A DNA stretch of 33,184 nucleotides from the NCBI RefSeq assembly GCF_006345805.1, contig NW_021829605.1, positions 1 to 33,184 of the forward strand. The letters are read 5' to 3'. The first letter of the stretch is position 1, and each line of letters begins with the position of its first letter. A program made the translations under genes and the position numbers. The DNA is from Octopus sinensis (lineage: Eukaryota). The notes beneath the pieces are model-generated. The model saw nothing but the letters and a program-made list of their open reading frames with translations. It had not been told where the DNA came from and searched no databases. Shown one piece after another: positions 1 to 33,184 of the stretch.

Positions 1-140
1 CAACCACATGGTTCCGGGTTCAGTCCCACTGCGTGGCACCTTGGGCAAGTGTCTTCTGCTATAGCCCCGGGCCGACCATGCCTTGTGAGTGGATTTGGTA
101 GACTGAAACTGAAAGAAGCCTGTCGAATATCTGTATATAT
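1..140 (+). mobile_element. SINE family D (tRNA-derived, CORE-like), 5' half, interrupted at its internal (TA)n
   Basis: B-box-like GGTTCAGTCCC and CORE-like CCTTGGGCAAGT. Matches 24211-24340 and the reverse complement of the intact copy at 2745-3152. Confidence 0.85.
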
Positions 141-271
141 GGAAAGGGGAGAGCAGAAATTCTTCGCTTGCATATTTGAATTTGTTGGCACTGTTAGTAT
201 CGAGCAGATCTTCAGAAGCGATAACAAGCCGAAAGGGTATGCTTCCACTTTCAGTGTTTTCAAATCCAAAC

Positions 272-345
272 CAGGGAGTTCTGAGCTGATGATAGAAATG
301 TCGGTTTTGACTAATCTTGAAACGTACGTTCTCAAATAACCTTTG
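272..345 (+). ncRNA. Type I hammerhead ribozyme, unit 1
   Basis: Stem I TGAG (282-285)/CTCA (331-334); CTGATGA 286-292; stem II AGA..GTCG/TGAC..TCT; GAAAC 319-323; palindromic stem III AC-GTAC-GT; GUU triplet 328-330. Confidence 0.8.
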
Positions 346-831
346 CATTGATTTTTTTAATGTCTCTTCCCCCATACTTTCGTGAGTTGAATTGAGCAAA
401 CACTATATGAGAGAGGTTTTCTTTAAGTATTGGAAATAGTTTTAAAAAAGTTTTTTTTTAGCTGCTATTTCTAATGAGTTCAGTATGCGGCAAAGTAATT
501 TATTTTACTAAGCCCTTTTATATAATGTAATAATTTGAATTCGCCTTAAATGGTCCCTTTGCATACTGAATACTTGGTGAAATTGATTAATTAATTAATT
601 TTACCCTCAATTGTTAAAATTATAATTCATCTCTCTCTATATAATGCCTCGGATTTTACCGAAAAAAGCATAGTGTTTGCTGATTTTAGCCCACGCTGGT
701 GGAAAGGGGAGAGCAGAAATTCTTCGCTTGCATATTTGAATTTGTTGGCACTGTTAGTATCGAGCAGATCTTCAGAAGCGATAACAAGCCGAAAGGGTAT
801 GCTCCCACTTTCAGTGTTTTCAAATCCAAAC

Positions 832-904
832 CAGGGAGTTCTGAGCTGATGATAGAAATGTCGGTTTTGACTAATCTTGAACGTACGTTCTCAAATAACC
901 TTTG
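832..904 (+). ncRNA. Type I hammerhead ribozyme, unit 2 (GAAAC reads GAAC)
   Basis: CTGATGA 846-852. One A is missing at 879-882, either a real inactivating deletion or a homopolymer error. Confidence 0.6.
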
Positions 905-1383
905 CATTTGATTTTTTTAATGTCTCTTCCCCCATACTTTCGTGAGTTGAATTGAGCAAACACTATATGAGAGGTTTTCTTTAAGTATTTGAAATAGTTT
1001 TAAAAAAGTTTTTTTTAGCTGCTATTTCTAATGAGTTCAGTATGCGGCAAAGTAATTTATTTTACTAAGCCCTTTTTATAATGTAATAATTTGAATTCGC
1101 CTTAAATGGTCCCTTTGCATACTGAATACTGGTGAAATGATTAATTAATTATTTTACCCTCAATTGTTCAAATTATAATTCATCTCTCTCTATATAATGC
1201 CTCGGATTTTACCGAAAAAAGCATAGTGTTTGCTGATTTTAGCCCACGCTGGTGGAAAGGGGAGAGCAGAAATGCTTCGCTTGCATATTTGAATTTGTTG
1301 GCACTGTTAGTATCGAGTAGATCTTCAGAAGCGATAACAAGCCGAAGGGTATGCTCCCACTTTCAGTGTTTTCAAATCCAAAC

Positions 1384-1457
1384 CAGGGAGTTCTGAGCTG
1401 ATGATAGAAATGTCGGTTTTGACTAATCTTGAAACGTACGTTCTCAAATAACCTTTG
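1384..1457 (+). ncRNA. Type I hammerhead ribozyme, unit 3
   Basis: CTGATGA 1398-1404, GAAAC 1431-1435, predicted cleavage after 1442. Confidence 0.8.
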
Positions 1458-1941
1458 CATTTGATTTTTTTAATGTCTCTTCCCCCATACTTTCGTGAGT
1501 TGAATTGAGCAAACACTATATGAGAGAGGTTTTCTTTAAGTATTGGAAATAGTTTTTAAAAAATTTTTTTAGCTGCTATTTCTAATGAGTTCAGTATGCG
1601 GCGCAAAGTAATTTATTTTACTAAGCCCTTTTATATAATGTAATAATTTGAATTCGCCTTAATGTCCCTTTGCATACTGAATACTTGGTGAAATTGATTA
1701 TTAATTAATTTTACCCTCAATTGTTAAAATTATAATTCATCTCTCTCTATATAATGCCTCGGATTTTACCGAAAAAAGCATAGTGTTTGCTGATTTTAGC
1801 CCACGCTGGTGGAAAGGGGAGAGCAGAAATTCTTCGCTTGCATATTTGAATTTGTTGGCACTGTTAGTATCGAGCAGATCTTCAGAAGCGATAACAAGCC
1901 GAAAGGGTATGCTCCCACTTTCAGTGTTTTCAAATCCAAAC

Positions 1942-2015
1942 CAGGGAGTTCTGAGCTGATGATAGAAATGTCGGTTTTGACTAATCTTGAAACGTACGTT
2001 CTCAAATAACCTTTG
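1942..2015 (+). ncRNA. Type I hammerhead ribozyme, unit 4
   Basis: CTGATGA 1956-1962, GAAAC 1989-1993, predicted cleavage after 2000. Confidence 0.8.
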
Positions 2016-2190
2016 CATTTGATTTTTTTAATGTCTCTTCCCCCATACTTTCGTGAGTTGAATTGAGCAAACACTATATGAGAGAGGTTTTCTTTAAGTA
2101 TTGGAAATAGTTTTAAAAAAGTTTTTTTAGCTGCTATTTCTAATGAGTTCAGTATGCGGCAAAGTAATTTATTTTAACTAAGCCCTTTTA

Positions 2191-2508
<318 letters not shown>

Positions 2509-2522
2509 TGCAAGTATACATA

Positions 2523-2610
2523 CAGTAATTCCTCGACTATCGCGTGTGTTACGTTCCAAAACCTCCCGCGATAAGTGAAACTCCGCGAAGTAGAAGCAGT
2601 ACTGTATATA
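2523..2610 (+). mobile_element. Possible Tigger/pogo-like (Tc1/mariner) terminal fragment
   Basis: TA followed by CAGTAATTCCTCG..TATCGCG resembles pogo-like TIR starts. No partner end was seen. Confidence 0.35.
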
Positions 2611-2744
2611 TTTTTTAATCATTGTTATAATTTGTATATATTTATTTTATTATAAATACAAAACAATACCACACACTAGTTTTCCCGAATTTCGTTTTCC
2701 ATACAGTATGTGCGATTCTTTGTTCACTCATTTGCGGTACACAC

Positions 2745-3152
2745 TTTACTCTTTTACTCTCTTTTACTTGTTTCAGTCGTTTGACTGCGGCCATGCTGGA
2801 GCACCGCCTTTAGTCGAGCAAATCGACCCCAAGACTTATTCTTTGGAAGCCTAGTACTTATTCTATCGGTCTCTTTTGCCGAACCGCTAAGTTACGGGGA
2901 CGTAAACACACCAGCATCGGTTGTCAAGCGATACTGGGGGGACAAACACAGAAACATATACACACACACATACATATATACATATATACGACGGGCTTCT
3001 TTCGGTTTCCGTCTACCAGATTCACTCGCAAGGCTTTGGTTGGCCCGAAGCTATAGTAGAAGACATTTGCCCAAGATACCACGCAGTGGGACTGAGCCCA
3101 GAACCATGAGGTTGGTAAGTAAGCTACTTACCACACAGCCACTCCTGCGCCT
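2745..3152 (-). mobile_element. SINE family D, full-length copy
   Basis: Minus strand: head AGGCGCAGGAGTGGCTGTGTGGTAAG, CORE-like CTTGGGCAA, short internal TA/TG tract, GTAAAAGA tail. Confidence 0.85.
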
Positions 3153-3420
3153 ATGGGTTATGCGTTCTACATTAAGTGGACTTTCTTACAAGAAGCTGTT
3201 AGGGTTAGAATACTAGCAATCTAATCCCTATCCTAAGTCAGTATATAACTTTAATGACACTTCACAGACCTAACTAAGATCTTTCATTTAAAACAAATTT
3301 GAGTAAAATCTCACAATGGGTTATGGAGATCTCAATGCCACAACTTACTTGCAAATTTTACCATTGACCTACTGTTTCCATGGCAAGTGTGCAAAAATTT
3401 TTCAAAATATTATATTTTAT

Positions 3421-3695
3421 TTGCCGCGTGGAAGGTGTTTGTAAGCCATTTAAGAAACACACAAAAGCCGTTCGATTCACTTCAACATTTAAGTTTAATT
3501 TGTCAAAATATTTTCGTCGCTTTAAGACCGCGACCTGTTCACTGACAAAAAGATGCAGCACGGATTTTTGTCAGTGAACAGGTCGCGGTCTTAAAGCGAC
3601 GAAAATATTTTGACAAATTAAACTTAAATGTTGAAGTGAATCGAACGGCTTTTGTGTGTTTCTTAAATGGCTTACAAACACCTTCCACGCTGCAA
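3421..3695. repeat. Long palindrome: 131-bp arms (1 mismatch) and a 13-nt spacer
   Basis: 3421-3551 is the reverse complement of 3565-3695. Spacer GATGCAGCACGGA. Confidence 0.97.
3567..3617 (+). ncRNA. Minimal type I hammerhead-like motif with G3-C8 core variant (mirror copy 3499-3549 on minus)
   Basis: Stem I TTTGTCA/TGACAAA; core GTGAACA 3574-3580; one extra G; stem II GTCGC/GCGAC; GAAA 3601-3604; 1-bp stem III with palindromic ATAT loop; H17=U at 3610. Confidence 0.6.
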
Positions 3696-3832
3696 GTGTT
3701 TTCGTTTCAGCACACGATCTCAGATCAAATCACTTGCTATGCAAGTACATAACCACTAGGTTACGGGACGTAAATATACCAATGCCAGTTGCCATGTGCT
3801 AGTGAGGGACAAGCACAGACATAGACAGACCC

Positions 3833-3886
<54 letters not shown>

Positions 3887-4088
3887 TGTAATAAATAAAA
3901 TATATGCATACATACAAACATATATGTACGTACCTACATACTACATGTATATCTACATGCATAATAAATATATATACACTTGAGTACAGGACACCACAAC
4001 TAGACGTAGAACTCAACGAGAAACGAAAACGGAAAAAACCCATTTTTACAACAGAAAAAACAGTACAGGACATACTACACAAGGAAAA

Positions 4089-4150
4089 TCCCCTATCATC
4101 AGCTGTCACTAGTTCGGCTCCAGCGTGTTTCGAAGGCAAGACAGGACACG
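4089..4150 (-). ncRNA. Hammerhead ribozyme candidate with permuted strand order, copy 1
   Basis: Minus strand: CGTGT-C-CTGTC-TTG-CCTTC-GAAACACG-[small hairpin]-GACAG-CTGATGA-TAGGGG. GUC site at C=4145. Confidence 0.7.
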
Positions 4151-4479
4151 ACTCACTAAACTAGTCCTTCCTGCGAGAGAATTAAAATAAAATTGCCTCG
4201 CAGAGGGGTTTAACAAAGCAAGAAAAATGTATCACAAACAGGACGTAGAAACGATACAAATAAAACTACAAAATAAAATACAAGATAAAAATACATGTAC
4301 AAGAAAATACAATACGAGAAATAAAAAGAAAATAGAATACGAGAAATAAAAATAATAATAAACAAGAAAACAAACGAAAAGGCCTTTTTTCTGGCTGAGA
4401 CGAAGGAGATTCTAGCAGCGCATGAGAACACAAATGTGTGTCTTTATAGTTTGAAAGCCGCGTGTAAAAGGAAGTGGCA

Positions 4480-4543
4480 AAGATGAGGAGGAGTGAGAGA
4501 GAGAGAGATAGAGGAAGACAAGCGGCTGAGAGAGAGATGAGGA

Positions 4544-4585
<42 letters not shown>
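4480..4585. repeat. (GA)n-rich tract
   Basis: Read directly from the sequence. Confidence 0.9.
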
Positions 4586-4586
<1 letters not shown>

Positions 4587-5077
4587 AAGGTAAAGTAAAG
4601 AGAGAAAGAATTTCGCGTCATAATTATATATAAAACAGTACTGGGAGATAACCAAGAAAAAAGCAACAAGAATGGATTAGTAGTTTAGTACAATTGTTTC
4701 ATACTAAGAACAATTTTATTTAAAGCTGCAAGTATTGCAGCAAATACAAATGTCCAGTATTCATCAGCTAAATCACATATATGTTTTCCAGACATCCTAG
4801 AGAGTGTGTCTATCCTCATGAAGTATTAGGAGTGAGTTCTATGAAATCTAGCTAGAGAATTGAACCATTTTAATACTTCATCAGTATTTAGCCAAAGACT
4901 TAAGGGAAGGATCGGGGTTATTTGGGGTAGAACAGTATCCAAGATAGATTTACTAAGTCGACCAAGGTCTGACTTAGTTGGACAAATAATCCATTCTTGT
5001 TGCTTTTTTCTTGGTTATAATCGCCCCACATTTTTTATGGTTAATACCATAAACAATTCTGGTGCATCTAAGTTAAG

Positions 5078-5232
5078 TACCATATTCATTTGAATTCATT
5101 GAAATTCACTTGAATCTTAATTGTTTTTGCTGAAAGTATATATATATATATATATTATATATATATATATATATACTTTCAGCAAAAACAATTAAGATTC
5201 AAGTGAATTTCAATGAATTCAATGAATATGGT

Positions 5233-5233
<1 letters not shown>
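5078..5233. repeat. Inverted duplication (~59-bp arms) centred on (TA)n
   Basis: 5078-5136 is the reverse complement of 5176-5233 with one indel. Confidence 0.93.
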
Positions 5234-5282
<49 letters not shown>

Positions 5283-5288
<6 letters not shown>

Positions 5289-5416
5289 CGACGGGGTTCT
5301 TTCAGTTACCGTCTAGTAAAATCACTTGCCCAAGGAGCCACGCAAGGGGACTAGACCCGCAACGATGTGGTTGGGAAGTAAGTTTCTTGCCACACAACCG
5401 CACCGTGTGCCCATAT

Positions 5417-5453
<37 letters not shown>

Positions 5454-5580
5454 TATACATACGACGGGGTTCTTTCAGTTACCTCTAGTAAAATCACTTG
5501 CCAAGGAGCCACGCAAGGGGACTAGACCCGCAACGATGTGGTTGGGAAGTATTTCTTGCCACACAACCGCACTGTGCCCA
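5283..5580 (-). mobile_element. Two tandem, internally deleted SINE D 5' halves separated by (TA)n
   Basis: About 5283-5413 and 5456-5580 are near-identical and share the same internal deletion relative to 2985-3152. Confidence 0.8.
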
Positions 5581-5869
5581 TATATATATATATATATATT
5601 GTGTGTGTGTGTGTGTGTGTGGTGTGTGTGTGTGGGTTGTGTGTATGTATGTATGTATGTATGTATGTATGTAGTATGTATGTATGTATGCATGTATGTA
5701 TGTATGTATAGGCATTAATACGTTTCACTGTAATTTTTGTGGTAGTATATCTACAATTTAACATGAGTTATTTCCCTAACAGAATTATGTCAACAACGTA
5801 TGTTTGTGTGTTTGAGTGTGTTTGTGTGTGTATGTGTGTGTGTTTGCACAGAACATGTTGACTAGAGTT

Positions 5870-7500
5870 ACAGACGCAGAGTGTAGATGAGCTGATATAC
5901 ACACAGTACATATGGTAACTGCATAAATAGATACAGTGTGTAGATTTTGATTGGATAGATACACACACAATATCTTGATGTTGACTCGTTAAATAGACGC
6001 AGTATGTAGACGCTGACAGGACTGATAGACAGAGAATGCAAATGTTATGAGTGTAGATAGACACAGTGTGTAGATATTGACTGGAAACATAGACACTGTG
6101 TATAGATATTGGCAGGAAAGATAGACACTGTGTGTAGATATTGACTGGAAATATTGACACAGTGTGTAGATATTGACTAGAAATATTGACACTGTGTGTA
6201 AATATTGATAGGAAAGATAGACACAGTGTGTAGATATTGGCAGGAAATATTGACATAGTGTGTAGATATTGACTGGAAATATTGACACTGTGTGTAGATA
6301 TTGACTGGAAATATTGACATAGTGTGTAGATATTGACTGGAAATATTGACACAGTGTGTAGATATTGACTGAAAATATTGACACTTTGTGTAGATATTGA
6401 CAGGAATATTGACACAGTGTGTAGATATTGACTAGAAATATTGACACTGTGTGTAAATATTGATAGGAAAGATAGACACAGTGTGTAGATATTGACTGGA
6501 AATATTGACATAGTGTGTAGATATTGACTGGAAATATTGACACAGTGTGTAGATATTGACTGGAAATATTGACATAGTGTGTAGATATTGACTGGAAATA
6601 TTGACACAGTGTGTAGATATTGACTGGAAATATTGACATAGTGTGTAGATATTGACTGGAAATATTGACACAGTGTGTATATTGACTGAAAATATTGACA
6701 CTTTGTGTAGATATTGACAGGAATTATTGACACAGTGTGTAGATTTGACTGGAAATATTGACACTGTGTGTAAATATTGATAGGAAAGATAGACACAGTG
6801 TGTAGATATTGACTGGAAATATTGACATAGTGTGTAGATATTGACTGGAAATATTGACACAGTGTGTAGATATTGACTGGAAATATTGACATAGTGTGTA
6901 GATATTGACTGGAAATATTGACACAGTGTGTAGATATTGACTGGAAATATTGACATAGTGAGTAGATATTGACTGGAAATATTGACACAGTGTGTAGATA
7001 TTGACTGGAAATATTGACACTTTGTGTAGATATTGACAGGAAATATTGACACAGTGTGTAGATATTGACTGGAAACATAGACACAGTGTGTAGATATTGA
7101 CAGGAAAGATAGACACAGTGTGTAGATATTGACTGGAAATTTGACTGGAAATATTGACACTGTGTGGTGTAGATGTTGACTGGAAAGATAGAAATATTGA
7201 CACAGCACGTAGTTGTTAACTGGATAGATAGCCATATTGTGTAGATTTTGCCTGGATAGATAGACGTAGAGTGTAGATGTTGACAAGATTGATGCAGTGT
7301 GTAGATGTTGACTAGATAGAAAGACAGCGTGTAGATGCTGACTGGATAGATCGACAGAGGGTATAGATTTTCACCTCATGTAGATAGAGTGTATAGATGT
7401 TGACAGGATAGATGGGCACAATGTGTAGATGTAGAGTGGATTTATAGACACAGTGTGTAGATGTTGACTGGATAGATAGACGAAGTGTGTAGATATTGAA
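5870..7500. repeat. 32-bp minisatellite GTGTGTAGATATTGACTGGAAATATTGACACA
   Basis: Period 32 (e.g. 6481, 6513). Homogeneous core at about 6060-7165 with degenerate edges. Confidence 0.95.
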
Positions 7501-8130
7501 TGAATGGATAAATACAGTTTATAAATGTCAACCTGTGATACATAATATTTAATCATTTGCTATTGAAATTCTGGTTCAAATCCGGGAATCGTTTGTGTAT
7601 GTGTGGGCGCATGCGTACTTCTTGTGTGCCAGCGCGCACAGGTGTTTATGTATGCATGTGCGTGTGTTTGTGCGTAAGTAGGTATATATGTGTGCATGTG
7701 TGTATGTGTGTGTGTGTGTCTGTGTAAATGTGTGCTGTGTGTGCTTGTGTGTCTATGGATCTTAACCCATCTAATATGTCTTCATTTCCTTATTCAGAAG
7801 ATTGACATTTTCCAATTTCCTGTTGGAGAACATCATTCAATTTAGACTCATCAAATACGAAATACGTCGTATAAGAACAGAAGCACTTGGCATGTAATGT
7901 AGCCGTTTTAGAATTCACCTGACCTGCTAATCCTGCACCGAAACCTTTCTTCGAAGTCGATCATTCCCTACCCCCCCCCCGCCCCCGCCGTTAATACCCG
8001 AGCCATTATAGTGTAATTCCTTATCTCTTCATTAACGTAAACCCCAAATGATGGGTTTTATACGTCAATCAATATACTGCTAGTGTTTACCCTATTTACC
8101 TTCTCGTAATCCCTGATCTAGTAATTCATA

Positions 8131-8175
<45 letters not shown>

Positions 8176-8207
8176 GATTATTATTATTATTATTATTACT
8201 ATTATTA

Positions 8208-8286
<79 letters not shown>

Positions 8287-8290
8287 CATT

Positions 8291-8323
<33 letters not shown>

Positions 8324-8352
8324 ATTATTATTTTTATTATCATCATATCATC
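8131..8352. repeat. (ATT)n microsatellite
   Basis: Read directly from the sequence. Confidence 0.97.
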
Positions 8353-8358
8353 ATGAAG

Positions 8359-8445
8359 TCTGGCAGAGTCGTTAGCCCGCTGGACGAAATGCTTTGCGGT
8401 ATTTCGTTCGTCTTGACGTTCTGAGTTCAAATACTGCAGTGGTCA
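8359..8445 (+). mobile_element. SINE family A head fragment
   Basis: CTGGCAGAGTCGTTAG...GTTCTGAGTTCAAAT matches the family A head. Confidence 0.7.
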
Positions 8446-8447
8446 AA

Positions 8448-8802
8448 TACACGCACATTTCTACACACACACACACACACATTTCTACACACACACACAT
8501 TTCTACATACACACACACACATTTCTACACACACACACACATTTCTACACACACACACAACACATTTCTACATTACACACACATTTCTACACACACACAC
8601 ATTTCTACACACACACACATTTCTACACACACACACATTTCTACACACACACACATTTCTACACACACACACACACATTTCTACACACACACACACACAT
8701 TTCTACACGCACACACATTTCTACACACACACACACACATTTCTACACACACACACACACACATTTCTACACACACACACAATTTTACACACACATACAC
8801 AC
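8448..8802. repeat. Compound minisatellite (CA)n-TTTCTA
   Basis: Repeated ATTTCT separated by variable CA runs. Confidence 0.95.
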
Positions 8803-9219
8803 GTATGTTTATGACGGAGATATATCACGAAACACTTTTCCAAAGCGTCGTGCTGTGGAACTGAACTCGAAACCAAGTGGTTGCAAAGCAATCTTCTTAA
8901 CCACACAGCAACACCAGATCACGACGATTAAATAAATCTTCACAATGCATATTTTGACATTTATTGCACACTGCTACTCGTTACGTAGCCTCAAACACCA
9001 ATTTCTATTAGAACGCATTCATTTTTTGTTCTCCTTCCTGCTTCTTGCTGCGTACTTATATTAATGAAATATTTGCTTTGTCTGTATGTAGTAGATCTAA
9101 AGAAACTCATACACATTTATTGTACTTTTCTGCTTGCTTTGTGCCAGCTTTTTAACGATAGATTTGCTTTATCTTCTTGTAGCAGTATTCGCTGCACTGT
9201 TTCTTTTCAGACACAGTAA

Positions 9220-9549
9220 ATTTAATTTATTTTCCTTTCAAGACAAGTATAATGTTACCGTATATGATTTCGTGCTTGATTCCACTATATTCTATTTACA
9301 TGCATAAAATCAAATGTTTTCCTCTCAAAAACTACTTTAAATTTACTACAACTCAATGCATAACGAAACATACTAAATTTGTTTTTCTTTTCTACCTTTT
9401 ATGTACGGGCATGTACGGTTTTTTATAATATGTAAAGAATCTGGCGAGGCTAAACTAGATTAGGGACTACTTGGAACTAGATAGCAGCTTCAGCAACATT
9501 TATTTTTATTAATATCCTTTCTACTATAGGAGCAGGGCCTGAAATTTGG
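9220..9549 (+). repeat. 330-bp segment duplicated at 13934-14265
   Basis: Near-identical direct copy with a few substitutions and a 2-bp indel. Confidence 0.95.
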
Positions 9550-10942
9550 GGAAGGGGGATAGTAGACTCCATGGAACCCAGTATTCAACTTGTACCTGAT
9601 TTATCGACCCCGAAAGGATGAAAGGCAAATTTGATGATCTCGGTGGAATTTTATTATTAATATTAATGTAAGGCGGCGAGCTGGTAGAATCGTTAGCACG
9701 CTGGACGAAATGCTTAGCGCTATTTTGCACGTCGATAAATTAAGTACCAGTTGCGTACTGGGGTTGATCTAATCGACTGGCTTCCTCCCCCCAAATTTCG
9801 GGTCTTGTGCCTAGAGTAGAAAAGAATATTTAAAGGGTGGTGAGCTGGCAGAATCGTTAGCACGCCGGGCGAAATGCTTAACGGTGTTTCGTCTGCCGCT
9901 ACGCTCTGTTCAAATTCCGCCGAGGTCAACTTTGCCTTTCATCCTTTCGGAGTCGATTAAATAAGTACCAGTCACGCACTGGGGTCGATATAATCGACTT
10001 AATCTGTTTGTCTGTCCTTGTTTGTCCTCTTTGTGTTCAGCCCCTTGTGGGCAGTAAAGAAATAAGTATTTCGTCTGCCGCTACGTTCTGAGTTCAAATT
10101 CCGCCGAGGTCGACTTTGCCTGACATCCTTTCGGGGTCGATAAATTAAGTACCAGTTAAGTACCAGTGCATAACTGGTGCTTAATTTATCGACCCCGAAA
10201 GGATGAAAGGCAAAGTCGACCTCGGTGGAATTTGAACTCAGAACATAACGGCAGACGAAATACGGCAACGCATTTCGCCCAGCGTGCTAACGTTTCTGCC
10301 AACTCGCCGCCTTCAAATAATAATAACAATAATTTTTTCTACTCTAGGCACAAGACCCGACATTTTGGGTGAGAGGGCCAGTCGATTAGATCGACTCCAG
10401 TACGCAGCTGGTACTTAATTTATCGACTCCGAAAGGATGAAAGGCAAAGTCGACCTCAGCTGAATTTGAACTCAGAACATAAAGACAGACGAAATACCTA
10501 TTTCTTTACTACCCACAAGGGGCTAAACACAGAGGGGGCGAACAAGGGCAGACAAACGGATTAAGTCGTTTATATCGGTCCCAGTGCGTAACTGGTACTT
10601 ATTTAATCGACCCTGAAATGATGAAAGGCAAAACTGACCTCGGCGGAATTTGAACTCAGAACAGCAGACGAAATACGGCTAAGCATTTCGCCCGGCGTAC
10701 TAAAGTTTCTTATTTCTTTATTACCCACAAGGAGCTAAACATAGAGGGGACAAACAAGGACAGACAAGGGGATAAAGTCGATTACATCGACCCAGTGCGT
10801 AACTGGTACTTAATTTATCGACTCCGAAAGGATGAAAGGCAAAGTCGACGTCGGCGGAATTTGAACTCAGAACGTAACGGCAGACGAAATACCGCAACGT
10901 ACTTCGTCCGGTGTGCTAAAGTTTCTGCCAGTTCGCCGCCTT
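9515..10942. mobile_element. Cluster of SINE family A units (tRNA head with A/B boxes and central GCCTTTCATCCTTTCGGGGTCGATAAATTAAGTACCAG domain) in both orientations
   Basis: Minus 9515-9650; plus 9670-9830 and 9833-10165; minus 10165-10313 and 10334-10942. The central domain resembles the Meta-SINE conserved domain (from memory, unverified). Confidence 0.88.
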
Positions 10943-11654
10943 CAAATAATAATAGCAATAATGAAGGAAAAAAAAAAAAAATGCTAACATGATTTCTTCT
11001 ACCCCCTCAAGACTAATTGCCTCTCCTCACGTCACCTTTAATAAATGGATTTTACTACCTTAGTCAACAAATAAATAAATGAATAAATATTTTTTTTTTG
11101 TTATTTCCGTCTCTTTTTTAATTATTTCTCGGTCCATCACGTTTGAAATTACTGTGTTCAGTCGTTGCGAAACTGCACATTGGATTGGCACCTGTCTTAA
11201 TCATCTTGGCAATTGCGCATTTTTTCTTTAATTTAGAATAGTAACTTCCTGGAACACACAACATTCTGCACATCCTTTCCTGCTTCTCTTCCCCCCCTTA
11301 TCCTTAACATAATTGAAGTAAACTACCAGAAAACATTAATTTGGTTCGGTGTATGTGTGTGAGTTCTTCTGAGCCAACAACAAATATATTTTTAGCTATG
11401 ACCTGAAGTTGACATTCTACGGATCTCCAAATATTTTTTTTGCTACGGAGCCGATGAAAATAGAGCTTCTAAGCAACCGCTCGACCAGCTAAACATAGCA
11501 GCCAAATCTTCATTAACCTTTTGCTTGTTTCGCTGTGTATCACATGTAATTCATAGGACATTTTTCCATGGCGTCCATACATCGTGTTTGATACATATTC
11601 TCAATTTTTTTCGACCATCAGAGTAACTTCAGACTTATAAAAAGGAAAGCTCTA

Positions 11655-12078
11655 GGATCTTTTCGGTTTGAACGGCAGTTTTTAACATAATTTCTAAGTA
11701 ACTAAAAAATTTTAAACTTCGTATACTGGTAGAATGTGTTTATAAAACATCTTTATTGAGAAAATTCTATAGTTTGTAAGATATTTGTTGTTTTTTTTCT
11801 TCAATTTCTGCAATTTCAACCAATCAATGACGTCTATTGAGTTAAAAAGCATTCTGTGCCGTATGAAGATGTCCCTCGTTTAAGAAACAGATTGGGTTTA
11901 TTTACATTTGTGAAGAAAGAAAGATACCCTTCCCCCACCTCTAACCCTAACCCTAACCCTAACTAACCCTAACTCTAAAAGAGATTGAAATGCAATAGAT
12001 CGATTCTAGGGTCATAATTATGGGTGACAATTTAATATGACACCGCTAGAAAAACTGCCGTTCAATCCGAAAAGATCC
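11655..12078. mobile_element. 424-bp MITE, Merlin-like (GG-initiated 29-bp TIRs, 8-bp TSD)
   Basis: TIR GGATCTTTTCGG(T/A)TTGAACGGCAGTTTTT at 11655-11683 and 12050-12078. TSD AAGCTCTA/AAGCTTTA. Internal (CCCTAA)n at 11941-11978. Confidence 0.85.
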
Positions 12079-12282
12079 AAGCTTTATATTTCTCAGATCG
12101 TATGAAATAAGAGTTAACTAAAAGACCAAAAACAGGCATGGACCCTAAGGTCAAACTTATCAAAATGCTTTGTATAGGCCAATGGCCCTCTGATTTCTAC
12201 TTTACTCTAAAAGACCACTGTAGACATTCGATGTTTAAAAAGTCCCATTTATATTCATGATAAAATATTATCTGGAATTGTA

Positions 12283-12600
12283 AGGCGCATGACTCAGTGG
12301 TTTGGGGAGTCTGACTCACAATCACGTGGTAGTGAGTTCGATTCCCAGACCGGGCTGTGTGTTGTGTTCTTGAGCAAGGCATTTTATTTCACGTTGCTCC
12401 AGTTCACTCAGTTTGGTTCCAAGTTGTATCGGCCTTTGCCTTTCCCTTGGATAATATCGGCGGTGTGGAGAGGGAAGACTAGTATGCCTGAGCGATTGCT
12501 GGTCTTCTTTAAACACCCTTGTCCGGACTTGTGCTTCGGAGGGGAACTTTCTAGATGCAACCCCATGGTCATTCATGACCGAACGGGGTCTTTACCCTTT
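12283..12600 (+). mobile_element. SINE family B, full length
   Basis: tRNA head (TGACTCAGTGG, GAGTTCGATTCC), TTTACCC tail, 15-bp TSD TTATC(T/A)GGAATTGTA at 12268-12282 and 12603-12617. Confidence 0.88.
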
Positions 12601-12687
12601 TGTTATCAGGAATTGTATAAAAAATGGTTGAAATATTTTGTGTATTGAGGAAGTATAATAAATTTATTACACCTAAATTTTAACCAA

Positions 12688-13120
12688 GCATTTGTCTTAT
12701 GAAGAAAGGCTGAAGACGCTCGACCTTTATTCTCTAGAAAAACGACGACGCCGTGGTGATCTCATTCTCGCTCACAACATCATAAGCGGAAAGTGTAACC
12801 TCTTGAAAGAGCTGTTCTTCACTCCTGCTCCAGAGCGTGGACTGCGGGGTCACTCCGAAAAGCTCTATCTGCGACGATTTCATCTCAATCAAAGGAGAGG
12901 GGCTTTCTCCGTCCGGGTTGCGGATCCGTGATATAAGCTGCCAGACGAGATAGTGAAGATGCCGACGACCGCTCGGTTCAAAGTCTCTCTTGACCGGAAA
13001 TGGCCTGAACTCTTTGTATGACCATCCTCCCTGTACATAACTCCCTGTCCCCCTACATGGCCTTGCTTTTGCTTTTTGAGCCAATTAAAAATTAAATTAA
13101 ATTAAATTAAATTAAATTAA
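12688..13120 (+). mobile_element. 5'-truncated CR1-type LINE: ORF2 C-terminus, 3' UTR and (AATTA)n tail
   Basis: SYEERLKTLDLYSLEKRRRRGDLI...RGH...FSVRV..(W to stop)YKLP...FK..LD is the typical CR1 ORF2 end. The frame continues past TGA 12929-12931 to the stop at 13019-13021. Pentamer tail at 13083-13120. Confidence 0.88.
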
Positions 13121-13362
13121 GTTACCTGAAACCACAAGGTCCATATTAACCCCTGTTGAGAACCACTGGGGTAGACAAAGGGTTAATTCATGCTCTATCG
13201 GCTCTAAAAGGTGAAGGACATGTTTGATTATGTTGCCTTCTACCATTTAAAAAAAAATAATTTCGGTGATGAGAAGCATCGAGCCTGGCAAACTCGTTGG
13301 CAAGTCGTGCAAAATGATTAAATAGATAAAGCGAAAGAGAGAAAGCACAGTATTAGGTTAGC

Positions 13363-13573
13363 TTACTCTTTTGCTTGTTTCAGTCTTTTGACTGTGGTCA
13401 TGCTGGAGCACCGCCTTTAGTCGAGCAAATTGACTAAAAGGACTTATTCTTTGTAAGCCTAGTACATATTCTATCGGTCTTCTTTTGCCGAACCGCTAAG
13501 TGACGGGGACGTAAACACACCAGCATCGGTTGTCAAGCGATGTTAGGGAGACAGACACAGACACACACACACA

Positions 13574-13618
<45 letters not shown>

Positions 13619-13622
13619 CACA
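13363..13622 (-). mobile_element. SINE family D 3' half, truncated at its microsatellite
   Basis: Matches 2755-2950 and ends in (CA)n. Confidence 0.8.
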
Positions 13623-13626
13623 ATGC

Positions 13627-13811
13627 TGCCCGAAAGATGTTTGGATCACCCAGAATATTCTAAAAATTCTTACACCGCCTGCCAGAATGACAAAATCGAC
13701 CACCAATGTGTGATATGACCCAGGATGGAAAAACATGCATACAACGCTCCCCTTAGGGCCCATACCACCTCAATCAAGACAGAAAAAAAAACGTATGAAT
13801 GGAAAATGGAC
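13627..13811 (+). repeat. ~185-bp repeat with an inverted, diverged partner at 15195-15363
   Basis: CAGAATGACAAAATCGACCACCAATGT and CTCCCCTTAGGGCCCATACCACC are present as reverse complements at 15195-15363. Confidence 0.85.
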
Positions 13812-13933
13812 AACATCGGTTGTCAAGCGCTGATTTGACATCGGTTGTCAAGTAACATTCGCCTAACCAAGATAGTCACATTATGTTGGCAAATAATCTT
13901 TACTTAATTTGATCAAAATCTAAATATTTAAAT

Positions 13934-14265
13934 ATTTAATTTATTTTCCTTTCAAGACAAGTATAATGTTACCGTATATGATTTCGTGCTTGATTCCACT
14001 ATATATTCTATTTACATGCATAAAATCAAATGTTTTCCTCTCAAAAACTACTTTAAATTTACTACAACTCAATGCATAACGAAACATACTAAATTTGTTT
14101 TTCCTTTCTACGTTTTATGTACGGGCATGTACGGTTTTTTCTAATATGTAAAGAATCTAGCGAGGCTAAACTAGATTAGGGACTACTTGGAACTAGATAG
14201 CAGCTTCAGCAACATTTATTTTTATTAATATCCTTTCTACTATAGGAGCAGGGCCTGAAGTTTGG
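13934..14265 (+). repeat. Second copy of 9220-9549
   Basis: Direct comparison of the two segments. Confidence 0.95.
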
Positions 14266-14938
14266 TGACGGTCATACAGACCCCAGCTGAGAACCACTGG
14301 TCTAGTGGTGAACGTGCAATGGCCATAATATTTTTCTTGTTCCTCATCTCTGTGTCTTGTGAGAAGAAGGCAGAAGGTTCATCTCAGAGTGGAGACTTGA
14401 CCTCGAATATTCGCATCAGAATGTACACCACGAAAAGCCCACAAGGGTCGAATGAAGATGTAAAGCCAGCAGAGAGATTAATTCGACCCCCCTTCCCCAA
14501 CCAAGCAGAAACAGTCACTCCGAAAGGCTTCCGTGCAGTTTTTCTTACCAAATTCCACCGGCAAGGTTTTGGTAAATACGAAGCTTTAGTAGAAAATAGT
14601 AACCAAAATAGAATTGAAACCGAAATTATACAGTTAAAGGCGGTGCTCCAGCATGGCCACAGTCAAAAGACTGAAACAAGTAAAAGAATAGCTGTGAAAC
14701 GAACTTTCTAACGACTAACTTTTGCCAACGACTAACTTGGTTGAAAGGTTTCTTCTGTGTAGCAGCGAATGCCTTCGATGATACAAGACATCAATCGTCA
14801 CCCGTATATCTGGAGATGCAACTGTTTTTAAGAGTTAATGACCAACTTTGGGATAACGAACTTGTTTCGCGCATCGTTTCATCCAATCCCCTCCTGTAAA
14901 TTGTTAAATGCATACTCATTTTAATTGCTAATAGTATG

Positions 14939-15172
14939 AAAGGCGGCGAGCTGGCAGAAACGTTAGCACGCCGGGCGCAATGCGTAGCCGTATTTCGTCT
15001 GCCGTTACGTTCTGAGTTCAAATTCCGCCGAGATCGACTTTGCCTTTCATCCTTTCGGAGTCGATTAAATAAGTACCAGTTACACACTGGGGTCGATATA
15101 ATCGACTTAATCCCTTTGTCTGTCCTTGTTTGTCCCCTCTGTGTTTAGCCCCTTGTGGGTAGTAAAGAAATA
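14939..15172 (+). mobile_element. SINE family A monomer
   Basis: AAGGCGGCGAGCTGGCAGAAACGTTAG head through GTAAAGAAATA tail. Confidence 0.88.
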
Positions 15173-15777
15173 TAATTGCTACTAGTATGAAACCGTCCAT
15201 TTTCCATTCATACATTTTTTCTGTCTTGATTGGGGTGGTATGGGCCCTAAGGGGAGTGTTGTAGGCATGTTCTTCCATCCTAGGTCATATATCAGACATT
15301 GGTGGTCGATTTTGTCATTCTGGGAGGCGGTGCAAGAATTTTGATCCAAACGCCTTTCGGACATCAAAGAAATAGACCAATCAAAATTGAGAAAGGAGAG
15401 CTTTCATTAGAAATGTACTGTAATTTTTGCAAAAAATGACATTTTTGGATGCGTAAAAATTTTAAAGGGGGATTTTCTGGAGAGCATTGCAATTTATAGC
15501 AATTAATTGCAATTATCTAATGCGACGAAAGAAAATTGCAATTAATTTGTAGTAAAAAAACAATGCAATAAATTCATTGCAAGCTCTGCCATGCATTTTT
15601 GACAAAACCTGGGCTTAGGGATCGAAACCCATATTTGTAAACAATTATTTAATGTTTAGATTTTTTATGGATCCCTCGTCGGTCCTAAATAAGAATACGA
15701 TGATAACTTGAACATACTTGATTTACGATAATTCAACACACCACGAGGAGAAGAGGCACGGGTGTATTTTCCTTTGC

Positions 15778-15788
15778 GAGAGAAGGGC

Positions 15789-15834
<46 letters not shown>

Positions 15835-16091
15835 GAAGAGAGAGAGAGAGGGAGAGAAAGAGAGAGAGGGAGAAAGGCGCAAAGAGAGAGAGAGGAGAGA
15901 GAGAGAAAGGGAGAGAGAGAAAGAGAGAGAGGGATAGAGAGAGAGAGAAAGAGAGAGAGAGAGGAAGAGAAAGAGAGAGAAAGAGAGAGAGAGAAAGAGA
16001 AAGAGAAAGAGAGAAAGAGGGAGGGAGGGGGAGAGAAAGAGATAGAGAGAGAGGGAGAGAGAGAAAGAGAAAGAGAAAGAGAGAGAGAAGG

Positions 16092-16162
<71 letters not shown>

Positions 16163-16202
16163 AGAGAGAAGAGAGAGAGTGAGAGAGAGAGAGAGAGAGA
16201 GG
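15778..16202. repeat. Long (GA)n polypurine tract
   Basis: Read directly from the sequence. Confidence 0.95.
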
Positions 16203-16998
16203 ATATAAGTCGGGAGGAGAAGCGAGGTATGTTAAAACGTGTGAACATGCGGAAAGGAAGCTAAACATGCGAAGTATATTTTGGAGCAAATTCTGTTCGA
16301 ATAAATCACTGCGCGCGATGTATATTATTGTATTGATGTGTAAAATAGTAGGTTAGTGGGTAAAGTAATAAAGGTCAGGGTGAGAGAGGCCAGAGGATGA
16401 AGTGATAAATGACAACGTGACACTGTAGGTGACGGAGAAGGAGCAGAATAATAAGTTTAAACGAGGACAACAGGGAGTGTCATAATTATAAAAAAAATAG
16501 AAAGATGGCTGCGGATGTCGCTTCGAGGGAAGCGTATTGAGGAAATGGGAACGGACTGACTGCAGGTCAACGGTAGAAGTGTGCAGGCGGTTGGCTAAGG
16601 GGGGTGGGGTGAGGAGTAATAAATGGCGGGAAGAGGAAAGAGATTGTTTTGTTTATATATTGGAATAAAACATTTAATAATATGTTTCTCTTTTCCTATG
16701 ATGGAGAAACCTGATTGACAGAAATTTACGTTGGTCGAGACACGCACAAAGGATGGACAACAACAGGCTTCCCAGGCGACGCTTTTACTCTTAATTATGC
16801 GAGGGGAGAAGAAAAAAAAAAGAAGAAAACAATGGAAGACCTAGACTGAGATTCAAAGCTACTGTTAACAGGAATGAAGTGGGAAGGAACTGATCGTAAT
16901 AAACGGCAAACCCAAGGGAAAGGGCGACCAGTATGGAGAAAGCTTAACAAGTCATTATGCCAAAGCCACGAAAAGTTGTAGTCACGACGACTGACTGC

Positions 16999-17108
<110 letters not shown>

Positions 17109-17577
17109 GGTATAAAAGATGGGCTACAGCAAGTATTCTGCTCAATACCACAGATTTGCTTGTCAGTTGTTTGACCTTAACCAGTTGAACATGTCCCTTA
17201 GTGGCTGACGATATGTGCATCTCTGATCACGTGCAGAAGTAGTGGGGAGCATCATAGCCATGTGTTGAGAGGGATTCTTTGGGGTTTGAATAATTCACCT
17301 CTGGAAACATGGGTGTTTCGTTCAACATCCTTAAACAACCCTTATTCAGGGACCGTTTGAGCGGGATGGGCTACTCAACCTGAAGAAAATTCTAACTGGG
17401 CCCCACCTGCAAGGTCATGTGCTGTTTATCTTGATATGAGATCACCATGTCGCGCACATATGGTTGTGATGCATGTGCTTGGTGTACCCTTATCAGACGG
17501 GTAGTCATGATGGGTATACTGGGCTTCGTATATTTTACCCCAGTGTCACTTTGATGGCATGCTCTGCTCGCTCACTC
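17109..17577. mobile_element. ~470-bp non-coding insert embedded in (AAT)n, probable microsatellite-targeting element
   Basis: Higher-GC, complex block with sharp (AAT)n borders on both sides. No convincing ORF and no TIR. Confidence 0.45.
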
Positions 17578-17629
17578 AATAATAATAATAATAATAATAA
17601 GGATGATGATGATGATGATGATGATAATA

Positions 17630-17691
<62 letters not shown>

Positions 17692-17721
17692 AATAATAAT
17701 AATAATAATAATAATAAAATA

Positions 17722-17783
<62 letters not shown>

Positions 17784-17826
17784 AATATAATAATAATAAT
17801 AATAATAATAATATAATAATAATAAT
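17578..17826. repeat. (AAT)n/(GAT)n compound microsatellite
   Basis: Read directly from the sequence. Confidence 0.97.
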
Positions 17827-18016
17827 TTTGGGGTGGAGTTAAGTCGATTGCATCGACCCTAGTGCTCAAGTGGTACTTATTTTATGTACCCTGAAAGGAT
17901 GAATGTCACAAAATCGACCTCTTTTTTCTATCATCTCTCAATGTAAAGAAATAGCAGCCCGTCCTGGCCGAAATGGGATTGCTCCGAAAGATCTCTGATA
18001 TAATGTTACTCAGCAG

Positions 18017-18341
18017 GGTGCATAGCTCAGCGTTAAGCCCGTTAGAGTGCCGGACTCACAATCATGAGACAGTGAGTTCGATTTCCGGACCGGGCTGTGT
18101 GTTGTGTTCATTTCACGTCGCTCCAATTCACTCAGCCGTAGAAATGAGTTGCAACGTCACTGGTACCAAGCTGTATTAGCCTTTGCTTTCCTTTGGATAA
18201 CATTGGAGGAAAGGCTGGTATGCATGAGAGACTGCTAGTCTTCCATAAACAACCTTGCCCGGACTTGTGTCTCGAAGGGTAAGTTTCTAGGTGCAACCCC
18301 ATGGTCATTCATGACCAAAGGGAGTCTTTACCCTTTACCCT
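18017..18341 (+). mobile_element. SINE family B
   Basis: Homologous to 12283-12600. Tail TTTACCCTTTACCCT. An extra 3' segment of the family lies at 18663-18790. Confidence 0.8.
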
Positions 18342-18358
18342 ATGTACATATAATAGTG

Positions 18359-18649
18359 GAGGCGCAATGGCCTAGTGGTTAGGGCAGTGGTCTCGCGGTC
18401 GTAGGATCGCGGTTTCGATTCCCAGACCGGGCGTTGTGAGTGTTTATTGAGCGAAAACACCTAAAGCTCCACGAGGCTCCGGCAGGGGGCGTGGGTGGCG
18501 ATTCCTGCTGTACTCTTTCGCCACAACTTTCTCTCACTCTTTCTTCTGTTGGCCTACTCGCTTAGCCAGCGGGGTGGCGTCATTTGAAGCGCATTGTGAC
18601 AAGCGATGTGTAACAACATCTGATAGCCTGGTCGGTCACGGTCACGGTC
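18359..18649 (+). mobile_element. SINE family C
   Basis: tRNA head GAGGCGCAATGGCCTAGTGG...GTTTCGATTCC, (GGTCAC)n tail, perfect 13-bp TSD ACATATAATAGTG at 18346-18358 and 18650-18662. Confidence 0.9.
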
Positions 18650-19536
18650 ACATATAATAGTGTAAAGAGGGGAGGCTGGTGTGCATAGGTGACGGCTGGT
18701 CTTCCATAAACAACCTTGCCCAGACTTGTGTCTCGAAGGGTAAGTTTCTAGGTGCGACCCCATGGTCATTCATAACCGAAGGGGGTCTTATTGTCTGGAG
18801 ATGACAGGTTAGTTGTTAGCACGTGTTTCTGACTCAACAATCGTCAACAACACGACCATTGTTCCATTTTATCTCTAATTTCTAAGAGGGTCGAAGAATT
18901 CTTGAATTATGCGATTATATGCCATTTTCAAGTGGTGCTGGCCTTAATTGATATTCGGCAATTATGATACTTCTCAAGGCGGAGATAATTTTCATAAATC
19001 AAGACTTTATGCTAGTTATCAATACCTGGGAATGAGAAATTGTTATGTCGAAAAGCTTTCACTGCAGACAATACGTTGCATATTAATTCAGAATCCCCTC
19101 GCTAGAATATGTCATTAATTCAGCTCAGAATGGCAATTTCCTCTGTGATTTACCATTCCATTACAAGCAGTGGATGAACACAATATTTCTCACTTAAAGT
19201 CTTTGCAAATCCAATTCATTTTCATAAGTATTTCCTAAACGCCCAAGCTTGTTTTCGGGCTTTTAATTAGCCTTTGATTCATACGTTCTGAGTAATAGGA
19301 AGCTTTCCTTTCATAAGTCCCAGTTTGCTCTGGTGGTTGAAAACAATTTGGGAATGTGCATCAGATATGATGTATGGTCACCAGGAAAATATGTCCCGTG
19401 TATTACATGAGTTACACAGGATAGACAAAGGGCTAAAACAGCTCAATCTACATCTGAAGTTCAAAAAAAAAAAAATTGCGCGTAAGTTTTACGGTCGCTA
19501 AGCCATCTTATAACAATGCGGTAAATCGTTATGTGA

Positions 19537-20110
19537 AGGCTCATGGCTCAGTGGTTAGAGCGTTGGGATCGCAATCAGAACGTAGTAATTTAGATTCCGG
19601 GAACGAGTTGCGTGTTGTGTTCTTGAGCAAGTTACTTCATTTCACGTTGCTCCAGTTCACTCAGCCGTAGAAATGAGTTGCGATGTCACTGGCGTCGAGT
19701 TGTATCGGCCTTTGCTTTTCCTATTTCTTTACTACTCACGAGGGGCTAGACACAGAGCAGACAAGCAAGGACAGACAAACGGATTAAGTCGAATACATCG
19801 GCCCCAGTGCGTAACTGGTACTAAATTTATCGACCCCGAAAGGATGAAAGGCAAAGTCGACCTCGGCGGAATTTGAACTCAGAACGTAACAGCAGACGAA
19901 ATACAGCTACGCATTTCGCCCGGCGAGCTAACGTTTCTGTCAGCTTGCCTTTCCCTTAGATAACATCAGTGACGTGGAAAGGGGAGGCTGGTATGCATGG
20001 GTGACTGCTGGTCTTCCACAAACAACCTCGCCTGGACTTGTGCCTCGGAGGGTAACTTTTTAGGTTCAATCTCATAGTCATCTATGACCGAAGGTGGTCT
20101 TTACCCTTTA
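19537..20110 (+). mobile_element. SINE family B with a nested antisense SINE A (19722-19944)
   Basis: The B body is split and TTGC(T/C)TTTCC is duplicated at 19712-19721 and 19945-19954. Confidence 0.85.
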
Positions 20111-20662
20111 AATCGTGGTATTCATCATCTATTTCTTTTCTAAAAAAAACCTTCGAAATTAGCGACGACTGAATCCATACTATCGAACAGAGTTCACTGC
20201 TGGTACCAATGTCTGTATCAGACACGAAAGATCTAAATATTTCCACAAAGACGAACAATACAACCCTTTTTGACACAAACACAAGGTCAGCTCCTTGTTG
20301 CTGTGTGTTGTCTATTTCAGCGGAGCACAAGTTCCTGGTAGAGCTTCTCATGTTGGACAGGTGAAAAGATAGACGCTAAACTTATATGGTCCAGCTCTTC
20401 CCTGAGGTAAACACGTTTTTTGCTTAGGACCCCCTACATAGAGAAAAGAAAAACAAATTTACTGAAGCATTGATGACAATTCATAACCACTAAGACTTGG
20501 GAGAAGAAGGCCTTAAAAATGCTCAGACGCGAGAAAAGTGGAGAGAAGTCGGCGAGGGCTTATGCTTCATAGGGAACGAAGGGTTTAGGTATATTAGCAC
20601 AAACACCATAAGGTCCAGTCATTGTCATCTTAATAACCCTGAAAGCTGTACCAGCATTATGC

Positions 20663-20910
20663 AAGCACCTGTTAGCACTTGTTAACACCTGTTAGCGCTT
20701 ATTAGCACCTGTTAGCACTTGTTAGCACCTGTTCGCACTTGTTGGCTCTTGTTAGCACCTGTTGGCACCTGTTGGCACCTGTTAGCACTTGTTAGTACCT
20801 GTTAGCACTCGTTAGCACCTGTTCGCACCTGTTAACATTTTTTAGCACCTGTTGTCACTCGTTAGCACCTGTTAGCACCTGTTAACACTTGTTAGTACCT
20901 GTTAGCACCT
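20663..20910. repeat. 10-bp minisatellite GTTAGCAC(C/T)T
   Basis: About 25 units read directly. Confidence 0.95.
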
Positions 20911-20993
20911 CCCGTGCTAAGTATATTGAACCCCAGCCATTGTAATCTTATCCTATGAAACCCTTTCCAACACCAGACACAGAAAATTAGGAC

Positions 20994-21223
20994 CAGTGGG
21001 TTCTCAACCATTTTTATTTATTGAATCCTTTGATTCCTATTTTACTCTACTGGGCCCTAATAAACATTCGACATTAAAAAAAAAAACTATTATATTTTTT
21101 ATAATTAATTATTATTAGTAATTCTATAAAGAAATGTAAAAATATTTTGAGTATCATCAATTTATAAACAATTTATTGTACATAAACTCCAACGGTCAAA
21201 AGGACGCTAGTTGAGAGCCGTTG
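20994..21223. mobile_element. Degenerate hAT-type MITE
   Basis: Left CAGTGGGTTCTCAAC, right GTTGAGAGCCGTTG (imperfect TIR), AT-rich interior. Confidence 0.55.
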
Positions 21224-22009
21224 CTTTAGACATTTATTTACACACTGTATTGTATTTAGTCAATGTTTCCTCCATCTTTTGAAAAATGTCTTCGGCAATA
21301 GATTTCCTATAGAAGATGCATCTTCAAACTAATTCTTCCGTTATTTCAAAGTTAGTACTAATTCCTCGATTAAACAATAGCAACACCGAATCTTCAGACA
21401 CGCATGTTTATTTACCAAGAACGAGGCAAAACCACTAGAAATGGTCTATTCTATTATTTAATTCGCACAGAATATCGTCGCCTTGTGTCGCTTTTGTCTC
21501 TTATTTGCTACATTCAGAGAAAGACCAACATTTTTGATAAATCTGTTTTTTTTTTTTATCTGGGCATACTTCTTCGACTGTCGTTCTGAATTTAATGGCT
21601 GTCGTATAAAATTTAATGGCTGCCGTTCAAAATTTAATTAATTCAGCGTCAGGAGATAGATTTACTTTCTTAGCTAATAAATAAAATATTCCCAAACTAA
21701 CTTTAGTTAGACGTAGATTCATTATTGACATTTATTCCAATGCAAAACGACTGCCATGTTAAAATATTATGCCTGAAGCCACCATATTCCTTGTGACGTA
21801 GCTTTCCTGTTAAATAAGAATAATGAGAGATGAATGCTTAGTTTAATAATGCCTACCTGTGTTAATACTGGCTTTTTTTTATTCAGTTACAGAGTAATTC
21901 CATCCTCTAATGTTCTTTAAAGACATAACATTCGGTCGTTTTTGACATTCCTCTTGTGGCATCACGTGCTCGCGCGCACACACAAACACATACAATACTC
22001 GTATGTATA

Positions 22010-22027
22010 AACATATACATATGTATG

Positions 22028-22081
<54 letters not shown>

Positions 22082-22277
22082 GATACATGCATACATACAT
22101 ATATACGTTGTAAATATATATATATATATATATACAGGTATGTATGTATATTCATAATACAAATACAGATATATATATATATATATATATATAGATACAT
22201 GCATACATACATATATACGTTGTAAATATATATATATATATATTTAGGTATGTATGTATATTCATAAATACAAATAC

Positions 22278-22305
<28 letters not shown>
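22010..22305. repeat. TA-rich compound repeat (~115-bp unit, 2 copies; part recurs at about 23612-23650)
   Basis: AGATACATGCATACATACATATATACGTTGTAA and AGGTATGTATGTATATTCATA are repeated. Confidence 0.8.
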
Positions 22306-22312
<7 letters not shown>

Positions 22313-22506
22313 AATAAAATAGAATATATGCATATATATAAACATATATGTACGTACCTACCTCTACATGTACATATACACGCATATATGTGTACAGGAC
22401 ACCAAAAAGACGTCGAACACATAGAGAGACGAAACACATAGACACAAACCAAGGAACAAGACAAGCAAAAAAAAGGAGAGATACAGGACAATAAGCACAA
22501 CGAAAA

Positions 22507-22572
22507 ATCCCCTTCTTCAGTCGCTAAGATTTCATCTACTAAACGTTTCGAAGGATAAAAGCGAGACGTATA
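22507..22572 (-). ncRNA. Hammerhead candidate with permuted strand order, copy 2
   Basis: Minus strand: TATACGT-C-TCGCT-TTT-ATCCTTC-GAAACGTTTA-[AGAT/ATCT hairpin]-AGCGA-CTGAAGA-AGGGGAT. GUC site at C=22565. Confidence 0.7.
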
Positions 22573-23367
22573 CTTCGAAGAAAAATTCCTTCCCGCGAAA
22601 AGCAAATCAATTAAAATTCTGAGATCTTTTCGCAGAGGGGTAAAAAAAAGCAAGACGGTAACGACAGTACAAACATATAAACAGTAAAAAATATATATAT
22701 AAACAGTGGAAAAATAAATATATAACAGTGAGAGACAGGACAAGGAGAACAAGATAAGAGGGCTGTTAACGCCAGACGAAAAAAGTATTGCAAACGCTGG
22801 ATTATCGTGGAAGACGAGAGAGGGAAAATTTGTCGACCAGAAGCCTTACAAGGCGGGCGAGAAAAGACAGGATAGCAGTTACGACGGAATATCGTCGCAG
22901 ATGGATGACGGGAATGGGGGAGGAGGAGCAAGAGGAAGAGAGAGAAGAAGGGGAATGGTGCGAGGAGACCATGAAGAATGGTGAAAGGGAGAGAGAGAAT
23001 GAAGAATGAGAGAGAGAGGAAGAGACAAGTTAAGTGAGGGAAAAAAAAGACGAAAAAGGGAATGGGAGAGAAAAGAAAGATGCAGAGTCGCGTGAGAGTT
23101 AATATCAAGGCTAACTTGATAAACAGAACAATCTTACTTAATAGGGTGCGTGCGTTTAGTCGTATAATATGTTAATAAAATAGAATATATGCATATATAT
23201 AAACATATATGTACGTACCTACCTCTACATGTACATATACACGCATATATGTGTACAGGACACCAAAAAGACGTCGAACACATAGAGAGACGAAACACAT
23301 AGACACAAACCAAGGAACAAGACAAGCAAAAAAAAGGAGAGATACAGGACAATAAGCACAACGAAAA

Positions 23368-23433
23368 ATCCCCTTCTTCAGTCGCTAAGATTTCATCTAC
23401 TAAACGTTTCGAAGGATAAAAGCGAGACGTATA
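23368..23433 (-). ncRNA. Hammerhead candidate with permuted strand order, copy 3
   Basis: Identical to copy 2. GUC site at C=23426. Confidence 0.7.
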
Positions 23434-23553
23434 CTTCGAAGAAAAATTCCTTCCCGCGAAAAGCAAATCAATTAAAATTCTGAGATCTTTTCGCAGAGGG
23501 GTAAAAAAAAGCAAGACGGTAACGACAGTACAAACATATAAACAGTAAAAAAA

Positions 23554-23619
<66 letters not shown>

Positions 23620-23704
23620 GGTATGTATGTATATTCATATATACAAATATATATATATATATATGTATGTATATGTATATATATATATAAATAGAGAAAT
23701 ATAA

Positions 23705-23738
<34 letters not shown>

Positions 23739-24182
23739 TTCGTTTTTGTATATGGTTTGCACACACACACACACACACATACTTGTATTTGCATATATAC
23801 GTGTGTGTGTGTGTATAATTGAATAGCACATGTTCCTTTAAAACTAGTGAAATATAAGCTAAAAATGGACAATATTTCATAGAAAGAAAAAATATATAAA
23901 AGCTTTCATAGGACAATGTTAACTCCAGCTATATAAGACATGTTACGAGGAATGAATTACACATTTTCGTATTTATAAAGTCAAAAACTTGTGATCTTTT
24001 GTAGTAAAAATTCCCATTCAGCTTAAACATATCCGGTTATTTAGAAAATAGTTGGAGAGTGGAGAAACGGGTGGTTTAATCGCAGGGATGCTTCTGTTAT
24101 GATAGAAAGAGTAAAGATGAGCAGCTGCTCAAACAGCTCTGTGCTGAGTGACAAAGAGATGGCTTTTCTTAATTTTTTCGTT

Positions 24183-24355
24183 GTGGCTGTGTGGTAAGTA
24201 GCTTGCTTACCAACCACATGGTTCCGGGTTTAGTCCCACTGCGGGGCACCTTGGGCAAGTGTCTTCTACCATAGCCTCGGGCCGACCAAAGCCTTGTGAG
24301 TGGATTTGGTAGACGGACACTGAAAGAAGCCTGTCGTACATATATATATATATAT
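24183..24355 (+). mobile_element. SINE family D 5' half (resumes at 28144-28297 after the hAT insertion)
   Basis: Head GTGGCTGTGTGGTAAG. The 3' part GTTTGTCCCCCCAACATCGCTTGACAACC follows the transposon. Confidence 0.88.
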
Positions 24356-27300
24356 CAGGGGCGTGCACTCTCAGCAATGCAAGGTATGCGCTGCATGCCT
24401 TCTTTGTTTCAAAGAAAATACGTCCAGTTGTTTTAGAAATATTGTCTCCACTTCGTACATCTGCTTTGATAAATGCTTTTAGAAGATCGCATGATACACA
24501 CTCCCTCTCTGTCTGTATTAGTTTGTCCTTCCTTCCTCTCTCTCTCTCTCTATCTTAGTGACTCGATAAATTTATCGCTTGTCATGCGTTGGGAAGACAG
24601 CATGAGTCCCTTCTCTCTGTCTTTGATAGTTTGTCTCTTCTTCCTCTTTCTTTGTTTAAAAGATATACTACGAGGAATGGTCACCCCCTTCTCTCTCAGC
24701 GATTCGACAAATTCAGTTTGGCGTGTCATGCTGTGCTAAAATCGCATTTCACGCCTCTCTGGCTATTTTGACCGGAACAAGAGCCGTCCCATAATTCTTG
24801 TTTTAGCCAGCTGAAATGTTGGAATAGCCTTCGCATGTAAGTTTGAAGTTTTTTTTCCAAAACATCCGTTTGCACTATCATATTTTTAGAAAGTTTTGAA
24901 AGCAAAAATATCTACATTATATTTCTTATTTCAGAAATAGCTAATTAATCTTAAATTAATTTAACAAAGGGTATTTTTCCGTTTTGTTGAAATTGACTTA
25001 AAATTTACGCCGGCGCTTCCACGTGGGTCCTTAAATAAGAGCAGCCTTTTTCAAAATGAGTGAAATGTGTGCTATAAACGATATTTTGAGAACTAGTTTT
25101 TCTAAAAGGGACTTCGATGGGAAAAAATTAATTATAAATCGCGGGAGACCAACACCGAATTTACCTAATTTGCGAAGCTACAACAAGAAATTCACGAGAC
25201 AATTTCAGGTTAATTCGTATGAAAAGAAGAAATGGTTAACTGGAAGTGTTGCTCTTAATAAATTATTCTGTTGGCCGTGTTTACTTTTTGGCTTAGAAAA
25301 AAATGTTTGGAATGATAAAGGCTATGATGATTTAAATAATTTACATATGGCTATGCTAAAGCACGAGCGTTCTCTAAGGCATATAAAATGTTTGATAGAC
25401 CTTAAAATATTCGGGAATGTTCGCATAGACTTACAATTAGATGCACGTAAAAATCAAAGCATACAACAGCATAATGAGAAAGTTCGACGAAACAGATCCA
25501 TTCTGCAACGATTGATCGATGTTGTTATTTTTTTAGGCCTCCAGGAATTATCGTTTCGGGTGTCATTTTGAATCTGAAGGCTCTAATAATCGGGGAAATT
25601 ATAAAGAACTCGTTTATTTGATCAGTAAGTATGACAACAAATGGAAAGTCATTTAGATACAGCTTCTATCTTCACTGGTCTGTCGAACAGAATTCAAAAT
25701 GACTTGATCGAAGCAATTCATAAAGTTATGTTGAATGAGATGCAGAAGGAAATTGACCAAGCTAAGTTTGTTTCTATTCTTGTTGATGAGACATCTGATG
25801 TCTCAGCATCTTCACAACTGTCAACAGTTTTACGTTATGTTACAGAAGACTGTGTGACGAAAGAACGATTTATCGGTTTTAGTGATGTTAGTGCAGATCG
25901 ATCTGCAAATGCTTTATCTGAACATGTTTTTAAATGCATTGAGACGTGGGAATGTGGAAACAAATTGATTGCGCAGACATATGATGGTGCCGCTACAATG
26001 GCAGGACAACTAAATGGTTACAGGCAAAAGTAAGAAAGAAATATGAATGTGCGATCTTTATCATTGTTGTGCCCATATCCTAAATTTAGTTCTTTCACAA
26101 TCATGCTCTGCTATGAAAGAATGCAAGATATTTTTTTCTACAATAAACGGACTCGGTACATTTTTTACGAAATCACCGAAAAGGACTAATGCATTAGATA
26201 ATATTGTTAAAAAAAGATTTCCGAAAGCAACAGCAACTAGATGGAATTACTCCTCACGTCTTATTATTACCACAAAGGAAAATTATAATTTCATAATCAG
26301 CCTTTTTGAACACATCATTGAAAATCCTGAAGCATGGGATGATATCACCATAAATTCAGCAATTGGATTCTTACACACTTTAAAAGCTCCTGATTTCTTA
26401 TTTTTGTTAGAGGTATTCAGTGACATTTTTTCTTTTACTGACGTCTTATTTAACATACTCCAGAGTAAAAGTCATGACATAGTGTATTGTAAACAGCAAA
26501 TAGATAAAACTAGAACTGTACTCGAAAACAAACTTGATAATTTTTCAGTCTTTTATGATAGTTAGGGGAAAATATGGAGTCGATGCAGGAATCGGAATTC
26601 AGAGATCCAAGAATATATCTATTGATCCCCAACGACATTATAGAACGCTTTATAACAAAATTATAAGTACAATAGTTGACCAAATAAAAGCACGATATTC
26701 ATCCTTAGAAGAGTTTAAATTCATGGAACTTTTGAATTTCAACAAAGTTGATGAGTATTGCAAACAATTTCCTGTGGACTCTTTAGATTCTTTAAGAACA
26801 ACTTATGGCAGATTTTTTGATGTAATACGATTACAAAGTGAGCTCAATGTGATGTATTCAATGAAATTTTAAAAAACCAAGTGTAAGTCATTTAATGAGT
26901 TACATTAATAGCACTGATCTTGTTGAAGCTATGCCAGAACTCTTCAATCTGTGCAAGTTGATTTTGACAATTCCGTCTACCACTGATTCTGTAGAGCGAT
27001 CCTTTTCTGCATTAAGTAGAATTAAAACATACCAAAGAAATGCGACAGGAGAAAGAAGACTGTCTGGGTTAGCACTAATGTCAATTGAAAAAGATTTATT
27101 ACAAGAATTGATGAAAAGAGAAGATTTCTATGAAAATGTGATAGATATATTTGCCCAGAAAGATCGAAGAATTGAATTAATTTATAAATGAGCTAAGTAA
27201 CATTTTAAAACATTAAAATATATATATATTAAAGAGCATATATTACAGGTTTTGCTAAGTGTTTGTTATAACGTAAGGTTCGACCTTCTTACATCAGTAT

Positions 27301-28143
27301 TGTTTCGCAGGAGAAATGTTTTGATTTCTTCGTGAAACCTAACCTACATAGATTTCCCTTTCTGTGCTGCTGGGTGTAGTCTATTTACGGCCGTAAATAA
27401 GTGTTTTGTTTCACTTTCAATAAGTGTCTTGTTTCAATCTCAGAGATGTTGACTTCTGCCACAACAGTTTTGGGAGGCTTTTTACAATGTTGAATTTTCG
27501 CTGTCTTTCATTGTGTGCGTATTCATGTATATGCGTGTATTTTCAATGCTTGTGCGTGAGACGTAGTCCTTTAATGTACGGAGTTCAGTAAGTCTCAGAA
27601 CAGTCAATAATTTTCCCGGAATTGACAAGTAGCATGATAAAGAACCTGACTTGTCTTCCAGAGCGTAACGATCTAAAACCATGGCCATATAATGTAACTA
27701 AATGTGTTCTTTTAATTAAATCATTTCATTCAGCTCAACCGATAGGTATAGGGGCTAATGCAGAATCGCACCCCTTTGAAAAACGAATTTATGTGAAAAT
27801 TTTTTTTCGGATTCCTACCTTTAACAGAGATTCTGAATATGCAAAAATATTGACAGAATCCAATTTCATCTTTATTACATTTCACTTATGATTTTTAGAC
27901 TTTTCTAGGGAGAATGAGGATGGGAAAGTACTGACGTTTCGAAGAGCAAAGAATAATACAAACAATACACTTATTTCAGGATCATCTCTGCACAGCCATT
28001 TTTTATTCCCTGTTTATTCTGCATATTCAGAATCTCTTATATGTAAATCGTAGGAATACGAAAATGTTTTACTGAAAAATTGCCGGGGGGGGGGCAATGA
28101 AATTAATTGCATGCCCAATGCCGGAAGTCACCGCACGCCACTG
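24356..28143 (+). mobile_element. 3788-bp hAT DNA transposon (Tip100/ZMYM1-like)
   Basis: 11-bp TIRs CAG(G/T)GGCGTGC, 8-bp flanks ATATATAT on both sides, internal transposase. Confidence 0.93.
25056..27191 (+). pseudogene. hAT transposase (~710 aa, ZMYM1/DUF4371-like), split by frameshifts
   Basis: TTF-type zinc finger (LFCWPCLLF..KHE.S..H), FRGH..NRGNY, ILVDETSD (D), QTYDGA (D), HCCAH (CxxH), TRW, and SVERSFS (E, dimerisation domain), all collinear. Confidence 0.92.
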
Positions 28144-28208
<65 letters not shown>

Positions 28209-28597
28209 TTTGTTTGTCCCCCCAACATCGCTTGACAACCGATGCTGGTGTGTTTACGTCCCCGTAACTTAGCGGTTCGGCAAAACAGACCGATAGCAAA
28301 AGAGACCATCTCATATAGTTTATATTTCAGAGAATATAAACTAAACGCGTCATTGAATTCTTTTATGATGTGGGGTTGTGATTTGAGGATGATTTGACTG
28401 TTATTTCCAGTATATTAATTGGACGACCACACAAAGGACGTCTCATCGCTGGCTTATAACAAGAAAACCATATTATAAACTAAGATAACTTCGGCTGTCT
28501 CGAAAATATTGTTTGTTATGTGCCATCCAATCAGTGGACACAATTCTACCACGTGATGTTTTTTACTCCCACATCGTTTATTATTTAGGCTTACGTA

Positions 28598-29012
28598 AAG
28601 GCGGTGAGCTGGCAGAAACGTTAGCACGCCGGGCGAAATGCGTAGCCTATTTCATCTGCCGCAACGTTCTGAGTTCAAATTCCGCTGAGGTCGACTTTGC
28701 CTTTCATCCTATCGGGGTCGATAAATTTAGTACCAGTTACGCACTGGGGTCGATATAATCGACTTCATCCCTTTGTCTGTCCTTATTCGTCCCCTCTGTG
28801 TTTAGCCCCTTGTGGGCAGTAAAGAAATAAAAATCGTTTGGACGCCGGGCAAAATGCTTAGCAGCATTTCATCCGTCTTCGGGTTCTGAGTTCAAATACC
28901 ACCGAGGTCGATTTTGTCTTTCATCCTTTCGAGGTCGATAATATGAGTACTGGGGCCGATGCAATCGACTTACTCCTTCCTGAAATTGTTAGTCTTGTAC
29001 CAAAATTTGAAA
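28598..29012 (+). mobile_element. SINE family A monomer followed by a degenerate second unit
   Basis: 28598-28830 matches 14939-15172. 28831-29012 repeats the head and central domain. Confidence 0.85.
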
Positions 29013-29424
29013 GCATTTTTTTAGCTGACGTCGATTCGTCTGAAGGGACACTTTATAGTGACGTTAGATATACATCGACTCAGTGCTGCGGATTTACTCT
29101 TTTCGCCTTAGCACACTTACTGTAGTACAGGCTGTTCATTTTGCATTGTGGACAATTGAAGTTACAGTTCGCCATTTTACACTTTGGTTTGGAATTGGTG
29201 CAATGGTTTCTTTGTTCGTTTATAAAGTTATTGTCTGAGCACAATATTATTAATTATTCGTCTTTCATTATGATATCATCTGGCAATGAGGATGAGTTTT
29301 TGTGTTCCAGATAATACATTCTCGGCCACGTCCTTGCATTTTTTTTACTACGATGATTGTGGTTTGAGGCTGATTTAACTGCTGTTTCTAGTTTCTTGAC
29401 TGAGACTAGAAACAACAACAGCAA

Positions 29425-29740
29425 GGAGGCGCAATGGTCCAATGGTTAGGGCAGCGGACTCGCGGGCGGAGGATCGCGATTTCGATTCACAGACCGGGCG
29501 TTGTGTGTGTTTATTGAGCGAAAACACCTAAAGCTCCACGAGGCACCGGCAGGGGGTGGTGGCGACCCCTGTTGTACTCTTTCGCCCCAACTTCCCCTTA
29601 CTCTTTCTTCCTATCTCTCTAGTAACGCTGCGATGGACTGGCATCCCGTCCAGCTGGTGGGGAACACATACGCCACAGAAACCGGGAAACCGGGTCCACG
29701 AAGCTGGCTAGGCTTGAATAGGGCACATAAATAAAATAAT
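29425..29740 (+). mobile_element. SINE family C head and body with a different 3' tail
   Basis: Matches 18359-18545, then diverges into CTGCGATGGACTGGCATCCCGTCCAG and an AT-rich tail. Confidence 0.85.
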
Positions 29741-30036
29741 AGTTTTTACGTTCCAGAAAATACATTATCAATTATGTCCTTGCGTTTTAACTTTTTTGTG
29801 ACGATGGGTTGCGATTTGAGGCTGATTTGGCTGCTATTTCTATCTCTGTTGAATGAACGACCACACAAAGATGCCTCTTCGCTGGCTCATAACAAGTGGA
29901 CCATATTATTTAATATGCAGCAACTTCGTGAAGGTAAACAGCATGGATGATGGCGCTCACAACTTGGCTCTCTTATCGTCGTTACTGACATAGAAGAGAA
30001 ACCACAGGAGGATTTATTAATGGGCGTTCCAGCTTC

Positions 30037-30050
30037 ACCACCACCACCAC

Positions 30051-30096
<46 letters not shown>

Positions 30097-30511
30097 GTTA
30101 GTAGTAGTAGTATGTTCCTGATGTAGTTGTTGAAGCAGCTGTTGTTATTACTACTTTTGTTGGTCTTAGTGTTTATGTATTTTTGCTGTTGTTGTTGCTC
30201 TCAGTGTTGGTTCTGTGGCCGTTGTTGTCGTTGTTTTGTTGTAGTTGTTGCTGCTGCTGGTAGTGGTGGTGGTGGCGGCAACCATTACGGTTGCCGCCGC
30301 CGTCGTCGTTGGACCGTCGTCATCGCAAATACTCCTGCTGCTGTTGTTTGTTTGCTTGTTTATTATTATTATTATTGTTGTTGTTGTAATAGATGTTCTT
30401 CCCGTTATTGTTGGTACCGTAATTGTTTTAGTAGCTGTAGCCACTGCTGTGGTCATCCTCCTCCTCCTCCTCCTCCTCATCATCATCATCATCACCACCA
30501 CCACCACCACC

Positions 30512-30545
<34 letters not shown>

Positions 30546-30607
30546 TTATTATTATTATTTATTATTATTATTATTATTATTACTGCTACTACTACTACTA
30601 ATAGTAT

Positions 30608-30675
<68 letters not shown>

Positions 30676-30792
30676 TATTTTTTTATTATTCATAGCTTCT
30701 ACAGCTGCTGTTGTTTTTGCTGTAATGGCGGTCATCGTTGTTCTCGTTACTGCTGTTGTTGTTTTTGTTTGTTTGTTGTTGTTGTTGTTGAC
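30037..30792. repeat. Mosaic of trinucleotide repeats (CAC, ATT, GTT, CCT, CAT, CTA)
   Basis: Read directly. This tract is the source of the spurious 343-aa ORF. Confidence 0.92.
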
Positions 30793-31349
30793 CACAATTT
30801 CATTATGAAATCGGTCGTGCGTGTACGTGTTTATTCCGTACGCGCGTTTGTGTGTTTATTTGTATATGCGTGTGTATGTGTGTATGTGTGTGTGTGTGTG
30901 TGTGCGTGTGTGTATTTCTTTGTGTATTCCCATGTATTCGTGAGTATGTGTATGTGTATGTATGTGTGTATGAATGTCCTTGCATATGTATGCGTCTCTA
31001 TAAGACGTACGTTATTCAGTGTGTTTGTGGGTGGGTGTTTATCTGCTACAAACATGTGTATATATGCCTCTTCTTGGCGCGAATATATGTGTATATTTGT
31101 GTATGTGCGTATGTGTGTACATGTGCGTGTGTGTCAATATGTGTGTTCATGTGTATGAAAGTGTACGTGTTTCTATCGGATAGCAAAGGGTGGAAGCAGG
31201 AAAGAAATGAAAGAGGGACAGAATGAAAGAGGGGCGAAGGTAAGAGGGAAAGAGAAGTGAGAGGATGAAGGACTTTTGGTCCCCGTTTGTTCTTGCTTGA
31301 AATTGAATAACATGACAAAGGGAGAGACATATTGTCTCATTTAGTAAAG

Positions 31350-31351
31350 AT

Positions 31352-31383
<32 letters not shown>

Positions 31384-31475
31384 GGGGGTGAGAAAGAGAG
31401 TGGGAAGGCAGGAGGGAGAAAGAGAGAGAGAAACTGAGGAAGAAAGGGAGCAATATATACATTTATATGTATGTA

Positions 31476-31540
<65 letters not shown>

Positions 31541-31754
31541 ACGTACATGTGTGTGTATGTATGTTTATATAAATCTCTCTCTTCTCTCTCTCTTTAAATA
31601 TATATATATCGATAGAGAGGGAGAGAGAGAGGGAGAAAGATAGAGAGAGAGAAAGAGAGTGAGAGAGTGAGAGAGAAAGGAAATGAGGGAGAGAAGGAGC
31701 AATGTGTACATTTATACACACACATACACAGAAACATACACACACGCATGCACG

Positions 31755-31785
<31 letters not shown>

Positions 31786-31788
31786 ACG

Positions 31789-31865
<77 letters not shown>
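31350..31865. repeat. Compound GA/CT/TA/CA microsatellite
   Basis: Read directly from the sequence. Confidence 0.92.
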
Positions 31866-32184
31866 TCGCAAGACAGCGAGAAAGCGAGGAAGAGAGATGG
31901 CGATGTTAAAAGAGTGAGAAGCCGTGAGTTAGAACTAAAGAAATAGAAATGGAAAAAGACTCGGGCAGTAATAGGCTGCTTATCTCTTTCTGTTCTGTTC
32001 TTTACGTTTGAGGCTTGTTTCTCTCCCCCCTCCTCCTCCCTCTTTTTATGGTGTTGCTGTGTCTCTTTATTTTCTTTATCGTTAAACGTGGCTTATAATT
32101 TCATTTGGTTGTTATTTACTGAGACAGAAATTAGTAAACATATTGGGTAGGGAGAGAGAGGGGTGAGAGAGAGGGGGAGAGAAC

Positions 32185-32416
32185 AGCTAAGAGATACAAG
32201 AGAGAGAGCGAGAGGCTAAGAGATACGAGAGAGAGGCTAAGAGATACAAGAGAGAGAGAGAGAGGCTAAGAGATACAAGAGAGAGAGAGAGAGGCTAAGA
32301 TATACAAGAGAGAGAGAGAGAGGCTAAGAGATACAAGAGAGAGATGGGAGAGAGAGGCTAAGAGATACGAGAGAGAGACTAAGATATACAAGAGAGAGGG
32401 AGAGAGGCTAAGAGAT

Positions 32417-32451
<35 letters not shown>

Positions 32452-32458
32452 AAGAGAT

Positions 32459-32494
<36 letters not shown>

Positions 32495-32587
32495 CTAAGA
32501 GATACAAGAGAAAGAGGCTAAGAGATACAAAAGAGAGAAAGAGAGGGTGAGAGATACGAACGAAAGAGAGATGCTGCTAAGATATAC

Positions 32588-32625
<38 letters not shown>

Positions 32626-32710
32626 AGCGGGTGAGAGATTGAAAGAGAGAGAGAAAAAGTGGGAGCGGGGCTAAGATATTCAATAGAGAAAGGGAGAAAG
32701 ACAGAGACAC

Positions 32711-32756
<46 letters not shown>

Positions 32757-32880
32757 GATGTACGACAGCGAATGAGAAATAGGAATGAGAGAGCGAGAGA
32801 GGAGAGAGAGAGAGAAGGAGGGAGAGAGGGAGGGAGGGAGAGAGAGGGAGAGAAAAAGAGAGAGAAAGAGAGAGAGAACA
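32185..32880. repeat. Minisatellite GGCTAAGAGATACAA(GA)n decaying into (GA)n
   Basis: About 13 or more GCTAAGA(G/T)ATAC units with variable GA spacers. Confidence 0.9.
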
Positions 32881-33184
32881 GAAAGGAAGGAATGAGGCTG
32901 AGGAAGGAAACCAAGAGACACGAAAAAAAAAAGGCGAAAAGCGAAAGATGCTGAGATATAAAAAAAAGCAAAGAAAGGAAAAAAACAACAAAAAACAAGA
33001 GAAAAATACAAAAAAAAACAACAGAAAAGCGAGGGACAGAAGCAGTTTGTGTCTTTTTTTTTTAATTCGGGGTATTTATTACTAGGTGATCTGTTTGCCC
33101 ACCCTCACCAACCGATTTATGGTATTGCTTCGTCTACTCTTAATTGTATACCATAGTTTCTTTTTTTACTAGTATAACAGAAAC

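Follow-up and report, generated by a model that had tools for sequence, protein, structure and literature searches.

The window, i.e., the whole stretch of 33,184 nucleotides that was analysed, contains an inverted repeat, the arms of which are listed together with the other features of the locus in Table 1. A palindrome with arms of 131 bp and a hammerhead-like motif in each of them had been reported in a preliminary description of this DNA, and both were recovered in the sequence on both strands. While the length of the arms was given correctly there, the insertion itself outruns the palindrome, since the plus-strand copy continues via a tail to position 3750. An ORF coding for an RT or an endonuclease was not found by tblastn within the window. 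Elsewhere in the window, a broken hAT-type transposase was identified on the plus strand at 25035-27191, distributed over four frames and with Pfam matches to DUF4371 and to the hAT dimerisation domain. At 5096-5216, a further palindrome was noted, nearly perfect and centred on (TA)n, possibly an inverted insertion of a different repeat, and a minisatellite with a period of 32 nt is present at 5854-7237.

Table 1. Features of the palindromic insertion (positions of the window; minus and plus values in the last column are relative to G3; pLTR, terminal repeat of the element at locus L301).
Feature	Position	Strand	Basis or remark
Inverted repeat, two arms of 131 nt each	3421-3551 / 3565-3695		99% complementary, gap 13 nt, sole mismatch 3425/3691
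5'-truncated inverted pLTR copy, short 3' end, no tail	3421-3551	-	-7 to +121 of the L301 pLTR; 94.6% over 129 nt
Hammerhead motif, identical to the one on the plus strand	3499-3549	-	sequence, fold; G3 at 3542, predicted cut after 3506
pLTR copy including the tail, starting at the common 5' end (-22) and reaching close to the long 3' end	3551-3750	+	alignment -22 to +176; match of 94% with the L301 5' pLTR in 200 nt
Spacer of 13 nt, 5' leader of the plus copy, absent from the more truncated minus copy	3552-3564	+	inverted repeat and L301 alignment
Minimal type I hammerhead motif, G3-C8 variant	3567-3617	+	sequence, fold, family counts
Stem I	3567-3573 / 3611-3617	+
Core	3574-3580	+	G3 at 3574, C8 at 3579, A9 at 3580; extra G at 3581
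Stem II	3582-3586 / 3596-3600	+
GAAA	3601-3604	+
Self-complementary stem III region	3604-3609	+	U16.1 at 3609, U17 at 3610
Predicted cut	after 3610	+	57 nt ahead of the ATG (3667)
Likely PLE start codon and first 28 codons	3667-3750	+	26/28 residues identical to the L301 ORF head
Tail on the plus arm only, made up of the ORF part that separates the two 3' end sites	3696-3750	+	two 3'-end peaks at about +125 and about +185 in 100 copies

On both strands, the motif shows the features of the minimal type I hammerheads of Penelope-like elements (PLEs), namely stems I and II round the core, G10.1-C11.1, GAAA, A15.1-U16.1 and H17. The extra nucleotide after A9 and the self-complementary stem III region are also both present. 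The consensus CUGANGA is departed from at exactly positions 3 and 8, which are G and C, as had been noticed before. The guanine at position 8 is among the most conserved bases of the hammerhead. By its position and by most of its features, the motif can be counted among the PLE minimal hammerheads, while deviating from CUGANGA at two paired positions. In Rfam, no hammerhead was found among 122 matches at E<=5; only hairpin-type miRNAs were matched, with scores that did not reach their thresholds.

When the RNA of a single arm was folded, stems I and II were formed with pair probabilities of 0.90-0.99, with a modest folding z-score of -1.8 (11/200 shuffles were as good). For an RNA running through both arms, the pair probabilities of both stems dropped to 0 in favour of a predicted hairpin of 131 bp with -228.9 kcal/mol. 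Read-through RNA of the palindrome is therefore predicted to lose the ribozyme fold, which agrees with the earlier suggestion that double-stranded read-through RNA blocks the ribozyme. A designed double-hammerhead fold was calculated at -27.0 kcal/mol, compared to -29.0 when two monomers are formed and -32.0 in the best dimer, energies that ignore tertiary contacts. Since each strand carries one sense copy, the palindrome cannot form such a dimer in cis. The window contains a single head-to-head pair and not the head-to-tail tandem hammerhead repeats of the non-LTR retrozymes, and the close pairs among the first 100 core matches in the genome are likewise all head to head.

Following the sequence upstream from the motif led to an ORF on the same strand with RT and C-terminal GIY-YIG-type motifs, located about 1 kb before the motif. 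A full unit of pLTR, RT/GIY-YIG ORF and pLTR was identified at locus L301 (G000:C2:32069500-32078000). Here, the 5' pLTR contains the motif, the ORF extends from an ATG at 2657 to 5869 with one frameshift, and the 3' pLTR, which also carries the motif, ends at 7050 ahead of (TA)n. The two same-sense motifs are 4,361 nt apart; one precedes the RT and GIY-YIG ORF by 57 nt and the other follows it at a distance of about 1 kb. At L118, an open frame of 1,042 aa is present. The Penelope RT/GIY-YIG ORF for which the preliminary description proposed to look at other loci is thus present, and the unit at L301 bears out its assignment of the motif to a Penelope-like pLTR.

RT and GIY-YIG-type motifs were read in the proteins P0001 and L118, while the element protein itself gave no significant Pfam match. 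Among 24 aligned homologues, RVT_1 was matched in 5/24 and GIY-YIG in 2/24, and a comparison of the protein profile with an RVT_1-annotated homologue, which has the same order of RT and endonuclease, yielded a probability of 99.1%. A PDB sequence search with the single element protein returned no match, and the search with the element profile returned a weak match to a bacterial RT. The Cys-rich linker in front of the endonuclease has a spacing that resembles the Nematis rows, as compared by eye. In P0001, residues 237-368 correspond to an RT3-RT4 spacing of about 131 residues, which is about 70 longer than the 60 residues in the homologue P0072 and occupies the position of the telomerase IFD. 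Further traits of endonuclease-containing (EN+) PLEs are pLTRs flanking the ORF, as in L301, and copies that are truncated at the 5' side, accompanied by an inverted copy there and provided with a one-sided tail, as found in a survey of 100 copies. Judged by these similarities, the palindrome consists of two head-to-head 5'-truncated pLTRs, and its identity as the end of a PLE is almost certain.

In the 2.72-Gb genome G000, in which family copies were collected by sequence patterns, the core pattern has 4,446 exact matches and the reversed control 0, and the motif is thus not a product of chance. A second motif located 90 nt downstream has 7,691 matches. The host is probably an octopus, as a protein assigned by its source to Octopus vulgaris has a match of 98% in G000. 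With the same stem II, the pattern for the canonical C3-G8 core was found at only 3 places, and canonical relatives were recovered only via looser stems or via the protein P0002. Contigs of 4 + 4 sequencing runs showed the family to be present in several organisms, with no listed change at 3574-3581 at a threshold of 3%.

For two sets of copies, the selection did not depend on the core. Via the endonuclease, 30 loci were chosen, of which 26 cover the motif, and G3-C8 is present in 26/26. The first 100 copies selected by the ORF head include 84 that cover the motif, with 77 G-C, 4 G-G and 3 other combinations. Variation common to many copies affects loop II, the edge of stem I, a single position within stem I where a G·U pair is kept (14/94), and the flanks, but not the core. 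In 94 matches, position 3 has another base; C8 is retained in most of these, and they have the appearance of single changes that followed insertion. In family A, U4, G5, A6, A9, G12, A13, A14, A15.1 and U16.1 are all kept. Conservation among the genomic copies reflects descent from master elements; it is not a sign that the individual copies are under selection.

G3-C8 is also present in an older sister family, D, which differs in N7, in the upper part of stem II and in loop II and has a 4-nt stem III palindrome that lacks a loop III; for this family, 27 loci were examined, 23 picked with C8 and 4 without it, by sampling patterns that include the core. Downstream of the motif, 60/80 columns agree between family D and the window. 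When position 3 was left free and C8 was excluded, 70 rows were obtained (28 U·G, 13 C-G, 11 C·A, 10 D-type and 8 other, assigned by eye); G3 occurs in 9/10 of the D-type rows and C3 in none, by eye and in a test that is only partly core-free. Family B, picked by its tail, has U·G at positions 3-8 in 10/17 covered segments (60 tried), and the young family E, which has the P0002-type protein with 57% identity, has C3-G8 in 28/29 covered copies. At positions 15.2-16.2, family A has A-U, whereas either G-C or G·U is found in families B, C and E.

As an outgroup, PLEs from metagenomes with 46-49% identity were used. Of 11 loci fetched, 8 were examined, and the descriptor motif was found behind the ORF in 2, with C3-G8 in L401 and U3-A8 in L402; 5/8 loci are without the motif, with several contigs ending too soon. 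At L400, a C3-G8-like variant was recognised by eye. Weak extra descriptor matches elsewhere in L400 and L401 were treated as chance. In a hand-picked set of 27 mutually related rows, a standard pair is present at positions 3 and 8 in 24/27 (G-C 9, U·G 8, C-G 7), and the other 3 are unpaired (C·A). Four standard pair types, G-C, C-G, U·G and U-A, thus occur across the clade.

With C-G, U-A or U·G in the sister families and the outgroup PLEs, the 3-8 pair covaries, a property for which the preliminary description had proposed to align family copies. Together with the fixation of the swap, this is in line with the view of the preliminary description that selection and not decay was involved. From the sequences, G3-C8 is most likely derived within the clade and long kept, and a hammerhead-derived fold is very probably under selection. 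It might be argued that G3-C8 is a neutral accident, in which two changes were fixed by drift in a master element with a dead ribozyme and then hitch-hiked, since core variants are known from several families of the clade and the copy number measures the success of the element, not that of the ribozyme. Drift would, however, need two reciprocal transversions at exactly the paired positions, G3-C8 persists from family D to family A despite diverging flanks, and there are four standard pair types across the clade, so that this explanation is highly improbable.

Two further properties of the motif had been regarded as defects, the UUU triplet and the extra G after A9. Both are ordinary in PLE hammerheads (PMC4209133) and in the outgroups; U17 and the extra G occur throughout the clade, the latter also in L400, L401 and L402. 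A co-selection of U17 with G3 was ruled out, because C3 and U3 families and the outgroups have U17 too.

The statement that the double swap retains activity has to be qualified. Some activity was found for the C3G/G8C double mutant of the hammerhead of PAc, also a PLE (PMC11167929), and for the same swap in a second study (PMC8495972), but the rescue was only partial in both. In a pairwise mutagenesis, the G:C swap was the sole rescuing pair in that core region (PMC9901934). The swap fixed in the family is likely to keep the core fold together with a weak self-cleavage, assisted by a dimer or by a protein, and on balance the motif would be expected to cleave, if slowly. Such slow cleavage would occur in the full-length RNA with its two same-sense motif copies 4.36 kb apart, and RNA read through the palindrome locus would not be cleaved.

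Opposed to this are cores of a different kind. A9C is fixed in the young and successful family E (28/29 covered copies) and recurs in the outgroup L402, alongside U3-A8, and a lineage with C3·A8 exists (L181, L186, L191 and L083), a core of the type CUGANAA that was inactive in Schistosoma (PMC8490949). The clade therefore spreads with damaged-looking cores, and the core is not strictly held. Copies of the element would also be templated on uncut RNA, and cleavage was dispensable for PAc insertion in vitro (PMC11167929). These observations would be explained if the motif were a hammerhead-derived fold that no longer cuts. This is rather unlikely, since family A keeps every catalytic position, the 3-8 swap is the one double change that rescued activity in the mutagenesis, and the PAc hammerhead does cut, although it needed protein (PMC11167929). 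A slowly cleaving ribozyme is the preferred reading for the motif. At L083, a divergent remnant of a PLE endonuclease was observed about 1 kb upstream on the same strand.

The ends of the copies were determined for 100 copies. At the 5' side, 71 end between -26 and -6 of G3, 9 further upstream, some of them merely via microsatellite matches, and 20 at or after G3; in part, the ends found at -6 to -8 and +19 to +26 are artefactual and due to subfamilies that differ from the reference copy. Only 1/100 copies starts at the predicted cut, and a role of the cut RNA as template is thus unsupported. The 3' ends form two peaks, with 47 copies between +119 and +128 and 53 between +167 and +187, designated short and long. 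Among the same 100 copies, 47 head-to-head junctions were identified, 44 of which combine a long with a short copy, 1 two short copies, and 2 were unclassed. The long-plus-short combination thus occurs in 44/45 classed junctions (p=3e-12 versus an even split), or in about 40/41 after duplicates were collapsed by eye (four loci with one junction, two with another). The palindrome of the window obeys the same rule.

In two of the 47 junctions (L340 and L356), one arm starts exactly at the cut, which is explained equally well by a complementarity of 7 nt in stem I. For the solo copies L332, L335 and L347, apparent target-site duplications of about 9-13 nt were seen by eye. One composite junction recurs at L329, L358, L387 and L391, and these loci, as well as L007, L013 and L016, show a recurring inverted junction with flanks of several hundred bases in common, which indicates that the junction was copied within a larger unit.

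PLE insertions have been described as containing an inverted copy that is 5'-truncated and a tail on one side only, and the formation of these inverted insertions was named as unexplained (PMC8557442); pairs of hammerheads on opposite strands are also known (PMC4209133). The PAc protein cuts and extends both DNA strands, with two internal start sites that bound the tail (PMC11167929). The finding of a long and a short copy in 44/45 pairs fits priming from both DNA strands at two such sites. In PAc, the start site did not differ between the strands (PMC11167929), which speaks against a strict strand-to-site rule there. A search of the literature for Penelope-like elements together with twin priming gave no paper on this subject, as judged by title or by the start of the abstract.

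Based on these results, the palindrome is likely a by-product of insertion, and an origin by twin priming is favoured with moderate confidence. The element RNA may start about 20-26 nt upstream of G3, as the DNA ends suggest, which would place the ribozyme at its 5' end. Both strands of AT-rich DNA would be cut by the element protein, and the two DNA ends would prime reverse transcription at two sites in the ORF head, a different one for each end. The resulting cDNAs would extend across the uncut ribozyme in the direction of the RNA 5' end near -22, and joining of the two cDNAs head to head would yield the palindrome.

In the preliminary description, the palindrome was taken to encode a hammerhead on both strands. 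It is one of many inverted insertions and not a ribozyme device made of two strands. That it is a functional unit with a ribozyme on either strand, be it a foldback element or a source of hairpin RNA selected to serve ADAR or Dicer, might be suggested by the near-perfect hairpin, by the complete motif on both arms of 16/47 junctions and by the composite junction shared by four loci. This is scarcely credible, because junctions and arm lengths vary from locus to locus, the arms are ordinary PLE ends with the one-sided tail of PLE insertions (PMC8557442), and the predicted hairpin abolishes the stems of the ribozyme. As a whole, the reading as head-to-head PLE ends with a family-fixed G3-C8 hammerhead and an origin by insertion at two sites is considered probable. 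A bolder version, in which thousands of natural G3-C8 hammerheads still cut, tuned to be slow so that the element RNA survives as template, and in which the same copies record a two-ended insertion with each cut strand priming at its own fixed site, is put forward only tentatively.

The closest known systems are the minimal type I hammerheads in the pLTRs of metazoan PLEs (Cervera and de la Pena 2014, PMC4209133), which have in common with the motif the pLTR location, the extra nucleotide between 9 and 10.1, G10.1-C11.1, the palindromic 15.2-16.2 and loop 3, the common U17, the thousands of solo copies and the opposite-strand pairs, which are 100-700 bp apart there. In contrast, these have C3-G8, and G3 does not begin any of the 56 rows extracted from Fig. 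S3, and the consensus for the extra base is H, not the G found here. Natural covariation at this pair was described as U3-A8 (PMC4209133, PMC3088659), and a U3·G8 row is contained in the same Fig. S3. Among the natural hammerhead core variants of Perreault et al. 2011 (PMC3088659), a compensatory 3-8 change is likewise present, but U3-A8 is the sole case named and G3-C8 is not. In the searched literature, G3-C8 was found as a lab mutant only, which does not establish the absence of a natural case from print.

PAc, a Poseidon element of Anolis (Frangieh et al. 2024, PMC11167929), is similar in the hammerhead near the start of the ORF, in AT-rich targets, in an uncut RNA template and in a tail that represents the ORF head between two start sites of reverse transcription. 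It differs in that G3-C8 is a lab double mutant there and natural here, in the cut inside the ORF compared to a predicted cut ahead of the ATG, and in the two end sites, which are about 60 nt apart here; it also belongs to a different PLE clade. For the Nematis and Neptune clades of PLEs, which have a C-terminal endonuclease and a Zn-finger linker (Craig et al. 2021, PMC8557442), the order of RT followed by GIY-YIG, the DKG-type motif and the Cys-rich linker, spaced as shortly as in the Nematis rows of Fig. S2, are alike, as are the inverted 5'-truncated copy at the 5' end, the one-end tail and the (TA)n targets. Such insertions were described there mainly for PLEs with an N-terminal endonuclease, whereas the endonuclease is C-terminal here.

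The palindrome itself is ordinary. The standard search with Rfam misses the G3-C8 variant, and ribozyme counts in such genomes consequently run low. With more than 4,400 exact G3-C8 copies beside C-G, U·G, C·A and A9C sister cores in one genome, a natural series is available, which offers a way to ask whether PLE hammerheads need cutting (PMC8557442, PMC11167929). In addition, the long-plus-short rule gives a countable genomic handle on the formation of the inverted insertions of PLEs.

What the first reader, a model, noticed from the sequence alone, without database searches (positions are those of the whole stretch)
4089..4150. Hammerhead ribozyme with a non-canonical strand order (S1-S3-S2), supported by covariation
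Established: a hammerhead junction has three strands, S1 (stem III-UH-stem I), S2 (stem I-CUGANGA-stem II) and S3 (stem II-GAAA-stem III). Types I/II/III are circular permutations of S1-S2-S3. Seen on the minus strand: the order is S1, a 3-nt linker, S3, a small hairpin, then S2. Copy 1 here: CGUGU-C-CUGUC uug CCUUC-GAAACACG ... GACAG-CUGAUGA-UAGGGG. Diverged copies at 22507-22572 and 23368-23433: UAUACGU-C-UCGCU uuu AUCCUUC-GAAACGUUUA ... AGCGA-CUGAAGA-AGGGGAU. Stem I changes from CUGUC/GACAG to UCGCU/AGCGA and stem III from CGUGU/ACACG to ACGU/ACGU with pairing kept. CUGANGA, GAAAC and the GUC cleavage triplet are invariant. The weak point is stem II (10.1-11.1 mismatch, G-U pairs). Inference: a pseudoknotted or strand-swapped dimeric hammerhead, plausible because stems I and II lie side by side in the 3D fold. 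Standard type I/II/III descriptors would miss it. I know of no natural example but cannot exclude prior description.
Basis: partly seen in the sequence, partly recalled or inferred. Interest (0 to 1): 0.95.

Follow-up and report, generated by a model that had tools for sequence, protein, structure and literature searches.

The report
Split-core hammerhead in Penelope-like retroelements
A repeated jumping-gene fragment in this animal genome carries what looks like a self-cutting hammerhead RNA wired in an order I could not find described, and the same fold sits in the tails of a class of jumping genes reported to lack hammerheads, though cutting itself is untested.

Summary
The motif is real: 3 hits in the window, 0 in 300 shuffles; 5,696 genomic matches against 7 controls. 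The S1-S3-S2 order is not new: it is type SGC of Eckert et al. 2023 (PMC10085705). Across about ten diverged families the arm before GAAA pairs with a strand lying upstream of the cleavage strand, restoring G10.1-C11.1 (49 of 79 copies against 3 of 79; 33 of 63 when placed blind, control 7%). The bases after CUGANGA pair further upstream, around a hairpin. The core is thus opened between A9 and G10.1 and sealed by a four-way junction, a break the published block model assumes away. The window's copies lie in non-coding, tandem, 5'-truncated, (TA)n-ended repeats. The same fold lies downstream of Naiad-type reverse transcriptase in this genome and, read by eye, in published octopus and coral Naiad tails; nematode Naiads carry type CSG. 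This may explain the 'missing' Naiad hammerhead. Cleavage is untested; no coding partner of the window's own families was found.

The parts
4090..4208 (-). Copy 1, whole split-core hammerhead fold (family A)
4204..4208 (-). Strand X: 5' strand of new helix A, pairs with the 5 bases after the core (4090-4094)
   Evidence: predicted in the minimum-energy fold; family-specific pairing
4171..4203 (-). Hairpin H, between X and the stem II strand, no unpaired base on either side
   Evidence: 96% of cells paired, 2 of 4 counted pairs change on both sides
4166..4170 (-). Strand Y: true 5' strand of stem II; G4170 is G10.1
4158..4165 (-). Helix K 5' strand (ties the outer ends of stems I and II; counterpart of the 'I' helix of type SGC)
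   Evidence: 7 of 7 pairs change on both sides, 82.5% paired
4140..4150 (-). Block S: stem III 5' strand, U16.1, C17 = 4145 (predicted cut 3' of it), stem I 5' strand
4124..4136 (-). Block G: stem II 3' strand (C11.1 = 4132), GAAA, stem III 3' strand; joined to block S by a 3-nt linker (4137-4139)
4108..4115 (-). Helix K 3' strand
4096..4107 (-). Stem I 3' strand and CUGAUGA (C3-A9), the front half of block C
4090..4095 (-). Optional extra U (4095; absent or A in other family A copies) and helix A 3' strand
3886..4655 (-). 5'-truncated copy of non-coding repeat family A; fixed 3' end followed by (TA)n; 5' end approximate
22509..22640 (-). Copy 2, whole fold (family B): X 22636-22640, H 22593-22635, Y 22587-22592, C17 22565, stem II 3' strand 22550-22555, core 22514-22520, helix A 3' strand 22509-22513; helix K is weaker here than in copy 1
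23370..23501 (-). Copy 3, identical to copy 2, 861 bases upstream on the RNA strand; C17 23426
22310..23562 (-). Family B partial tandem: one full unit (22310-23175) preceded by a 5'-truncated unit, between (TA)n tracts; no retroelement protein match

Best explanation
The minus-strand RNA folds into a complete hammerhead core built from four strands in the order Y, S, G, C-front. The backbone link A9-G10.1 is absent: G10.1 and the 5' strand of stem II come from upstream, and A9 runs into a new helix A whose partner strand leads through hairpin H into G10.1. Core, stem II, H and A form a four-way junction with no (or one) unpaired base; stem II stacked on the core and A on H would keep the known active-site geometry (inferred). 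Helix K and the short linker hold stems I and II together as in type SGC. The RNA cuts itself after C17 in cis. In tandem transcripts of a non-coding Penelope-like element two cuts release a unit-length RNA that is probably circularised and copied by a helper reverse transcriptase priming at (TA)n. Shown: sequence, copy number, covariation, genomic context. Inferred: 3D stacking, cleavage, circularisation, the helper.
For: With Y placed by helix K alone: 33 of 63 against 91 of 1260 for arms of other families; with X placed by hairpin H alone, helix A holds in 23 of 31 against 170 of 620. In 10 of 10 family majority sequences stem II scores 4-5 of 5 against at most 3.5 for the rival. The base after A9 is G in 10 of 79 copies, whereas Y starts with G in 44 of 49; G10.1-C11.1 is called highly conserved in PMC4209133 and PMC3088659 (passages). 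Sequence-only cross-family alignment: 84.4% paired, 4 of 5 pairs change on both sides, 0 of 500 shuffles reach the score (rows chosen for good fit, so biased upward). Six-helix structure on 27 superfamily copies: 90.5% paired against 41-44% when slid, 17 of 31 pairs change on both sides. Duplex energies favour Y and X pairing in both window variants; the nested fold predicts A and H in both. Position 9/10.1 tolerates an extra base in natural hammerheads. Context: tandem units, fixed 3' end at (TA)n, scattered 5' ends; the same fold 0.7-1.5 kb downstream of Naiad-type RT motifs in 8 of 30 loci, 2 of them by construction; read by eye in published Naiad tails of two octopuses and three corals.
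Against: No cleavage data; no hammerhead with helices inserted at A9/G10.1 was found in the papers read, so activity of such a core is unproven. Stem II and helix A hardly vary inside the window's own superfamily, so their support comes from other families. Helix A is the least secure helix (control 27%; one of 10 family parses poor). Many copies are decayed: 30 of 79 fail the stem II threshold, and 19 of 98 matches were dropped for weak stem I. Nested folding z-scores are unremarkable (-1.45, -0.69). 7 of 12 upstream partial units of family B begin 5' of the predicted cut and none begins at it, so reverse transcription runs through the site; this fits a religated circle but equally an uncut RNA. 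No PLE reverse transcriptase or endonuclease match belongs to families A or B in the loci tested, and they share no detectable sequence with Naiad or Neptune-type loci.
Confidence: 0.72

Rival explanations
1. The fold is conserved but does not cut on its own: a hammerhead-derived structure that is inactive, very slow or protein-dependent and serves as a recognition or priming signal for the PLE protein.
For: Insertions run through the predicted cut site with no pile-up of 5' ends there. PLE hammerheads are reported as poorly active in vitro (PMC4209133 passages). The opened A9/G10.1 link has no tested precedent in what I read.
Against: Every family keeps a complete, pairable core, and related positions in other Naiads hold intact type-CSG hammerheads or twister-like motifs (by eye), which points to selection for cleavage. 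Caveat: the catalytic words were part of my search patterns, so their invariance is not evidence.
Confidence: 0.13
2. The same helices form, but between two RNA units (strand-swapped dimer in the tandem transcript), because the doubly tethered cis topology is strained.
For: Helix K is tied to stem III by both strands, whose ends are far apart in the crystal structure (a concern Eckert et al. raise for one tether). Canonical PLE hammerheads act as dimers. Family B occurs as tandems of up to four or more units.
Against: All helices have 4-10 base pairs available in one unit; no palindromic minimal stem III as in dimeric PLE hammerheads; published SGC and CSG single units cleave during transcription.
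Confidence: 0.1
3. Plain type-SGC hammerhead, with stem II formed by the tail after CUGANGA; the upstream pairings are an off-state.
For: In the window's families the tail can make 3-3.5 of 5 pairs with the arm before GAAA; weak or mismatched stems II occur in active hammerheads. The tail region resembles Y plus K in family B, which hints at an old duplication.
Against: No covariation across families; 3 of 79 copies reach 4 pairs; in several families the tail cannot pair with the arm at all (scores 1-2.5); the copies lack the G after CUGANGA that the published SGC descriptor requires.
Confidence: 0.04

Closest known systems
Type-SGC hammerhead ribozyme (HRIMA-1 and SGC variants; Eckert et al. 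2023, PMC10085705; main text parts 1-6 of 8 and parts of the supplement read)
   Same: Order S, G, C; short linker from stem I to stem II; helix binding the other ends of stems I and II; optional extra base after A9.
   Different: In SGC block C is intact (CUGANGA runs into G10.1 and stem II). Here stem II's 5' strand lies upstream of block S and two extra helices close a four-way junction at A9/G10.1. Published SGC examples came from metatranscriptomes only, none from genomes of known organisms; here thousands of genomic copies in an animal.
Type-CSG hammerhead ribozyme (same paper; two sequences from metagenomes)
   Same: Same circular order of blocks; Y-K-S-G here matches the second half of C, then S, G. 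Six nematode Naiad tails read by eye as intact CSG.
   Different: The front half of block C has moved to the 3' end. A tandem CSG-CSG repeat would supply Y from one unit and the core from the next (inference).
Naiad clade of Penelope-like elements (Craig et al. 2021, PMC8557442; passages and parts of the supplement read)
   Same: (TA)n targets, 5' truncation, partial tandems, inverted truncated neighbours; 'HHR_core' and 'HHR_half_core' words noted in 3' UTRs; one family in this genome has a 3' end nearly identical to the published octopus Naiad.
   Different: The paper reports no canonical hammerhead and no fold for these words. The window's families are non-coding and not alignable to Naiad.
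Minimal type I hammerheads of PLE pseudo-LTRs and animal non-LTR retrozymes (PMC4209133; bioRxiv 10.64898/2026.07.22.740005; passages only)
   Same: Hammerhead in tandem, non-coding PLE-derived repeats; extra base between positions 9 and 10.1.
   Different: Those are canonical-order type I motifs working as dimers; this is a multi-pseudoknotted, four-strand fold in 0.86-1.0 kb units.

Membership tests
Hammerhead ribozyme (structural class) | Core words CUGANGA, GAAA and UH each flanked by stems I and III | tested here: met
Hammerhead ribozyme (structural class) | Stem II closed by G10.1-C11.1 next to G12 | tested here: met
   met with the upstream strand Y
Hammerhead ribozyme (structural class) | Covalent link A9 to 10.1 (at most 1-2 inserted bases) | tested here: not met
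   tail after A9 does not pair with the arm before GAAA; it pairs with X
Hammerhead ribozyme (structural class) | Site-specific self-cleavage after N17 | not testable with these tools
   only assembled contigs were available
Hammerhead types I, II, III (Rfam models) | Circular order S-C-G; match to Rfam covariance models | tested here: not met
   no hammerhead family among 90 matches at E up to 1; order is S-G-C
Type-SGC hammerhead | Block order S, G, C with a short linker between stems I and II | tested here: met
   linker 3-6 bases in the families examined
Type-SGC hammerhead | Helix joining the other sides of stems I and II | tested here: met
   helix K, 7 of 7 pairs covary, but it starts from strand Y
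Type-SGC hammerhead | Intact block C: CUGANGA(U)G followed by stem II | tested here: not met
   descriptor; 0 of 3 window copies have G there
Penelope-like element, non-autonomous (window families A, B) | Partial tandems, 5' truncation, fixed 3' end, microsatellite target | tested here: met
Naiad clade (window families A, B) | N-terminal GIY-YIG plus C-terminal RT ORF, or terminal homology to such an element | tested here: not met
   no match in the window or loci L001-L060 and L247-L286
Naiad clade (sister family L074, L186-L215) | Motif downstream of Naiad-type RT on the same strand | tested here: met
   identity to published Naiad judged by eye; no tree built
Retrozyme-like replication | Unit-length circular RNA in vivo | not testable with these tools
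   a unit-length contig in one run cannot be told from a genomic tandem

The most novel reading that the evidence does not exclude
A natural, active hammerhead whose catalytic core is opened between A9 and G10.1 and re-closed by a four-way junction: a permutation outside the six allowed by the published three-block model. It is the processing ribozyme of many Naiad-type retroelements from corals and jellyfish to octopus, nematode Naiads use type CSG, and the split form arose from CSG by the tandem duplication that is built into PLE transposition.
Probability: 0.6. Interest if true: 0.88.

Novelty: new variant of a known kind. Interest (0 to 1): 0.8.

Why it matters
It would show that the hammerhead core, treated as three unbreakable blocks, can be broken inside a block and held by a four-way junction, which widens the search space for ribozymes and offers a new insertion point for engineering. 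It would give the first genomic, animal examples of non-circularly permuted hammerheads that I could find (thousands of copies), and it offers a directly testable answer to why Naiad retroelements, which dominate many invertebrate genomes, seem to lack hammerheads: the descriptors could not see them. One afternoon of in vitro transcription would settle activity.

Tried and rejected
Rfam scan: no ribozyme match, only low-complexity microRNA hits. A GIY-YIG fragment 450 bases downstream of one copy (L073) looked like a link to a coding element; its family is a Neptune-type PLE with C-terminal nuclease, and 0 of 29 other loci of it hold the motif within 1.5 kb, so the adjacency is probably shared (TA)n targeting. 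Search for a coding partner of families A and B: none; apparent hits of one query were to a SINE stretch at its N-terminus. Sequencing runs: no RNA holder listed, 14 of 22 rows guessed as RNA; 4 runs laid were all contigs, which cannot show ends; no verdict on expression or cleavage. A first parse used too narrow a linker range and saw mostly window families; corrected. One of 18 rows (L099) is misaligned in A1 and was left in. Literature: 9 searches answered showed no split-core or Naiad-associated permuted hammerhead; two papers that may bear on variants with extra helices were not held (PMC4509812, PMC3334697), and bioRxiv supplements are closed. Twister or other folds in Naiad tails were not analysed.

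Full report
Observation. A descriptor for the order S1-S3-S2 with Watson-Crick stems I and III finds three sites in the window, with C17 at 4145, 22565 and 23426, and none in 300 dinucleotide shuffles. A profile of the family finds the same three and no others in the window. Rfam has no hammerhead match at E up to 1. The window is a whole 33-kb contig of a 2.7-Gb animal genome; its Naiad 3' end is nearly identical, by eye, to published octopus Naiads, so I take it for an octopus.

The order is known. Eckert et al. 2023 (PMC10085705; I read main-text parts 1-6 of 8, and supplement parts 1 and 8 plus search passages) divide the hammerhead into blocks S, G and C and describe type SGC, which is S1-S3-S2, with a linker of typically three bases and an extra helix tying stems I and II; it cleaves in vitro. 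They assume blocks cannot be interrupted, and found SGC only in metatranscriptomes, none in genomes of known organisms.

The motif is a large repeat superfamily. An exact pattern for the window's G block plus core has 5,696 matches against 7 for the reversed control; the upstream module has 1,254 against 2; a pattern that excludes the window's arm has 893 against 148. I fetched 90 of the 100 listed places of those 893 and 40 of the 100 listed places of the 5,696.

Upstream of block S every family has a strand (Y) complementary to its own arm before GAAA: GAAGG with CCUUC in the window, GCACC with GGUGC, GGCCG with CGGCC, GACAC with GUGUC in others. The base after A9 is G in 10 of 79 copies; Y starts with G in 44 of 49, which restores the G10.1-C11.1 pair.

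What the tail does instead. The bases after CUGANGA pair with a strand X that lies just before hairpin H, and H ends directly at G10.1. With X placed by H alone, helix A holds in 23 of 31 copies against 170 of 620 for foreign tails; this is the weakest control. Nested folding predicts A and H in both window variants and Y with its arm in copy 1, though the overall z-scores are small. Y continues into helix K, whose partner precedes the 3' strand of stem I. On 27 copies of the window's superfamily the six helices give 90.5% paired cells against 41-44% when slid; K, I, III and H covary, while II and A are nearly constant there and so uninformative. The architecture is 5'-X-H-Y-K-S-G-K'-stem I-CUGANGA-X'-3'. 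Core, stem II, H and A meet in a four-way junction at the A9/G10.1 step. That step carries an extra base in many natural hammerheads (PMC4209133 passages; SGC-1 oligos) and an optional base in family A. That the junction stacks II on the core and A on H is my inference.

Context. Families A and B are non-coding units of about 1.0 and 0.86 kb with a fixed 3' end followed by (TA)n, scattered 5' ends, head-to-tail tandems of up to four or more units and inverted neighbours. These are the features Craig et al. 2021 (PMC8557442, passages) give for Naiad Penelope-like elements, which they report lack canonical hammerheads though 18 entries carry core or half-core words. In the supplement, read by eye and only over the last 330 or so bases of 50 Naiads, the full split form is visible in 5 (two octopus, three Acropora), its Y-K-S-G-C part in 2 more (Clytia, Morbakka; X out of view), and an intact type CSG with its tying helix in 6 nematode elements; the rest I did not parse or the motif was out of view. 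I ran no computation on those sequences. In this genome a sister family lies 0.7-1.5 kb downstream of Naiad-type RT motifs in 8 of 30 loci, 2 by construction; the loci end about 1.5 kb after the motif. For families A and B no coding partner was found, so their tie to Naiad rests on architecture and insertion pattern only; a young Neptune-type family that lacks the motif could be the helper.

How it most likely works. The tandem transcript is cut after C17 in each unit, giving a unit-length RNA that can be circularised, as proposed for PLEs and retrozymes (PMC6765202 passages; bioRxiv 10.64898/2026.07.22.740005 passages). Against a simple linear template, 7 of 12 upstream partial units of family B start 5' of the cut site and none at it: copying runs through the site, which fits a circle or an uncut RNA. 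Public runs gave contigs only and decide nothing. The split form is a circular permutation of CSG/SGC opened inside block C; a CSG tandem would give it by taking Y from one unit and the core from the next (inference).

Novelty. Nine literature searches found the SGC paper but no split-core form and no link of permuted hammerheads to PLEs. A 2026 paper mentions variants with additional helices, citing Weinberg et al. 2015, which I could not read; passages of PMC3088659, PMC10162972, PMC6765202 and PMC6155905 showed no such form. Earlier notes of this scan mention rearranged hammerheads and twisters in Naiad-type elements of other genomes; they are unchecked and not independent support.

Verdict. 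Real, works like a hammerhead, not a member of types I-III or of SGC as defined; a new variant with a testable bearing on Naiad biology. Fold about 0.9, self-cleavage about 0.75, whole model 0.72. Interest 0.8.

Noticed in passing
PMC8557442 supplement, nematode Naiad 3' ends: Six nematode Naiads (three Nippostrongylus, Haemonchus, Heligmosomoides, Ascaris) read by eye as intact type-CSG hammerheads with the tying helix; only two CSG sequences were published.
   Followed up: partly
PMC8557442 supplement, Naiad-1_Movir and bivalve Naiad 3' ends: Twister-like words at the same position, suggesting Naiads swap ribozyme classes.
   Followed up: no
PMC8557442 supplement, spider and ostracod Naiad 3' ends: CUGANGA preceded by a strand complementary to an upstream one, with GAAA upstream; possibly further rearranged forms, not parsed.
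   Followed up: no
L157-L185 (for example L169, minus strand): Young Neptune-type Penelope-like family with long open RT plus C-terminal GIY-YIG frames and no CUGANGA in the 3' UTR examined; candidate helper.
   Followed up: partly
window 23135-23145 and 22760-22770 (minus strand): Family B unit begins with a splice-donor-like word followed by a long pyrimidine tract ending in AG, recalling the intron in PLE pseudo-LTRs; untested.
   Followed up: no
L232:2274-2527: A family A fragment is inserted inside the 3' UTR of a Naiad copy.
   Followed up: no
window 3421-3695: Near-perfect inverted repeat, 131-base arms 13 bases apart, MITE-like; source of the top spurious Rfam hit.
   Followed up: no
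window 5927-7518: 32-base minisatellite, about 45 units.
   Followed up: no
window 2759-3142, 5237-5599, 24172-24355 and others: Several copies of an abundant SINE-like repeat, some in inverted pairs; name recalled as an octopus SINE, not tested.
   Followed up: no

Follow-up and report, generated by a model that had tools for sequence, protein, structure and literature searches.

A young octopus retroelement family carries a conserved split-core permuted hammerhead that probably cleaves its RNA

A non-coding insertion in the octopus genome is bounded by long direct repeats, each bearing the motifs of a rearranged hammerhead ribozyme. What kind of element is it, how is it copied, and does its RNA cleave itself? 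The insertion lies in a window of 33,184 nucleotides of Octopus sinensis DNA (assembly GCF_006345805.1, contig NW_021829605.1, positions 1 to 33,184 of the forward strand), which is the whole stretch analyzed and the reference for the coordinates below (Table 1). A sequence-only reading had proposed a non-autonomous ribozyme retroelement family whose 861-nt monomer would be released by cleavage at two GUC sites.

RESULTS

The insertion is one copy of a young non-coding family with Penelope-like anatomy

Most of the local description given by the sequence-only reading was confirmed. The two repeats are exact over 386 bp (22306-22691 versus 23167-23552, offset 861) and align over 396 bp at 99.7%; their termini are not TG..CA, (TA)n runs adjoin both sides of the insertion, and the longest ATG-started frame on either strand spans 56 aa. 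On the minus strand, the last letters of the two GUC triplets fall at 22565 and 23426, as described. Positions within the unit are numbered from u1 (22306) to u861 (23166), with the minus strand taken as the RNA.

The insertion is one copy of a young non-coding repeat family, hereafter family A. A 321-nt query drew 1,951 candidates from the genome, the 40 scored being all 99-100% identical, while an exact 19-nt ribozyme motif had 1,247 matches (control 0), a count that takes in part of a subfamily at 76-86%. The first 100 motif matches by position, with two further loci left out, gave a sample of 73 distinct loci; L301, which carries a LINE insert, was left out of the 5'-end tallies (n = 72). 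The RNA 3' end fell at the equivalent of 22306 (u1-18) in all 70 loci with a visible 3' end, nearly always at (TA)n, whereas 5' ends were scattered among the 72 loci. The permuted endpoints that might have been expected of a circle were thus not found: only the 5' end varies. Tandem copies, by comparison, proved as frequent as anticipated, the u861/u1 junction being passed in 34/72 loci (longest copy, 3.4 units). Since an exact 30-nt junction sequence was also present in 54 fetched loci, some of them overlapping, the duplication is not an assembly artefact. A TA run adjoined the 3'-side alignment end in 66/73 loci and the 5' side in 51/73, one inverted copy was joined 5' to 5' (L305, the one inverted pair in the sample), and none of the 73 loci bore an ORF. 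Four contig sets that we guessed to be RNA cover the unit and three cross the junction; such contigs reveal no ends, strand or circles.

Fixed 3' ends, variable 5' truncation, partial tandems, inverted 5' copies and a preference for (TA)n are the anatomy of non-autonomous Penelope-like elements (PLEs), so the "terminal repeats" are best read as a partial tandem, that is, as pseudo-LTRs, as had been suggested. An LTR element was rejected on the same grounds and on the termini. We place the start of reverse transcription at 22306, with an ambiguity of about 4 nt from TA overlap. Because this fixed end lies 259 nt downstream of the predicted cut, copying appears to begin from a set position rather than from the end made by the ribozyme.

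The units of one tandem differed by a median of 0.5%, versus 2.4% between loci (20 tandems, p ~1e-5), and this roughly fivefold greater likeness points to one continuous template. It speaks against end-to-end template jumps between random linear monomer RNAs, one of two other ways in which tandems could arise. The second, DNA duplication after insertion, would also yield near-identical units if recent, and at L301 a LINE 3' piece, presumably CR1-like, sits within a subfamily A2 unit, unit and insert being repeated together in tandem. Yet one junction is common to all tandems, their partial unit invariably lies 5', and 0/72 5' ends lie at u840-861, which leaves no class of full-length monomers. 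We therefore regard an origin by jumps or by duplication as quite improbable and retain the continuous template.

Table 1. Features of the insertion and of the neighboring sister copy in the window
Feature	Position	Strand	Remark
Whole insertion	22306..23563	-	A complete 861-nt unit and a partial one truncated at its 5' end, ~1.46 units
Full unit	22306..23166	-	22306 is the fixed RNA 3' end
Partial unit (pseudo-LTR)	23167..23563	-	TA-rich end; several other copies stop there too (u393-396)
Unit junction with AC-rich "tail"-like stretch	23141..23180	-	
(TA)n target, RNA 3' side	22280..22305		
(TA)n target, RNA 5' side	23554..23617		Any target duplication would be masked by TA
Split-core permuted hammerhead, copy 1	22509..22640	-	Core motifs and pairing analysis
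Copy 1, X5; hairpin Y	22640-22636; 22635-22593	-	
Copy 1, stem II strand; stem II'	22592-22587; 22555-22550	-	
Copy 1, I-II helix	22586-22582 with 22533-22529	-	
Copy 1, stem III strand and GUC; GAAA and stem III	22569-22565; 22549-22543	-	
Copy 1, stem I; stem I'	22564-22560; 22525-22521	-	
Copy 1, CUGAAGA; X3	22520-22514; 22513-22509	-	
Predicted scissile bond, copy 1	22564..22565	-	Hammerhead analogy and genomic 5'-end pile-up just 3'
Ribozyme, copy 2	23370..23501	-	Identical to copy 1; predicted cut between 23426 and 23425
Sister family B, 5'-truncated copy	3885..4648	-	
Family B ribozyme	4090..4208	-	Same architecture, compensatory changes

The ribozyme is a permuted hammerhead with a split core

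An Rfam scan of the window gave no ribozyme family at E<=1, only simple-repeat miRNA noise. The core motifs CUGANGA, GAAA and NUH are nevertheless present, in the 5' to 3' order site, GAAA, CUGANGA (type-SGC order), and stems I, II and III surround the core with covariation across 21 representatives. The permuted hammerhead of the sequence-only reading thus stands in its core order and stems, but not as a simple permutation of blocks, since the ribozyme is larger and draws its stem II strand from upstream. In all families the partner of the strand before GAAA is a segment located 21-32 nt upstream of the cut, and the strand after CUGANGA pairs with X5, just before hairpin Y, which ends at G10.1 (A9, G10.1 and C11.1 are used here in what we take to be the usual hammerhead numbering).

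A search pattern gave 562 matches outside families A and B, versus 12 in controls, and these split into further families. The 21 representatives comprise eight families of the Octopus sinensis genome and 13 metagenomic sequences, L313 having been dropped as a near-copy of L311. Pairs were counted on anchored positions; a MAFFT alignment of 19 ribozymes shifted the Naiad rows by one column. With a parser that picks the strand positions maximizing pairing, and shuffles that ignore relatedness, stem I was paired in 102/105 cells (45 double-sided changes; partner-swap maximum, 73), stem III in 61/63 (24; maximum, 46), the upstream stem II in 105/105 (41; maximum, 81) and helix X in 82/84 (46; maximum, 53).

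Our initial reading was a plain type-SGC hammerhead, in which stem II forms with the strand directly after CUGANGA and the upstream pairings act as an off-state switch. Such a state would shield templates and circles, and in family A a helix of the downstream strand with stem II' is indeed feasible, though rich in wobble pairs (score 3.0 of 5). Across the representatives, however, downstream pairing reached only 50-51/105 cells, within what shuffled sequences give (means 42-44, maxima 56-60), most metagenomic Naiads allow 0-1 bp downstream of CUGANGA, and it is the upstream strand that keeps the first pair of stem II as G-C, the canonical G10.1-C11.1 pair, in 21/21. The plain type-SGC fold was accordingly dropped as highly improbable.

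For the split fold, helices X and Y together were matched by at most 5 of 100 shuffles in 19/21 representatives; X, Y and stem II are flush in 16/21, and X directly follows A9 in 18/21, with two weak rows (L177 and L338). We infer that two flush helices, X and Y, would bridge the gap between A9 and G10.1. The helix joining stems I and II reached 4-12 bp at best over the 21 representatives, a range given without a null run, and about 5 bp in family A, where the minimum-energy prediction has the stem II strand caught up in a local hairpin.

Genomic 5' ends pile up at the predicted cut

A cut RNA offers only u1-u259 as template, so 5' ends are expected just 3' of the cut. Nine of 38 first-turn 5' ends lay at u240-260 (p=3e-6 versus uniform expectation), whereas none of the 24 later-turn ends that reach u223 or beyond did so (Fisher p=0.0095; turns tallied by hand). 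Genome-wide, 36 TA-flanked 5' junctions on the reverse strand fell at u245-261 (p ~1e-7), versus 8 at u223-239, 9 at u262-274 and 8 at u275-291 in control windows; forward-strand counts (188, 53, 33 and 34), inflated by repeated starts, were not used. The excess lies just 3' of the cut site that had been predicted from the motifs, and we take it as indirect evidence suggesting cleavage in vivo.

The majority of ends in the peak are set 5-15 nt inward of the cut, at a TA microhomology (u250-252) to which they are trimmed, and a stall of the reverse transcriptase could therefore contribute to the peak. A stall combined with microhomology would account for all of it if the fold were a hammerhead-derived protein-binding or packaging structure that no longer cleaves. 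The split core is without precedent in the literature searched, and PLE hammerheads are, in the texts available to us, often weak or protein-assisted (PMC4209133, PMC11167929). Against this, a better 4-nt microhomology at u264-267, 5 nt upstream of the cut, lies in the window holding 9 ends versus 36, the peak is missing from later turns, and distant taxa retain CUGANGA, GAAA and NUH together with every stem, even if the scan itself required these motifs. We consider a non-cleaving fold unlikely and favor cleavage.

The same fold lies behind Naiad reverse transcriptases

The fold was found within 1.5 kb behind reverse transcriptase (RT) remnants of Naiads in 8/30 Octopus sinensis loci, and an 18-nt motif of a published octopus Naiad consensus had 337 exact genome matches (control 0). 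A Naiad RT profile drew 52 metagenomic loci, in 41 of which the sequence continues for 300 nt or more past the RT match. In a scan that required the CUGANGA, GAAA and NUH motifs, 17/41 carried a permuted hammerhead on the sense strand behind the RT (14 split, 3 of type CSG); antisense permuted hammerheads and classical-order hammerheads were each found in 0/41. An N-terminal GIY-YIG together with a DKA motif was present in 8 of the 17 ribozyme-bearing loci, most others being cut short, and the DKA motif in 12. In L346:67-1785, L348:125-1906 and L352:114-1796, a ubiquitin hydrolase domain (Pfam UCH, E 1e-25 to 2e-29) is joined to the C-terminus of the Naiad-like RT, and the split ribozyme then follows each.

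Craig et al. 2021 (PMC8557442) describe Naiads as lacking canonical hammerheads, some being listed as "HHR_core" or "HHR_half_core" in the portions available to us. Among 17 Naiad 3' ends from their supplement, judged by eye and represented by about 600 nt each for 11, the split form fits five (two octopus, squid with a looser fit, hydrozoan and box jelly) and CSG fits four (three nematodes and one spider); one is ambiguous and seven are without any fold. By the same inspection, split or CSG fits six of seven "HHR_half_core" families, of the eight that exist. The ribozyme of family A thus likely descends from a Naiad 3' UTR. The element itself has no ORF and so is not an autonomous Naiad, which would carry an ORF with N-terminal GIY-YIG and DKA.

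Candidate mobilizing enzymes

All 107 Naiad RT matches in the genome are broken, the best open frame reaching 320 aa, in agreement with the sections of Craig et al. consulted (PMC8557442). No intact Naiad was found among 150 scored of 185 candidates with one degenerate 124-aa query, a search that a distant active Naiad could escape. Two PLE families do have intact ORFs with RT and C-terminal GIY-YIG, of 775 aa and 781 aa, whose C-x4-C-x2-C motif would fit Neptune or Nematis. The 3' end of the 775-aa Neptune-like family resembles the 40-nt unit junction (0 and 1 of 1000 shuffles), a likeness that is short, low in complexity and picked post hoc; two compared copies of this family are only 94.7% alike. 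The 781-aa Neptune-like PLE was rejected, as it has its own 3' end with no junction likeness (303/1000 shuffles), and the split ribozyme is absent from the 1.3 kb after its ORF. This second family is young (L121-L124 in G000, ORFs 99.0-99.6% alike), with an upstream ORF of ~479 aa and a 3' UTR holding repeated CRE-like and CCAAT-like words and no hammerhead that we could find.

Family-A-like copies adjoin 4/30 GIY-YIG loci, two in each orientation, as fits shared (TA)n targets. At one of the four, L134:2805-3200, a family-A-like copy of 85% identity directly meets the 3' end of a PLE shortened by its last ~15 bases, with no TA run between; this junction is possibly a template switch. As mobilizer we lean tentatively, at less than even odds, toward an undetected Naiad; the 775-aa family is a slightly weaker candidate, and some other enzyme is less likely still.

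Sister family B and other repeats

The diverged copy at 3885 that the sequence-only reading had assigned to the same family does exist but belongs to a separate, older sister family, B, being 76.6% identical to the 861-nt unit over 141 nt; family B copies are ~89-93% alike among themselves. Adjoining it at ~4665-4775 (minus strand) is a type I-order hammerhead with palindromic stem III and a long loop II, and a further CUGAUGA stands at 4884.

Elsewhere in the window, positions 141-2190 (plus strand) hold a tandem array of ~555-bp units (starts 141, 701, 1254 and 1811) that ends in (TA)n. Each unit has CUGAUGA and three have GAAA; by eye they form a type I hammerhead whose stem III is short and palindromic, and the array looks like an ordinary non-LTR retrozyme. 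The window also contains a near-perfect 131-bp inverted repeat with a 13-nt spacer (3421-3695) and a minisatellite array of 32-bp units (5927-7518). Another tandem family, of 780-bp period and with the same type of GAAA...CUGAUGA spacing, was seen at L190:2872 and 3652.

DISCUSSION

From the observed copy anatomy, pairing pattern, presence behind Naiad RTs and 5'-end excess at the cut, our overall reading, to which we give a probability of roughly 0.78, is that of a young non-coding family targeting (TA)n, likely copied in trans by a PLE RT, with a conserved split-core permuted hammerhead that likely cuts its RNA between 22565 and 22564. A GIY-YIG endonuclease would nick the (TA)n target and cDNA would start at the fixed internal site downstream of the cut. 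Cleaved linear RNA would then yield inserts of ~250 nt, and uncut read-through RNA or a ligated 861-nt circle would yield inserts longer than one unit; we hold the two long templates about equally probable. Within the ribozyme, the predicted arrangement of helices X and Y is a coaxial stack, a single helix with a nick at which A9 enters and G10.1 leaves, so that a normal core may form.

The closest structural relatives are the type SGC and CSG hammerheads of Eckert et al. 2023 (PMC10085705), which, in the text searched, share with the element the cyclic order of site, GAAA and CUGANGA, a short linker between stems I and II and a helix joining the far sides of these stems. In types SGC and CSG, block C is intact, whereas in the element it is interrupted between A9 and G10.1, where X and hairpin Y hold it together. 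According to the searched text, the gap between CUGAnGA and its stems exceeds 1-2 nt in no known hammerhead. The split fold would thus be type CSG opened inside a block that those authors took as unbreakable. That text reports two CSG sequences and mentions no retroelement context, unlike the CSG folds found here in Naiad 3' UTRs. The pseudoknot (PK) hammerhead (PMC11300833) likewise adds a helix and a pseudoknot to a hammerhead core, the loop of its helix II-equivalent pairing with an added stem-loop joined to helix I; its description, in the text at hand, mentions no A9/G10.1 break such as the element has. Hammerhead variants with additional helices are also mentioned in PMC13725137, as far as its text was available. 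In the open literature searched, including PMC12192606, PMC10162972, PMC4209133 and PMC13725137, permuted hammerheads in Naiads are unreported, and the same literature, with PMC11300833, holds no report of a helix inserted between A9 and G10.1; subscription papers and, for Naiads, preprint supplements fall outside this scope.

As a mobile element, family A resembles Naiads as described in the sections consulted (PMC8557442) in its 5'-truncation, partial tandems as pseudo-LTRs, inverted 5' copies and (TA)n targeting, and shares the ribozyme fold of Naiad 3' UTRs, though without their ORF. It likewise resembles animal non-LTR retrozymes (Cervera and de la Pena 2020, PMC7229834; Li et al. 2026, bioRxiv 10.64898/2026.07.22.740005), which in the text accessible to us consist of non-coding tandem units with one ribozyme each and have been proposed to be non-autonomous PLEs. 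Those retrozymes carry type I hammerheads, mostly in units of 150-450 bp (Li et al. list units as long as 972 bp), and their circular RNA is established, whereas for family A a circle is one of two candidate templates. The element behaves as an animal non-LTR retrozyme or a non-autonomous PLE would, but its hammerhead is not of type I. Plant LTR retrozymes differ from it in having true LTRs of equal length with TG..CA ends and a type III hammerhead.

The fixed 3' end and AC-rich junction fit the start site of the anole Poseidon PLE, which, in the part of Frangieh et al. 2024 seen (PMC11167929), is reverse transcribed from a fixed internal AC-rich site into AT-rich DNA; unlike the element, it is autonomous and has a canonical ribozyme. 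In the same part, insertion in vitro did not require the anole ribozyme, and reads ending at the cut of that ribozyme were absent.

A wider reading, which we hold only tentatively and at less than an even chance, is that the hammerheads of Naiads across animals may be active and permuted in a non-circular way, one class being of four pieces with a core that is open between A9 and G10.1 and shut by two stacked helices, and that family A may be a circularizing Naiad-derived RNA taken up for rolling reverse transcription by another PLE clade. If cleavage is confirmed, the stated views that Naiads are without hammerheads and that the CUGANGA block cannot be interrupted would both be overturned. 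Non-circular permutations of the hammerhead, so far rare and metagenomic, would then number thousands of copies in the genomes of animals, copies that Rfam and standard descriptors miss. The 5'-end excess, for its part, would be a genomic sign of a PLE ribozyme acting on its templates in vivo, and so bears on the role of ribozymes in PLEs.
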